Assembly: GCA_046598345.1 (NCBI GenBank)
Contig: JBKJIT010000001.1
Coordinates: forward strand, 44,251 to 108,250
DNA from: Minisyncoccia bacterium
GTDB lineage: Bacteria; Patescibacteriota; Minisyncoccia; Phycocordibacterales; UBA918
Direction: 5' to 3'
DNA length: 64,000 nt
The position numbers and the translations under genes are program-made. Shown here in pieces: positions 1 to 64,000 of the stretch. Under the pieces are notes generated by a model. That model was not told where the DNA came from, searched no databases, and saw nothing but the letters and a program-made list of their open reading frames with translations. The first letter of the stretch is position 1. Each line of letters opens with the position of its first letter.

Positions 1-1
1 A

Positions 2-811
2 TTTGAGACCGTCTTGGGCTTCTTCACGACCGCCGACTCAATTGCAGCAAACAACATCGTCGTTGCGACATACCGCCATATCACAAGCCCAGAAATTCGT
101 ATGTACCTTCTTCGCCAGGCGTACGAGGAAGCAATTCATACGCATGCGTATCAGTACATCGTAGAATCTTTAGGGCTCGATGAGGCAAAGGTCTTCAATA
201 TGTACCGTGAGCGGGACGCTATATACAATAAGGCGAGCTTCATCCTCAATTTTAACGACGGCGTCTTTGATCCTTCGTTTAAGACAGGTACATTCGCAAA
301 CGACCAGAAGTTTCTTGAGAATCTGTGTGTATTCTCGCTCATTCTTGAGGGAATTTTCTTCTACTCTTCCTTTGCCGTTATGTTTGGATTCCAACGTCAG
401 CACAAGCTCACGGGCTCTGCAGAGCAGATTCAATACATCATGCGCGACGAATCCATGCACCTCAATTTCGGTTGCCAACTCATCAATACGATTAGGGAAG
501 AGCAGCCAGAACTCTGGACGAAAGATTTCCAAGATAAGATCACGGGGTACGTAAAAGAAGCTGCACGACTTGAGTACACGTACGCGCAGGAAGTATTTCC
601 ACTCGGTATCTTCGGCATGAACGCGAATGGTTTCAAACAATACATCGAGCACATCGCTGATCGTCGTCTCGAACGGGTAGGTCTCCCTGCCCAATTTGGG
701 GTAAACAACCCATTCCCGTGGATGAGCGAAGCGATTGATTTACCGAAGGAGAAGAACTTTTTTGAAACGAGGGTGACCGAGTACAAAACAGGAGGGGCCT
801 TGAACTGGTAG
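2..811 (+). CDS. nrdB: Ribonucleotide reductase small subunit (R2), C-terminal part; 5' end truncated by window edge
   Basis: Ferritin-like diiron pattern (EAIHTHAY, EGIFFYSSFA, RDESMHLNF) and overall R2-like layout. The frame is open back to the window edge. Confidence 0.8.
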   Translation, partial: FETVLGFFTTADSIAANNIVVATYRHITSPEIRMYLLRQAYEEAIHTHAYQYIVESLGLDEAKVFNMYRERDAIYNKASFILNFNDGVFDPSFKTGTFANDQKFLENLCVFSLILEGIFFYSSFAVMFGFQRQHKLTGSAEQIQYIMRDESMHLNFGCQLINTIREEQPELWTKDFQDKITGYVKEAARLEYTYAQEVFPLGIFGMNANGFKQYIEHIADRRLERVGLPAQFGVNNPFPWMSEAIDLPKEKNFFETRVTEYKTGGALNW

Positions 812-871
812 TCTAGTATCGCACTTGGCCAGCAGTAATTGCCGGCCCTTTTGTAACGAAAAAGGTGCGTT

Positions 872-1831
872 TTGCTATACTTCAAGGATATGAGAAGTGG
901 GTTTTTAATGATGCTCATGGTTTCTGTCATTTTTGGCGGCGGGTATTGGTATTACGTGGCTGAGGCTATATGTGATTTGCCGGTTTCGTATCGAATTGGT
1001 GCGATTGACCCTCGGTTTAATATTGGTGAGGAATATGTCCGCAATCGGGCTTCTGTGGCAGAGTCAATGTGGGAGAATGCAACTGAGCGCAATATTTTTA
1101 CGTACGACCCGAGCGGAGACGTAACCATCAATTTTGTATTTGATGATCGACAAGCAACCGCGAACGAAGAAGAAGAACTTCGTGGTGTACTAGAAACGAA
1201 GGAGGGTGTGAGTGAGACGGTACGTGATCAGTATGATCGACTTCTTGGCGAATACACGACGCTGAAGAAAAGTTACGAAAAGCGAACGAGTACCTATGAA
1301 TCAAATCTTGCTGCATACAATACTGAGGTAGCAAAGTGGAATGAAAAGGGAGGTGCGCCAAAGGATGTGTTTGAGGAACTCAAGCAAACAGGGGAAAGAC
1401 TCGCAAGGGAGCAGCGTACATTAAATGAACTTGCCACGAGTCTGAATAAGCTCGTGGGGCAAATGAATGCGCTTGGAGCAAAAGGCACAACACTTATTAA
1501 TGACTACAATGAAGTGGTGAATGAGTACAATGATAAATTTACAGAAGGCTCTGAGTTTGCCCAAGGGGAATACAAGGCGGACGTTATCACTATCTATGAA
1601 TTTACCTCTGACGAAGAATTAGAGATTGTGCTCGCACATGAATTTGGACACGCGCTTGCGCTGGGTCATGTCGAAGGGGAATCCTCCATCATGTATCACC
1701 TTATGGAGGCACAGAATAAGGAAAGTGGGGTCACCGAAGAGGATATCGCTGAATTTAATCGCCTTTGCGGGAGTGAGGCAACGCCGAGTAAGCGGTTGTA
1801 TAGGTTCCTTTCAAGTATGTGGAAGAGTTAG
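872..1831 (+). CDS. Membrane-anchored metzincin-type Zn metalloprotease (HEFGHALALGH motif) with a coiled-coil central region
   Basis: N-terminal hydrophobic segment, HExxHxxGxxH zinc-binding signature near the C-terminus, and a charged, heptad-like middle region. Confidence 0.55.
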   Translation: MLYFKDMRSGFLMMLMVSVIFGGGYWYYVAEAICDLPVSYRIGAIDPRFNIGEEYVRNRASVAESMWENATERNIFTYDPSGDVTINFVFDDRQATANEEEELRGVLETKEGVSETVRDQYDRLLGEYTTLKKSYEKRTSTYESNLAAYNTEVAKWNEKGGAPKDVFEELKQTGERLAREQRTLNELATSLNKLVGQMNALGAKGTTLINDYNEVVNEYNDKFTEGSEFAQGEYKADVITIYEFTSDEELEIVLAHEFGHALALGHVEGESSIMYHLMEAQNKESGVTEEDIAEFNRLCGSEATPSKRLYRFLSSMWKS

Positions 1832-1880
1832 AAGTTGGTAACAGCCTGAAACACTTAGTGTCTCAGGCTGTTACCAACTT
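1832..1880 (+). terminator. Perfect 18-bp stem hairpin immediately after the protease gene
   Basis: aagttggtaacagcctga...tcaggctgttaccaactt inverted repeat, followed by an A/T-rich tract. Confidence 0.6.
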
Positions 1881-1943
1881 CATATATTTTCGTAATACAA
1901 AGCATAGTAGTATTAAAACGAAGTAATAACACATTAAATATAT

Positions 1944-2738
1944 ATGTTCCAGGAACCAATTATGCGCAACATTGTGCTCGGCGTCGGGGTAGCTGCGGTA
2001 ATCGCACTCCTTGCGTACACGTACTCATCAATCTCACAGGCTAGATACATGACCCAAATGCCGGTCACGATTTCAGTGTCAGGTGAGGGTGAAGTATTTG
2101 GGAAGCCAGATATCGCTAGTTTTAGTTTCTCCGTGAATGCGAGAGAAGCTGACGCGGTATCTGCTCAGAACAAATCAGCAGAGGCAGTCAATGCAATTCT
2201 CGCGTACCTCAAGGAAAAGGGAATTGAAGATAAGGATGTGAAGGTAACTGGATACTATCTCAATCCGGAGTATGAGTATCCAACATCACTTCCATGTGAA
2301 CGCGGTTACTGCCCACCGACGGGTGAACGAAAACTTACCGGATATGAAGTAAATCAGACAGTTTCAGTAAAAGTTCGAGATACGAAAGATAATCGAATTG
2401 GTATGCTCATTTCTGGAGTAGGAGAGCTTGGAGCTACCAACATCAATGGACCTGAGTTTACGATTGATGACGATAGTTCACTTAAGGCAGAAGCGAGGGC
2501 GCAGGCAATCGCTGATGCAAATGAGCAGGCACTCAAACTCGCGAAGGATCTTAACGTACGCATTGTACGTATGACCGGATTCTGGGAGGACGAGGGAGGA
2601 TACCCAATGTACAACAGCTACGGTATGGAGAAATCCATGTCTATGGATTCTGCAGGGGCAGCACCAATTGCCCCGTCAATGCCAATGGGAGAAAACATGA
2701 TCACCTCACGAGTAAATGTGTCGTTTGAAGTGAGATAG
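1944..2738 (+). CDS. SIMPL/DUF541-family (BP26/OMP28-like) periplasmic protein with an N-terminal TM anchor
   Basis: Signal-anchor followed by the SIMPL-like pattern (PDIASFSFSV..., YxNPEYEYP, C-terminal 'ITSRVNVSFEV'). Confidence 0.55.
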   Translation: MFQEPIMRNIVLGVGVAAVIALLAYTYSSISQARYMTQMPVTISVSGEGEVFGKPDIASFSFSVNAREADAVSAQNKSAEAVNAILAYLKEKGIEDKDVKVTGYYLNPEYEYPTSLPCERGYCPPTGERKLTGYEVNQTVSVKVRDTKDNRIGMLISGVGELGATNINGPEFTIDDDSSLKAEARAQAIADANEQALKLAKDLNVRIVRMTGFWEDEGGYPMYNSYGMEKSMSMDSAGAAPIAPSMPMGENMITSRVNVSFEVR

Positions 2739-2840
2739 TCCGGGGGACTATCGCAAGACTTTGAACATCCGCCAGCTGGCGGAGTGGGAAAAGTACAGCT
2801 TCTGTAAGAAGAGCTAATACATTAAAGCACCCAAACATAC

Positions 2841-2875
2841 AGCAAAAATCGCGCCTCCCGGCGCGATTTTTGCTG
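2841..2875 (+). terminator. Rho-independent terminator
   Basis: aaaatcgcgcc-tccc-ggcgcgatttt hairpin followed by a T-run. Confidence 0.65.
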
Positions 2876-2983
2876 TATACTGAGGGCGAAATGCGGTCTA
2901 ATTGACTTCCGCTTCCAGTCTGGTAGTATGAAATCAATCGCCCGCAGGGGCGTTTTAATTTTGCTTAATCATCCACACTAATT

Positions 2984-3166
2984 ATGAGCTTCATTGAATA
3001 TCTCAAAGATACCCGGAACGAACTCGGACATGTTTCGTGGCCAACGCGTCGACAGGCAATCGTGTCTACGGTTTTAGTTGTAGTTATTTCCATTCTTGTT
3101 GCTATCTATATTGGAGTGTTCGACTTCATTTTCAGCCGGGCATTGGATTGGTTTATTGAGGGGTAG
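2984..3166 (+). CDS. secE: Preprotein translocase subunit SecE
   Basis: 60-aa protein with a single C-terminal TM helix, located immediately upstream of nusG in the conserved secE-nusG-rplK order. Confidence 0.75.
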   Translation: MSFIEYLKDTRNELGHVSWPTRRQAIVSTVLVVVISILVAIYIGVFDFIFSRALDWFIEG

Positions 3167-3366
3167 AGGATTTTATTTAAAGATTCATGGAAGGTAGTGG
3201 TAAAGAGTTCGTTCGTCGATGAGAGGTTGAGAAACAATCACTTGTTTCTCAAGAGGTTGTCGAGATTTTCTGTAAGAAAATATCATACAACCTGAACAGT
3301 GCCTGTAAGGCATAGGAAGCATCAATCGAGAGTTGAAGATTCATTAAATTCTAACAAAAAGTAAGC

Positions 3367-3912
3367 ATGGCAAAACAACATACAGACGGAGAACGGCATT
3401 GGTACGCAATTCATACCTACTCAGGATATGAGAATGCAGTATCGCGTAATCTAAAGCAGCGTATTGAATCTCTCGGTATGCAAGATCGGATTTTTGATGT
3501 AGTCGTGCCAACGGAAAAAAAGATTCGAGTGAAAGGAGGGAAGCGAGTTACCGAAGAGGAACGCATTTATCCTGGTTACGTTCTCGTTGATATGATCGTA
3601 ACTGATGATTCATGGTACGTCGTGCGTAACACGCCTCGCGTGACCGGCTTCGTGGGAAGTGGTACGCAGCCTGTACCGCTCAAGGATAACGAACTTAAAG
3701 CGCTTATGAATCGTATGGATGATGAAGCCCCAAAGCACCAAGTGGACTTCTCTATTGGCGATATCGTTATGATCGTCGATGGTCCGTTCAAGGAGCTTGA
3801 AGGGAAGGTGGGAGAGATTGATGAAACGCGCGGTAAGGTTAAGGTGCTTGTTTCTATGTTCGGTCGCGAGACTCCCGTAGAACTCGATTTCCTCCAACTA
3901 AAGCGGATCTAA
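3367..3912 (+). CDS. nusG: Transcription termination/antitermination factor NusG
   Basis: NGN domain plus a C-terminal KOW motif (GDIVMIVDGPFKELEGKVGEID); canonical position between secE and rplK. Confidence 0.9.
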   Translation: MAKQHTDGERHWYAIHTYSGYENAVSRNLKQRIESLGMQDRIFDVVVPTEKKIRVKGGKRVTEEERIYPGYVLVDMIVTDDSWYVVRNTPRVTGFVGSGTQPVPLKDNELKALMNRMDDEAPKHQVDFSIGDIVMIVDGPFKELEGKVGEIDETRGKVKVLVSMFGRETPVELDFLQLKRI

Positions 3913-4020
3913 TATCTGTCGGTGTGCGCGTTTGCCAAAGTCCATATTCTCTTGTACGATAGGCGGGCTTCTGAGAGCTGATATGGACTGCTCTCTATAA
4001 AGATTTAATTAACATACACC

Positions 4021-4443
4021 GTGGCTAAAAAGATAGTAAAGAAAATCAAGGTACAGGCGACAGGTGGGAAGGCAACACCAGCTCCACCACTTGGTCCGGT
4101 ACTAGGACAGGCCGGTATTAATATCGGTGAATTCGTAAACCAATTTAACGAACAGACTCGTGATCGAATGGGAGATGTGGTTCCAGTTGAGCTTACCGTC
4201 TATGACGATCGAAGTTTCACCTTCATCACAAAGACCAGTCCAGCTTCACGGCTCATTCTCAAAACAATTGGTAAGGACAAAGGCTCTGGAAAGAATGCGA
4301 CTGCAAAAGTTGGAAGTATTTCTAAGGCACAGATTCGAGAAATTGCGGAAACAAAGATGCAGGACTTAAATGCAAATGACATTGACGCTGCGATGAAAAT
4401 CATCGAAGGTACCTGCCGAAGTATGGGCGTAGAAGTAAAATAA
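4021..4443 (+). CDS. rplK: 50S ribosomal protein L11 (GTG start)
   Basis: Sequence is clearly L11 ([14 protein letters not shown]..., [12 protein letters not shown]). The usual downstream rplA is NOT present. Confidence 0.9.
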
Positions 4444-4460
4444 ATTTACTTCAACAAAGG

Positions 4461-4514
4461 TTGTAAAACATACATTAAAACCGCTCTAAGGCGGTTTTAA
4501 TGTATGTTTTACAA
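4461..4514. terminator. 54-bp near-perfect palindrome / terminator after rplK
   Basis: ttgtaaaacatacattaaaaccgc-tctaag-gcggttttaatgtatgttttacaa. Confidence 0.6.
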
Positions 4515-4575
4515 CCTGAACTGCGGGCGGTATGCCGCAGACGTGAAGTCGTCCCGCCCATCACATTCGCGATTT

Positions 4576-4613
4576 AAAAAGCAAAAATCCGCCCTAGGCG
4601 GATTTTTGCTTTT
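4576..4613. terminator. Second perfect hairpin terminator
   Basis: aaaagcaaaaatccgcc-ctag-ggcggatttttgctttt. Confidence 0.6.
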
Positions 4614-4734
4614 TAACACCTCAGAAACTTGCTCATCCTTGAATTAGTGGTATAACTGGCATGGGTGATGGAAGCTTTTCATGTTCCAGAGGACCCACGT
4701 ACATTTTCAACAATCGTTTTTGTGAGGTAAAAGA

Positions 4735-5307
4735 ATGAATGCATCACATGCGAAGCAGATGAAAATTCTCACAGCAGCTCAGATCGGACTGCACGAATCG
4801 CTGATCGCGCGACAGGAAATGGAGGAAGCACGACTGACTTGCTCCATGCTTATTGTTGCACAAAAATCAGCGGTACTGTTGGTTCGTTCGAAGGTTGGTC
4901 AAAACTGGATCGCGCCCCAGGGCAAGATCAAGACGACCGACAAGACACTGACGCTTGGTGCGCGGCGTGAAGCTTTCGAGGAAGTTGGCTTCGAAGATCG
5001 TCATCGCTCGAGTGAGTATGACATCTTAGTCGGCCAGTACCGCAATCCGATTCCCCGGAATCGGCAAGAGTCTTGCAAAGAAAAACTCATTGTCTGTGTC
5101 GGCATGACGGCAACGCGTGATTCTTTCGTCAGGTTGAATGACGACAACGAGCGGCACGAATGGGTTTCTTCGCCAAGTCAGCTCGCTGAACTCATGTCCA
5201 CAACCCGCAAGATAAAGCGGGAAGGCACGTTTGCAGCGCTGCATCGTCTGTTCGAGCGAAAGATCCTCAATTGGACACCGTTCGCTGGGCAACTGGCAAC
5301 ACAGTAA
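4735..5307 (+). CDS. Nudix-hydrolase-like protein (degenerate Nudix box)
   Basis: GKIKTTDKTLTLGARREAFEEVGF resembles GX5EX7REUXEEXGU. Confidence 0.4.
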   Translation: MNASHAKQMKILTAAQIGLHESLIARQEMEEARLTCSMLIVAQKSAVLLVRSKVGQNWIAPQGKIKTTDKTLTLGARREAFEEVGFEDRHRSSEYDILVGQYRNPIPRNRQESCKEKLIVCVGMTATRDSFVRLNDDNERHEWVSSPSQLAELMSTTRKIKREGTFAALHRLFERKILNWTPFAGQLATQ

Positions 5308-5356
5308 GGAACTGCAGCAAAGTAGAAAAGTGATCGAGTTTTTTCGGTCACTTTTT

Positions 5357-5869
5357 TTATGCACTTCGCTCCAAAGTGATCCATTCATATTGAAGATCAT
5401 CTTGTGCACGGTCCTCTTGCTCGATAATTTTTGTAAATGCGCTGTAGTCTGGGAAAAAAGTATCTGCTCCAGGGTCACTTTCCTGAATCACGGTGAGGTA
5501 GAGGCGATCAGTCATATTGATGCCCTGAGCATAGAGTTGACCGCCCCCAAAAATAAAAACTTCTTCTGAATCAATTTCTTTGGCAGCGGTAAGCGCTTTT
5601 TCAAGAGAATCAAATACTAAACACCCATCAATACACATCTGGCTCCGTGTCACGACGATATTTGTGCGGTTGGGTAGCGGGTGCCCAATTGAATCAAAGG
5701 TTTTCCGTCCCATAATAATGGGGTGTCCGGTCGTGAGTTCCTTAACCCGCTTTAAATCGTCGCTGATTCGCCACACAAGTTTTCCGTCTTTACCGAGCTC
5801 ACGGTTTTTACCTATAGAGGCAATGATACTGATGCGTGGAGTGTCCATCTTTTCATTATGCCATACCAA
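5357..5869 (-). CDS. folA: Dihydrofolate reductase
   Basis: DHFR signature (ISIIASIGKNRELGKDGKLVW, IIMGRKTFDSIG, IFGGGQLY). The real start is probably the internal Met at about 5848. Confidence 0.85.
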   Translation of the reverse strand: MVWHNEKMDTPRISIIASIGKNRELGKDGKLVWRISDDLKRVKELTTGHPIIMGRKTFDSIGHPLPNRTNIVVTRSQMCIDGCLVFDSLEKALTAAKEIDSEEVFIFGGGQLYAQGINMTDRLYLTVIQESDPGADTFFPDYSAFTKIIEQEDRAQDDLQYEWITLERSA

Positions 5870-6255
5870 ACCGATGCCACATTTGCTTGGAATCCAAAGG
5901 AAACGCCCCAGTGTTCTGGGGCGTTATCAACAAAAGTTCGCCATGGAACTGAGTAGACGTAAACTTCAGTCACACTGAGGGCTCTGCAAGCGTGTTTGAT
6001 GACCCTGAAGGCATCCCTTGTCGTGCCTCTGCTAACACGGAAGATGGACTACTTGTGTCTGGTATCGGCTTGAGAGGCGGCCATTGACCCGTCACAATCC
6101 TGGTGTGCATTTGATGCATTTGTGCCCATGCGATGGGACAAGTTACCGTCTTCATGAGAGTCTCCTGGTGAGGATGAACTTGCTCTCAAAACTATGTCAC
6201 GCTTTAAAAATTGTTGCAACTGATATCAATGCGGATTATGTCATAGTATTTTTGC

Positions 6256-6284
6256 TCTGTCTTTTTGAGCTGCCGGGCGGGGCA
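6256..6284 (+). promoter_or_regulatory. Sigma70-like promoter TTGAGC-N17-TATAAT upstream of the CYTH gene
   Basis: ttgagctgccgggcggggcaggtataat, 14 nt before the ATG at 6299. Confidence 0.45.
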
Positions 6285-6298
6285 GGTATAATGTTTTT

Positions 6299-6973
6299 AT
6301 GTCACAGTATGAGATTGAGGTAAAAACGCTTTTGGGAGAAAAAGTAAATGCGGACGCGCTTAAAGCCCGCATGTGTGAACTTGACCCGTCGTCTACCTGT
6401 ACAAGCACCAACCGTCAGCTCAATCATTATTTTGAAGGTGGCGATCTTCAGACGCTTTTTTCTAAAACAGAACATTTGTTTTCAGATGAGATAAAAGAAA
6501 AATTTCAGCACATTGCAGAAAAAGGGTCCGATTTTTCAGTTAGAACAAGACAAAAAGATGAACAAGTCCTTCTTGTTGTAAAAGCTTCGGTTGATGAGGG
6601 GACGAGCTCAAATGCCGTTTCGAGACTGGAATTTGAAGAAGCGGTTCCTGTGATGCTCCGTGAACTTGATACACTTGTGCTTGAAGCAGGATTTGCCTAT
6701 CAAGCAAAGTGGTCTCGCGAGCGAGAAGAGTACAGCTACAAAGGAGCAAATGTGTGCATCGATCGCAACGCAGGGTATGGCTATCTTGCAGAGTTTGAAA
6801 AAGTGGTAAGTGACGAATCCACACTTACTGATGTCCGAAAAGAAATTGATGCACTTATGATGGAGCTTGGTGTGGAGGAATTAAGACAAGATCGACTTGA
6901 GCGTATGTTCGCATTTTACAATACCAACTGGCCCGATTACTACGGAACCGATAAAACCTTTTTGATAGAATAA
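6299..6973 (+). CDS. CYTH-domain protein (class IV adenylyl cyclase / triphosphatase fold)
   Basis: N-terminal EIEVK motif and a distribution of acidic/basic residues typical of CYTH. Confidence 0.6.
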   Translation: MSQYEIEVKTLLGEKVNADALKARMCELDPSSTCTSTNRQLNHYFEGGDLQTLFSKTEHLFSDEIKEKFQHIAEKGSDFSVRTRQKDEQVLLVVKASVDEGTSSNAVSRLEFEEAVPVMLRELDTLVLEAGFAYQAKWSREREEYSYKGANVCIDRNAGYGYLAEFEKVVSDESTLTDVRKEIDALMMELGVEELRQDRLERMFAFYNTNWPDYYGTDKTFLIE

Positions 6974-6982
6974 TTTTGTAAC

Positions 6983-7564
6983 ATGTTTCTTTCAGACGTT
7001 GATATTATCGAAGCAGTAAAGAAGGGAGAAATAACCCTTAAGCCTTTTTTTGAATCGCGCCTCCAGCCTGCAAGCTACGACATTTTGCTCGGTAATAAGT
7101 TTGTGGTGAATGAGGAAAACAGCACGTACTTTGTAGATCCAGCAAAAAAGATTTATGCAAAAACGAGAGAAATTTCTGTAAAGGACGGTCAGGAATTTGT
7201 GTTGCATCCAGGGGTATCAGTACTAGGTACTTCAAAAGAGTTTTTTGGCTCCAATGAATATCTCATACAAGTAGGGGGAAAATCATCTCTTGCGCGCGTT
7301 GGCCTCATGATTCATAACACTGCAGGACTTATTAATCCCGGGCATTTTCTCCATATTACGTTTGAACTATGTAACCTGAATAACGTTCCAATCATTCTTC
7401 GTCCTGGTATGGAAATAGCTCAGCTCACATTCTCAAAAATTTCTTCGCCCACGCGCCAGAGCTACGAGCAGGTAGGTCGTTTTGCTAAGGATAATTGGAA
7501 AAACTTTGCAGAACCGAAAAAGAAGACAGTGAAAAAGAAAAGCGTACCAGCTAAGAAAAAATAA
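6983..7564 (+). CDS. dcd: dCTP deaminase
   Basis: MFLSDVDIIEAV..., ASYDILLG and GxxGLINPG patterns of the Dcd/dUTPase fold; Lys-rich C-terminal tail. Confidence 0.85.
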   Translation: MFLSDVDIIEAVKKGEITLKPFFESRLQPASYDILLGNKFVVNEENSTYFVDPAKKIYAKTREISVKDGQEFVLHPGVSVLGTSKEFFGSNEYLIQVGGKSSLARVGLMIHNTAGLINPGHFLHITFELCNLNNVPIILRPGMEIAQLTFSKISSPTRQSYEQVGRFAKDNWKNFAEPKKKTVKKKSVPAKKK

Positions 7565-7565
7565 T

Positions 7566-8573
7566 ATGCCAAAGCACCCCGAGTATCAGTATCTTGATTT
7601 GTGCAAAGATATTCTTGAAAATGGGGCAGACAAGCAACTTTTTTTTAATGATGTCATCCTCAAGGAATATGAGGAAAAAGGAGAAAAGCCCCCCTTAATT
7701 CGTTCAGTATTTGGGCGACAGATGCGCTTTGATTTGGGTGACGGATTTCCACTTTTGACGACCAAGAAAACTTTTTGGCGCGGAATTGTTACTGAACTTC
7801 TTTGGTTTCTTTCAGGAAGTTCAAACATCAAGCCACTCATTGATGTAAACAACCATATTTGGGATGAATGGGCATGGAAGCACTATCAGATGTGGGCAAC
7901 TGAAGAGGAGAAGGAAGAAGGAATGACGCAGGAGCTTCTTGTAGAAAAACTAAAGAATCTTCCAGTAAACGATCCATTTGTTATGAAGTGGGGAGATCTC
8001 ATCACTATCTATGGACGCATGTGGCGAAGGTGGCCAGCTAAGGATGGGAGAGAGATAGATCAACTTGCCTGGGTAATTAATGGTCTCAAGACAAAGCCAG
8101 ATCGAAAGTCATATGTAGTTAGTGCATGGAATCCTGATTTTATCTATGAGATGGCTTCCGAGGGGCAAAAGTCTCACGTCCCACCATTTTGTCATACCAT
8201 GTTTCAATTCCAGGTTGCGAATGGGAAATTGAACCTAGGACTGTACCAACGTTCAGGAGATCTATTTCTCGGTGTACCATTTAATATTGCGAGCTATGCA
8301 CTCCTTTTACTTATGGTGTCGCATGTAACCAAAATTCCACCTGGCGAATTTGTACATACGCTCGGAGATGTACATATATATTCAAACCACTTTGACCAAG
8401 TTAAAGAACAGTTGCAGCGTGAACCGTACCCATTCCCAAAGGTCACACTCAATTCTGCAGTGGATGATATTGATGACTTTAAGATAGAAGATGTTACGCT
8501 TGAGGGATATCAGGCACACGACTCAATCAAAGCAGAAATTGCTAATATTGGAGGGTTTGTAGAAAAGAAATAA
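7566..8573 (+). CDS. thyA: Thymidylate synthase (ThyA, long form with insert)
   Basis: FWRGIVTELLWFLSGS..., catalytic Cys region (PPFCHTMFQFQV), DLFLGVPFNIASYALL. Confidence 0.9.
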   Translation: MPKHPEYQYLDLCKDILENGADKQLFFNDVILKEYEEKGEKPPLIRSVFGRQMRFDLGDGFPLLTTKKTFWRGIVTELLWFLSGSSNIKPLIDVNNHIWDEWAWKHYQMWATEEEKEEGMTQELLVEKLKNLPVNDPFVMKWGDLITIYGRMWRRWPAKDGREIDQLAWVINGLKTKPDRKSYVVSAWNPDFIYEMASEGQKSHVPPFCHTMFQFQVANGKLNLGLYQRSGDLFLGVPFNIASYALLLLMVSHVTKIPPGEFVHTLGDVHIYSNHFDQVKEQLQREPYPFPKVTLNSAVDDIDDFKIEDVTLEGYQAHDSIKAEIANIGGFVEKK

Positions 8574-8646
8574 TCGTACACGTTTAGAGCATATGATCTG
8601 ACGACTATACAACAAGTGATGACATTATTCAGTTTAGTTTTTAGAC

Positions 8647-9912
8647 ATGCAATACGATCATATTCAAAGTCAGGATAAAGAAATATTTGACGCCCTAACG
8701 GGCGAAGAGAATCGAGAGGCAACCGGACTCGAGCTCATTCCATCAGAAAATTATGTGTCGCGAGCCGTTCGCGAAGCGAACGGCTCCGTACTCACAAATA
8801 AGTACTCGGAAGGGTACCCGGGAAGACGGTACTACGGTGGGCAGACGTACACGGATATAGTAGAAAATATTGCAATCGAGCGAGCAAAGAAATTATTTAA
8901 TTGTGAGTACGCAAACGTACAGTCGCTTTCTGGTGCACCGGCAAACGTCGCCATGTATTTCGCACTCCTCGAGCCAGGTGACACAGTTCTCGGTATGGAT
9001 CTCTCTCATGGAGGTCACCTCACCCATGGGCACCCGACAACGTCCATCAATAAGGTTTTTAACTTCGTGCGGTACAAGATGAAGGACGTGAATACGGGAG
9101 AAATTGATTATGATGAATTACGACGGGTGGCGCTTGAGCATAAGCCAAAAATTATTCTCGCAGGTTTTTCAGCGTATAGTCGCGAACTCGATTATGCAAA
9201 ATTTGTTGAGATAGCAAAAGAAGTTGGTGCATATACCGTTGCGGATATGGCCCACATTGCTGGCCTTATTGCGGGAGGTGTCGCTCGAAATCCGTTTGAA
9301 GACGGATTTGATGTGATTACCACGACGACACACAAGACACTTCGTGGCCCTCGCGGCGGTATGATTCTCACACGAAACAGTGAAGAAATTGCAAAAAAAA
9401 TAAATAAGGCTGTATTTCCAGGACTTCAAGGTGGCCCGCATATGAATAACATTGCTGCTAAAGCGATAGCGTTTGGTGAGGCACTTACGCCTGCATTTAA
9501 GGAATATGCAGCGCAGATCTTGAGGAACGCTAAGGCGATGGAAGCAGTCTTTCGAAATGCAAATATCAGAATGCTTGGCGGAGGCACATCAAATCACCTG
9601 ATTCTCGCGGACGTCTATGGATCGCTTGGGATAACGGGACAGGAAGCGGAAATCGCGCTCGACGAGATTGGAATTACGCTTAATAAAAATATGATTGCTG
9701 ACGAAACACGTTCTGCAATGGATCCGTCAGGGATTCGATTTGGTACTCCCGCAATGACAACGCGCAACATGAAGGAAGGAGAATCAACACGTGTGGCTGA
9801 GATCATGATAGAACTGCTCACGAACATTAAAAGCGATGATACAAAGAAAAAGCTCAAAGGTGAGATTGAGGAGTTGAGTGGAAAATTCCCGATACCTGAC
9901 TCGTTCGTCTAG
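8647..9912 (+). CDS. glyA: Serine hydroxymethyltransferase
   Basis: LELIPSENYVSRAV..., SLSGAPANVAM, HGGHLTHG, TTTTHKTLRGPRGG (PLP-Lys region). Confidence 0.9.
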   Translation: MQYDHIQSQDKEIFDALTGEENREATGLELIPSENYVSRAVREANGSVLTNKYSEGYPGRRYYGGQTYTDIVENIAIERAKKLFNCEYANVQSLSGAPANVAMYFALLEPGDTVLGMDLSHGGHLTHGHPTTSINKVFNFVRYKMKDVNTGEIDYDELRRVALEHKPKIILAGFSAYSRELDYAKFVEIAKEVGAYTVADMAHIAGLIAGGVARNPFEDGFDVITTTTHKTLRGPRGGMILTRNSEEIAKKINKAVFPGLQGGPHMNNIAAKAIAFGEALTPAFKEYAAQILRNAKAMEAVFRNANIRMLGGGTSNHLILADVYGSLGITGQEAEIALDEIGITLNKNMIADETRSAMDPSGIRFGTPAMTTRNMKEGESTRVAEIMIELLTNIKSDDTKKKLKGEIEELSGKFPIPDSFV

Positions 9913-9946
9913 CAAAAAGCGCGACGCGAAGCGTCGGGCTTTTTGC
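9912..9946 (+). terminator. Rho-independent terminator after glyA
   Basis: gcgcgacgc-gaa-gcgtcgggc followed by ttttt. Confidence 0.6.
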
Positions 9947-9970
9947 TTTGATACGGTACAATGAGCAATT

Positions 9971-11065
9971 ATGGATTTTGTTTCAAGGAATAAGTGGCGC
10001 TCACTCTTTGAACTCGGGAAGAGGCATCTCCTCACGGTTTCGTTCTTTCTCGGATTCATTATAGACAGTTTTACGCTCAACAGGATTGATCAAACCTTTG
10101 ATATAGCAGTACTTCTTTTCTATATCATCCTCACCATGGTATCGATGATCCTCCTCTATGGCAGTGTGTCTGAGAAGTATTTTGAAAGACTAAACCCGTT
10201 CTTTAAAAAGTGGTCGCCCTATCTCATTCAGTACTCTTTCGGAGGATTGCTTTCCGGTATGCTCATTTTTTATGGCAGAAGCGGTGCTTTTTATGAAAGT
10301 TGGCCATTCATGCTCATGATCATTGCTGCGGTATACGGCAATGAAACCATTAAAGACAGGGCAACTCGCCTCGTGTACAACCTAGGTATGTTTTTTGTTG
10401 GCATGTTTGCGCTCGTTGTTCTTATGGTCCCTGTCTTCTTAGGTAAAATGGGGCCGCTCGTATTTATGGGGAGCGGACTCATCGCACTCACCATTATGTA
10501 TTGGTTTGTACGAGTACTTACATATATGGTCCCTAACTTTATGGCGCTCCAGCGAAAGAGCGCGGTCTTCACGATCGGTATCATTTTTGCAGTCTTCAAC
10601 TTTCTCTATTTTGCCAACATTATTCCTCCAATCCCGCTCTCTCTCAAAGAAGTTGGCATATATCACGGCGTTGTGCGTTTTGACAATGATACCTATCAAG
10701 TCACCTATGAAAAGCCAAAGTGGTGGGAATTTTCTCAGGATTCGGACAAAACATTTCACAGCGCTCCCGGCGATAATATATTTTGTTTTGCATCAGTCTT
10801 TGCCCCAACAAGACTTGCTACGAACATTTACCATCGGTGGGAGTTTTATAATGAAAAAACAAAAAATTGGATTGACCACGGACGGTATGCGTATGCAATT
10901 TCAGGAGGAAGAGGGGACGGCTTTCGGGGATATACAATGATTTCAAATTACGAGGAAGGAGCATGGCGCTGTACGGTCGAGACTGAGCGCGGACAATCTC
11001 TGGGTCGTGTCGATTTTGAGGTAGTGCCTGGAGAAAAACGTGAGCTCGTGACACAGATTAAATAG
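9971..11065 (+). CDS. Polytopic membrane protein with a C-terminal soluble domain; function unknown
   Basis: About 7 hydrophobic helices followed by a roughly 150-aa hydrophilic domain (Trp/Tyr-rich). No recognisable catalytic motif. Confidence 0.5.
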   Translation: MDFVSRNKWRSLFELGKRHLLTVSFFLGFIIDSFTLNRIDQTFDIAVLLFYIILTMVSMILLYGSVSEKYFERLNPFFKKWSPYLIQYSFGGLLSGMLIFYGRSGAFYESWPFMLMIIAAVYGNETIKDRATRLVYNLGMFFVGMFALVVLMVPVFLGKMGPLVFMGSGLIALTIMYWFVRVLTYMVPNFMALQRKSAVFTIGIIFAVFNFLYFANIIPPIPLSLKEVGIYHGVVRFDNDTYQVTYEKPKWWEFSQDSDKTFHSAPGDNIFCFASVFAPTRLATNIYHRWEFYNEKTKNWIDHGRYAYAISGGRGDGFRGYTMISNYEEGAWRCTVETERGQSLGRVDFEVVPGEKRELVTQIK

Positions 11066-11074
11066 TTATGTATT

Positions 11075-12769
11075 GTGAGGGGTATGCGATCAGAGTTGAG
11101 AAAAGCAATTGAAGCAGTGCTTTCGGAAATGGGATTTCCGAAAATGGATTTTTCTGTGGAACACCCAAACGACACTCTTCATGGTGACTATGCAACGAAC
11201 GCTGCGATGGTGGTGGCACAAAAACTTCGAAAAAATCCACGTGATGTGGCAGAGGAGATCGTAACTGCGCTGCAGGGAAAAATTCCGCATGTAGCAGAAC
11301 TCGAGATTGCGGGTCCTGGGTTTATTAATTTTTATTTGAGCCGTGATTTTTTCAAAGAAAAAATCACGCACGCCCTTAATCAGGGTGATTCCTGGGGCAA
11401 GAACGATTCCTTGAAGGGAAAGAAGGTGCTTGTTGAGTACACTGATCCAAATCCATTTAAGGAATTCCATGTTGGGCATCTCTTTACAAATGCAGTGGGA
11501 GAGACGATTGCTCGTCTTTTTATGATGAATGGAGCAGATACAAAGCGAGTAAACTACCAAGGAGATGTTGGACTCCATGTGGCCCATGCGATTTGGGGAA
11601 TGAAAGAACTTGCTATTGGGCAGGGTGATTTTACTGCACGTGATTTAGGAAGAGCGTACGCGCATGGTGCAACCGCCTATAAAAACGAAGATCCTCGAGC
11701 GGTACTTGAAATACGCGAGATCAATAAAAAAATCTATGATCGAAGTGACGAAGATATAAACGTCTTTTATGAAAAAGGACGTGAAATTTCGCTCTCCTAT
11801 TTCGAGAGTATATACAAAGTAATAGATACGACATTCGATTCCTATTTCTTTGAAAGTGAAACGGGAACACGCGGAAAAGAGTTGGTTCTTGCACATCCTG
11901 AGTTGTTTCCTGAAAGCGATGGAGCCCGTGTATTTAAAGGAGAAGCACACGGTCTTCATACGCGTGTGTTTTTAAACAAAGAAGGACTTCCAACCTACGA
12001 AGCAAAGGAGCTCGCCCTTGCAAAGCTAAAGGAAGAACGACTTGGGACATACGATCTTTCCGTCATTTCGACGGCCAACGAGGTGAGTGAATACTTTAAG
12101 GTACTCAAAAAAGCAATGAGTTTTATTTATCCAGAGCTTGCAGAAAAAACGGAGCATATTGGACATGGCATGGTCAGGCTCTCTACAGGAAAAATGTCTT
12201 CACGCACAGGAGATGTTATTACGGCAATGGATTTTATTGATGAAGTGGCGGATGCAGCTGCCGCGAAAATGGATGAGGGAGGAAAAACTGCTCCAGATGA
12301 TGAGCTCGCCCGTGATATAGCAATTGGCGCTATCAAGTATGCGACACTGCATGGCAGCATTCTTCAAAACTCTATTTTTGATAAAGAAAAGGCTCTTTCA
12401 TTCGAGGGAGATTCAGGCCCATACCTTCAGTACACGCATGCGCGTATTTGTAGTGTACTTCAGAAAGCTAAGGAGGTTGGAGTAGTGTCCACTCCTAGCG
12501 TGATTCTCCCAGTTACATATGCGATTGAGCGAATGGTCTACCAATTCGAAGAAATAGTTGAGGACGCGCTTAACGAGCGAGCGCCGCACAAAATCGCGGT
12601 TTTTCTCACTGAGCTCGCAGGATCATTTAATGCCTTTTACGCAGCAGAAAAAATCGCCGATGCCTCAGACGCACATGCACCCTACAAAGCAGCCATTGCG
12701 GACGCGGTGCGACTCACCGTTAAAAACGGCCTTTGGACGCTTGGGATCAAAGCCCCCGAAAGGATGTGA
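11075..12769 (+). CDS. argS: Arginine--tRNA ligase
   Basis: Class I HIGH motif (HVGHLFTNAVGE), N-terminal add-1 domain, C-terminal DALR anticodon-binding region. Confidence 0.85.
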   Translation: MRGMRSELRKAIEAVLSEMGFPKMDFSVEHPNDTLHGDYATNAAMVVAQKLRKNPRDVAEEIVTALQGKIPHVAELEIAGPGFINFYLSRDFFKEKITHALNQGDSWGKNDSLKGKKVLVEYTDPNPFKEFHVGHLFTNAVGETIARLFMMNGADTKRVNYQGDVGLHVAHAIWGMKELAIGQGDFTARDLGRAYAHGATAYKNEDPRAVLEIREINKKIYDRSDEDINVFYEKGREISLSYFESIYKVIDTTFDSYFFESETGTRGKELVLAHPELFPESDGARVFKGEAHGLHTRVFLNKEGLPTYEAKELALAKLKEERLGTYDLSVISTANEVSEYFKVLKKAMSFIYPELAEKTEHIGHGMVRLSTGKMSSRTGDVITAMDFIDEVADAAAAKMDEGGKTAPDDELARDIAIGAIKYATLHGSILQNSIFDKEKALSFEGDSGPYLQYTHARICSVLQKAKEVGVVSTPSVILPVTYAIERMVYQFEEIVEDALNERAPHKIAVFLTELAGSFNAFYAAEKIADASDAHAPYKAAIADAVRLTVKNGLWTLGIKAPERM

Positions 12770-13012
12770 AATGAGCAAACGAGCGCAAGCGACTATTGCG
12801 AATTTCCGTCTCGATTTCCTCCCTCGCAGAGGAAATCGCTAGACGTGTGGAAAATTGCCGGGAATTCCAATATTTTTTTGCAAAATAATTTCCGTCCCAC
12901 TTTTCTTAATCCCTAAAGAAAAGTGCTGGACGAAGGAGCTTTTTGATACACATTTTGGTGTCAAACATGAAGGGCGGTTTTTCATGTACACACCGTGATA
13001 TACTTTTTATAT

Positions 13013-13162
13013 ATGAATACACCAGAATCATTTGAATCAGAGATTCCAAAAATGGCACAGGGAGATGAGATTAGCGAAGCCGAGGCAAAGGAGATGGAAG
13101 ATCGAGCTCGCGAAGGCGCAGGATTCGGAGTCAATGACCCAGATGCAGCAGGGAACGATTAA
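13013..13162 (+). CDS. Small acidic ORF (49 aa) with its own terminator
   Basis: ATG at 13013, stop at 13160. A perfect hairpin terminator follows at 13181-13207. It is too short for the ORF track; low confidence. Confidence 0.2.
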   Translation: MNTPESFESEIPKMAQGDEISEAEAKEMEDRAREGAGFGVNDPDAAGND

Positions 13163-13180
13163 GTAGTATACAAATACATA

Positions 13181-13207
13181 AAAATGCGACTTCCAAGTCG
13201 CGTTTTT
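13181..13207 (+). terminator. Rho-independent terminator
   Basis: aaaatgcgac-ttccaa-gtcgcgttttt. Confidence 0.55.
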
Positions 13208-13322
13208 CATCTGTGATTTTGTAGTTTCTATACGTGTGAATAATGTGTTGCAAATAAAGGAGTTTGTGGCAATATGAAATTTAACCGCTACACGTCGTGG
13301 CGGAGGATACAGGAGGTTAGAA

Positions 13323-13697
13323 ATGAGTAAGAAGAACCCTCGTAACCCCCGGTTGGTTGTTGTTTGCTTTCCCCAACCGGATCCCAAAGCGCGTTGGGAC
13401 GACAAGACGCGGAGAAACCCGCACCCGGAGGTACTCGCTCGCGGCCACTACCAAAGCGCCGAAGAATTGGTGCGGAAGTGCTGGTCTGAAATGAGCAAGT
13501 TGAAGCCCTCCCAGCGCTTCTGTGCGAAGTTCGCGATCGGGTTTGAATCGGAACCCGACATCGCACAGCGCAAGAAGGAAGTCGCTGTTTCCTGGAGCGA
13601 AACCAGGTGGGGCAACGGCACGTTTGAAGCATTCAAGCAGTTCATCATGGATCTGCTTCACAAGTACTTTCCGGCCCCCGTGGTCCAAGCGACGTAA
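13323..13697 (+). CDS. GC-rich orphan hypothetical protein (124 aa) with a perfect AGGAGG SD
   Basis: Local GC is clearly higher than its surroundings. aggaggttagaaATG; terminator hairpin gcccgct-catagtc-agcgggc plus T-run at 13722-13747. No recognisable domain. Confidence 0.4.
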   Translation: MSKKNPRNPRLVVVCFPQPDPKARWDDKTRRNPHPEVLARGHYQSAEELVRKCWSEMSKLKPSQRFCAKFAIGFESEPDIAQRKKEVAVSWSETRWGNGTFEAFKQFIMDLLHKYFPAPVVQAT

Positions 13698-13853
13698 GGA
13701 GCGCCGCAAAACAAAGGGATGCCCGCTCATAGTCAGCGGGCATTTTTCAATGTTATGAGAAACTCAAAATAAAGGAAAAACCACAGCATGCTATGGTTTT
13801 TCTTTTTTGTAGTATCATATCTAACTGTACGTCTGATATGCGTACATTTTATT

Positions 13854-16800
13854 ATGTCTGATATACATAACCATATGAATGCTAACAAAAAGGAAAAAAC
13901 TCAAGAAAATAGTACGGAGAAGAGCGAAGTAGCACTTCGCGAAGAGGAAATGCTCGCGTTTTGGCGAGCGAATAACGTTTTTAATACGAGTGTGGAAACA
14001 CCTGCAGGCAAGGCGCCGGTCGGTGATTTTGTTTTTTATGATGGTCCACCGTTTGCAACGGGGACACCACACTACGGACATATTCTTGCAGGAACCATTA
14101 AAGATGCGATCCCACGTTTCTGGACGATGAATGGATACCGTGTGGTTCGCAAATGGGGATGGGATTGCCACGGTCTCCCACTTGAAAATATTATTGAGAA
14201 GCGCCTGGGCCTTGCGACAAAGCGGGACATCGAAGCTCTCGGGGTAAAACAATTTAACGAAGCGGCGCGAGAAGCAGTCCTGGAGTATGCCGACGATTGG
14301 AAGGAGGTTGTGCCCCGCATGGGTCGCTTTGTGGACATGGGGGACGACTATAAGACAATGGACTCCACCTATACGGAGTCTGTGTGGTGGGTGTTTAGTG
14401 AACTCAACCGAAAGGGACTCGTGTATGAGGGATTTAAATCCATGCATCTCTGCCCTCGCTGTGGAACGACACTCTCAAACTTTGAAGTGAATCAGGGATA
14501 CAAAGATATCAAAGATATTGCGGTCACGGTGAAACTCCCTCTCCTTGATGAGCAGGGTGAAGTGACCGACACCTCACTTCTTGTATGGACGACAACCCCA
14601 TGGACACTTCCGGGAAATATGGCTGCTGCAGTCCATAATGACATCGACTATGTAAAAGTAAAATTCCTTAATCGAGAGCCAGGAGCGCACCGGGCGACCG
14701 ACGCTGACCCTGAAGCAGCAATGCGTCTCGAAAAAGTTATTCTCGCAAAGGCTCGCCTTGCGCAACTCTCCACCGATGAATATGAAATTCTCGAAGAGAT
14801 GAAGGGGAGCACGCTTGTGGGGAAACGCTACGCACCACCCTTTGAGGCATTCAAAAACCAGGAATTTAAAGACAAGGAGAATGCGTGGAAAATTTACCAT
14901 GCGGAGTACGTTGACTTAGGAGAAGAGGGAACGGGCGCGGTGCACCTTGCACCGGCGTACGGTGAGGAAGATATGGAACTTGCGAAGGAAGAGGGAATTC
15001 CAATTCAACACCACGTAGATGTTGGAGGTCGCTTCAGAGAGTTTGTGGGACACCCATTTGCAGGCGAGCTCGTAAAGCCCAAAGATGACGATCTTGCTGA
15101 TGTAACCCACCTCGATGCTGATATTGAAATTGTAAAATTTCTTAAAGATAGCGGAAGGCTTATACGAAAGGAAAACATCACACATAGTTACCCGCACTGC
15201 TGGCGCTGCGAGACGCCGCTTCTGAATTACGCAACGACCTCATGGTTTGTGCGCGTAACTGATCTCAAAGATAAGCTTGTCGAGGAAAATAATAAAATAA
15301 AATGGGTCCCCGAACATGTTGGGCGTGCGCGATTTGGGAAGTGGCTCGAAGGTGCTCGCGATTGGGCAATCAGCCGCCAACGCTACTGGGGTGCGCCACT
15401 TCCTATTTGGAAAAATCCAGAAACCGGGGCGTATACAGTGATTGGCTCGTTGGAGGAACTCATGACGCACGTTCCGAAATCAGGAAATATCTTTGTACTC
15501 ACGAGGCATGGTGAATCAGAATTCAATACACAGGGAATACTCAACGCGGAACTCAATGTGCAGAATGGACTCACTGAGAAAGGAAGTGAGCAGGTGCGAA
15601 GTACTGCAGCGCTCCTCAAAGATAGACCAATTGATTACATCTACTTTTCACCTCTCCAGCGCACGAGAGAAACTGCGACCATTATTGCCGAGGTGCTCGG
15701 TCTACCTAGGGATCGATTGATTGAAGACGCACGTCTTATTGAAAATGGCTTCGGTGAATTTGAAGGCAAGAATGTGAATGAGTACCACGCATCTTTTCCA
15801 GACGGCGCACGTCGACTTACTGCACGACCTGAAGGAGGCGAAACATGGATGGAAACGAAGCGACGCATGGGTGCATTTCTCTATGAAATTAATGAAAAGC
15901 ATACGAATGCTCGAATCTTAGTTGTCTCCCACAATGGACCGCTCCAAATGCTCCAGGCCGTCGCAGGAGGAAATGATTTTAACGATACGGCGTATCACAT
16001 CGATAAAAATGATTACGATATAGATAACGCTGAGGTGCGTGAGATTCGGTTTACCCCGCTTCCGCATAATGACAACTACGAGCTCGATTATCATCGTCCC
16101 TATATTGACGACATACAGCTCGTTGATGAGAAGGGTGCACCGCTCGTGCGTGTTCCCGATGTGTTCGACTGCTGGTTTGAATCAGGCTCCATGCCGTACG
16201 CTCAGAATCATTATCCTTTTGAAAACAAAGAACGATTTGATCCCAAAACTGGGAAGGGATACCCTGCGCAGTTTATTGCCGAAGGAGTAGATCAAACGCG
16301 TGGGTGGTTCTATTCGCTCATCGTGCTCGGCACGGCACTCTTTGGAAAATCTCCCTACGAACACGTGATTGTAAACGGCCTGGTACTTGCTGAAGATGGG
16401 AAAAAAATGTCGAAAAAGCTTCAGAACTATCCAGATCCTATGGAGCTCACGAATCGCGTCGGGGCGGATGCGATTCGGTTCTACCTCCTCTCGTCGCCGA
16501 TTATTAAGGCAGAGGACGTCAATTTTTCTGAAAAGGAGATTTTGGAGCTTCAGCGTAAAAATATTGGACGTCTCCATAATGTGCTCGCCATGTATGAAAT
16601 GTACGCGAGCGAAGAAACGAAGATCGACGCGCAATCAGACAATGTGCTCGATCGTTGGATTGTTGCACGCGTAGCATCAATGCTTCGTGAGGTGACGGAT
16701 GGGTACAAAGGGTACGAACTTGATCGTGCGACACGTCCTATTACCGACTTCATTGATGACCTTTCTGTCTGGTATTTGAGACGGTCGCGTGACCGTATTA

Positions 16801-17492
16801 AGAGTGATGATGCGGGAGACAAAACGAAAGCACTCGGAACACTGAAGTATGTGCTTCGCGAACTCTCTATCGGTATAGCTCCTGTAATGCCATTTTATGC
16901 CGAGTATCTCTTCCAGAAAGTACGGGAAGAAAATGACGCAGTCAGCGTGCACCTTATGGGGTGGCCTATTGTGGAGGAGGTCGAGACCACGTCGCTTGAA
17001 ATAATGGCACAGGTACGGAAAATCGTCTCTTTGGCACTCGAGGCTCGTGCGAAAGCAAACATTAAGGTGCGACAGCCACTTCAGTCGCTTCAGATTAAAG
17101 ATTTGAATGACGTCGAGTACAGCACCTGGAAGAAAGACCAATCGTATCTATCGCTCATTACGGATGAAGTGAATGTAAAGGAAGTGCTCTTTACTGACAG
17201 CCTGGCGGACGATGTGTTTCTCGACACGACTCTTACGGATGCGCTTCGAAAGGAAGGAAATGTGCGCGAGTTCATCCGCAACATTCAAGAGGCAAGAAAA
17301 AATGCGGGTCTTGAGGCGGGGGATCGGATCACTCTCCAGGTTGATGCGGCGACGTCACTTCTCCTCACCGGATTCATGGAAGAAGTTCAGCGCGTCGTTG
17401 GTGCAACTGAGATAGTTGTAGCCCTGCTCGCGAATCCGGGAACGCTTACCATAGACGCAATCGCATACCAGTACGAAATCAAAAAAATATAA
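13854..17492 (+). CDS. ileS: Isoleucine--tRNA ligase with an inserted histidine-phosphatase (PGAM-like) domain
   Basis: HIGH (PHYGHILAG), CP1 editing region, WAISRQRYWG, VPDVFDCWFESG, KMSKK. A roughly 200-aa RHGESEFN...SPLQRTRETA...VVSHNG domain lies between WAISRQRYWG and VPDVFDCWFESG. The ORF is open from 13788; the likely start is the Met at 13854. Confidence 0.9.
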   Translation: MSDIHNHMNANKKEKTQENSTEKSEVALREEEMLAFWRANNVFNTSVETPAGKAPVGDFVFYDGPPFATGTPHYGHILAGTIKDAIPRFWTMNGYRVVRKWGWDCHGLPLENIIEKRLGLATKRDIEALGVKQFNEAAREAVLEYADDWKEVVPRMGRFVDMGDDYKTMDSTYTESVWWVFSELNRKGLVYEGFKSMHLCPRCGTTLSNFEVNQGYKDIKDIAVTVKLPLLDEQGEVTDTSLLVWTTTPWTLPGNMAAAVHNDIDYVKVKFLNREPGAHRATDADPEAAMRLEKVILAKARLAQLSTDEYEILEEMKGSTLVGKRYAPPFEAFKNQEFKDKENAWKIYHAEYVDLGEEGTGAVHLAPAYGEEDMELAKEEGIPIQHHVDVGGRFREFVGHPFAGELVKPKDDDLADVTHLDADIEIVKFLKDSGRLIRKENITHSYPHCWRCETPLLNYATTSWFVRVTDLKDKLVEENNKIKWVPEHVGRARFGKWLEGARDWAISRQRYWGAPLPIWKNPETGAYTVIGSLEELMTHVPKSGNIFVLTRHGESEFNTQGILNAELNVQNGLTEKGSEQVRSTAALLKDRPIDYIYFSPLQRTRETATIIAEVLGLPRDRLIEDARLIENGFGEFEGKNVNEYHASFPDGARRLTARPEGGETWMETKRRMGAFLYEINEKHTNARILVVSHNGPLQMLQAVAGGNDFNDTAYHIDKNDYDIDNAEVREIRFTPLPHNDNYELDYHRPYIDDIQLVDEKGAPLVRVPDVFDCWFESGSMPYAQNHYPFENKERFDPKTGKGYPAQFIAEGVDQTRGWFYSLIVLGTALFGKSPYEHVIVNGLVLAEDGKKMSKKLQNYPDPMELTNRVGADAIRFYLLSSPIIKAEDVNFSEKEILELQRKNIGRLHNVLAMYEMYASEETKIDAQSDNVLDRWIVARVASMLREVTDGYKGYELDRATRPITDFIDDLSVWYLRRSRDRIKSDDAGDKTKALGTLKYVLRELSIGIAPVMPFYAEYLFQKVREENDAVSVHLMGWPIVEEVETTSLEIMAQVRKIVSLALEARAKANIKVRQPLQSLQIKDLNDVEYSTWKKDQSYLSLITDEVNVKEVLFTDSLADDVFLDTTLTDALRKEGNVREFIRNIQEARKNAGLEAGDRITLQVDAATSLLLTGFMEEVQRVVGATEIVVALLANPGTLTIDAIAYQYEIKKI
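15495..16090 (+). other. Histidine phosphatase superfamily (branch 1, phosphoglycerate mutase/CobC-like) domain embedded in ileS
   Basis: VLTRHGESEFN (RHG catalytic His), SPLQRTRETA, ILVVSHNGPLQ (second catalytic His). Confidence 0.75.
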
Positions 17493-18067
17493 TGGCGTAC
17501 AAGGCATACATCACTGAAGCTCTTGTGTGCGGGAGTACGCCGCATCACACCTCCGACCGTTCCTACCTTCTCTTTTCTCGTGAGGCAGGCATGGTGTGGG
17601 CAACTGCAAAGAGCGTGCGCGAAGAACGGTCCAAGCAGCGCTATGCGCTTCAGGATTTTTCGTATGCGCGCGTAACGTTGGTGAAAGGAAAAAGTGGCTG
17701 GCGGCTTGCAGGAGCGGAAGCACTTTCAAATGTGTATATGGAAACAGAGTTACGTGGCGTTCGCGTGATGGTATGGAAAATTGTCGGACTCATTCGGCGG
17801 TTTGTGCAGGGAGAAGTCCCACACACCCAAATGTTTGACGATGTTCTTACTGCATTCAAAGAGGCTTCTCTCTATGATCCGGTGAAGCTTGAAAGTATTC
17901 TCACACTTCGGATTCTCTACGAGCTTGGGTACATAGCGCCGTCTCCGCTCTATGATGAGCTCCTTACTGTTCCCCGGTGGAATACGGGCGTTGATGCGCT
18001 GAGCGCCACAAACCTTGAACGGGTGCAGGAGGCCATTACGCATGCGCTTGGGGAGAGTCATCTCTAG
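17492..18067 (+). CDS. recO: RecO-like DNA repair protein (N-terminal OB fold plus helical domain; no Zn-finger)
   Basis: Pattern AKS.R...SK.....LQ.F......L..G..G..L.GAEAL and the downstream helical region match RecO. Confidence 0.6.
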   Translation: MAYKAYITEALVCGSTPHHTSDRSYLLFSREAGMVWATAKSVREERSKQRYALQDFSYARVTLVKGKSGWRLAGAEALSNVYMETELRGVRVMVWKIVGLIRRFVQGEVPHTQMFDDVLTAFKEASLYDPVKLESILTLRILYELGYIAPSPLYDELLTVPRWNTGVDALSATNLERVQEAITHALGESHL

Positions 18068-18100
18068 GAAAATATTCCAAGCGCATCTGGAGTCAGAAAA

Positions 18101-20215
18101 GTGCTCCGTGGTATACTCATATATATGAGTGGGGATGTCCGCAAAGAAGAGAAGCAGGGAACAGGTGAGGGAAATAGGGCTGAAAACGCCACTTCTCGCG
18201 CCCGCGAGTCTGCAGAGCAAAACGAACGAATTGACGCACTACGCTCAAGACTCTATGACCGTGGCAGCGCTCCGGAAGCACTACCGCGGCACTCTCTCAA
18301 ACAATCGGCACCGATACCGGGAGAGGCTCGGACTCCTCCTCCGCATGCAATTCATGACACCTACAGTCCTCCTACTCGCACAGAGAAGAAGCAAGATTCA
18401 ATAGTCGTTCCGCCTTCTCGACCCAAGGTAGATCAGATTCAAAGTGAACCCACGGCTCATTCAACACCACCCACTATGCCAGCAAAAAAACGCATACGTT
18501 CATACCGAGGCATGCTCATGTTGGGCGGGCTCGCATTCTTTTTGCTCGCGCTTATTGTATCCAGCGTGTTCCTCTTTGGCGGAGGAAACCTGATTTCGGG
18601 TGATAATATTTCTCTCTCAGTTTTAGCTCCCACAACGATCGGGGGAGGTGAGGAGATTAGCCTACAGATTGCTGTCGCTAACCAAAATACTGTACCGATT
18701 GAATCCGGAACGCTTATTATTTCGTATCCTTCCGGGACCCAGGCAATCGAGGGAAATGGTAAGGAGCTTGGGACAGTACGTGAGCAACTTCCCACTGTGA
18801 ATCCGGGAGGAGTGCTCAATATTCCAGTCCGCGCTCGCATGTTTGGAGAAGAAAATGAAGAAAAAGCAATAAAGGTGGCCATTGAGTATCGTGTAGAGGG
18901 ATCGAACGCAACGTTCTTTAAAGAGGCAAAGCCACATATAGTGAAAATTAGCTCCTCTCCCGTCACGCTTAAAATAGATGCAGTAAAATCAATTTCTTCA
19001 GGACAAGAGGTAGAGCTTAAGCTCACGATCAATTCAAATGCATCAACACCTCTTTCTGATATTTTAGTAAAAGTAACGTACCCCGATGATGGTTTTGATT
19101 TTACGAGCTCAAAGCCTGAACCGGTATCAGGGAGAGACACGTGGCTCATTAAAGAATTGAAACCGGGTGCCACGACAACCATTACCCTCAAGGGCATCGT
19201 TATTGGAAAAGAAAGTGACGTGCGTGTGTTTTCTGTTGCTACTGGGGTGGCGAGTGAAAAGAATTCCTTCAACCTCTTTTCGATTTTCACCTCAGTGAAG
19301 CACGAGGTGGCGGTGGAAAATCCGTTTCTGAAACTCGGTCTTGAAATCAATGGTAATGATGACGACATCGTTGTGGTAAACAGTCTGCGTCGTGTAGATG
19401 TTGGTCTTACGTTTGAGAATTCTCTCGATGACACTATATATAATGGAAAAGTGAGCGTGCTACTCAAGGGAAGTGGACTCGATGACGTGGATGTGATTGT
19501 TCCAGATGGTTTCTATGATTCAAGTGCACACAAAATTACATGGGATTCCGCAGGCGTAAATGGACTTAAAGAGATAAAACCAGGTGGGAGAGTGCGGCTC
19601 TCGTTCATACTTGATCTTGACAAGTTAACTGGTGCTACCCCAGAAGTCACGATTGAAGTCTCTGGCCAAGCTGAACGGGTGTTTGAGGACCGGGTGCCAC
19701 AGAAAATTAGTGGTACGGTCTCGAAGCGGATACGCATTGAAAGTGGGGCTGAGCTTTCTTCGTCTGCACTGTATTCAGAAGGTCCGTTCAATAACTCCGG
19801 CCCCGTACCGCCTGAGGTTGAAAAGAAGACAACCTATACACTCCTTCTTGCCGTAGATAATGGAACAAATGACCTGACGAGTGCAGAAGTGACCGCGACA
19901 CTGCCGCAGTATGTTGAATGGCTTAACGTCGTGAGTAAGCCTGATGAAGTAACCTACAGTGCGGTGAGTCGAACCCTGACATGGCGCATCGGAAATATAG
20001 ATGGAAAGGGTCATGAGGAACTGTGGGTGCAGGTCGCCTTTACACCAAGTAATAACCAGGAAGGGGAGATTCCTACAATCTTAGAGTCACAGCGATTCCG
20101 TGCGACAAATCGATTCACGAACACCACAGTTCGTGATGAGGCATCTCCACTCACCACCGAGCTCATCAATGACCCTGAAGCGGGCGGAGGAGAGGGGCGG
20201 GTAGAGGATAATTAG
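18101..20215 (+). CDS. Large membrane-anchored extracellular beta-rich protein
   Basis: Pro-rich cytoplasmic N-terminus, a single TM helix (LMLGGLAFFLLALIVSSVFLF), then about 530 aa of repetitive beta-rich sequence resembling repeat domains (DUF11-like). Acidic C-terminus. Confidence 0.55.
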   Translation: MLRGILIYMSGDVRKEEKQGTGEGNRAENATSRARESAEQNERIDALRSRLYDRGSAPEALPRHSLKQSAPIPGEARTPPPHAIHDTYSPPTRTEKKQDSIVVPPSRPKVDQIQSEPTAHSTPPTMPAKKRIRSYRGMLMLGGLAFFLLALIVSSVFLFGGGNLISGDNISLSVLAPTTIGGGEEISLQIAVANQNTVPIESGTLIISYPSGTQAIEGNGKELGTVREQLPTVNPGGVLNIPVRARMFGEENEEKAIKVAIEYRVEGSNATFFKEAKPHIVKISSSPVTLKIDAVKSISSGQEVELKLTINSNASTPLSDILVKVTYPDDGFDFTSSKPEPVSGRDTWLIKELKPGATTTITLKGIVIGKESDVRVFSVATGVASEKNSFNLFSIFTSVKHEVAVENPFLKLGLEINGNDDDIVVVNSLRRVDVGLTFENSLDDTIYNGKVSVLLKGSGLDDVDVIVPDGFYDSSAHKITWDSAGVNGLKEIKPGGRVRLSFILDLDKLTGATPEVTIEVSGQAERVFEDRVPQKISGTVSKRIRIESGAELSSSALYSEGPFNNSGPVPPEVEKKTTYTLLLAVDNGTNDLTSAEVTATLPQYVEWLNVVSKPDEVTYSAVSRTLTWRIGNIDGKGHEELWVQVAFTPSNNQEGEIPTILESQRFRATNRFTNTTVRDEASPLTTELINDPEAGGGEGRVEDN

Positions 20216-20271
20216 AGTGGGCCTTTTCCCATTCGTATCTCAGCCTTGAAACTTATTTCTGAGCGTATATA

Positions 20272-21681
20272 TTGATCAGTATGAATACATCTTCACGAGA
20301 CGGACTTATGGATAAAATCGTGTCGCTCGCTAAGCGCCGAGGTTTTGTGTTTCAAGGTTCAGAGATTTATGGCGGTTTTGTTGGCGTCTATGATTATGGA
20401 CCGTACGGTGTTGAGCTTGCGAACAATTTGAAGGCAGCATGGTGGAAGGCAATGGTTCAACAAGAACGAAACATTGTTGGTCTTGATTCAGGAATTGTGA
20501 CGCATCCACGCGTGTGGGAAGCGTCAGGGCATGTGAATGGCTTTTCGGACCCGCTGGTTGAATGTAAAGAATGCAACACCCGTTCGCGGGCAGATCATCT
20601 CCTTGAAGAGGCAGGAGTGTTTGCTGATGAAAAAATGAGCATCGAGGAAATAAATACGCTCTTTGATGCGGAGCGTACGAAGCTTACGTGTCCTAAATGT
20701 GGTCAAAAAAACTTTGGGGAAGTGAAACGTTTTAATCTTCTCGTACAAACAAATCTCGGGAATTTTTCAAGTGATTGGACAAAGGACCCGACCTATCTTC
20801 GGGGGGAAACCTGCCAGGGTATTTATATCAATTTTAAAAATATCGTCGATTCTTCGCGGGTGAAAGTGCCATTTGGTATCGCACAAATCGGAAAAGCATT
20901 TCGAAATGAGATCGCCCCACGACAATACATTTTTAGAAAACGAGAATTTGAACAAATGGAAATGCAGATGTTTGTGCGTCCGGAAGACGAAATGACAACA
21001 TATGAGACGTGGAGAAAAAAGCGGTGGCAGTACTACCTTGATCTTGGATTCAAAGAAGAGAATTTAAAATGGCACGAGCACGAAAATTTGGTGTTTTATG
21101 CGAAAGCGGCGTGGGATATTGAATATAAATTCCCTTTTGGTTTCAAGGAACTTGAAGGCATCCATGCGCGGGGTGACTATGATTTGACCCAGCATCAACA
21201 ATTTTCAGGAAAGGATCTCTCGTATCTTGATCCAGTTACGAACGAACGCTATGTGCCGCATGTCGTGGAGACATCGGTTGGGCTCGACCGTACATTTCTC
21301 GCGGCCCTCACTGAATTTTATGATGAGGATGAACTTGGAGGGGAGACGCGCACGGTGCTTCGGTTTCCTAAGGCGCTTGCTCCCATCAAGGTTGCGGTTT
21401 TTCCACTGCTAAAAAATAAACCGGAACTTGTCGCCAAAGCAGACGAAGTATTTGTGATGCTTTCAAAAGTCATGCGTGCCGAGTTCGATGATAACGGAAA
21501 TATTGGAAAGCGGTATCGACGACAAGACGAAATTGGTACTCCACACTGTGTGACGATTGATTTTGAAACACTTGGGGAAGAAAAGCCTGAACTAAAGGAT
21601 ACGGTTACGATCCGAGATCGCGACACCGGTGAGCAGGAGCGTGTTTTGATTTCTGAGCTTATACATTTTTTACGCAAATAG
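20272..21681 (+). CDS. glyQS: Glycine--tRNA ligase (dimeric alpha2 type)
   Basis: RRGFVFQGSEIYGG, class II motifs, C-terminal anticodon-binding domain. The start may be the Met at 20308. Confidence 0.85.
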   Translation: MISMNTSSRDGLMDKIVSLAKRRGFVFQGSEIYGGFVGVYDYGPYGVELANNLKAAWWKAMVQQERNIVGLDSGIVTHPRVWEASGHVNGFSDPLVECKECNTRSRADHLLEEAGVFADEKMSIEEINTLFDAERTKLTCPKCGQKNFGEVKRFNLLVQTNLGNFSSDWTKDPTYLRGETCQGIYINFKNIVDSSRVKVPFGIAQIGKAFRNEIAPRQYIFRKREFEQMEMQMFVRPEDEMTTYETWRKKRWQYYLDLGFKEENLKWHEHENLVFYAKAAWDIEYKFPFGFKELEGIHARGDYDLTQHQQFSGKDLSYLDPVTNERYVPHVVETSVGLDRTFLAALTEFYDEDELGGETRTVLRFPKALAPIKVAVFPLLKNKPELVAKADEVFVMLSKVMRAEFDDNGNIGKRYRRQDEIGTPHCVTIDFETLGEEKPELKDTVTIRDRDTGEQERVLISELIHFLRK

Positions 21682-21682
21682 T

Positions 21683-23122
21683 ATGGCTGCGCGCTATCTC
21701 ACGACAACCCTTCCGTATGTAAATGACGACCCTCACATCGGACATGCGCTTGAGTTTGTGCAGGCTGATTCACTCGCACGATATTGGCGACTTATGGGCC
21801 ATGAGGTTTTTTTTAACACGGGTACCGACGAACATGGACAAAAAATTTCTCGTAAAGCAGACGAAAAGGGAGAAGAAAGACAAGCGTATGTTGATCATTT
21901 TGCCTCACGTTTCAAAGATTCACTTCAGGTCCTTAATCTTTCCTATGACGCCTTTATTCGTACCACAAACGAAAATCATAAAAAAGCAGCGCAGGAACTC
22001 TGGAAGCTGTGCGCGGCTAGAGGTGATATCTATAAGAAAAAATACAGCGGACTGTACTGCGTCGGGTGTGAGTCTTTTAAAAAGGACTCCGATTTAGTTA
22101 ATGGTCTATGTCCTGATCATCAAAAAGCACCGGAAGTTATTGAGGAAGAGAATTATTTTTTCGCACTCTCGAAGTACCAAGGATACATCGAAGACTACCT
22201 TGCTCGTGAAGGCGTTATTGTGCCCGAGTGGAGGAGGCAGGAAGCACTTAATTTCGTAAAAGATGGACTTGAAGATTTCAGCATTTCTCGCGAAAAGACC
22301 CGTATGAATTGGGGGGTTGATGTCCCCGGTGATGATACACATGTCATGTACGTGTGGTTTGATGCGCTCACTAACTATATCTCGACCTTAGGATGGCCAG
22401 AAGATGAAGGGGGATGCTATAAGAAATTTTGGGAAAAAGGGAGTCCCATGCAAATGGCCGGAAAGGATCAAGTACGTTTCCAATCGATCATGTGGCAGGC
22501 AATGCTTAAGTCAGCTGGGCTGCCTCCCACTTTCACTGTTTTGTATCATGGGTTTATTAATTCTGGAGGTCAAAAAATGAGCAAGTCGATAGGAAACGTG
22601 ATTAGTCCGTTCGACATCATTAAAAAATATGGAACCGATGCAACCCGCTATCTGCTCTTGCGTCACGTGCATCCCTTTGATGATACCGATATCACACACG
22701 ATCGACTCGATGAGTGGTTTAATGCGCATCTTGCAAACGGACTTGGTAATCTCGTCTCCCGCGTAATGAAAATGGCAGAAGATAACCTCGACGCCCCCGT
22801 TCCTGTCACTGCTGCGCCACTCGAAGAAGCCTTTACGAAGCATATGGATATGTATCGCTTTGACGAGGCAATGAACCTCATTTTCGAACACATTGGCAAA
22901 GGGGATCAGTATATCCAAGACACGCTTCCATTTAAAAAGATAAAATCTGAAAATCCTGAAGAGGTAAAAGAAGGGAAAGCGGTGATCGAGAAATTGGTTC
23001 AGCATATCTACCGCATTTCGGAACACCTCGTGCCGTTTATGCCTGAAACTGCAGAAAAAATTATGCAGGCGGTGCGAGAAAACAAAAAACCTGAAACACT
23101 TTTTGCGAGAATTGAAGCATAA
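21683..23122 (+). CDS. metG: Methionine--tRNA ligase
   Basis: HIGH (PHIGHALE), KMSKS (GQKMSKSIGN), Zn knuckle CxxC...CPDH. Confidence 0.9.
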   Translation: MAARYLTTTLPYVNDDPHIGHALEFVQADSLARYWRLMGHEVFFNTGTDEHGQKISRKADEKGEERQAYVDHFASRFKDSLQVLNLSYDAFIRTTNENHKKAAQELWKLCAARGDIYKKKYSGLYCVGCESFKKDSDLVNGLCPDHQKAPEVIEEENYFFALSKYQGYIEDYLAREGVIVPEWRRQEALNFVKDGLEDFSISREKTRMNWGVDVPGDDTHVMYVWFDALTNYISTLGWPEDEGGCYKKFWEKGSPMQMAGKDQVRFQSIMWQAMLKSAGLPPTFTVLYHGFINSGGQKMSKSIGNVISPFDIIKKYGTDATRYLLLRHVHPFDDTDITHDRLDEWFNAHLANGLGNLVSRVMKMAEDNLDAPVPVTAAPLEEAFTKHMDMYRFDEAMNLIFEHIGKGDQYIQDTLPFKKIKSENPEEVKEGKAVIEKLVQHIYRISEHLVPFMPETAEKIMQAVRENKKPETLFARIEA

Positions 23123-23210
23123 AAAAATCTACAACAAACTAGTTCGCGACAAAACGATCGATATCGACAACATGATGTTGAAGAAAGAATCTGTGCAGGA
23201 AGATATTAAG

Positions 23211-23258
23211 TACATAACCATCACTATTCCGGTTAACCGGAATAGTGATGGTTATGTA
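23211..23258. repeat. Perfect 48-bp palindrome between the convergent metG and HTH gene; contains the ATTCCGGTTAACCGGAAT core
   Basis: tacataaccatcactattccggtt|aaccggaatagtgatggttatgta; likely a bidirectional terminator. Confidence 0.7.
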
Positions 23259-23656
23259 CTCCGGTAGCGGTCGAGTCCAACTCGATGCGGAAGTAGATCT
23301 CCGAGATGAAAAATTGAATCGAGAGTATCAATGAGTTTGAAGTAATCTCGCTTTTTTTTCATGAGCAATCTGATAATACCGGCATATCCTCCCGACTCTA
23401 TTTTGAGTGCAATTATTCCGGTAGTTGTAGGACTGAGTTTAAGTAGGCGAGAGGTTTTATACTGAGAATATCCTTCGGAGATAAGTATAATAGCCGCAAG
23501 TCGCTTTGCAACGGTAAGTCGTTCTTCTTTTCCAAGAAGCTCATCAAGAAAGATTGTCGTTGCACGAGGGTTGAGTTTTGTAAGTATCAAATCAAATTGT
23601 CGCATTAAACGAACCACGTCATGTGGAGACAGTTGATTGCGATTTACATTAACCAT
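23252..23656 (-). CDS. TrpR/YerC-YecD-family small HTH protein
   Basis: LSPHDVVRLMRQFDLI...LLGKEERLTVAKRLAAIILISEGYSQYKTSRLLKLSPTTT resembles the Trp-repressor-like fold. I chose the start at the internal Met, because the longer ORF would overlap tatD. Confidence 0.5.
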   Translation of the reverse strand: MVNVNRNQLSPHDVVRLMRQFDLILTKLNPRATTIFLDELLGKEERLTVAKRLAAIILISEGYSQYKTSRLLKLSPTTTGIIALKIESGGYAGIIRLLMKKKRDYFKLIDTLDSIFHLGDLLPHRVGLDRYRST

Positions 23657-23676
23657 TAGTACTAGTATATCAAATA

Positions 23677-23694
23677 TTCCGGTTAACCGGAATA
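23677..23694. promoter_or_regulatory. Second copy of the 18-bp perfect palindrome ATTCCGGTTAACCGGAAT in the divergent promoter region (candidate operator)
   Basis: Lies between the HTH gene start (23656) and the tatD start (23728). The adjacent TAGTACTAGTATA is also palindromic. Confidence 0.45.
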
Positions 23695-23727
23695 ATATTT
23701 GTGGTACTTCTATGATAATGTTAAGAG

Positions 23728-24576
23728 ATGATGGAGTATAAATACATTGATGTGCACTCACATATTCACGGCAGAGAATTTGATGCCGATCGAGGAGAAG
23801 TACTTTTGCGTATGCAAAACGAAGGGATTGCAACGATTGCGATTGGTACGGGCCTTGAAACGAGTAAGGCAGCAATTTCTGTTGCAGAGAAAAATGAACA
23901 TGTGTATGCAACGGTGGGACTCCATCCAGTTGACGATACGGAAGAACCTTTTAACGAAGCAGACTTCCGAACGCTTCTTGCGCACCCTAAAGTTGTGGGA
24001 TTGGGAGAGTGCGGACTCGACTATCACTACATTGAAACTTTCTTTGAAAAGGAAAAAGTTAAGAACGGCTGGACGCATACCAAAGATGCCGAAGCAGACA
24101 GACAGCGTGAACTTTTTGAACGACAGATTACGCTTGCAGTCGAAATGGGGAAGCCACTCATGCTCCATGGTCGTCCATCTCCAAAAACCATGGATGCATA
24201 TGAAGACATGCTCTATATGCTTAAAAATGCAGCGACAAGATATGGAGATCGACTCAGAGGTAATTTTCACTTTTTTGTCGGAAACGTAGAAATTGCAAAA
24301 CAGGTTCTCGACATCGGTTTTACAATGAGTTTTTCGGGTGTCATCACCTTTGCTCATGATTATGATGATGTAGTCCGCTATGTTCCTCTCACCACAATGC
24401 ACGCAGAAACAGATTCGCCCTACGCCGCCCCGGTGCCTTTCCGTGGAAAACGAAATGAGCCGACGTTTGTGAAGGAAATCTACACATATATCGCAACTGT
24501 CAGGAACGAAGACGAGGAAAAAGTAAGAGCAACACTCATTCAAAATGCACAACGAGTATTCCAAATAGTAATGTAA
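23728..24576 (+). CDS. tatD: TatD-family metal-dependent hydrolase/DNase
   Basis: IDVHSHIH, GLHP, GECGLDYHY, MLHGR..., FHFF... motifs. Confidence 0.85.
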   Translation: MMEYKYIDVHSHIHGREFDADRGEVLLRMQNEGIATIAIGTGLETSKAAISVAEKNEHVYATVGLHPVDDTEEPFNEADFRTLLAHPKVVGLGECGLDYHYIETFFEKEKVKNGWTHTKDAEADRQRELFERQITLAVEMGKPLMLHGRPSPKTMDAYEDMLYMLKNAATRYGDRLRGNFHFFVGNVEIAKQVLDIGFTMSFSGVITFAHDYDDVVRYVPLTTMHAETDSPYAAPVPFRGKRNEPTFVKEIYTYIATVRNEDEEKVRATLIQNAQRVFQIVM

Positions 24577-24658
24577 AGCGATCAGATGGCAGTTAGATTG
24601 ACAGGCGATCGCGTTCTCGATAGTCTGGGCAAAGTTGTACAACCAGGAGGGGGTGGAA

Positions 24659-24910
24659 ATGGAAAAGTGTGGAATTCTCACGAGCGATCATCTTATTACC
24701 AAAGGATTGGAATGTTCGGGATGTCTTCGGCATCTAGGGCACTACGACCCACACTTGGTAAGGCGATCCAGTGGAACATTCGTTGCGTTCCAGACTGACT
24801 GGAGCTGCGAGTGTGAGGCTTGCCTGGGAGATGAATCGGATAAGTGGTGTGAGATTTACTGGGAAGTGACACCTGCTGAATCTGACGAACTTATACAGAG
24901 ATACCCGTAG
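24659..24910 (+). CDS. Small Cys-rich (putative Zn-ribbon) protein, 83 aa
   Basis: Strong SD aggagggggtggaaATG; pairs CxxC, CEC, EAC; a hairpin terminator overlaps the stop codon. Confidence 0.35.
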   Translation: MEKCGILTSDHLITKGLECSGCLRHLGHYDPHLVRRSSGTFVAFQTDWSCECEACLGDESDKWCEIYWEVTPAESDELIQRYP

Positions 24911-24927
24911 CCTATGGCTACGGGTAT
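24901..24927 (+). terminator. Hairpin atacccgtagc-ctat-ggctacgggtat
   Basis: Perfect 11-bp stem. Confidence 0.5.
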
Positions 24928-25015
24928 ATTTGGATAAAAACCAATCATTGACTTTGATAGTTATATTGAGCAGAATTGCACCTGGCAAAAGCTCATTCAC
25001 TTTAAGGAGAAGTTC

Positions 25016-25330
25016 ATGGAGCATGGCACAATATTAGGAATCGGCGTCATCCTCCTGCTCGGCTACTATGTATGGAGTGAGAATAAGCGGGACAGGGACG
25101 TGATCTTCAAAGCCCTGAGCGACAAAGAATGGCTGACTGTTGATCAGATTCTTCAGCGCACCGCGGGTAGTGGCAGAAAAATTGAAACAGAAATGATTCA
25201 TTCCGCACTGCGTGCGTTCGAGAAACGGAAGTTAGTTGAACCCGGACGCTCAAAAGACCCCCGTGTTGTGCTACTCACGAATAAAGGAGCCTGGCAGCAT
25301 AACTCAAGGTACTATCGATGTGACACCTGA
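25016..25330 (+). CDS. Small membrane-anchored winged-helix-like protein
   Basis: SD aaggagaag; an N-terminal TM helix, then a helix-rich roughly 80-aa region. Confidence 0.35.
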   Translation: MEHGTILGIGVILLLGYYVWSENKRDRDVIFKALSDKEWLTVDQILQRTAGSGRKIETEMIHSALRAFEKRKLVEPGRSKDPRVVLLTNKGAWQHNSRYYRCDT

Positions 25331-25440
25331 CGTTTCCAAGTGCAAATCAAAACAAATCCCCTCGGCCCTTGTGACCGCGGGGATTTCTATTATCTAATCA
25401 AAATTACTTTTTTACCCCCCCCGTCTCTGTTTGTGATAAA

Positions 25441-26364
25441 ATGGTCTATATGAAAAAATTTATCGCTCCCATCGTAATCATCCTACTCATTGGCATTATT
25501 ATATATTTATGGAGCCAACGCTCACGAGATACCGTCATAGTTCCAACTCAAACCACCATTGAAACACCAACTGATACTGTTTCAACCTCCACCGTCACCG
25601 AAACTCCTGAAGAAGTGGATGAAAGCAAGACTGTTATCGGTACATCAGTTGAAGAGCGAGATATAACGGCGTATCACTATGGCGGAGGAGAACGAGAGGT
25701 ACTTTTTATGGGGGGTATACATGGAGGATATGGGTGGAACACCACTCTCGTTGCTTACGAACTCATGGATTATCTTGAAGCAAACCCTAGTGCAATACCA
25801 TCTAATGTGCGCGTAACGGTGATTCCAGTGTTGAATCCTGATGGTCTTAATAAAGTGGTGGGGACTGATGGACGCTTTTCCGCAGATGATGCGCCAGTCC
25901 TAACGAAAGACACCATACCTGGCCGCTTCAACGCACATGGTGTTGATCTCAATCGCAATTTTGATTGTGACTGGCAAGCATCTGGTAAATGGCAGAATAT
26001 GACGGTGAGCGGTGGAAGTCAGGCATTCTCTGAACCTGAAAGTCAGGCTGTAAAAAAGTATGTAGAAGATCATGAAATCAGTGGAGCAATTGTATGGTAT
26101 AGCGCAGCGGGAGGAGTTTATGCGTCTGCGTGTGATGAGGGAGTACTGCCTGAAAGTAAGACTCTTACAAACATATATGCAAAGGCTTCTGGATATTCTG
26201 CACACGAAAGTTTTGATTCCTATGCCGTTACTGGAGACATGGTAAATTGGCTCGCAAAAAGGGATGTGCCCGCAATCAGTGTTCTTCTCACCAATCATAC
26301 GGATACTGAATGGTCTAAGAACAAAGCTGGTATTGAAGCAGCACTTAAGCATTTTGCTGAGTAA
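25441..26364 (+). CDS. M14-family zinc carboxypeptidase (MpaA/gamma-D-Glu-DAP peptidase-like), membrane-anchored, paralog 1
   Basis: GGIHGGYGWN, NPDG, RFNAHGVDLNRNFDCDW motifs; N-terminal TM helix. Confidence 0.7.
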   Translation: MVYMKKFIAPIVIILLIGIIIYLWSQRSRDTVIVPTQTTIETPTDTVSTSTVTETPEEVDESKTVIGTSVEERDITAYHYGGGEREVLFMGGIHGGYGWNTTLVAYELMDYLEANPSAIPSNVRVTVIPVLNPDGLNKVVGTDGRFSADDAPVLTKDTIPGRFNAHGVDLNRNFDCDWQASGKWQNMTVSGGSQAFSEPESQAVKKYVEDHEISGAIVWYSAAGGVYASACDEGVLPESKTLTNIYAKASGYSAHESFDSYAVTGDMVNWLAKRDVPAISVLLTNHTDTEWSKNKAGIEAALKHFAE

Positions 26365-27272
26365 TGTTTCTCTCTCGGTACAGGAGAGTAGTCCTTGTAG
26401 GGATCTTGATCGTGTTCCTCGTCTGCGTTAGTGCGTATCTATATCATCGATCAAGGGATGTATCTGATGTTGTCCACGAGATTCCTGTACTTGAGGAGAG
26501 TGCTTCAACGACTCCAACGGAGATCGCGCACATAAGAACGACGATAGGAACTTCAGTCGAGGGGAGGGCAATCGAGGCGTATACCTTTGGGAGTGGCGGT
26601 ACGCACCTCGTCTTTGTTGGTGGTATACACGGAGGGTATGAGTGGAATAGCGTTGTGTTAGCATATGAAGCAATCACGTACCTTACCTCTAATCCTACAA
26701 TTATTCCGGACAGCCTTCGCGTTACCGTTATTCCCTCAGCAAATCCGGATGGTGTATATACAGTTGTTGGGAAAGAAGGACCCTTTACAGTGAGTGATGT
26801 ACCTAAGGAAGTGGGGCCTCTTGGCACCGGACGATTCAATGCACGAGGAGTTGATCTTAATCGCAATTTTGATTGTAAGTGGAAGTCGGAAAGCATGTGG
26901 AGAGGAAATGTCGTGAGTGCTGGAACATCCGCATTTTCGGAGCCTGAAGCTGTCGTTCTTCGTGATTTCTTGTTAGCGGAGAAACCCGTCGGGGTTGTGT
27001 TTTGGCACAGTCAGGCAAATGCAGTATATGCATCTGAATGCACTGAGGGTGTATTGCCACAGACCCTTACACTTATGCAGACCTACTCAAAAGCCGCCGG
27101 GTATACGGCCATTCCGACATTTGACTCCTATGAAGTCACTGGAGATGCGGAGGGTTGGCTCGCCTCTATTCAAATTCCTGCAATCACGGTGGAGCTCAAG
27201 ACACACGAGTCAATTGAGTGGGAAAAAAATCTCCTCGGACTTAAAGCGGTTATTAATTACTATGGAAGATAG
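26364..27272 (+). CDS. M14-family zinc carboxypeptidase, paralog 2 (tandem duplicate)
   Basis: Same motif set (GGIHGGYEWN, NPDG, RFNARGVDLNRNFDCKW); start overlaps the stop of paralog 1. Confidence 0.7.
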   Translation: MFLSRYRRVVLVGILIVFLVCVSAYLYHRSRDVSDVVHEIPVLEESASTTPTEIAHIRTTIGTSVEGRAIEAYTFGSGGTHLVFVGGIHGGYEWNSVVLAYEAITYLTSNPTIIPDSLRVTVIPSANPDGVYTVVGKEGPFTVSDVPKEVGPLGTGRFNARGVDLNRNFDCKWKSESMWRGNVVSAGTSAFSEPEAVVLRDFLLAEKPVGVVFWHSQANAVYASECTEGVLPQTLTLMQTYSKAAGYTAIPTFDSYEVTGDAEGWLASIQIPAITVELKTHESIEWEKNLLGLKAVINYYGR

Positions 27273-27285
27273 TTAGCTCGGTACG

Positions 27286-28212
27286 CTAATCGAAAAGGGA
27301 AATAAGGTAACTATCTATTTCTCGTTGGTCAATGTCATAAAAAGATTTACCCGAGCTGTGGAGTTCTTTTGCTAATTCCGTTCCCACGAATCTCCAATGC
27401 CATGGTTCGAACATATAGTATGCGTTTCCTTTAGGGTAGGAGAGGATAAATCCATACTTATGAGCATTCCCCTGAAGCCATGTATATCCAGGTGTGTTCT
27501 CAAATCCGTTAATTCCACCCCCCAAGCCCTCAGTGGTTAGGTCCAGGGTCGTTCCAAGCTGGTGCTCGGAGTAGCCTTGATCGGCAGAAAACGTGTTTGC
27601 ACCAGAACCATAGGCAACAGTGTAGGCACCCTTTAAGTATTTTTGTTCGTCAAATGAGCGGTATGCAGAGGTAACCCATATTTTAATGTCGTCTTCGAGC
27701 GCATCCTTGAGCATATCGGTGAGGAAGGGAGCGACCTGAGCGTGTATAAATTTTGGAGTAGCTTCACTGTAGAGATAGGTGACGGGAATTGCAGTAAGCT
27801 TGGCGGGAACATAATTTTCATTGAGGAAATACACCTTTGAGTATTTTTGAAGGAGTTCAGGGTCAGTTTTTGCAAGTTTATCTAGGGTACCGACCGTTGA
27901 GCCAATTTTTTCAATCTGCTCTTCGAACTCTTCGTTACGATTCTTTTCTCGTCGTAAATCTCGCGACAGGTCGTTATTTTCATCGAGTTGATCCTCGAGC
28001 ATCGTCATTGTTTCGGTGAGCACTCCTTCAAGTGTGAGTATACGGGCGGTGGTGGTGGCGATTTCAGCTTCTTTTTCAGTAATAGTGGTCCGCAGGCTCA
28101 CTTCGCTCGCTCGTGTCGCTTCCCCCCGCTTTTCAAGCGTGTACCAGAAGTACCCATTTCCCACAATTGAGATACCAAGAAGGATAATAAGAACGAACTC
28201 GCGAAGCTTCAT
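27286..28212 (-). CDS. VanY-like D-alanyl-D-alanine carboxypeptidase (peptidase M15B), membrane-anchored
   Basis: SAYRSFDEQ...SEHQLGTTLDL...EPWHWRF signature; TM helix near the N-terminus. Start taken at the Met at 28212. Confidence 0.7.
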   Translation of the reverse strand: MKLREFVLIILLGISIVGNGYFWYTLEKRGEATRASEVSLRTTITEKEAEIATTTARILTLEGVLTETMTMLEDQLDENNDLSRDLRREKNRNEEFEEQIEKIGSTVGTLDKLAKTDPELLQKYSKVYFLNENYVPAKLTAIPVTYLYSEATPKFIHAQVAPFLTDMLKDALEDDIKIWVTSAYRSFDEQKYLKGAYTVAYGSGANTFSADQGYSEHQLGTTLDLTTEGLGGGINGFENTPGYTWLQGNAHKYGFILSYPKGNAYYMFEPWHWRFVGTELAKELHSSGKSFYDIDQREIDSYLISLFD

Positions 28213-28341
28213 AGGTTTGTTTCGATTGTAACATACAGGAACCCTGCGGAGTATATTGGGGAGTATCAGGCGCTCCATTTGAAAACCTTCAAAATATATG
28301 GTACGGTGTGCCAACACTTATTAAGGGTTAACGAGACAATA

Positions 28342-28890
28342 ATGTCAGATACAACAATGCCAGCGACCGAGGCACTCGAAGCAAAAAGCTACGAATATGC
28401 CTTCCACATACTTCCAACGGTTGCTGAAGGGGAAGTACCCAGCGTCTTTGCAGAGATCAAAGCGCTTATTACCAAACTAGGCGGTGAAATAATGACCGAG
28501 GAAGCTCCTGAGCGAGTTGATCTCGTCTATGACATCGTCAAATCAATCGAAGCTAAGAATCGCCGCTTCAAGAGCGCGTATTTTGGCTGGATCCGGTTTA
28601 CGCTCCCAGTCGAGAAGATTGAAGAGCTTACTGAGGATCTTCGCGGGGTACCACAAATTCTTCGCGACCTCATGATTAAACTCACGAAGATCGAAGAAGC
28701 GCGACCATTCCGCTTCCACGAAAACAGAAAGTCACTTAAAATGGTAGAAGTTATTGACGAAGGAGAAGCAGTGATCGGAGAAGTACACACGGAAGTAGAG
28801 AAGAGTAGTGAAGTATCCGAGGAAGCCCTCACAGAATCACTTGAAAAGATTACAAAAGAAGAGACTGCGGAAGAGACCAAAAGCGCGTAG
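28342..28890 (+). CDS. rpsF: 30S ribosomal protein S6 with an acidic C-terminal extension
   Basis: YEYAFHILPTV... S6-like core, located directly upstream of ssb-rpsR. Confidence 0.7.
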   Translation: MSDTTMPATEALEAKSYEYAFHILPTVAEGEVPSVFAEIKALITKLGGEIMTEEAPERVDLVYDIVKSIEAKNRRFKSAYFGWIRFTLPVEKIEELTEDLRGVPQILRDLMIKLTKIEEARPFRFHENRKSLKMVEVIDEGEAVIGEVHTEVEKSSEVSEEALTESLEKITKEETAEETKSA

Positions 28891-28913
28891 TTATAAACTT
28901 TAGGAAACCACAT

Positions 28914-29360
28914 ATGTACCTTAACAAAGCAATGATTTACGGAAATCTCACACGAGACCCCGAAATGAAGGCGCTCCCAAGCGGTATACAAGTTGCTTCA
29001 TTTTCCCTCGCCACGAATCGTGTCTACAATGACCGGGATGGAAAACGACAGGAGCAAGTTGATTACCACAATATCGTTTTTTTTGGTAAACAAGCAGAAA
29101 CAATATCTAAGTATCTTAAAAAAGGTAGTGGAGTATATGTTGAGGGGCGTATGCAGACTCGGAGTTGGGACAAAGACGGTGTGAAGCAGTATCGAACCGA
29201 AATCATTGGTGACAGGTTCCAGTTTGGTCCTCGTACTGATGGAGGAGGGGGAGGTGCACCTCTTGGACAGAGTACTGCACCAGCGGGAGCAGCGCCGGCG
29301 CAGAATAATGTGCCGGAGTATCCAGAAGAAGACATCAACCCAGAAGACATCCCATTTTAA
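28914..29360 (+). CDS. ssb: Single-stranded DNA-binding protein
   Basis: OB fold, Gly-rich linker, acidic tail ending DIPF. Confidence 0.9.
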   Translation: MYLNKAMIYGNLTRDPEMKALPSGIQVASFSLATNRVYNDRDGKRQEQVDYHNIVFFGKQAETISKYLKKGSGVYVEGRMQTRSWDKDGVKQYRTEIIGDRFQFGPRTDGGGGGAPLGQSTAPAGAAPAQNNVPEYPEEDINPEDIPF

Positions 29361-29512
29361 AGTCAAAATTGCGCGTCTACATTGTCAGGCCGCGATAATT
29401 TGAGACTCGTCGTATGTTGAATACGCCTCATCTCAAATTTCTTGCCTTCCGCGTAATCGCACTAATTTTGAGCTTTAAAATCATAGGGAAAACTTGCAAT
29501 CTATAAAATATA

Positions 29513-29746
29513 TTGAAATTAAAATTAATTGCTATGATAGAAAAAAAAGAAAAGAACGAAAAAAGTACTGAGAACGTTGAACATCTTGATTACAAGGACG
29601 TACTCCGCATCAAGGCCCACTTGAATCCCCATGCACGTATGCTGAATCGTCGTCGCACTGGCCTCGCAGCCCGCGAACAGCGCGACTTCGCACGAGCAGT
29701 GAAGCGCGCGCGCTTCATGGCACTTGTGCCGTACATCTCGCACTAG
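29513..29746 (+). CDS. rpsR: 30S ribosomal protein S18
   Basis: RRRTGL...REQR...AVKRARFMALVPY. Confidence 0.85.
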   Translation: MKLKLIAMIEKKEKNEKSTENVEHLDYKDVLRIKAHLNPHARMLNRRRTGLAAREQRDFARAVKRARFMALVPYISH

Positions 29747-29750
29747 AAGT

Positions 29751-29784
29751 AAAACACCCGCGGCCGAAGGCCGCGGGTGTTTTA
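29751..29784 (+). terminator. Rho-independent terminator after rpsR
   Basis: aaaacacccgcggcc-gaa-ggccgcgggtgtttt. Confidence 0.7.
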
Positions 29785-30413
29785 CTATAAGAAACCCCGC
29801 ACATAGTGCGGGGGACGGCAGAAGGAGTTAACCATTAGCCTAAAAGTTTGTTGGTACGAACTGGTTATTCGTGGCTGGCTTTAAACCCGCGCCTACGATT
29901 TTAGCGAAAAAAATCACCGGATTAAATTCACCCACTTTCCACCGCGAATTGCACCGTGTGCCTCCTACTGGACACCGGCTGTTACGCACCATGCGCGCAC
30001 ACTTACTGTGTCCAGGAAAACGATTGCACTGCATACGCATGCTCTTCTCCTTCTGTAAGAACAAAAGAAGCCCTCCGGGATGAAGGGCTTCTTGGTAGTT
30101 AATGTATGTTGAGTAGATTACGCACAAAGAAGACCTCCATCGGAATGGTTCTTGACCAGGAAGGTAATCGTATACATGTGCGCTGTTGGCATACTTTTAG
30201 AATATCAGAGGTAAAATTTTCGTCAATTTAAACTCGTTAATTACATTCTGGACAATCCTACGGTAATTCTTTAAAGCCCTCGTCACATCTAAAGTTTTTT
30301 GAGAACCCTCATATACAAGGCGCTGAGGAGTGGTTGCTGGAGACGTATTCAATATACGGTGACAGTTACCACGACGAAAGCAACGCAGTAGATGAGGGAG
30401 TATCAAAAATACT

Positions 30414-30989
30414 TTAAGCTTTCTCCGCGCGATCGGTATACTCTCCAAGCTCAGTATTAACCCGAATGATGTCGCCTTCATTAATGAACATTGGCACTTG
30501 AATGGTCACACCAGTTTCAAGTGTAACTTCCTTTGTAGCACTTGAAGAGGTATTACCTCGGACAGCAGGATCTGCCTGTTTAACTCGGAGCTCTACTTTA
30601 ATAGGAATTTTGATGCCAATAATTCGCTCATCATATACGACAGCTTCAACCTCGCTTTTAGGTTTTAGGTATCTAATCGCGTCACCCACAACATCTTCTG
30701 AAAGCGTAAAACGTTCACTGGGCTTACCTTTGTATGCAAACCAGTATTCGCCACGATTTTCATAAATGTACTCGACTTCACGAGTCTCAATGTCAGCTTC
30801 ATCAGCAACCTCGCTTGAATGAAATGTTTGTTCAACGGTACGTCCAGACACTAAACTCTTTAGCTTTGTGTTATTGACGGGCTTTCGTTTCTGTTTTCGG
30901 AACACATGGGAGGCAACAACGATACACGGCTCGTTATTCCAAATGATGACCTTTTTGAGGGTGATTTCGTTGTATGCAAGGACTGCCAT
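30414..30989 (-). CDS. efp: Elongation factor P
   Basis: Typical EF-P three-domain sequence (KPGKG-equivalent loop region, KVxxxRVNxELGEYxxR). Confidence 0.9.
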   Translation of the reverse strand: MAVLAYNEITLKKVIIWNNEPCIVVASHVFRKQKRKPVNNTKLKSLVSGRTVEQTFHSSEVADEADIETREVEYIYENRGEYWFAYKGKPSERFTLSEDVVGDAIRYLKPKSEVEAVVYDERIIGIKIPIKVELRVKQADPAVRGNTSSSATKEVTLETGVTIQVPMFINEGDIIRVNTELGEYTDRAEKA

Positions 30990-31255
30990 AACTTTTTTAG
31001 TGAAAGATAGTGTGACACGTACGTCTACACAGTTACATTATTAATTCTTTAATTTAGCCAAGTAGAATAGCATGGAATGCATTTCTAAGCTTCAGATACG
31101 CGGCGTCAAGGAGCGAAAACAGGATGCGTATGCGTATACGATGACTGTGTAAGTGACGCAGATAACAAAGTAGATGGAGTTTAGAAATGCGTTCGGGCAA
31201 CTTTTTTAGTGTATACTAGGTACAATAGAGGGGAACCGGAGAATAGTAACAGTAT

Positions 31256-31849
31256 ATGTTTGGGCTTTCAACCACCGATAGCGTACGCGAACTTTCAGAT
31301 GAGGTCATTCTTGCGCGAGCTCAAGCTGAACCGTGGCTCTTCACGGCTCTTCTCGAACGGTACCAAAATGCGTTCCTCCGTAAGGCTAAATCAATTATTT
31401 TTAATGAACTCGACGCTGAGGAAGTGGTGCAGGATGCATTTACAAAGATTTACATGAACGCACACCGCTTTGAGGTTCGTGAAGGTGCAAAATTTTCTTC
31501 ATGGGCGTATACCATTCTCATTAATACTGCGCTCACACGCTATCAGAAGTGCGTGAAAGAAGGGAAGCGTACACTCCTTCTCGAACCAGAACTCTTCGAA
31601 CGTTTCGGAGAAATGAAGGACCACAGTGCGTTTGAGGAAGATCGGGACGCTATCGAACGAATTCTTGCAAAGCTTCCAGGACATTTTGCAAAAGTGCTTC
31701 GTCTTCATTATCTGGAGCATTGGTCACACAAGGACATTGCCGACGAGACAGGGGAGACCGTAGGAGCGATTAAAGCACGTATTCACCGCGCAAAAGAACA
31801 GTTTCGGCAAGAGGTAGGCGAAGCATCGGGAGGCGCGTCACTTTTATAG
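31256..31849 (+). CDS. ECF-type sigma-70 family RNA polymerase sigma factor
   Basis: Region 2 (VVQDAFTKIY...FSSWAYTILIN) and region 4 HTH (VLRLHYLEHWSHKDIADETGETVGAIKARIHRA). Confidence 0.75.
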   Translation: MFGLSTTDSVRELSDEVILARAQAEPWLFTALLERYQNAFLRKAKSIIFNELDAEEVVQDAFTKIYMNAHRFEVREGAKFSSWAYTILINTALTRYQKCVKEGKRTLLLEPELFERFGEMKDHSAFEEDRDAIERILAKLPGHFAKVLRLHYLEHWSHKDIADETGETVGAIKARIHRAKEQFRQEVGEASGGASLL

Positions 31850-31892
31850 CATTCGTCAAGTTACAGTATATTCAAGTACTAATATCACATGT

Positions 31893-32216
31893 ATGAGAAA
31901 CAATAAATTACAAACACAGATTATGCGACGCGTGTACTACGCTTACGCACTTAATATTGTCGGGACGCCTGGGATTCTCCAGGGGTTTGGGATGCTCGCG
32001 ATGCTTATCGCGCTCACTTACTTCGTTTCGATTGGCAATGTGCTCGCAAATATGATGCAGATGAGTATCGCCCAACTCGGTACGTTTTTATACAATGCAG
32101 TTACCAATACTGAGGCGTGGACACTCCTTCTTATCGGTGGAATGATTTTTTCTCTCCTCTCATTTCGATTTAAAATTGGAAGTTTTCGCTCGGGTACTAA
32201 GTGGGCGAAGGTCTAG
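31893..32216 (+). CDS. Small membrane protein downstream of the ECF sigma (possible anti-sigma-like partner)
   Basis: Two to three TM helices; position only. Confidence 0.3.
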   Translation: MRNNKLQTQIMRRVYYAYALNIVGTPGILQGFGMLAMLIALTYFVSIGNVLANMMQMSIAQLGTFLYNAVTNTEAWTLLLIGGMIFSLLSFRFKIGSFRSGTKWAKV

Positions 32217-32223
32217 TGAATTA

Positions 32224-32262
32224 AAAAACCCCGGTTGATTTTGTCTACCGGGGATTTTTTTA
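32224..32262. terminator. Bidirectional terminator (shared with recA)
   Basis: aaaaaaccccgg-ttgattttgtcta-ccggggattttttt. Confidence 0.6.
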
Positions 32263-32273
32263 ATTCACTTCGT

Positions 32274-33350
32274 TTATTCAGTTTCCTTAAGTGCCTTTCG
32301 AATGTGTTTGAGGAGTTCACCCTGAAGCTTCTTATCCTCACGAAGCATCGTTCTTGAGGCGTCGTAGCCACGTCCAAGTTTCACTTCTGCACTGTCGTCA
32401 CCACCAGGGGGAAGGTAACTGTAGGACGAGCCTGACTTCTTCACAAACCCGTATTTTTCGCCAAGGGCCAAGAGCTCACCTTCTCGACTAATCCCCTCAT
32501 TGTAAATGAGATCAAACTCAGTTGCTTTAAACGGTGCCGCTACCTTGTTTTTCACTACTTTGACGCGGTGCCGCCCACCTACCACCTCTTCACCTTTCTT
32601 AATCTGAGCAATACGTCGTATATCAAGTCGAACCGATGTATAAAACTTGAGTGCCTTTCCTCCAGGAGTTGTTTCTGGATTTCCAAACATGACACCAATC
32701 TGCATACGAATTTGATTGATGAAAATTATGACCGTTTTCGATTTTGCTGCAATTGAGGTCAGCTTGCGAAGCGCCTGACTCATGAGCCTTGCCTGCTTTC
32801 CAACGTGGTGTGCACCCATTTCACCCTCGATTTCATCCTTTGGTGTAAGTGCAGCAACGGAATCGATCACAATGATATCAATCTTCCCCGAACGGACGAG
32901 AGATTCCACTATCTCAAGTGCCTGTTCTCCGGTATCGGGTTGCGAAATAAGCAGTTCGTCAAGCTTAACCCCGAGATTCTTGGCGTATTCTGGATCCATT
33001 GAGTGTTCAGCATCAATGAATGCGCAGATACCTCCCATTTTCTGCGCTTCCGCAACAGCATGGAGGGATAGGGTGGTCTTACCCGATGACTCTGGTCCAA
33101 ATATCTCAATAATACGGCCTCGTGGGAAACCGCCGATGCCGAGTGCATCATCGAGCCCAATAGACCCTGTGGGAATAACATCAACGTTTACACGACGTGA
33201 TTCTCCAAGCGTCATGATCGCTTCCTCACCAAACTTTGTCTTAATGCTGCGCAGTGTTTCAGCGATATCGCTCATGTCACTCTTGGTACCTTCCTCACGC
33301 GGTGCTCCTGTGGTCTTTGGTGCTACTTTTTCTTTCTTTTTAAGAGGCAT
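32274..33350 (-). CDS. recA: Recombinase RecA
   Basis: Walker [11 protein letters not shown]1/L2 loops, highly conserved throughout. Confidence 0.95.
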
Positions 33351-33590
33351 ACTTAGAATGCTTAGATTTCGTTAGAAGGGACTGAGTTAAGAAATCTTGG
33401 TCGACGGAATGTGCTTTGCGAATGTCTCACAAACACAATTTAGGTTGTATGATATTTTTCAAAAATATCGATATCCTTTTGGGAAATTGTTTTTGCAATT
33501 TCTCCATTTCATTCCCACGAACGAAATCTATTTTAGCTCCTTCTCAAAAATGTACTTATAAATAATCCCAACAATTATACACCATCTCCC

Positions 33591-33962
33591 TTATGTGGCC
33601 GGAACGTATACGAACTGTCGTTGTAGAGACTCAGTGCGCCCATACCTGTCCGCAGCGCGAAGCGTCATGATGGTATAGCCACTTTCGAGTACAAGGCGCT
33701 CAGAAAATACACCCGCTTCGTCGGTGTGGATTTCCCGACCGTTTAAAGTGAGCGAAACAATGTTTCTCGTCTCTCCTTCAAGAAGTACCATTTGATTTGT
33801 CTGGATGCTCTGTGGTTCATTTACAAGCTGAATAACGGGTCCTCCAATCAGATTTCGCGCTTGAAAAAGTACATACCCGATAATAAATACGCTAAGAATG
33901 GCAAGGAATATAAATTTAAGTATATGTCGAAGCGCAATAGGGGAAGTATTAATTGGTTCCAT
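33591..33962 (-). CDS. Membrane-anchored hypothetical protein immediately downstream of ftsK
   Basis: TM helix followed by a beta-rich roughly 90-aa domain; start assumed at the Met overlapping the ftsK stop. Confidence 0.35.
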   Translation of the reverse strand: MEPINTSPIALRHILKFIFLAILSVFIIGYVLFQARNLIGGPVIQLVNEPQSIQTNQMVLLEGETRNIVSLTLNGREIHTDEAGVFSERLVLESGYTIMTLRAADRYGRTESLQRQFVYVPAT

Positions 33963-33963
33963 G

Positions 33964-36171
33964 TTACATTCCTGATTCTTCGGAGCCACCCTCTATGAGT
34001 ACTGTGCGTGGCTTTGAGCCATTTTCAGGACCTACAATACCTCGCTCTTCAAGCGTATCAATAAGTTTTGCAGCGCGTGAGTACCCAATTCCGAGTTTGC
34101 GCTGTAGGAATGAAGTTGAAGCTTTTTTTGTCTCAATTACAATTTGTTTTGCCTCTTCGTACAACTCATCCCCGTCCTCGTCATCCTCAATGGAGGAGCT
34201 AAAAAACGCCTCAGCAGAGCCATTTTTTTCAGTCTCGGTATCAAATGATATAGAGCTGAGTTCCTGTGCTGAGCTCTGGTTTTTAAGGTAATCTACCACC
34301 TGCCCGATTTCTTCAGTTGATACAAAAGCGGATTGGAGGCGCATTGGTTTTGGACTTTCAGCGGAAAGGAAGAGTAGGTCTCCTTGGCCAAGGAGTTTTT
34401 CAGCCCCCGCTTGGTCGATAATGGTTCGTGAGTCAATTTGAGAAGCGACCTGGAATGCAAGACGCGTCGGTACGTTTGCTTTAATGAGTCCTGTAATAAC
34501 GTTTACCGATGGTCGCTGGGTTGAAAGAATAAGGTGAATACCAACAGCTCGGCTTTTCTGTGCGAGACGTACGATACATGACTCAAGCTCCTTTGGATAC
34601 GACGACATAAGGTCAGCAAGCTCGTCCATAATAATCACAATATAGGGAAGAGGTTCAGGTAAATTAAGCCGCTCTTCTTCTGGGGAGCCTTTCTTTTCAA
34701 ATGCAGTGCGCGCCGGGTGATAGACATTTTCGTGATAGGCAGCAATGTTCTGTATCTTCTCGCCCTGAAGGATATCAAGGCGCCGTTCCATTTCCTTAAT
34801 GGCATGTTTGAGTGCAAGAATGACGCGCTTCGGCTCAGTGATTACAGGTGTAAGTAAATGGGGAATGCCGTTGTAGAGAGTTAGCTCTACTCGTTTCGGG
34901 TCAACCATGATAAATCGAAGCTGATCTGGGGAGTTACGGAACAGAAGCGAAATTATGACATTGTGGAGGGCGACAGACTTTCCTGAGCCAGTTGTACCAG
35001 CAATAAGGCCGTGCGGCATACGTGCCACATCTGCAAAATGAGCCTCCCCTGTAATATTCTTTCCCAGGGCAGTCAAAAGCGGCTTTGGCGAGTCCGTGAA
35101 ATTAGGGGAAGCAAAAAGCGATGCAAGTCCAACTGTTTGTTTCCGCTTATTTGGAATTTCGATACCTACGAGGGATCGTCCTGGAATAGGCGCTTCAATA
35201 CGAATTGGGGAAGCGGCGAGCGCATACTCGAGCGTAGTATGGAGCCCAATGATTTTTTCGAGCTTCACCCCTTCTGCTGGCTTGATGGCATAGCGAGTGA
35301 CCGATGAGCCAATGGTCACTTCATCCATTTCAACGTCGATATTGAACTTCTTAAGGGTGCGCTTAATAGTGTTTGAATTTTCCTTCACATCTCCAACGTC
35401 TGGCTTGCCTTTATCTTTGTGGAGAAGAGAAAGTGGTGGGGGAGCATAGGTGCCTCTGAAGCTCGAAACAAGAAACTCCGAGGAATCTATCTTCCCGAGG
35501 CCCATGCGTTGCCCCAGAGTTTTCTTCGGCAGCCCCTCGTCCACAGCAGGTGTTTCTGACTCCGTTGTTTCATTGAGCTCCACAGATGATGCTGAGAGGA
35601 TAGGTTCAACTTCAGGAAGTAATTCTTCTTCTGCGGGTTTTCGCTTGAAGAGTGCAATAAAGTTGGTATTAAAAGTAAGAAAAAGCCCAATGAGAACAAA
35701 GGAAGTTAAAATGACACCAGAAACGACCTCTCCAAAAAGCCATGAAAGAGGGAGTAGCATCACGTTTCCAATGAAACCCCCTTCAGTAATAAGGAGAGAC
35801 AAAAGACCAAGGAGAGAGATAAAGAAAAGGGTGATCCCAAGCACTTTTGAAATACTTACTTTTTCGTCATCTCTTGGTTTAAGAAAGATATATACAAAGA
35901 GAAGGCATATGAATGGTGGAAGAAACGATCCAACTCCAAATAGATACGTAAGTGCTACGTTAGTGAGCTCCCCGGCTCTTCCAGCAGTATTAAAAAGGGA
36001 AAGGGTAAAAAAAATGGAAAATACTACGAATATAACCGCCCCTATTGCTTGCTTAGTGTGAGGGGAAAGATCATCAAAAAAACTCCGTTTTTCTTCAATT
36101 TTTTTTCGTCGTTTTGGCATGCCAGTTTTTCTTGGAGCAAGCGACTTAGAAAAACTAGGCCGTCGACACAT
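33964..36171 (-). CDS. ftsK: DNA translocase FtsK/SpoIIIE
   Basis: N-terminal TM helices, linker, motor domain with Walker A (GTTGSGKSV) and the C-terminal gamma winged helix. Confidence 0.9.
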   Translation of the reverse strand: MCRRPSFSKSLAPRKTGMPKRRKKIEEKRSFFDDLSPHTKQAIGAVIFVVFSIFFTLSLFNTAGRAGELTNVALTYLFGVGSFLPPFICLLFVYIFLKPRDDEKVSISKVLGITLFFISLLGLLSLLITEGGFIGNVMLLPLSWLFGEVVSGVILTSFVLIGLFLTFNTNFIALFKRKPAEEELLPEVEPILSASSVELNETTESETPAVDEGLPKKTLGQRMGLGKIDSSEFLVSSFRGTYAPPPLSLLHKDKGKPDVGDVKENSNTIKRTLKKFNIDVEMDEVTIGSSVTRYAIKPAEGVKLEKIIGLHTTLEYALAASPIRIEAPIPGRSLVGIEIPNKRKQTVGLASLFASPNFTDSPKPLLTALGKNITGEAHFADVARMPHGLIAGTTGSGKSVALHNVIISLLFRNSPDQLRFIMVDPKRVELTLYNGIPHLLTPVITEPKRVILALKHAIKEMERRLDILQGEKIQNIAAYHENVYHPARTAFEKKGSPEEERLNLPEPLPYIVIIMDELADLMSSYPKELESCIVRLAQKSRAVGIHLILSTQRPSVNVITGLIKANVPTRLAFQVASQIDSRTIIDQAGAEKLLGQGDLLFLSAESPKPMRLQSAFVSTEEIGQVVDYLKNQSSAQELSSISFDTETEKNGSAEAFFSSSIEDDEDGDELYEEAKQIVIETKKASTSFLQRKLGIGYSRAAKLIDTLEERGIVGPENGSKPRTVLIEGGSEESGM

Positions 36172-36425
36172 CGCTTTTCTAATGCTCTGTTTCTCCGAAA
36201 GCGCTCCAAATCGCAGTCATCAGTTACTTTTTACTTCTAATGTTACCTAAGCATCATAGCACGCACACATCTTAAAACTGAGTGAATAAAACACAAAATG
36301 AGGCAATGAGGATGCCTCAGTGCATAACGCAAAAAGACTTCAAGTCAAGGACATTTAGTGCTACACTACGTAATAAAAGACGCAATCAGACATATAAATC
36401 TTAAAGGTCAAACTACATAATACAT

Positions 36426-37106
36426 ATGGAAACACAATTAGGGACATTTAAGGACATCAGTCTTGCAAATAATACTGAATATTATAAACATGTTTTTAAA
36501 AAGACAGAAAAAATTCTTGGTGCGGTTTTTTATACTTTTAGGTCAAATTATACAATAGATCATAACGATGTCCTTATAAAACAAATCGAAGAGCAGTCTC
36601 AAAAGGTCACTCGAGTTCTTTTTGATTCACTCCGAGCTAAGGAAACAGATACAGAGTTTCATAGTAGAGAAATGGCATTTACACTCATAGAACTGGAAAC
36701 TACTCTTAGGTTCGCATATTATGGCAAACTGTTAAGCGGCGAACTACTTACGGTTTTTATGCAAGAGATTGATACTGTGCAGAGGACTCTAAGGACACTT
36801 ACTAACCACGACACATCAAATCCTTTTTCTACGGCAGCACATACGTTAGAGGGAACTGTTTCAGCTCGAGAAGCAAAAGAGAGACGAGTAGCTGAGAGAA
36901 AGCCCGGAGTATCTCTTGGAATATCTAGGACAAGTCGGATAGTAGCAATCTTGAAGGACAAGGGGTCTGCCTCTATAAAGGACATTACTGAGATGATCAC
37001 GGACGTAAGCGAAAAGACAATACAAAGAGAGTTAAATGTTTTGATAAAGGACAATGTAATACGCCGAGAAGGTGAGCGTAGGTGGAGTAAGTATATCCCA
37101 CTGTAG
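36426..37106 (+). CDS. Hypothetical protein with a C-terminal DeoR-like winged HTH, encoded in an AT-rich island
   Basis: RIVAILKDKGSASIKDITEMITDVSEKTIQRELNVLIKDNVIRREG resembles an HTH; the N-terminal 150 aa are unknown. Confidence 0.4.
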   Translation: METQLGTFKDISLANNTEYYKHVFKKTEKILGAVFYTFRSNYTIDHNDVLIKQIEEQSQKVTRVLFDSLRAKETDTEFHSREMAFTLIELETTLRFAYYGKLLSGELLTVFMQEIDTVQRTLRTLTNHDTSNPFSTAAHTLEGTVSAREAKERRVAERKPGVSLGISRTSRIVAILKDKGSASIKDITEMITDVSEKTIQRELNVLIKDNVIRREGERRWSKYIPL

Positions 37107-37808
37107 TTGTTGTGTCCTATTAAATATGGGACACACTTTTTTATATACACTAATTAAAGACTTTTATAGAACTGTGACCCCTGTCTTCAAAAGAATCATC
37201 CACTACTTAATGAATAACCAGTGAAAATTAGGAGCTGAAAGGGTGTAAGAAGTGTTTATATGAAGCGTCATAAAAAGCAGAGGAGGGCTTATTTTTGTTG
37301 ACTTTATGTCTTCATGAACGTATGCTCTCAGGCATCTTGGGGACTTGGATTTAGGCCTAAAAGCTTGGTGTATAAACACATATCCACATCTCTTTGAGCA
37401 ACAGTTCAGTAAATTATTTGTATACTGGACATTGTGCGTCTTAGCGCGCTCTTTTTTAACAAGGAGAGAACGTCAGGACTTGTTCTTTGAAAAATCGAAG
37501 TTTCGTCACATACCTATAATGTGTATGAGCGCGGCTTTGAGTTTGGTAGAGTTGTCTACTGAATCTTATATACGTTTAGAACGTACTTAATAGAGTACAA
37601 AAATACAGCATGACCTTGTTCTGTTATGGTAGATAATTCTGAGTCTCAGTTACATTTTCGTAGCTAAACCGTATATATGGGGTGTCGACCCGTTAACATA
37701 TATACGGGCTTAGTGATATGCGTGAGCAGTTCTTCGACGGACTGTTCGCGAATAAGAATTAATTCTTATTATTAGTTTTAGAAGTAATTACTACAAGTAA
37801 TACAGTTT

Positions 37809-39839
37809 ATGAATTTAGTTGCAAACAATATTGCTTCAAAGCTCTTTGTAGCTTTTGTCGCAGTTGCGATGCTCTTCACGCTTGCAGCGCCTGCAAAGGC
37901 TGCTACAGCTGAAGAACTCCAAACAATGATCAACACTCTGCTCGCGCAGGTTGCATCACTCCAGTCACAAGTTGGCCAGGGGGCGCAGTCAGTTGCGTCA
38001 GGAATCTGTCCATTTTCATGGACACGAAGCCTTGCGCAAGGTGCGACAGGTGCAGACGTTATGAAGCTCCAACAGTTCCTTAACGCTGACCTCGACACAC
38101 GTGTGTCAATGTCAGGTGCAGGTTCAGTTGGATCGGAAACACAATACTTCGGACCAGCAACAGCTGCCGCAGTATCGAAGTTCCAAATGAAATACCGAGC
38201 AGACATCCTTTCACCAGTTGGTCTCGTAAATCCAACAGCATATTTTGGACCTTCAACAATGGCGAAGGCAAACATGCTCTGTAATCAGGGGCCAGTAGTT
38301 GTTGTACCACCAGTTGATACTGATGATACAGACGATACTGACGATACTGATGATACAGATACTGATGATACAGATGATTCTGAGCTTCAAGGTGAAGCAG
38401 ATCTCGACACAGTTGAGATTAGCGACGCAAGTGATACGGATGCAGAGGAAGGTGCAGAAGATGTTGAAATTGCTGAAATCGATGTTGAATTCACCAATGG
38501 AGACGCTATGATCACCCGCCTTGACATCGCTCTTGAACTTTCAGGCGGAGAAGCTTGGGAGACATTCGAGGAAGTATCTCTCTGGATTGACGGAGAGGAA
38601 GTTGCTCGAGAGAGTGCGTCTGATGAAGATGATTACCTCGATGAGGATGATGGGACAATTCGATTCTCAGGTCTTGACATTGTTGCTCGAGAAGACGAAG
38701 AACTTACAATTGTTGTAGGTGCTACGATTCAGAGCAATCTTGATTCAGCTGACATGGGAGATTGGGAAATCTTCGCACACGGTCTTCGATTCGAGGATGC
38801 TGACGAAGTTACTACCACGGACGACTCAACGGGAGATCTTATCGGTAACACAACTTCTCCTTTCACAGGAGATCCTTCTGCAACAATCGAAATTGAAGAA
38901 GAAGGTGGAGAAGATGAGCTTATCGTAAAGACTTCAGCAGAGGATCCAACAGGTTCTGTGCTTCAGGTTGAAGATGACTCTAAGTCAGACTGGTACAATG
39001 TATTCTCATTCGATCTCGATACTGATGATTCTACAAACGATATCGAACTCAATAGTGTTGTAGTTCACCTTGCATTCAGTTCTTCAACGTACGCGACGCT
39101 TGTGGACGATGCAGAGCTCGTTATTGATGGTGTAACTATCAATGATGTCACTGCGTCAGGTACGGGGCTTACAGTTGACCTCACATTTGATGTCGACGGT
39201 GATGTAACTATCGAAGCGGGTGATCGAATTGCTGCTGAGCTTATGCTCAAGTTCAATTCTCTTGCGCTTGGTAATGAAGGAGTTACAGTTACGGGTTCTC
39301 TCACAGCAGCCAACCGCGCTCTAATTGACGCAGAAGGTGCTGATGATCTCGCAACTTCACAGTTGTCTGGATCAGCAACGGGAGAAGCTCATACACTTCG
39401 AACTTCAGGAGTTGATGTAACTGCTGGAGACATTGAAGAGGACGTTACAGTAGTTGACGGAGCTAGTGATTACGGTACATACAGCATTGAGTTTGATGTC
39501 ACTGCATTCGAACAGGATGTATACATTGCTATTGCACCAGCTACTTCAATCTCATACGTGCTTGAAGACAGCTCAGGTTCAACATCTGTTACTGGTACTC
39601 GATCAGTAACCCTTACTTCAACAGCTGATGAAGAAGGTTCTACCTTCGAAGTTACTGAGGGTGATACGGAAACGTTCACACTCACGGTTACTTACACACC
39701 AGGTGTAGCTAGCACAGCTTCGCGTCTACAGCTCAACTCTGTAATATTTGGTTCATCTTCAGGAACGCCAACAGGTCAGACCTGGACAGCGTCACCAGAT
39801 GAGGATTACCGAACAGGAGTTATCACAATGGTTAACTAA
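37809..39839 (+). CDS. Secreted, highly acidic surface protein: signal peptide + peptidoglycan-binding (PG_binding_1-like) domain + (DTDDT)n linker + long beta-rich acidic domain
   Basis: Signal peptide AVAMLFTLAAPAKA; PG-binding-like segment (GATGADVMKLQQFLNADLD...YFGPATAAAVSKFQ); DTDDT repeats; Asp/Glu/Thr/Ser-rich remainder. Confidence 0.6.
   Translation: MNLVANNIASKLFVAFVAVAMLFTLAAPAKAATAEELQTMINTLLAQVASLQSQVGQGAQSVASGICPFSWTRSLAQGATGADVMKLQQFLNADLDTRVSMSGAGSVGSETQYFGPATAAAVSKFQMKYRADILSPVGLVNPTAYFGPSTMAKANMLCNQGPVVVVPPVDTDDTDDTDDTDDTDTDDTDDSELQGEADLDTVEISDASDTDAEEGAEDVEIAEIDVEFTNGDAMITRLDIALELSGGEAWETFEEVSLWIDGEEVARESASDEDDYLDEDDGTIRFSGLDIVAREDEELTIVVGATIQSNLDSADMGDWEIFAHGLRFEDADEVTTTDDSTGDLIGNTTSPFTGDPSATIEIEEEGGEDELIVKTSAEDPTGSVLQVEDDSKSDWYNVFSFDLDTDDSTNDIELNSVVVHLAFSSSTYATLVDDAELVIDGVTINDVTASGTGLTVDLTFDVDGDVTIEAGDRIAAELMLKFNSLALGNEGVTVTGSLTAANRALIDAEGADDLATSQLSGSATGEAHTLRTSGVDVTAGDIEEDVTVVDGASDYGTYSIEFDVTAFEQDVYIAIAPATSISYVLEDSSGSTSVTGTRSVTLTSTADEEGSTFEVTEGDTETFTLTVTYTPGVASTASRLQLNSVIFGSSSGTPTGQTWTASPDEDYRTGVITMVN
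38326..38387 (+). repeat. Tandem 15-nt (gatactgatgataca-like) repeats encoding (DTDDT)n
   Basis: Visible nucleotide periodicity inside the surface-protein gene. Confidence 0.7.
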
Positions 39840-39880
39840 CATTAACTAATGTTTTAACTCTGACGTAAGTCAAGGTTAGC

Positions 39881-39907
39881 AAAAGACCCCGCAAGGGGTC
39901 TTTTGTG
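39881..39907 (+). terminator. Terminator aaaagaccccgc-aa-ggggtcttttg
   Basis: Perfect hairpin plus T-run, after the surface-protein gene. Confidence 0.65.
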
Positions 39908-40010
39908 TATGTGTCCCATTGTGCAAAAACTGAAGAGGAAAACCCCGCGGCAAAGCGTGCGGGGTTTTCCTCTTCTTCACGCTAAAAAGCCCACGAAAAA
40001 GTTCGAAAAG

Positions 40011-40775
40011 CCCACGGAGGCCGGACCTCCGGAATATTCCGGAGGTCCGGCCTCCGTGGGTGTTATACTAAACCTATGTCTCAACGCAAAATCCAGTTTT
40101 CACCGGGAGAGTATTATCACATATATAATCGCGGAAATAGCAAGCAAGACATTTTCAGAGATGAGAGAGATTATATGCGTTTTCAATCTCTTCTGTACAT
40201 TGCAAATGGAACAAAATCATTTGAATTCAGGGAAGCACGTAAGGATGAAATATTCGATTTTGATAAGGGAGAGCAACTCGTGTATATAGGAGCGTACTGT
40301 TTAATGCCTAATCACTTCCACATTCTGATAACTCCTGCAAAAGAGAAAGGAATTCAATTATTTACACAGAAACTCGCAACGGGATACTCAATGTATTTTA
40401 ATAAGAAATATGAACGGGTAGGCGGATTATTTGAAGGGAGGTTCAAATCTAAGCATGCGTATTCAGATCAATATTTAAAATATTTATTTTCTTACATTCA
40501 CCTTAATCCAACTAAACTCATTCAATCTGATTGGAAAGAAGTGGGAATACGAAATTTGAATTATACAAAAGGCTATGTAGAACAATATCGTTACTCAAGT
40601 CTTCAAGATTACCTAAGTAAGCGTCTGGAAAGTTCTATATTAAATAATGAAAAATTTCCAGAATACTTTTTAGGGAAGAAAGAAATTGACTCCGAATTAC
40701 TCCAATGGCTTACCTACAAGGAAACATCACCAGAATTAATTTGACTTCTTCCGGAGGTCCGGCCTCCGGAAGAAG
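40011..40775 (+). mobile_element. IS200/IS605-like / REP-associated tyrosine transposase (RAYT) unit flanked by REP-like palindromes
   Basis: A 50-bp perfect palindrome at 40011-40060 and a related palindrome at 40745-40775 share the ccggaggtccggcctccgg core and bracket a Y1-transposase gene. Confidence 0.7.
40076..40744 (+). CDS. tnpA: Y1 (HUH) tyrosine transposase, IS200-like/RAYT
   Basis: YHIYNRGN, HUH motif (MPNHFHILI), catalytic Tyr region (YIHLNP). Confidence 0.8.
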   Translation: MSQRKIQFSPGEYYHIYNRGNSKQDIFRDERDYMRFQSLLYIANGTKSFEFREARKDEIFDFDKGEQLVYIGAYCLMPNHFHILITPAKEKGIQLFTQKLATGYSMYFNKKYERVGGLFEGRFKSKHAYSDQYLKYLFSYIHLNPTKLIQSDWKEVGIRNLNYTKGYVEQYRYSSLQDYLSKRLESSILNNEKFPEYFLGKKEIDSELLQWLTYKETSPELI

Positions 40776-40905
40776 AAATCATTTGTTGCTATACTAGAAA
40801 TAATGTTTAACAAGACCTTTTACAAGTTCTTCTTTACCTTTCTTGTAATTATTGCAAGCACTCTCGTTCTCATTCTTGTAGTGGGAGCGGGAGCAGAGAA
40901 ATAGT

Positions 40906-41385
40906 ATGCGTATTTCTGATCAATATTTTTGGAACTTCGTTTTTCTTCTCTTTTTCTTAGGGATGGTTATTATGGGAACTATAATTCTCGAAACGGAGAC
41001 GTATAAGAAATTTGCAGAGCTTACGCTTACTGATTTTGTACTTATGTCGCTCGCGGCGTTTCGTCTTACTCGTATGGTGGTATATGACAAGATCTTTGCT
41101 TTTTTCAGGGAACAGTTCTGGGATTTGAAGGAACTCAAAAGCGGCTTCGTACTTGTGAAACCGGAGAGAGGTCCACGCCGCACGCTCGCAGACTTACTCT
41201 CTTGCCCGTGGTGCTTTGGGATGTGGGCAGGTGCGACTGTTTCTTTCTTTTACCTTCTTACGCCGTATGCATTTTATCCCGTGCTTCTTCTTTCGATTTC
41301 GTCCCTCGCAACGCTTATCCAAATCGCCGCAAATTTGATTGGGTGGAGAGCGGAACAACTCAAGAGTGATGTCGAATCACTTTAG
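40906..41385 (+). CDS. DUF1360-like small membrane protein (CPWCFGMW motif)
   Basis: Three to four TM helices and a conserved CxWCxxxW segment. Confidence 0.45.
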   Translation: MRISDQYFWNFVFLLFFLGMVIMGTIILETETYKKFAELTLTDFVLMSLAAFRLTRMVVYDKIFAFFREQFWDLKELKSGFVLVKPERGPRRTLADLLSCPWCFGMWAGATVSFFYLLTPYAFYPVLLLSISSLATLIQIAANLIGWRAEQLKSDVESL

Positions 41386-41696
41386 AACGTCCAGAAAGCC
41401 TATCGCCACTTTCTAATTTCCAAACACGCTGTTTGCGTAAATTGTATTTTTTGGTATAGTCTTTCGCATACAGGCTCATGACAGCTGGTCTCATATCGGA
41501 AAGGATATGACGTAATGAACCGTTTGGTTCGCCGGCCGAGGTCCCATCTCTTTTTAGAAAGATAGGGGGTCGAACTCAAGTCTGCCGAGCAAATTGCTCG
41601 GTTCGTCTGTTTTATAAACTAAGAAAAGAAATTATTTTTAGAACAATTCGAGACGTGAGTGAATGGGCGACTAAGCTGTAGTTAGCTCTACAGCGC

Positions 41697-42233
41697 ATGG
41701 AGCACATGAGTGAAACAACGAAGAAGTGTTCAAAAATAAGTACTTTTATGGCAGTAACAAAAGCAAAGAAGGGAGAAATAATCACCAAGCTTGAAGGCAT
41801 CAAGAAAGATGCCGACACGATGGTCTTTGTGAATTACAAAGGACTGAGCGTAGCGGATACAACCGCCATGCGAGCAAAGCTCCGTGAAAGTGGAGTGGGG
41901 TACTTTGTTGCAAAGAAAACGCTCATGCAGCGAACCTTTGGAGAAGGATTTGAAGGAACGATGCCTACCATGGAGGGAGAGATTGCTGTTGCATACAGTG
42001 AGGACGCGATGGCTCCCGCGCAGAATATGAAAGAGTTCGCAGGAAAATTCAAGGACAACGTAGCCATCTTGGGCGGCGTGTTCCAGGGAGTTTGGAAAAA
42101 TAAGGAGGAGATGACAGAAATTGCATCAATTCCGCCACTCGAGACACTTCGCGGAATGTTTGCCCAGCTCATTAACTCACCACGACAACGATTCGCAGTG
42201 GTACTAAGCAAAGTATCGGAAACAAAGCCCTAA
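41697..42233 (+). CDS. rplJ: 50S ribosomal protein L10
   Basis: L10 sequence; the likely true start is the Met at 41748 (MAVTKAKKGEI). Confidence 0.85.
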   Translation: MEHMSETTKKCSKISTFMAVTKAKKGEIITKLEGIKKDADTMVFVNYKGLSVADTTAMRAKLRESGVGYFVAKKTLMQRTFGEGFEGTMPTMEGEIAVAYSEDAMAPAQNMKEFAGKFKDNVAILGGVFQGVWKNKEEMTEIASIPPLETLRGMFAQLINSPRQRFAVVLSKVSETKP

Positions 42234-42355
42234 TATTACAAATTCAGACTGAGGTGGTAAACGGGAACCTGGCGCTCGTTTTGAAGGACGGGGGTCCACA
42301 AAACGACGGCTAAGATTTTCTAATTTGCTACGCTCATAATTAAATCTAAGCACAC

Positions 42356-42718
42356 ATGAACAACGATCAAATTATTGAAGCAGTTGAGAAGATGACCGTA
42401 CTTGAACTCAACACGCTCGTTAAGACAATTGAAGAGAAGTGGGGAGTATCTGCGGCAGCAGTTGCAGTTGCTGGACCAGCAGCAGGGGGTGACGCAGGTG
42501 AAGAGCAAAGTGAGTTCAATGTTGAGCTTACTGAGGCAGGTGCTCAAAAGATTGCCGTTATTAAGGTGATTAAGGAAGCCCTCGGACTTGGTCTCAAGGA
42601 GGCTAAGGACATGGTAGATGCAGTACCTGCTATGGTTAAGGAAGGTATGAAGAAAGAAGATGCAGAAGTCCTCAAGGCGAAGCTCGAAGAAGCTGGAGCA
42701 AAAGTAACTTTGAAATAA
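42356..42718 (+). CDS. rplL: 50S ribosomal protein L7/L12
   Basis: N-terminal dimerisation domain, Ala/Gly hinge, C-terminal domain [19 protein letters not shown]. Confidence 0.9.
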
Positions 42719-42725
42719 GTTTCCC

Positions 42726-42770
42726 AACACAAAAAACGTGGACTGTTGTCCGCGTTTTTTTGTTGTGTGT
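42726..42770 (+). terminator. Terminator after rplL
   Basis: caacacaaaaaacg...cgtttttttgttgtg with an inner hairpin. Confidence 0.6.
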
Positions 42771-42811
42771 TAGACTCTTGTAGTTTTGTGTCAACCTGAC
42801 AAGGAGGCCAT

Positions 42812-42994
42812 ATGGCTACTTCAGAAGTATCGACTGAAGAAGTCGTGCGTAAGGTAAAGGGGGTGCTCGATAGTGGAGAAGCAGATCGACTTATGGAAGA
42901 GTGTAATACAGGAGAAGCTGATCGAAAGATTGAACAACTGCGAAGAGCAGAGCATATTTCTGAAGAAGTTTGGCACAGACGCATAACGATTTGA
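42812..42994 (+). CDS. Small acidic 60-aa protein with its own SD and terminator
   Basis: caaggaggccatATG; hairpin terminator at 43001-43040 (aaaacccacc...ggtgggtttt). Confidence 0.35.
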   Translation: MATSEVSTEEVVRKVKGVLDSGEADRLMEECNTGEADRKIEQLRRAEHISEEVWHRRITI

Positions 42995-43122
42995 AGGCAG
43001 AAAACCCACCTCCTCGCATACGAGTTCGCGGTGGGTTTTTTCTTATTTCATGACATGTCACATCGTTTTGTCCAGGTTATGTGGAAAAAATCCGCGTGCT
43101 ATAATCTCGTCACTATTTCAGT

Positions 43123-43746
43123 ATGACAGATCCGCTTGCAATTCTGTTCGGCTCACCAGCTCGGGTAAAACTGCTTCGTTTTTTTCTTTTTAATCCGTCC
43201 CAAGAGTTCACCTTTGATGATATTTCAAGGCGTGCAAAGCTTGTACGTCGTACTGCCCGTACGGAGATTAATGCGCTTGAGCGAGCGGAAGTGATTAAGC
43301 GAAAGATGGTCTACCACAAACTTCCAAATCGCGATATTAGGACGCGCGTTTTGATCTATACGCTGAATAACAAATTTCCACAGCTTTCATCACTGCAAAC
43401 ATTTCTTTTTGAAACTGCACCGATTGATGGGAAGACGTTAACTAAACATATTCGCAAAGCAGGCCCCGTTGATTTTGTTGCATGTGCGGGGGTGTTTATG
43501 CGCGAATTTGATCGGAGACTCGACGTGCTTGTCGCAATGAAAAAACTTAATGAGGGAAAGATCGAGGTTGCAATGCGCTCGCTTGAATCCGAACTCGGCA
43601 TTGAAATTAAATATGCAACGTTCACGACGGAAGATCTCATTTATCGAGTCGGAATGTACGATAAGCTCACGCGCGACTTTTTTGATTACCCGTATCAGAT
43701 ACTTGTTGATAAGGTGGGGATTAGGGACGAGCTCCATCGGCCGTAG
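43123..43746 (+). CDS. Hypothetical protein, N-terminal winged-helix-like region
   Basis: No catalytic motif recognised. Confidence 0.4.
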   Translation: MTDPLAILFGSPARVKLLRFFLFNPSQEFTFDDISRRAKLVRRTARTEINALERAEVIKRKMVYHKLPNRDIRTRVLIYTLNNKFPQLSSLQTFLFETAPIDGKTLTKHIRKAGPVDFVACAGVFMREFDRRLDVLVAMKKLNEGKIEVAMRSLESELGIEIKYATFTTEDLIYRVGMYDKLTRDFFDYPYQILVDKVGIRDELHRP

Positions 43747-43979
43747 CTTTGATTTTGGCCATCTGCGTTGATTACTGCAGTACATAGCATTCGGCGTAGT
43801 TATATACGCCTCATGATATTTTCTTTGTGCTCCTAGCATCTGGCTCATAATCACAGCTGCGGAGACTAACAAGCTAATAAATCTGACCCAAAATCTGTAT
43901 TTTGACCCACCTGCATGGGGTCTCATTGAAGGAAAAATGGAGGGCAAAAATGAGTAATCTGAAGGACGCTAGAACGGCC

Positions 43980-44007
43980 TTGACTCCCTAACGCTTTCCT
44001 ATATAAT
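43980..44007 (+). promoter_or_regulatory. Near-consensus sigma70 promoter TTGACT-N16-TATAAT upstream of 23S rRNA
   Basis: ttgact ccctaacgctttccta tataat, about 500 nt before the mature 23S 5' end. Confidence 0.55.
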
Positions 44008-44718
44008 GGCGCCTACGTGTTTATGCATTTTTCACTAAGAACCACTTAGCGGCACCAGAACCGAAGGGTTCATTGTGCCGCCTCGCGCGGTTTTTTTAGT
44101 CAAAAATGCAAGGGGATACGTGTGATCATTGATAAATCCTAGAGGCAAGATCGAGCGCTTTTGGCGCCCTGGTTTCGTCTATAGGAGTTGCGTAACAATG
44201 GTCACGCAATCACATATCCTCGAGACGAGGTTGATAAGGCCTCGTCTCAGAAAAACAAATCCTGCTCGGGAATCGACGCCCGAGTAGGTGCATCTCTCAC
44301 TCAAATGAGAGGTGTCAGGTGAATGTGTAGCGTTTAGATTTTGTGTCATCGACACGGGGTCTTTTCGTCCGCTACACATTCAACACACACAACGTTTCTT
44401 TCACTTAGTATTTTTGTGGAAGAGACAAACAAGTAAGAATTGTACAGCGGTGTACAGAATCAGGTAGGTGAATGTAAAGCACTCGTAAAGCGGTGTATAG
44501 CATTCCCTACAGGATAAAGGGTGTATGGTGGATGCCTAGGTTTCAAGAAGCGATGAAGGACGTGGTATGGCTGCGTTAAGTTCCGGTTAGATGCCAAATA
44601 ATCTATGACCCGGAAATCTCCGAATGAGGAAACTCACCTGCTTACGGCAGGTACCCATGTATGTGGGAGCGTACCCAGCGAAGTGAAACATCTCAGTAGC
44701 TGGAGGAAAAGAAAGCAA

Positions 44719-44813
44719 TAACGGAACTTTCTTTCTGAACGGATGCTTAGCATCCGAACACGAAAGTGCGTAGGGTGCGAAAGTACCATTACGTTCAGGA
44801 AGAAGGTTCTTGC
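44719..44813 (+). other. About 95-nt insertion in 23S domain I
   Basis: Lies between GGAAAAGAAAGCAA and AATTCCCTGAGTAGCGGCGAGCGAA, which are adjacent in E. coli. Contains the hairpin gaacggatgcttagcatccgaac. Confidence 0.55.
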
Positions 44814-45081
44814 AATTCCCTGAGTAGCGGCGAGCGAAACGGGATGAGCCCAAACCATTCGTGTTTACATGGATGGGGTTGTAGGGCAGTAGCGTCATTT
44901 AGTTGAGAAGAGTAAAAAATTGTCGGGATAACAAAACGCGTTGGGAAGCGCGACCCTAGTAGGTAATAGTCCTGTATGTGAAATTACGACAACTCTTTTG
45001 TTACTGTTCCTGAGTAGTTCGGGACATGAATAGCCCGAATGAATCTGGGAGTACTAACTCCTAAGGCTAAATATTCTTGAA

Positions 45082-45127
<46 letters not shown>

Positions 45128-45692
45128 GGAGAGGGGAGTGAAATAGATCTGAAACCATACACTTACAAGGAGTCGCGGCCCTGCGGGGTTGCGGCGTGCC
45201 TATTGAAGAATGAGCCGGCGAGTGTACCTTTGTCCTTTGTCTAAGTGGTAATCCCACGGAGGCACAGTGAAAGCGAGCGTGAATAGCGCGAATATAGGGC
45301 AGGGGTACGACCCGAAGCGGGATGAGCTTGCCATGTGCAGGGTGAAGCGACGGTAAAACGTCGTGGAGGCCCGAACCGGTTGGCCGTTCAAAACCATCGG
45401 ATGACATGTGGTAGGGAGTGAAAAGCTAATCGAATTCCGTAATAGCTGGTTCTCTCCGAAACAGCTTTAGGGTTGGCGTCGCGTGTTCCTCCTGGGGGTA
45501 GAGCACTGGAAGGTCTAAATAGGGCGAAAGCTCGTTAGACCTATCAAACTCCGAATACCAGGTAGTTATAGCGCGGCAGTTAGACTATGGGGGAGAAGCT
45601 CCATTGGTCGAAAGGGAAACAGCCCAGATCGCCAGTTAAGGTCCCTAAATATATGCTCAGTGCAACTTGAGGAGGTGAGGATTCACGAACAA

Positions 45693-45723
<31 letters not shown>

Positions 45724-46576
45724 TAAAGAAAGCGTAACAGCTCACTGGTCGAGAGTCCTTGCGCCGAAGATGATCGGGGCTCAAGCATATTACCGAAACT
45801 GCGGATTTCATATTTTCTTCGGAAAGTATGGAGTGGTAGGAGAGCGTTCTGTTCTGCGATGAAGCCAAGGGGGGACCCGCGGTGGAGCGTACAGAAGTGA
45901 GAATGCCGGCACAAGTAACCGCAACACGGGTGAGAACCCCGTGCGCCGAAATACCAAGGTTTCCTTCGCTATGTTGTTCAGCGAAGGGTTAGTCGGTCCT
46001 AAGCCGATCCCGATCGGGGGAGGCGATGGATAGCAGGTTAATATTCCTGCACACTGTTTTGTTGCGATGGAGGGACGGAGTGTTGTACTCAAAGCATCTT
46101 ATTGGATTGGTGCTGGAGTTATGAGGACGTGAAGTAGGCAAATCCGCTTCGCTCACTTTAATGTGAAGTCCAAGTAAGGTCTGAAAGGGATCCTTCGGGT
46201 GAACTGATTTGGGGAGCACGCTTCCGAGAAAAACTTCTAAGGTTAAACAAAATGGTTCCGTACCGCAATCCGACACAGGTGGTAAGGTCGAGTAGACCAA
46301 GGCGAACGAGTGAGATGCTCTTAAGGAACTCGGCAAAAAAGCGGCCGTAACTTCGGGATAAGGCCTGCCCCTAGCAATAGGGGCCGCAGCGAAAGATTTC
46401 CTGGCGACTGTTTAACAAAAACACAGCTCCCTGCGAACACGTAAGTGGATGTATAGGGGGTGACGCCTGACCAATGCCGGAAGGTCAAACATGGAGGGTG
46501 AAGTGTATTTATATGCTTTGCTGGGCTATGTAAGCCCCGGTCAATGTCAGCGATAACTATAATCGTTCTAAGGTAG

Positions 46577-46770
46577 AGCAATTTTCTTCGGAAAATTGCT
46601 CTAGGACTGGAACGATTATAGGTTAAACATACAAGTGCCAAATGCTACCTTGTATGCAGAAATGCATGCATAGTCCAAATGCAACCAATAAGAGACCAAA
46701 TGTTGCACATCCTCGTCACGTAACAGTGAACGGATGAAGATAGAGTCCTTCTGCAATAAATAGGAAGAAG
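46577..46770 (+). other. About 190-nt insertion in 23S domain IV at the L1931-equivalent site (between CUAAGGU(AG) and AGCGCAAUUCCUUGUCGGGUAAGUUCCGAC)
   Basis: The flanks match the conserved H69-H71 region. The insert starts with an 11-bp stem and UUCG loop (gagcaattttc-ttcg-gaaaattgctc) and ends ...gaagaag. Confidence 0.6.
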
Positions 46771-47409
46771 AGCGCAATTCCTTGTCGGGTAAGTTCCGAC
46801 GTGCACGAATGGCGTAACGACTGGGAAACTGTCTCAAGAGCATGCTCGGTGAAAATACAATGGGGGTGAAGATGCCCCCTACCTGCAGTTAGACGAAAAG
46901 ACCCTAGGAGCTTTACTGTAGCTTCGTATTGGGGCTGTTTGATTAATGCGTAGCATAGGTGGGAGACTTTGAAGCGGGCTTTCGGGTTCCGTGGAGTCGA
47001 AATATGAAATACCACTCTTTAATTGGGCAGTTCCTAACCTCGTAGGCAAAACCTACGAGAGACAGTGCGTGGCAGGCAGTTTTAGTGGGGCGCTACCCTC
47101 CCAAAAAGTAACGGAGGGGTCTCAAGGTTGGTTAGGCGCGAATGGAAACCGTGCCGATAGTGTAATGGCATAAACCAGCTTGACTGTAAGACGTAGGTGT
47201 CAAACAGATGCGAAAGCAGAGCATAGTGAACCGATGGCCCGCGTTAGATGCGGCCGGAGATTACCCGATAAAAGTTACCCTAGGGATAACAGGCTAGTCG
47301 TGCCCAAGCGTCCATAGCGACGGCACGGTTCGGCACCTCGATGTCGGTTCAACTTATCCTGGGGCTGGAGCAGGTCCCAAGGGTTTGGCTGTTCGCCAAT
47401 TAAAAAGTT

Positions 47410-47447
<38 letters not shown>

Positions 47448-48015
47448 CTCTATCTACTGCAGGCGTCGATTCTTGATGAGATTTGTCCCTAGTACGAGAG
47501 GACCGGGATGAACGAACCTCTGGTCTATCGGCTGTCACGCCAGTGGCACTGCCGAGTAGCTATGTTCGGAATGAATAACCGCTGAAAGCATCTAAGCGGG
47601 AAGTCAACTCAAAGATGATGAATCATTAAGTCCCCTGAGAGATGATCAGGTTGATAGGCACTAGGTGTACGTGCAGTAATGCATGCAGCCGAGGTGTACT
47701 AATTGGACGTATTCCTGTAGGGAATGCTGTACATGGCCCACGATGTTGAAATTTGCACATTTCTGCGTTATGCGTCGGGAAACGTTGTTCACTGGACTAA
47801 AATGTCCCGTTCACAACATTTCCCTCGCATGCCTTGAACTGTATTAAATTTTAACATCGTGAAAATAAGCTGTGTACATTTCTACGGATTCTGTACACAA
47901 AAACAATTTTTACAAAGTGTTGTGTGAGTCGATCAAGTCCACGAGGATATGTGATTCTGAAAGCAATGTTTCGGAACTAAATATTGAATATGGTAACAAG
48001 GTTTACCTACCTAAT

Positions 48016-48188
48016 CGGGATGTAGCTTAGTTGGAGAGGTTTTGCGTGTAGCATACAACCACTGCACCATCTGCAGCCGCGATATGGTGAACTGCCGACG
48101 ACAAGTTGGAGGAAGGAGTGGAAACGTACAAAGCCGAGAGTACTAGGACAGTTTCCTAGGAGCGTTGGTTCGAATCCGACCATCCCGA
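48016..48188 (+). tRNA. tRNA-like gene with about 97 nt of additional internal sequence (intron- or insertion-containing tRNA, or tRNA-like processing element)
   Basis: 7-bp acceptor stem CGGGATG / CATCCCG, discriminator A, canonical T-arm GTTGG-TTCGAAT-CCGAC, D-arm-like TAGCTTAGTTGGAGAGG. A candidate anticodon hairpin CTAGG-ACAGTTT-CCTAG lies just before the T-arm. Overall length is 173 nt. Confidence 0.5.
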
Positions 48189-48264
48189 CCGCCATTCTTA
48201 AGTCTTACTTAAGAATGGCAACCTTTTTACCGTATTCAATATTGAAAAATAAAATCAGCGTTTA

Positions 48265-48377
<113 letters not shown>

Positions 48378-48393
48378 AGTGCTGATTTAACTA

Positions 48394-48422
48394 AAAAGCA
48401 CCAGCATCAGCTGGTGCTTTTT
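48394..48422 (+). terminator. Rho-independent terminator after 5S
   Basis: aaaaagcaccagc-atca-gctggtgcttttt. Confidence 0.7.
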
Positions 48423-48445
48423 AGAAATCAGTCACTCAATTTTAG

Positions 48446-48555
48446 TTGGCGGTTCCCTTCGTCCAGTGGTTTTCTCCAAGGAAGAGAAAACCAGGAGATA
48501 AATTCAACATAGTCGTTACACTCCTTGTTTCATTCAACTTTAAGTGCTGATTTTT
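48446..48555 (+). pseudogene. Degenerate 5S-like remnant (second copy of the 5S flanking/terminal sequences with a divergent interior)
   Basis: It starts tttagttggcgg (compare aagttggtgg) and ends caactttaagtgctgatt, identical to the 20 nt that follow the true 5S gene. Confidence 0.3.
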
Positions 48556-48596
48556 TATGCTCACACCGTAGCTTTTTCATATGATACTATACGTGA

Positions 48597-49127
48597 ATGA
48601 AGGATCAATTTACTCTTTTGACTACAGGCTTTCTCTCGGGTGTTGCTGTTTTGCTGTCTCTGGTCTTCACCCTTAACAATCCACTTTCTTTAATTCCAGG
48701 AATTATATATGGTGTAATTACCGGGGCTTATTTCAATCATGCATTTTTAAATCCAAAACCAATTACTAAATTAATTTTATGGACTCTTGTCTCGACATTC
48801 AGTTTTTTTGTAGCAACAAGCATAGCCGCTTCTTATGTTGCTGACAGTATAGGTCTCGATAAGAACACCATGGATAACACAACGTTTGGGCTGGTATTCG
48901 CCCTATCAGGACTTACTGGTGCATTTGTACTGGCGATTGGATTTCATTTTATATTTCACAGGTTACAACTTCTGCGATTTATATTAGTGCCTGTAACAGG
49001 AAGCATTACGGCTTTTGCTGTCATGGCATTTGAGGGGAATTTATCTACCATTCCTCTTTTATGGGTAGTTTGGCAAACAATTGTTACTTTTATTCTGGCA
49101 TATCCATTTTCTACTAAATTAAAATAA
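48597..49127 (+). CDS. Hypothetical polytopic membrane protein (5-6 TM)
   Basis: Hydrophobicity pattern only; the gene is AT-rich. Confidence 0.4.
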   Translation: MKDQFTLLTTGFLSGVAVLLSLVFTLNNPLSLIPGIIYGVITGAYFNHAFLNPKPITKLILWTLVSTFSFFVATSIAASYVADSIGLDKNTMDNTTFGLVFALSGLTGAFVLAIGFHFIFHRLQLLRFILVPVTGSITAFAVMAFEGNLSTIPLLWVVWQTIVTFILAYPFSTKLK

Positions 49128-49147
49128 GGTTCTGGTACAATACATCA

Positions 49148-49222
49148 ATGCGAATGTGGGCACTTTGGCGACGATTGGTATACGGAGTGATATTTTTTCT
49201 GTCGTTGCCCTTTCTTAATTAG
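49148..49222 (+). pseudogene. Truncated duplicate of the N-terminus of the downstream vWA gene (MRMWALWRRLVYGV...)
   Basis: About 65 bp nearly identical to 49688-49755; the reading frame terminates after 24 codons. Confidence 0.4.
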
Positions 49223-49428
49223 GAGTAAGAAACTTGGACAGGAGCTCGCAATAGACGCTACGCTTCCCGGCTCACTTCAATTGAAGTTTTTTTTTAAAAA
49301 AAGACTTGAATGAGCCGTCTTGTGGCTGATTTGCTTCTACTTGACAATATATGATCTATATCGTATCATATTTAATTGACGTAGCATACTCACTATTTTG
49401 TGAAAGGCTACGTAACCAGGAGAGTAGA

Positions 49429-49572
49429 AATGAAATTTGACTATCAAAAGTGGAAAGCGCACCTCACGCTGGAAAATGTAAGTCTGACGATGGCTGCCTT
49501 GGGAGGTCTCGTGCTTCTCGGCTTGGTAATAGTTCGCTTTGCGACCGTCGGCGCAGGACTGCCTGTCAGTTA
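49429..49572 (+). CDS. Small (47 aa) single-TM ORF with SD and terminator
   Basis: ccaggagagtagaaATG; a hairpin accgcacctta-tact-aaggtgcggtttt follows at 49596-49626. Confidence 0.3.
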
Positions 49573-49699
49573 AGTCAGAGAGGTCAAGCATGTCGGGAAT
49601 CCACCGCACCTTATACTAAGGTGCGGTTTTATTAAATTTTGCTATGTACCAAGAAACCCCCTAGACTGCGAAGCTGTCTAGGGGGTTTCTTGGTACAAT

Positions 49700-51073
49700 A
49701 TGCTCACTATGCGAATGTGGGCACTTTGGCGACGATTGATATATGGAGTGGCTTTTGTGATGCTCATGGGTCTCATGAGTACAGGGATCTATTACAAATA
49801 TCTGTATGTTGAGCCAACGTGTTTTGATACAGTCCAAAATGGGGAAGAGAAAGGAGTAGACTGTGGAGGGAAATGCGTGCGTATATGTGCAGTAACTGTT
49901 ATGAATCCTACCGTGCTCTGGGCAGAGGCATTTCATGCCACGAAAGGGGAACATAACGCTGTTGCGTATGTCGAAAACAAAAATGAATCGGGTGCTCCTC
50001 AGGCATTCTATACACTTGCACTCCACGACGAGGGCGGGCTAATTGCAGAGCGAAAAGGTGTGACACCGATTCCTCCGCGCACCACGATTCCAATCTTTGA
50101 AGGACGAATTGAAACAGGGAATCGAGTCCCAACGCGGACTGAATTAACCTTTACCGAGATTCCACTCTGGGTGCCGGCTACCATACAAAATAACCAGTTT
50201 GTCGTTGAAAATCGCTCACTCAAAAATGCTGATACCTTACCGAGGCTTGATGCACGCGTGACTAACACATCCCTCGTGCCTGCAGAGGACATTGAAATTG
50301 TTGCCACAATCTTTGATATTAAGAGAAATCCTCTTACGTCATCCCGTACGGTGGTTCCGTACTTTGAACCACGCTCTACAAAAAACATTGTCTTTACATG
50401 GCAAGAGCCAATCGCAAAGACGATTCGAAGTTGCGAGGTTCCAACTGACATCGTGCTCGCGATCGATCTCTCGGGAAGCATGAACAATGACGGTGGCACG
50501 CCCCCTGAACCAATCAGTTCTGTACTCAAAGCCGCCAGCGCATTTGCTCTTAGGCTTAATGAGCAAGATCAAATAAGCTTAGTGACGTACGCAACTCTGG
50601 CGGTCACAAGAGAAAATCTTACGAATGAGCACGGGCGGGTGAGTGAAATTATTGATGCGCTCAAGATTGCACCTGCGGATGAAACGGGAGGTACGAATAC
50701 GGGAGATGCGCTGGTGCGTGCAACTGAGGAGCTTCGTTCAGAGCGACACAATTCGAATGCACGGAAAGTAGTCGTGCTCCTCACTGATGGACTCGCGAAT
50801 GAGCCAGACGTGGATCCAGAAGTGTACGCACTCGCTGCAGCAGAAACACTGAAGGGAACGGGAGCAGAGGTGTACACGATCGGTCTTGGAAGTGAACTTA
50901 ATGAAACATTCCTCAGAAGTATTGCGACAGATAGTGATCACTACTTCAGCGCAGGATCATCTGCAACCATTGATCGAATTTACAAAAACGTGACGAGTGC
51001 GCTCTGTGAAGACGGCGCCGCGATTATTGAGATTACGCCGAAGCCTAAGACCGACTTTGCACCACTTCAGTGA
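49700..51073 (+). CDS. Membrane-anchored von Willebrand factor A (vWA) domain protein
   Basis: N-terminal TM helix; MIDAS motif DLSGSM...; vWA fold signature LLTDGLAN. Confidence 0.7.
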   Translation: MLTMRMWALWRRLIYGVAFVMLMGLMSTGIYYKYLYVEPTCFDTVQNGEEKGVDCGGKCVRICAVTVMNPTVLWAEAFHATKGEHNAVAYVENKNESGAPQAFYTLALHDEGGLIAERKGVTPIPPRTTIPIFEGRIETGNRVPTRTELTFTEIPLWVPATIQNNQFVVENRSLKNADTLPRLDARVTNTSLVPAEDIEIVATIFDIKRNPLTSSRTVVPYFEPRSTKNIVFTWQEPIAKTIRSCEVPTDIVLAIDLSGSMNNDGGTPPEPISSVLKAASAFALRLNEQDQISLVTYATLAVTRENLTNEHGRVSEIIDALKIAPADETGGTNTGDALVRATEELRSERHNSNARKVVVLLTDGLANEPDVDPEVYALAAAETLKGTGAEVYTIGLGSELNETFLRSIATDSDHYFSAGSSATIDRIYKNVTSALCEDGAAIIEITPKPKTDFAPLQ

Positions 51074-51387
51074 CCAGAAAATAATGAGCGAAGCGTGAGA
51101 GGCAAACACTTGGAGCCTTGCAAGACTTATTAAGATTTTCTGAATAAGAAAATCTTAATAAGTTGACAGTCTCTGTAAGAGATATATTTTCTGAGTCCAT
51201 GGCCTAGAAGTTAACGAGCGAAGCGACTATAACTTCTGGTCTGTCTTCTTTTTCTTTCATAATGAAAAAGAAGGCCAAAACGTGCTTTCCTAACGCCTCG
51301 TTCCGACGCTTGAGTCTAAAGGCCCATTGTAGCAGTAGATAAATGAGACAGGCTTTCAAATAGGTTCTGGCTCCTGCATAATATGGT

Positions 51388-52503
51388 ATGCGTGGGCTGC
51401 GGGCTTTTTTTGGATCCGTCGATATATGGCTTATCTTAGCCGTAGTTTTCCTATCCCTTCTTGGACTCGTGACGATGTACACCTTCGGCGGTGACAATTC
51501 ATACTTTGAACGCCAAATAGTTTGGATTGTACTTGCGATTGGCGCGCTTCTTATTGCAATTATTCCGGACTACCGATTTCTCCGTTCAGGAAACACAACA
51601 TTCTTTCTCTATATCATTACACTCCTCCTCCTCGTGCTCGTCTTGTTTATCGGGGAGACAGTGAAAGGGGCGCAGAGCCGTTTCGATCTCATCTTCTTCT
51701 CACTGCAGCCGTCTGATCCAGCAAAGCTTATTTTGATTGCAGTTCTTGCAAAATATTTTTCAAAGCGGCATGAGCTCATTGGCGACTTCAAGCATATTCT
51801 TATTTCAGGTGTCTATGCACTTCTCGTATTTGGACTCGTATTTATTCAACCAGACTTTGGTTCTGGGATCATCATTTTTTCCATATGGTTTGGCATGGTT
51901 TTTATTTCTGGAATTTCATTTCGGCATTTGGCGGTCGTCATTACTGCGGGTGCGATAGCCTTTTTGCTTCTCTGGAATTTTGGATTTCAGGAGTACCAGA
52001 AGCAGCGCATCATGACATTTTTAAATCCTCTCGCGGACATTCAGGGGACAGGGTATAACGCGTACCAGTCGACGATTGCGGTTGGTTCCGGGCAGCTTTG
52101 GGGGAAAGGTGTTGGGTATGGGACGCAGTCGAAGCTTCAGTTTCTTCCCGAGTATGAGACCGACTTCATTTTCGCTGCGTATGCAGAGGAATGGGGACTT
52201 ATTGGGGTAGGGATGCTTTTTATACTTTTTGGAGTAGTTATCTGGCGCATTTTGCACCACGCACTTCGCGGTGCAACGAATTTTGAGCGACTCTTTGCCA
52301 CTGGTGTTGCGATCCTTATTACCGCTCACTTCTTCGTGCACATTGGTATGAATATTGGCCTTCTCCCAGTTACCGGAACGACGATTCCATTTTTAAGTTA
52401 TGGAGGGTCGCATCTTTTCACGGAGTTTATTGCAGTGGGAATGGTGATTGCGATGGGGAGGTATACGAAGAGGCACTACACTGCAAAAGACATAGTTGAG
52501 TAA
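51388..52503 (+). CDS. rodA: SEDS-family peptidoglycan glycosyltransferase RodA/FtsW
   Basis: Ten TM helices; conserved FIFAAYAEEWGLIG and PVTGTTIPFLSYGGS motifs. Confidence 0.85.
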   Translation: MRGLRAFFGSVDIWLILAVVFLSLLGLVTMYTFGGDNSYFERQIVWIVLAIGALLIAIIPDYRFLRSGNTTFFLYIITLLLLVLVLFIGETVKGAQSRFDLIFFSLQPSDPAKLILIAVLAKYFSKRHELIGDFKHILISGVYALLVFGLVFIQPDFGSGIIIFSIWFGMVFISGISFRHLAVVITAGAIAFLLLWNFGFQEYQKQRIMTFLNPLADIQGTGYNAYQSTIAVGSGQLWGKGVGYGTQSKLQFLPEYETDFIFAAYAEEWGLIGVGMLFILFGVVIWRILHHALRGATNFERLFATGVAILITAHFFVHIGMNIGLLPVTGTTIPFLSYGGSHLFTEFIAVGMVIAMGRYTKRHYTAKDIVE

Positions 52504-52621
52504 ATCACCGAAAATAGCGCATTTCATTGTCGAACGTCACAAAATGCCCCTCACTGTACGATGAGTACACCTCGTGTCATTTTGTTCGTTCTCTTCGAAC
52601 TGCATCTATTTTCGGTGATTT
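52502..52621. repeat. About 120-bp imperfect inverted repeat between convergent genes
   Basis: Outer arms aaatcaccgaaaata / tattttcggtgattt are perfect; inner cacaaaatg / cattttgt also pair. Confidence 0.45.
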
Positions 52622-52699
52622 AAGGAAGCACTCAGGAAAAGTTTTAAACTATCTTTAATATAAGTAATAAAAAAGGGAACCCGAAGGCTCCCTTGTGAA

Positions 52700-53167
52700 T
52701 TAGTATTCGTTTTCTGCAGCTCTATCAGCAGCAATACTATCTTCGCGTTTTTCTGCTTTAGTGCGATCGTCATACCAAAAGTCGACGCCGCCAGTGTACT
52801 CCTGCTCTAAATTTCGCAGTGTCCTGTAGTACGTCTCGCGAAATGCCGGGTGGCACTTTTCGAGCACATCATCCGGCACATCGGGATCATGACGAGCGAT
52901 ATGGCGCGCCCGTTCACGCTGGGCTATTGCTTCTTCGGCCGCAGTCATGCGGGCCGGCGCTGTTGCCAAGGGAGTATCTTTCACTCGCCCTAGCAGCTCG
53001 TTGCGACCGCGGTAGTACCCGTCGCGGAATGAAATCGAACGTGTGTCGATTCCGCGGAGCGGTTTGCGGCTTTGCTTGCCTACTTCATAGCCATTCCTCC
53101 ATTCTGCCTGGGACACGCGGATTGTCTCCGCGACGCGGCGTTGGTTAAAAGAACCACTCATAGACAC
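52700..53167 (-). CDS. GC-rich orphan hypothetical protein (155 aa) with a perfect AGGAGG SD
   Basis: Markedly higher GC than its neighbours; aacaggaggtgtctATG on the minus strand. Arg/Glu-rich, no recognisable domain. Confidence 0.4.
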   Translation of the reverse strand: MSMSGSFNQRRVAETIRVSQAEWRNGYEVGKQSRKPLRGIDTRSISFRDGYYRGRNELLGRVKDTPLATAPARMTAAEEAIAQRERARHIARHDPDVPDDVLEKCHPAFRETYYRTLRNLEQEYTGGVDFWYDDRTKAEKREDSIAADRAAENEY

Positions 53168-53283
53168 CTCCTGTTTTCACAGGAAATGGCTAGAGGGATT
53201 CTAGACCTTAAATTTCCTATGATTAAGTAAATGCAGGAAAAAGATACCATGAAAGCAATTTTTGTCAAATAGGTCTTTTCTTC

Positions 53284-54426
53284 CTATTTGTAGAGCAAAA
53301 GTGTTTTTTGCAGCATCGTTTCTAGATCGAATTCCTTTACAACTTTTTCTGTAAGGTTTTGCGCAAATCGCTCTCGTGATTCTAGATTTGCCATTTCGAG
53401 AAGCCCTGCTTCAAGTGTTTCTGACTCCTTAGGATCAATAAGAATTCCCGAGTGGTGGTCTTCAACAATTTCGGGAATGCCACCCACACGACTTCCAATC
53501 GCTGCGAGTCCGGCAGCACCGGCCTCAATGAGACCATACGGCATGCCTTCCTTAAGAGAGGGAATAACAAACACATCAAAGGCTTTGAGGTATGAGCGAG
53601 CGTTGTCGACGTATCCGGTGAAGTGTACGTACGTCTTGATCCCGGTCTTCTCAACAACCTTTTCAAGTAGCTCCCGGTCTTCACCGTCACCCATAAGAGT
53701 AAGAAATATCTTTGGAAGTTCTGTTTGGTTGTGTGCACGAAGTGCCCCAAGAAGGAAGATAAGATTTTTATTTTGGTTGTGCTCACTTGTTGAGACCGCC
53801 CACATATCCTGTGCGTGTAGAGTAGAAAGCTTATCGCCAAAAATGGCAATGCGCGCTTCGTCGCGTACTTTAAAATCAATGTTCGGCACTGCAGTTTTTA
53901 TCACTGCGAACTTATGCTTCGTAAAAGGAAGAAACGTCCGTCGATGCTCGTATTCTGAAACAACAATTATTGTATTGACAAGAAGTGCAGTAATCCATGA
54001 AAGTGACCAGACGATGCTTTTCCACCAGAGGGGTCGATCTTCCCAAAACGCCCAGCCGTGCGCTGTAAAGATAATTTTTTTAACACCGAGGATTCGGGAA
54101 ACAAGTGCACCAGTACCTCCTGCTTTTGAACTATTTAAATGTATGATGTCCGGCTGAAACGATTTAATGATTTGGGCAAGCTCAAAAATCGACTGGAATT
54201 CCTTTTTAATATTGATATCGCGCTGAAAACTTTCGATGGTAAAGACTGGAATGTTTGCAGCCCGCAGCTTTTCTGTCAAAACCCCAGTACCTCCGCACGC
54301 AACTCTGACATCGTATTCCACTTTGGGAAGGGAGGTCGCCAATTCATATACGTAGCGCTGCGCACCGCCAAAATTTGATTTAGTTATTACGTATAATATT
54401 TTCCTTTTTGAAATGCCCATGCCCAT
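53284..54426 (-). CDS. Glycosyltransferase family 4 (GT-B, RfaG-like)
   Basis: C-terminal GT1/GT4 motif EGMPYGLIEAGAAGLAAIGSRVGGIPEIV; two Rossmann-like halves. Confidence 0.8.
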   Translation of the reverse strand: MGMGISKRKILYVITKSNFGGAQRYVYELATSLPKVEYDVRVACGGTGVLTEKLRAANIPVFTIESFQRDINIKKEFQSIFELAQIIKSFQPDIIHLNSSKAGGTGALVSRILGVKKIIFTAHGWAFWEDRPLWWKSIVWSLSWITALLVNTIIVVSEYEHRRTFLPFTKHKFAVIKTAVPNIDFKVRDEARIAIFGDKLSTLHAQDMWAVSTSEHNQNKNLIFLLGALRAHNQTELPKIFLTLMGDGEDRELLEKVVEKTGIKTYVHFTGYVDNARSYLKAFDVFVIPSLKEGMPYGLIEAGAAGLAAIGSRVGGIPEIVEDHHSGILIDPKESETLEAGLLEMANLESRERFAQNLTEKVVKEFDLETMLQKTLLLYK

Positions 54427-54468
54427 GTATCATAACTCTCTTCATCATGAAACGGATGCACGTAGTGA

Positions 54469-55881
54469 TTGACACCTGCTTCTCTCACTTGCGTAATTGT
54501 GGCCTTTTCGTATTATAGCTCGATGCATACCTTTGTTCGTGGAAGCACCGTACTCCTTCTTTTGGGCGATATTGTTGTGTTTGCCTGTGCACTCATTCTC
54601 ACACTTTTTGTGAGGTACCAATCAATTCCGTCCTCAGAAATGGTGTCCGTTCACTTACAGGCCTTCCTTGTACTTTTTGCTTTTTGGGTCCTTTCGTTTC
54701 TCATAACAGGGCTGTATGACCGGTATATTTCCCTTGTCCGTAAGAGCATTCCCTCCCTCGTACTCAAAGTCCAATTCTTTAATGTGCTACTTGCTGCGCT
54801 TCTGTTTTTTGCATTTCCGTTTGGTATTGAGCCAAAGACGAATCTTATTATCTATCTCATTATTTCATCAGCACTCATCATTGTGTGGCGCCTGTATCTC
54901 TACCCGGTCTTAGTAACGGGGAAGCCTATGCGAGCGCTGGTTATTGGGGACAGTGCGGAGGCAATGCAGATTGCGCGCGTATTCTCATCAAACCCATTTT
55001 TTAAGAATATAAAATCTTTTCTCCTTACACAGAAGGACATTCCTAATTTTGAAGAATTTCGTGCCGCACTTATTCGTTTCGCAAAGGAGGATTCGACCGA
55101 CATGGTTATTGCGGACATGCGGGACGAGTATGCAAAGCGCCTTACGAAAGATTTTTATGCGCTTGCATTTGAAAATACAAATATTCGCTTTTTTAATCTA
55201 CCTGCAATCTATGAACATTTGCAGCATCGAGTACCGCCATCCTTAGTTGAAGAAAGTTGGCTCCTCGAGAATGTGACAACGGGCGCTCCGCACTACGCGT
55301 ACGATGTGTTGAAGCGGTTCATTGATGTCTGCGGGGCGGCGGTTCTTTTTCTTCCATCCCTTCTTGTATTTCCATTTATTATTGCAGCAATTAAGCTTGA
55401 GGATCGTGGACCTGTTCTCTATACCGCAGAACGGGTGGGGCAGTATAACCGCGTTATCAAGATCTTTAAATTTCGCACCATGACGGGGCGTGATGAGGCA
55501 AAGGATGCACTAAAAAGTACGCTACGAGCGACGCGCGTAGGAAAAATCCTGCGCATGACGCGTCTTGATGAACTTCCGCAACTTCTTAATATTTTAAAAG
55601 GAGATCTCTCATTCATTGGACCCCGCCCTGAGATCCCATCGCTCGTAGCAGTCTATACCGAGAATATTCCATACTACACGCTGCGCCATCTCACGAAGCC
55701 GGGCCTCTCTGGTTGGGCGCAGATCAATAACTTTGATGTCCCCCGTGGAGGTGTTGATATTCCGCGCACCATCGACAAGCTTTCATTTGATCTCTATTAT
55801 CTGAAGCATCGATCCCTTCTTTTGGATATTGAAATTGCTCTTAAAACAATAAATACGCTCCTCATGCGGAGTGGAACCTGA
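54469..55881 (+). CDS. Polyprenyl-phosphate sugar phosphotransferase (WbaP/CpsE-like bacterial sugar transferase)
   Basis: N-terminal TM helices; C-terminal catalytic domain with KFRTM, GPRPE and SGWAQ motifs. Confidence 0.8.
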   Translation: MTPASLTCVIVAFSYYSSMHTFVRGSTVLLLLGDIVVFACALILTLFVRYQSIPSSEMVSVHLQAFLVLFAFWVLSFLITGLYDRYISLVRKSIPSLVLKVQFFNVLLAALLFFAFPFGIEPKTNLIIYLIISSALIIVWRLYLYPVLVTGKPMRALVIGDSAEAMQIARVFSSNPFFKNIKSFLLTQKDIPNFEEFRAALIRFAKEDSTDMVIADMRDEYAKRLTKDFYALAFENTNIRFFNLPAIYEHLQHRVPPSLVEESWLLENVTTGAPHYAYDVLKRFIDVCGAAVLFLPSLLVFPFIIAAIKLEDRGPVLYTAERVGQYNRVIKIFKFRTMTGRDEAKDALKSTLRATRVGKILRMTRLDELPQLLNILKGDLSFIGPRPEIPSLVAVYTENIPYYTLRHLTKPGLSGWAQINNFDVPRGGVDIPRTIDKLSFDLYYLKHRSLLLDIEIALKTINTLLMRSGT

Positions 55882-55932
55882 GTGTAGGTCACTGCGTTAC
55901 AATCCTGTATACTCGTGTAAATAATCTGTATC

Positions 55933-56838
55933 ATGTCAAAATATCTTGTAACCGGAGGAGCGGGTTTTATCGGAACGAATCTGACTGAGCGGCTTGTTCG
56001 TGACGGGCACGAGGTGATTGTTGTGGATGATCTCAGTGGGGGAAAGAAAGAGCGATTACCAAAGGAAGTCATCTTCCACGAACTTGATATTTGCAATACC
56101 GAAAAACTTACTGAAGTAATGAAAGATGTCGATGTCATTGTTCACCTTGCGGCACTTCCGCGTGTTCAGTTTTCTATTGAACATCCATTTGAGGCGCAAC
56201 GAGTAAACGTGGACGGAACGCTTTCAGTAATCGAGGCTGCACGGCAGGTCGGAGTAAAACGAGTAGTATATGCAGCTTCAAGTTCTGCATATGGCGATCA
56301 GGAAACGATGCCGTTAACGGAAGATCTGCCAGCGCAACCAAAAAGTCCTTACGGCCTTCACAAATATTATGGTGAATTGCTCATGAGATTGTGGTCAGAT
56401 ATTCATGGTCTTGAGACCGTGTCACTCCGTTTTTTTAATGTGTACGGCCCTCACCTGGATCCGGATGGGGCGTATGCGCTTGTTATTGGGCGCTTCCTTA
56501 AATTGCGTAAAGAGGGTAAGCCTATGACTATAACGGGGGATGGTGAACAGACACGCGATTTTACCCACGTGTTCGATGTTGTTGATGCGATTGTGCGAGC
56601 GAGTGAAAGCGATAAGGTAGGAAAGGGGGAGGTGTTTAATGTAGGCGCTGGAAGAAATGCGTCTATCAATGAGGTTACTACACTTATTGGAGGGGAAGTG
56701 GAATATGTTCCAGCTCGCATCGAGCCAAAGCATACGCTCGCAGACAATTCCTACATTCGAACAGTCCTCGACTGGCAGCCTACCATTACGTTCGAAGAAG
56801 GAATCGCAAATCTCAAAAAGGAATTTAATATTGAATGA
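55933..56838 (+). CDS. NAD-dependent sugar epimerase/dehydratase (GalE/WbpP-like SDR)
   Basis: TGGAGFIG Rossmann motif, YxxxK catalytic dyad (YGLHKYYGE). Confidence 0.8.
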   Translation: MSKYLVTGGAGFIGTNLTERLVRDGHEVIVVDDLSGGKKERLPKEVIFHELDICNTEKLTEVMKDVDVIVHLAALPRVQFSIEHPFEAQRVNVDGTLSVIEAARQVGVKRVVYAASSSAYGDQETMPLTEDLPAQPKSPYGLHKYYGELLMRLWSDIHGLETVSLRFFNVYGPHLDPDGAYALVIGRFLKLRKEGKPMTITGDGEQTRDFTHVFDVVDAIVRASESDKVGKGEVFNVGAGRNASINEVTTLIGGEVEYVPARIEPKHTLADNSYIRTVLDWQPTITFEEGIANLKKEFNIE

Positions 56839-57626
56839 TTGTAGACGGAAAGAAAATCGCTGAAAAAATATACAGCAAGATTCGAAATGAAGTCGAGCTT
56901 TTATCGCATACCCCTCGACTTGCAATTATTACCTGTGCGCCTACTTTTGAAACACAAAAGTATTTAGATCTTAAAAAGAAAAAGGCCACAGAAGTTGGGA
57001 TCGCAACAGGTATCATTCATTTGCCAGAAGAAAGCACGACAGAGGATTTCCAGAAAATTATTGCTCATACTGTTAGTGAGAGTGATGGAATCATTGTGCA
57101 GTTGCCACTTCCTCAAGGAATTGACATACGTGTGGTGCTCAACACAGTTCCTCCGTCACATGATGTAGATGCTCTCAATCAAGAATCAACACACGTGCTT
57201 CCCCCAGTCGTAGGTGCCATTGAAGAAATTCTGGGTACGTATGAAGTGAGTTCTTTTAATAAGCATGTCACGATCTTAGGAAGCGGCCGGCTCGTCGGAG
57301 TTCCCGCATCACAATGGTTTGAATCCCACGGCTCGTACGTAAGTATTGTGACGAAAGAAACAGAAGATATTTCATTCTACACAAAAAATGCAGACATCAT
57401 CGTATGTGGTACAGGAGTGCCGGGACTCCTCCTACCATCTATGATTAAAGACGGGGTTATGATTCTTGACGCGGGGACTTCTGAGGAAAGGGGGCTTTTG
57501 AAGGGAGATGCAGATCCAGCATGTGCTGAAAAGGCGTCTTTATTCACTCCGGTCCCGGGCGGCATCGGTCCCGTTACGGTTGCTGTACTCCTTCGAAATC
57601 TTATTGTCTTAATGAAGAAGGAGTAA
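56835..57626 (+). CDS. folD: Bifunctional methylenetetrahydrofolate dehydrogenase/cyclohydrolase
   Basis: FolD layout with the C-terminal PVPGGIGPVTVAVLL motif. Confidence 0.85.
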   Translation: MIVDGKKIAEKIYSKIRNEVELLSHTPRLAIITCAPTFETQKYLDLKKKKATEVGIATGIIHLPEESTTEDFQKIIAHTVSESDGIIVQLPLPQGIDIRVVLNTVPPSHDVDALNQESTHVLPPVVGAIEEILGTYEVSSFNKHVTILGSGRLVGVPASQWFESHGSYVSIVTKETEDISFYTKNADIIVCGTGVPGLLLPSMIKDGVMILDAGTSEERGLLKGDADPACAEKASLFTPVPGGIGPVTVAVLLRNLIVLMKKE

Positions 57627-57661
57627 TTTTTGTGCTATAGTACGTCCCATATTTTGCACCT

Positions 57662-59035
57662 ATGTCACAGGAAACTAATGAAGGAAGAAATTCAGAAGGG
57701 GTAATTCGAATATTTCGAGCGATCATTATGATCGCCCTCGGCGCGCTTGTCGCTTACTTTGTGTACACTTCAACGCTGAATCCAGCGAGTAATTACCCAT
57801 TTAAGTTCGGTCTCGATCTTGCAGGGGGGAGTCAACTAACCTACGTCGCTGATGTTTCTAAAATAAACCCAACCGACGTACCGGAGCTCATGAGTGTGCT
57901 CCGCGAAGTTATTGAGCGACGTGTAAACGTGTTTGGTGTTTCAGAGCCAAATGTGCAGGTTGAAACAAGTAGTTTTGTGACAGAGAATCCCGAACAGCGA
58001 CTCATTGTTGAACTCCCTGGGGTGACTGACATCGATGAGGCCATTAAACAGATTGGTCAAACTCCACTCCTTGAATTTAAGCTCGTGGATGAGGAAGCAC
58101 TCGCTGCACTCACATCATCAAGCACGATAGAGGAGGCAATGGCTGCATACACAGACTCTGGCCTCACCGGAAGGTACCTAAAGCGTGCCGAGCTCGTATT
58201 CGGGAACGGAAGCCAGGGCGGACTTTCAAATGAACCAATCGTAAGCATTGAATTTAACGAAGAGGGGGGAGACCTCTTTGAACAAATCACAAGAGACAAC
58301 GTTGGAGAAAACCTCGCAATCTTCCTTGATGGTGCAATAGTTTCCTCTCCTCGCATAAATGAAGCGATTTCGGGTGGGAAGGCAGTCATTTCTGGAAATT
58401 TCGCACTTGAGGAAGCCCGCCAACTTGTTCGCAATTTGAACTTTGGTGCGCTGCCGGTACCGATTGCGATTGATAGTACACAGACCATAGGTTCCACCTT
58501 GGGTGAAGAAGCGCTCCGTGCCGGAGTGTATGCGGGCGGTGTTGGTTTTGCACTCCTCTCCTTGTTTATGATTCTCTGGTATCGCCTCCCAGGCGTCATT
58601 GCTGTATTGGCACTCTGTCTCTACGTACTCATGATGCTCGCGCTTTTCAAGCTCATCCCGGTCGTGCTTACTGCTGCAGGTATCGCTGGGCTCATTCTAT
58701 CGATAGGGCTTGCCGTCGATGCGAACGTGCTTATTGCAGAGCGTATCAAGGAAGAACTCCGTGCAGGGAAGTCTGTTGACGAAGCAATTCGTGAAGGATT
58801 TGCGCGCGCGTGGCTCGCGATTCGTGATTCGAATATCGCTCACATTATTGCAGGAGTTATTTTGTATTGGTTTGGGACCGCCCTCATTAAGGGTTTTGCG
58901 CTCGTTTTCGGTATTGGAGTGCTTGTTTCCATGTTTTCGGCAATAACCATTTCGCGCACGTTCCTCATTGCACTTCCAATTCGCGCCGACACTCCTATCG
59001 GAAAATTCCTTATGAGTTCAGGTATTTCAAAGTAA
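57662..59035 (+). CDS. secD: Protein translocase subunit SecD
   Basis: N-terminal TM helix, periplasmic domain, C-terminal 5-TM block with conserved LGAL/VDANVLI motifs. Confidence 0.9.
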   Translation: MSQETNEGRNSEGVIRIFRAIIMIALGALVAYFVYTSTLNPASNYPFKFGLDLAGGSQLTYVADVSKINPTDVPELMSVLREVIERRVNVFGVSEPNVQVETSSFVTENPEQRLIVELPGVTDIDEAIKQIGQTPLLEFKLVDEEALAALTSSSTIEEAMAAYTDSGLTGRYLKRAELVFGNGSQGGLSNEPIVSIEFNEEGGDLFEQITRDNVGENLAIFLDGAIVSSPRINEAISGGKAVISGNFALEEARQLVRNLNFGALPVPIAIDSTQTIGSTLGEEALRAGVYAGGVGFALLSLFMILWYRLPGVIAVLALCLYVLMMLALFKLIPVVLTAAGIAGLILSIGLAVDANVLIAERIKEELRAGKSVDEAIREGFARAWLAIRDSNIAHIIAGVILYWFGTALIKGFALVFGIGVLVSMFSAITISRTFLIALPIRADTPIGKFLMSSGISK

Positions 59036-59037
59036 TT

Positions 59038-59955
59038 ATGAATCTTAAACGGTATCAGTCACACTTTTTTGTACTTCCAGGGATTTTCGCGGTGCTCGCA
59101 ATCATAGCGATTCTTATGTGGGGACTCAAGCCTGGTATCGATCTTAAGGGAGGTGCCCTTCTTGAGATTGAATATCCAAACGGACGGCCAGAGGTGAGTG
59201 CAATTGAAGAAAAGGTCGCGCCGCTCAACCTTGGCGAGGTGCGTATTCAACCTTCCGGAGAGAAGAGTTTTATTCTTCGAGAACGGGCGCTGACCATAGA
59301 AGAAAAAGAATCACTTGATAGTGCACTCGCTTCGCTCGGCGAAGTCACTGAGGTGCAATACACCTCAGTTGGTCCTTCCATCGGTAATGAAATCATTAGT
59401 AAGGCGTGGTGGGCAATTGCGCTGGTAACAATTTCCATTATTCTCTTTATTGCCTTTGCATTTCGCCATGTGTCGAAGCCGGTTTCATCCTGGAAATATG
59501 GAATTGTTGCGATTGTGACACTCCTCCATGACATTCTCATTCCAACGGGACTCTTTGCGTACTTGGGCTATGCTCGTGGCGCAGAAGTTGGCTCACTTTT
59601 TATTGTTGCCCTCCTTACTATTTTGGGGATTTCGATCAACGACACCATTGTGATCTTCGACCGTATTCGTGAAAACCTAAGCATCAACGAAAAGAAAGGA
59701 CGGCATGAATCCTATGCTGATGTGGTCTGGCGCAGTATTACACAAACTATGACACGCTCGATCAACACATCGCTTACTGTCATTATCATGCTCGCTGCAC
59801 TCTTTTACGCTGGTCCGGAATCGACGAAGGATTTTGCACTTACACTCATTGTTGGTATGATCGCCGGAACGTACTCATCCATCTTCCTTGCGAGTCCCTT
59901 GCTCGTCTATATCGAGAAGTATCAGAAGAAAGATAAAGAAAAGTCACAAGCATGA
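59038..59955 (+). CDS. secF: Protein translocase subunit SecF
   Basis: SecF topology and motifs (GIDLKGG, SINDTIVIFDRIREN). Confidence 0.9.
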   Translation: MNLKRYQSHFFVLPGIFAVLAIIAILMWGLKPGIDLKGGALLEIEYPNGRPEVSAIEEKVAPLNLGEVRIQPSGEKSFILRERALTIEEKESLDSALASLGEVTEVQYTSVGPSIGNEIISKAWWAIALVTISIILFIAFAFRHVSKPVSSWKYGIVAIVTLLHDILIPTGLFAYLGYARGAEVGSLFIVALLTILGISINDTIVIFDRIRENLSINEKKGRHESYADVVWRSITQTMTRSINTSLTVIIMLAALFYAGPESTKDFALTLIVGMIAGTYSSIFLASPLLVYIEKYQKKDKEKSQA

Positions 59956-60512
59956 TTCTTGGTATTGCAGGAACTATTGGTGCAGGTAAAGGAACGGTTG
60001 TTGAATATTTGGTAGAGAAGAAGGGTTTTGCGCACTACTCAAGCTCAGGTCTCCTCAAAGAAATGTTATTGGAAAAGGGTGAGGTTGTAGATCGTGATTC
60101 AATGGCGAAACTTGCAAGGGAAATACGTGCAAAAGATCCGAATGGAATGCCCAGACTTACATACGAGCGACTTACAAAAGACAATCATCAAGACGCTATT
60201 CTTGAGGCGTTGCATACGGTCGGCGAAGCAGAATTTGTGAGAAGTATAGGTGGCATCATTCTGGGAGTTGATGCTGATATCAATATTCGGTATGAACGAA
60301 TTAGTAAGCGGGGAAGTGAAAAGGATAATGTTTCCTACGAAAAATTCCAGGAACAGGCAAGGCGGGAAGACGACGGCGCTTCTGATGCTTCGGGCCATAA
60401 TATTCGGGGTGTAGTCAACACAGCTGACTACACGATCTTGAATAACGGTTCCCTCGAAGAACTTCACTCCCAGATTGATGCAATTCTCTTACAGATCGAA
60501 GCTTCACGGTAG
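59952..60512 (+). CDS. P-loop nucleotide kinase, dephospho-CoA-kinase-like (CoaE family?)
   Basis: Walker A GIAGTIGAGKGT; CoaE-like ...ILGVDADINIRYERISKRG and a C-terminal NNGSLEEL tail. Confidence 0.5.
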   Translation: MILGIAGTIGAGKGTVVEYLVEKKGFAHYSSSGLLKEMLLEKGEVVDRDSMAKLAREIRAKDPNGMPRLTYERLTKDNHQDAILEALHTVGEAEFVRSIGGIILGVDADINIRYERISKRGSEKDNVSYEKFQEQARREDDGASDASGHNIRGVVNTADYTILNNGSLEELHSQIDAILLQIEASR

Positions 60513-60587
60513 TCCTCCTCTTCATATTTCCAAGGAACGCGGGGCAGGGTACACTTATGAAGACTTTTATACATTAACCTAGACAGC

Positions 60588-60998
60588 ATGAACTGGTTTA
60601 TTGATCCCATAAAGACTCATTATGTCGATTTTGATGGAAGAGCGATGCGAAAGCCATTTTGGCTCTTTACGCTCATCAGCATTGTTATCAGTTCTATCCT
60701 AGATATGGTGGATGGCTCTACTGCCCCGTCTATTCTTTCTGGAGTTTTCTCACTGGCCATATTACTTCCTAGTCTTGCAATTGGTGGGAGACGTCTCCAT
60801 GACACCGGGCGAAGCGGTTGGTGGCAGCTCCTCTGGTTCGTTCCAATTGTTGGATGGATTATTTTGATTGTGTGGCTCGCAACTGATAGTACTGCTGATA
60901 CCAAATATGGTCCTAATCCAAAGGGAGTCACCCCAGAGCCTGTACAGACACCAGCTTCTGTGACAGAAGTTACCCCAACTACACCCGCTGCAAACTAA
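60588..60998 (+). CDS. DUF805-family inner-membrane protein
   Basis: RRLHDTGRSGWW and YGPNP motifs characteristic of DUF805; three TM helices. Confidence 0.6.
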   Translation: MNWFIDPIKTHYVDFDGRAMRKPFWLFTLISIVISSILDMVDGSTAPSILSGVFSLAILLPSLAIGGRRLHDTGRSGWWQLLWFVPIVGWIILIVWLATDSTADTKYGPNPKGVTPEPVQTPASVTEVTPTTPAAN

Positions 60999-61006
60999 CG
61001 ACATAG

Positions 61007-61048
61007 ATACTAAAAAACACTGCCGTTTCCAGCAGTGTTTTTTAGTAT
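61007..61048. terminator. Bidirectional terminator (perfect 17-bp stem)
   Basis: atactaaaaaacactgc-cgtttcca-gcagtgttttttagtat. Confidence 0.7.
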
Positions 61049-61747
61049 CTATGAATGAATGCGCGTACCAATAAACGGTTCGCCTTCCAAGTACTTTTCA
61101 ATTTCTTCTGGCTTCTTACCATTGATGATGACGACTTCAATGTGAGCCGCTTCCGCCTCGCGCGCAGCGACCGGATCGAATGGGGAAGAGAGTCCAGGAT
61201 TCCATTCAGTTGGAATTAATTTTAAAAACTCGTGCCAGGTAATATCCTCGATTTTTTCTGCAGTAAGATCAGTGCGTGGATCTGCAGTGTAGACATAATT
61301 GATGTTTGAGAGATTCATGAGTTTTGTCGCCCCACGGTGTTTTGCAATTTGTACCGCGCGAAGATCAGTCGATGACCCAGGACGATACCCCGCTGCGATA
61401 ACGAGCGGTGTTGCTCTGGGTACGTCGATGATGTCATCAGGGTTCGTGATCATAACAGGGTGTGCGATGTCGCGAAAGATCGTGCGGAGCAAATGTCCAT
61501 TGAGGCGCGTTGCATGAATACCCATCCAGTCAATGTCCTCAGGATCAAGTTCCGAAACTGAGCCTGCTGCTTCTTGATAACGCCGAGCAGTCTTTCCACC
61601 TCCTGCGATTATAATAAAATGTCGCCCATACGCGGCGATCTGATGTTCAATAAGCGCCTTTAGATCGGAGAGAAACGAAGTGTCTATTTGATCGGGAACA
61701 ATGAGTGAACCCCCGACCGACATAACCACTGTTTCTTCACGCTGCAT
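61049..61747 (-). CDS. pyrH: Uridylate (UMP) kinase, archaeal-type
   Basis: Amino-acid-kinase fold: SVGGSLIVPD, IIAGGGKTARRY, DWMGIHATRLNGHLL, AAGYRPGSSTD, NYVYTADP. This matches archaeal PyrH better than the bacterial enzyme. Confidence 0.7.
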   Translation of the reverse strand: MQREETVVMSVGGSLIVPDQIDTSFLSDLKALIEHQIAAYGRHFIIIAGGGKTARRYQEAAGSVSELDPEDIDWMGIHATRLNGHLLRTIFRDIAHPVMITNPDDIIDVPRATPLVIAAGYRPGSSTDLRAVQIAKHRGATKLMNLSNINYVYTADPRTDLTAEKIEDITWHEFLKLIPTEWNPGLSSPFDPVAAREAEAAHIEVVIINGKKPEEIEKYLEGEPFIGTRIHS

Positions 61748-61857
61748 TAGGGATTAGTTTACCCTCTAGGAAGGTCATTGGGAAGGGAGTTTTGTGTATT
61801 GTGCTAGGTGTTTAAAGCACCTCTGAAAACGGCCTATTCATTAGCTCGCACAAGGTC

Positions 61858-61885
61858 TTGACCTTTCTTTTTAGACCTGTATAAT
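61858..61885 (+). promoter_or_regulatory. Sigma70 promoter TTGACC-N16-TATAAT upstream of 16S rRNA
   Basis: ttgacc tttctttttagacctg tataat, about 380 nt before the 16S 5' end; same architecture as the 23S promoter. Confidence 0.55.
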
Positions 61886-62267
61886 AGCCCCACTGTCCTG
61901 ATCTGGGACATTTTTATTGCCCCGGATTTTGGAGGATAGATGTCATTTGATAACGTTGTATGAAGGTCATACAATTGCATATCGTTCGATCAGTCGTACC
62001 TTTACGATTGGTTGAACAAAACGTATATGTTGCATAAGCAATGTCATTTTGACATTCATATGAAACGGTACGCATCACAAGAATTTGTCGAAAGACAAGT
62101 TCGAAATAAGGCAGAAGTTGATTACAAATATTTTGTATTTTCTTTTGTCTTATCCTTAGGAAATCGTTAAATAGTGATTTGAGAAAAAGTACACTCATCA
62201 CAATACATTTAACAAACAAGATGCACTCAGCCCTTAAAAGCTGAAGCAACTTGTCTTAACTTAGAGT

Positions 62268-63706
<1,439 letters not shown>

Positions 63707-64000
63707 TAATTCCAATTGGATACGTCGTTGCAATCTGGTAACAGAGAGCGAATAACGGCTAATTGGTCGACATTATGTGCCTCAATTGAGCACATAATAT
63801 GGGATGATACTCAACCTCAAAGATAGTATCTGTACTCTACGGAAAGACGTAGCCAAAGGATAAGACAAAAGAGAACACAAACGTTCTGTCGGTGATGATA
63901 TACAGTACAGAAAACAAAAGACCCGATCGCGAAGCGATCGGGTCTTTTGCGTACCTCTTTACCTTGGCCTCATCTGCATGTAGTCAGGCACAATGGGATT

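Follow-up and report, generated by a model that had tools for sequence, protein, structure and literature searches.

A complete 16S rRNA gene with a substituted anti-Shine-Dalgarno core in a Parcubacteria-type bacterium

The window, by which we mean the whole 64,000-nucleotide stretch of DNA that was analysed, carries its rRNA genes in two places (Table 1). The 23S and 5S rRNA genes lie about 14 kb upstream of the 16S rRNA gene on the same strand, and protein-coding genes occupy the interval. Because of this distance the 16S gene is a solitary transcription unit, which agrees with the terminator predicted downstream of it. In the five relatives whose loci reach that far, no 23S rRNA gene was found in the 2.6-6.4 kb downstream of the 16S gene. 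Near the other end of the window, rplK is followed by hairpins or terminators and a NUDIX gene rather than by rplA. This gene order, read from 64 kb of the genome, would fit the group of Parcubacteria that lack uL1.

Table 1. Genes and RNA features discussed in the text, in window numbering
Feature	Position	Strand	Basis or remarks
secE	2984-3166		
nusG	3367-3912		
rplK	4021-4443		
23S rRNA	44505-47724	+	whole-window Rfam scan
5S rRNA	48267-48374	+	whole-window Rfam scan
Second candidate 16S promoter	61858-61885	+	consensus scan, low confidence
Candidate 16S promoter TTGATA-17-TACAAT	61947-61975	+	consensus scan, low confidence
Processing stem, 5' leader strand	62110-62157	+	leader-trailer cofolding
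16S rRNA gene	62256-63716	+	Rfam RF00177, 1363.9 bits, model positions 1-1533 of 1533, untruncated
Helix 45	63680-63689 with 63694-63703	+	10 bp including 2 G-U; GGAA tetraloop 63690-63693
16S 3' tail GAUUAAUUCCAAU	63704-63716	+	gap-free against model consensus GAUcACCUCCUUu, top posterior probability
Tail-trailer hairpin: UCC (63711-63713), loop AAUU, GGA (63718-63720)	63711-63720	+	
Structured 3' external transcribed spacer	63717-63855	+	73-81% identical to relatives' trailers
Spacer stem	63724-63727 with 63756-63759	+	covaries (alignment, RNAalifold)
Conserved box CTAATTGGTCGA	63759-63770	+	
Covarying hairpin, CAAUUG loop	63772-63798	+	as many as three compensatory changes in a single pair
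Processing stem, 3' trailer strand, core AAGGATAAGACAAAAGAG	63856-63890	+	near-invariant in 7 relatives
Intrinsic-terminator hairpin	63914-63950	.	terminator scan, 17 pairs, 9 GC

The 16S rRNA gene spans the small-subunit covariance model from end to end in 1461 nucleotides against 1533 model positions, and the alignment to the model contains no large insert. Helix 45, which the initial annotation had called intact, is indeed as it was described, GGAA loop included; across 67 distinct relatives it is 99.9% paired and shows compensatory changes. The 530 loop, as read from the RF00177 alignment, is GUGCCAGCAGGAGCGGUAAUAC, and its pseudoknot pairs UCC with GGA in place of GGC with GCC. With both partners changed, the altered pseudoknot is a compensated signature. 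The gene is complete, uninterrupted and free of introns, and no distal exon is missing from it.

The sequence that follows helix 45 reads GATTAATTCCAATTGG and not GATCACCTCCTTA, exactly as had been noticed, and no CCTCC occurs within 63690-64000, the closest approach being ACCTCTTTACC at 63953-63963. The view that this sequence departs from 16S rRNA did not hold up. Its first 13 nucleotides occupy the last 13 positions of the covariance model up to position 1533. The tail has five mismatches to the model consensus and lacks the conserved GAUCACCUCCUUA with its CCUCC core. At 63709-63713, the positions equivalent to the anti-Shine-Dalgarno (anti-SD), it carries AUUCC where the consensus has CCUCC. 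The alignment shows that the anti-SD core changed from CCUCC to AUUCC by point substitutions and not by an insertion. The 3' end of the mature 16S rRNA is predicted to be normal and to lie near 63716.

Relatives were collected by scanning one genome per species for the 530-loop signature, which gave at least 120 loci. The matches listed come mostly from metagenome-assembled genomes (MAGs) of the Paceibacterota/Parcubacteria lineage or from generic Patescibacteria MAGs, and several are labelled Saccharibacteria. Among the matches listed, the closest 16S genes are 87-92.6% identical to that of the window and belong to Paceibacterota/Patescibacteria MAGs (90.4% for L099, 89.8% for L045, and 92.6% over a partial gene for L027). 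The source of the window is thus a Paceibacteria/Parcubacteria-type bacterium of the candidate phyla radiation (CPR). For 73 relatives among the matches listed, the locus includes both helix 45 and the tail. CCUCC is kept in one of them (L026) and UCUCC is present in two (L044 and L095), and the remaining tails read AUUCC, AUUCA, ACUCA, UAUCC and similar. The resulting figure of 72 in 73 without CCUCC holds for this set, selected by the 530 loop, and not for all Parcubacteria. The exact tail of the window recurs, among the matches listed, in L022, L045, L064, L099 and L117.

The former anti-SD positions can pair with the first bases of the trailer in a mini-hairpin, of which the window retains 3 bp only. 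Across relatives, nucleotides 7-10 of the tail (the CUCC positions) are followed after a loop of 3-5 nucleotides by their complement, in combinations such as UUCC-AAUU-GGAA, UUCA-AUU-UGAA, CUCA-AAU-UGAG and UCC-AAUC-GGA. The relatives with CCUCC and UCUCC show it as well, as CUCCUU-UCU-AAGGAG in L026 and CUCCUU-UCU-AGGGAG in L095. Evidence that the two arms covary comes from a register-free contingency test and not from a covariance-model test. When nucleotide 10 of the tail is C, the downstream triplet is GGA in 29 of 29 sequences, and when it is A, the 43 sequences have TGA in 35 cases and GGA in one (Fisher's exact test, 1e-17; on a neighbour-joining tree the state changes at least 10 times). 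A realignment of helix 45 and the tail to a covariance model did not open the difference between 3- and 4-nucleotide loops and left half of the sequences mis-registered; its figure of 72.6% paired for the tail helix includes this mis-registration, and its significance is driven by helix 45. Among close relatives the tail is invariant through the GGA that ends at 63720, and conservation then drops.

The most economical reading is that the mini-hairpin would belong to the pre-rRNA, where it marks the 3' end or masks it until the rRNA matures, and that compensation preserved it after the anti-SD was lost. Retention of the tail-trailer pairing after this loss suggests a second role for these positions in pre-16S processing. 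Such a role agrees with findings in Flavobacterium, where ablation of the anti-SD impaired pre-16S maturation and where the anti-SD has two residual roles, in autoregulation of rpsU (bS21) and in pre-16S processing; Bacteroidia still need CCUCC for both (PMC13000453).

The same covariation of the 3' arm with the tail across the clade, and the extension of sequence invariance to the GGA at 63720 in close relatives, could also be read as signs that the hairpin is not removed. Anti-SD-less Paceibacteria would then trim their 16S rRNA non-canonically, and the mature rRNA would keep UCC-AAUU-GGA as a stand-in for the SD-anti-SD duplex that mimics the SD helix in the platform cleft. Tsurumaki et al. 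(PMC9297842) note that helix 26, the contact of the SD helix, shows an unexpected conservation in Parcubacteria for which they know no reason. A retained mini-hairpin, if true, would explain this conservation in a clade unable to form SD helices, together with the tail-trailer covariation. Against it, canonical relatives have the same hairpin in the form CUCCUU-UCU-AAGGAG, and on its own the hairpin has very little predicted stability (-1.9 kcal/mol in the window and 0 for the UUCA type). In Firmicutes, moreover, the equivalent downstream AAGGA is removed when 16S rRNA matures. On balance we consider retention in the mature rRNA unlikely and favor the pre-rRNA element.

Loss of the anti-SD is accompanied by a lack of SD motifs in front of genes. 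[quoted passage not shown] The first ATG of each longest ORF served as the gene start, a choice that makes some of the starts wrong; such errors should dilute the -10 peak described below, not create it. The claim that several small or orphan ORFs do carry SD motifs survives in part. A few such motifs exist at the right spacing (ORFs 13323-13697, 25016-25330 and 42812-42994 on the plus strand and 52700-53161 on the minus strand), and these ORFs have no match in Pfam. With 534 SD-like 5-mer sites on the two strands, however, they are indistinguishable from chance.

The invariance of the tail among relatives with 16S genes that are about 88-90% identical might instead reflect a non-canonical anti-SD that has co-evolved with its mRNAs, which would carry a ribosome-binding site of the GGAAU or UUGGAAUUAAUC type. 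One gene, at 56835, does have GGAATTTAAT upstream. Against this, GGAAT, the complement of the new tail, occurs once upstream of the 42 window genes (0.9 expected), and TGGAA and AATTA do not occur there at all. The relatives give the same result when their 162 genes are pooled: GGAGG is not enriched, and neither is GGAAT or TGAAT when matched to the tail type of each genome (GGAAT in 0 of 72 genes of TCC-type relatives and TGAAT in 0 of 90 genes of TCA-type relatives). Duplex energies between the upstream regions of the window genes and either tail, the organism's own included, are no better than those of shuffled sequences. A positional profile of hybridization energy shows no dip for either tail, and pairing potential is weakest, not strongest, at -15 to -3. 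A co-evolved anti-SD is accordingly very improbable. The relatives with canonical or near-canonical tails (L026, L044 and L095) provided 8 usable genes, too few to set SD usage against the anti-SD. The proposal that this 16S rRNA lacks a canonical anti-SD, and that dependence on SD is weak, gains support instead, with AUUCC replacing CCUCC and no SD-like signal of either kind upstream of genes.

The approximately 290 nucleotides after 63716 are a 3' external spacer and terminator, part of the pre-16S transcript. Trailers that are 73-81% identical occur in relatives whose 16S identity is 88-90%, and RNAalifold finds 11 pairs with compensatory changes in the spacer. A further pairing between CCAAUUGG in the tail and CUAAUUGG in a trailer box is possible in the window, and it was dropped when it proved not to be kept in L061. 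Upstream of the gene, L045, L063 and L064 keep the leader segment with 91-93% conservation. Cofolding of leader and trailer pairs 62132-62157 with 63856-63881 in a 25-bp helix and adds 7 bp between 62110-62116 and 63884-63890. When the complete leader is folded against the complete trailer (duplexfold), everything is over-paired, and only the core stem is meaningful. One compensatory change, from T-A to C-G in L061, supports the processing stem, which is otherwise mostly invariant, so that evidence from covariation is thin. Two candidate promoters precede the leader strand; the consensus scan that gave them returned 4 sites where 2.4 are expected.

This 25-bp helix would be the target of RNase III-type cleavage in the pre-16S rRNA. 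Like the helix that RNase III cuts in the pre-16S rRNA of other bacteria, it is a long helix between leader and trailer, made from the sequences that flank 16S (e.g., PMC10250234). In the window, about 100 nucleotides separate it from the mature 5' end on the upstream side and about 140 from the mature 3' end on the downstream side. The unit differs from the usual one (PMC10250234) in that it consists of 16S alone plus a terminator and does not continue to tRNA, 23S and 5S.

The strong hairpin that had been pointed out in this region exists, although the coordinates first given for it (63918-63950) are off by 1-2 nucleotides. By direct count it comprises 15 bp at 63916-63948 around a GAA loop at 63931-63933. 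The hairpin is predicted to end the 16S transcription unit as an intrinsic terminator. The minus strand has the better U-run; that of the plus strand is a short UUUU-G that lies partly inside the stem. Given the minus-strand U-run, the hairpin may also stop a convergent gene past the window. Similarity among the spacers of relatives stops after the processing stem, and the terminator-like hairpins that L099, L117 and L060 carry at the corresponding position, directly after this stem, are unrelated. Rfam matches on the hairpin (RefA9, ohsC, AgrB and the rimP leader) have E values of 0.16-0.37, all score below gathering, and were set aside as the chance hits that a generic hairpin attracts.

The locus therefore very probably belongs to a Paceibacteria/Parcubacteria (CPR) bacterium and is a stand-alone, complete 16S rRNA gene in which the anti-SD core has been substituted and which is followed by a pre-16S spacer and a terminator. 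The initial annotation had offered, as one of two explanations for the absence of CCTCC up to the window end, an intron or intervening sequence directly after helix 45 with a CCUCC-bearing exon past 64000. Introns are frequent in CPR 16S genes, and three relatives (L022, L089 and L041) carry an insertion of about 0.85 kb some 130 nucleotides before the 16S 3' end, which in L022 encodes a LAGLIDADG-like ORF. The general point about introns in CPR rRNA genes is thus sound, but the 16S gene of the window has no insertion. Its relation to the CPR rRNA introns of Brown et al. (2015), as cited in PMC9297842, is one of shared clade, and it differs from them in being insertion-free.

Several observations speak against such an intron. 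The tail matches the last 13 model positions base for base, so that an exon has nothing to add: the model end is reached at 63716, and positions 1-1533 are accommodated in 1461 nucleotides. No group I or group II intron family scores at E <= 1 in a covariance scan of 63500-64000, and no ORF of at least 60 amino acids occurs in 63700-64000. The sequence proposed as an intron forms the processing stem with the 5' leader and is then followed by a terminator. In more than 65 related genomes the tail at this position is just as non-canonical and an unrelated spacer follows it, and the same architecture with complete 16S genes is found in relatives. Since the downstream sequence consists of spacer, processing stem and terminator with no intron signal, a distal exon is not needed, and we regard its existence beyond the window as extremely unlikely.

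It is scarcely credible that the gene is a decaying, non-functional 16S pseudogene copy or an assembly artefact of a contig end, for even though it sits at the window end, and the sole recorded contig for a neighbouring gene, a 7-kb Logan contig, ends at about 62087, some 170 nucleotides short of 16S, the gene reaches 1364 bits, its helices are intact, the 530-loop pseudoknot and helix 45 show compensatory changes, and its tail and trailer recur in independent MAGs of different studies. Exact-match scans of metagenomes with trailer segment 63729-63760 and with window end 63960-63999 as queries returned no match; genes of the organism are present in SRR31159418.

With the substituted anti-SD as the preferred reading, the upstream regions of genes offer a clue to how initiation might proceed. 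The words enriched upstream of the 42 window genes are TAATA and ATAAT. A TANNNT motif ends exactly 6 nucleotides before the ATG in 7 of the 42, compared with 0.3% of control ATGs. When 208 genes from anti-SD-less loci are pooled, a -10 box that agrees with TATAAT at 5 or all 6 positions ends 6-7 nucleotides upstream in 29 of them, where 1.7 are expected (p ~3e-26). A -10 box at this distance from the ATG is the signature of a leaderless mRNA. Candidates for leaderless transcription in the window include the genes at 6299, 8647, 40076, 48597 and 57662.

The ribosomes of this lineage would then dock mRNAs without SD pairing. A sizeable share of genes would be transcribed as leaderless mRNAs from a -10 box 6-7 nucleotides before the AUG, and the other genes would be preceded by A/U-rich, G-poor sequence that does not complement the rRNA tail. 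From these patterns we infer that leaderless initiation and A/U-rich, unstructured leaders may replace SD docking. Among the papers searched, none links leaderless translation with Parcubacteria or Patescibacteria.

Other bacteria provide partial parallels. Actinobacteria and Deinococcus-Thermus keep the canonical anti-SD and use SD sites for leadered genes. These leaderless-rich groups resemble the window in having, for a substantial fraction of genes, a -10 box about 6-7 nucleotides upstream of the start codon (Zheng et al. 2011, PMC3160421; GeneMarkS-2 group C, PMC6028130), whereas the window has no detectable SD system. The SD-blind ribosomes of Flavobacterium johnsoniae (Naeem et al., NAR 2026; PMC13000453) are similar in their SD-independent initiation and A-rich, G-poor upstream regions. 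Bacteroidia, however, keep CCUCC hidden under bS21, bS18 and bS6 (PMC13000453), whereas in the window the sequence itself has been lost.

The closest precedent is the subgroup of Parcubacteria described by Tsurumaki, Saito, Tomita and Kanai (RNA 2022, PMC9297842), who detected the anti-SD motif CCTCCT in only 48% of Parcubacteria. The lineages that lack it overlap the uL1-lacking group, and SD helices are thought not to form in them. The window shares with this subgroup a CPR/Parcubacteria-type 16S rRNA with CCUCC(U) missing and the inferred absence of SD helices; no rplA stands in its usual place after rplK, which would fit a lack of uL1. Its organism has at most about 92.6% 16S identity to species representatives among the matches listed. 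That study gives the motif detection rate only, with no replacement sequences, tail-trailer hairpin, spacer architecture or initiation mode. It also reports that bS21 is frequently absent in Parcubacteria. Era, which binds GAUCACCUCC, has been lost in most CPR (PMC10582724). Loss of Era and absence of bS21 would be plausible reasons why the anti-SD could decay.

Anti-SD loss is a clade-level trait that was already published in 2022, and the window adds a further member. The main value of the present analysis is one of clarification, in that the odd 3' end is a published trait of Parcubacteria and not an intron or an assembly fault. To this the window contributes a concrete replacement of the anti-SD (AUUCC) and evidence that no compensating mRNA motif has evolved. 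It also carries a caution for annotation, since SD-based start prediction and trimming rules for 16S 3' ends fail in this clade. Should the unlikely retention of the mini-hairpin in mature 16S rRNA be true, it would, together with the loss of Era and bS21, amount to a 30S platform re-engineered for leaderless, SD-free initiation. The anti-SD is among the most conserved bacterial sequences, and each lineage truly without it offers a natural experiment on initiation without SD. In this clade, the widespread promoter signature at the start codon suggests that leaderless mRNAs take its place.

The 16S rRNA gene lies about 14 kb downstream of the 23S and 5S genes, and all three are on the same strand. 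The order is thus 23S-5S, protein genes, 16S, and the rRNA genes are unlinked. The 23S gene probably carries about 300 nt of inserted sequence, in one or more places, since it spans 3220 nt compared with 2925 model positions. Between the 23S and 5S genes is a tRNA-like gene with good acceptor and T arms, a 103-nt insertion in its D-loop, and an anticodon loop (ACAGUUU) that lacks U33. It scores 34.7 bits against the Rfam tRNA model and is not called by ARAGORN. It could represent a tRNA gene with an intron, or else a processing signal that resembles a tRNA.

Features of the rRNA genes, their flanks and SD-like orphan ORFs
Feature	Location	Strand	Remarks
23S rRNA gene	window 44505-47724	+	
5S rRNA gene	window 48267-48374	+	
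tRNA-like gene	window 48016-48188	+	
111-aa ORF, TTG start	window 61914-62249	-	overlaps 16S leader and processing-stem strand
Conserved box CTAATTGGTCGA	window 63759-63770		in 16S 3' spacer
16S insertion	L022, about 522-1446	-	
Orphan ORF	window 13323-13697	+	well-spaced AGGAG/GGAGG
Orphan ORF	window 25016-25330	+	well-spaced AGGAG/GGAGG
Orphan ORF	window 52700-53161	-	well-spaced AGGAG/GGAGG
Orphan ORF	window 42812-42994	+	well-spaced AGGAG/GGAGG

Both sides of the 530-loop pseudoknot in the window 16S rRNA (62700-62735) are altered to UCC ... GGA from the usual GGC ... GCC, so that the universal 515F/519R primer site is lost. The resulting signature, GTGCCAGCAGGAGCGGTAATAC, is common to at least 120 species genomes, and the matches listed are mostly Patescibacteria/Paceibacterota MAGs. 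Three of the related 16S loci retrieved with it (L022, L089 and L041) are interrupted by an insertion of about 0.85 kb directly after CCGCCCGUCA, near E. coli position 1400 and about 130 nt upstream of the 16S 3' end. The L022 insertion contains a 176-aa ORF (658-1188, minus strand) with the LAGLIDADG-like motif LTDGEGCF, and the insertion looks like a homing-endonuclease intron. This insertion is absent from the window 16S gene.

The box in the 16S 3' spacer shows almost no variation among relatives, being shared by 7 of 8 sequences. The segment that continues from it into the adjoining hairpin (63759-63798) is still recognisable in the more distant loci L055, L089, L112 and L079. On the other side of the gene, the ORF that overlaps the leader is probably a spurious call, and Pfam gives no match to it.

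Throughout the window, a -10-like TANNNT hexamer ends exactly 6 nt before the ATG of genes such as those at 6299, 8647, 40076, 48597 and 57662. The same leaderless-mRNA signature is found in pooled related genomes, where 29 of 208 genes carry it and 1.7 are expected. Four orphan ORFs, none of which matches Pfam, are preceded by AGGAG/GGAGG in a genome whose ribosome is unable to pair with such a motif. These motifs could be chance occurrences, or the ORFs could be recently acquired genes.

In the secE-nusG-rplK region (2984-5307), rplA-rplJ-rplL are not in place after rplK. Two strong hairpins lie there instead, at about 4462-4518 and 4582-4612, and then comes a NUDIX gene. This gene order is consistent with membership in the group of Parcubacteria that lack uL1, the rplA product.
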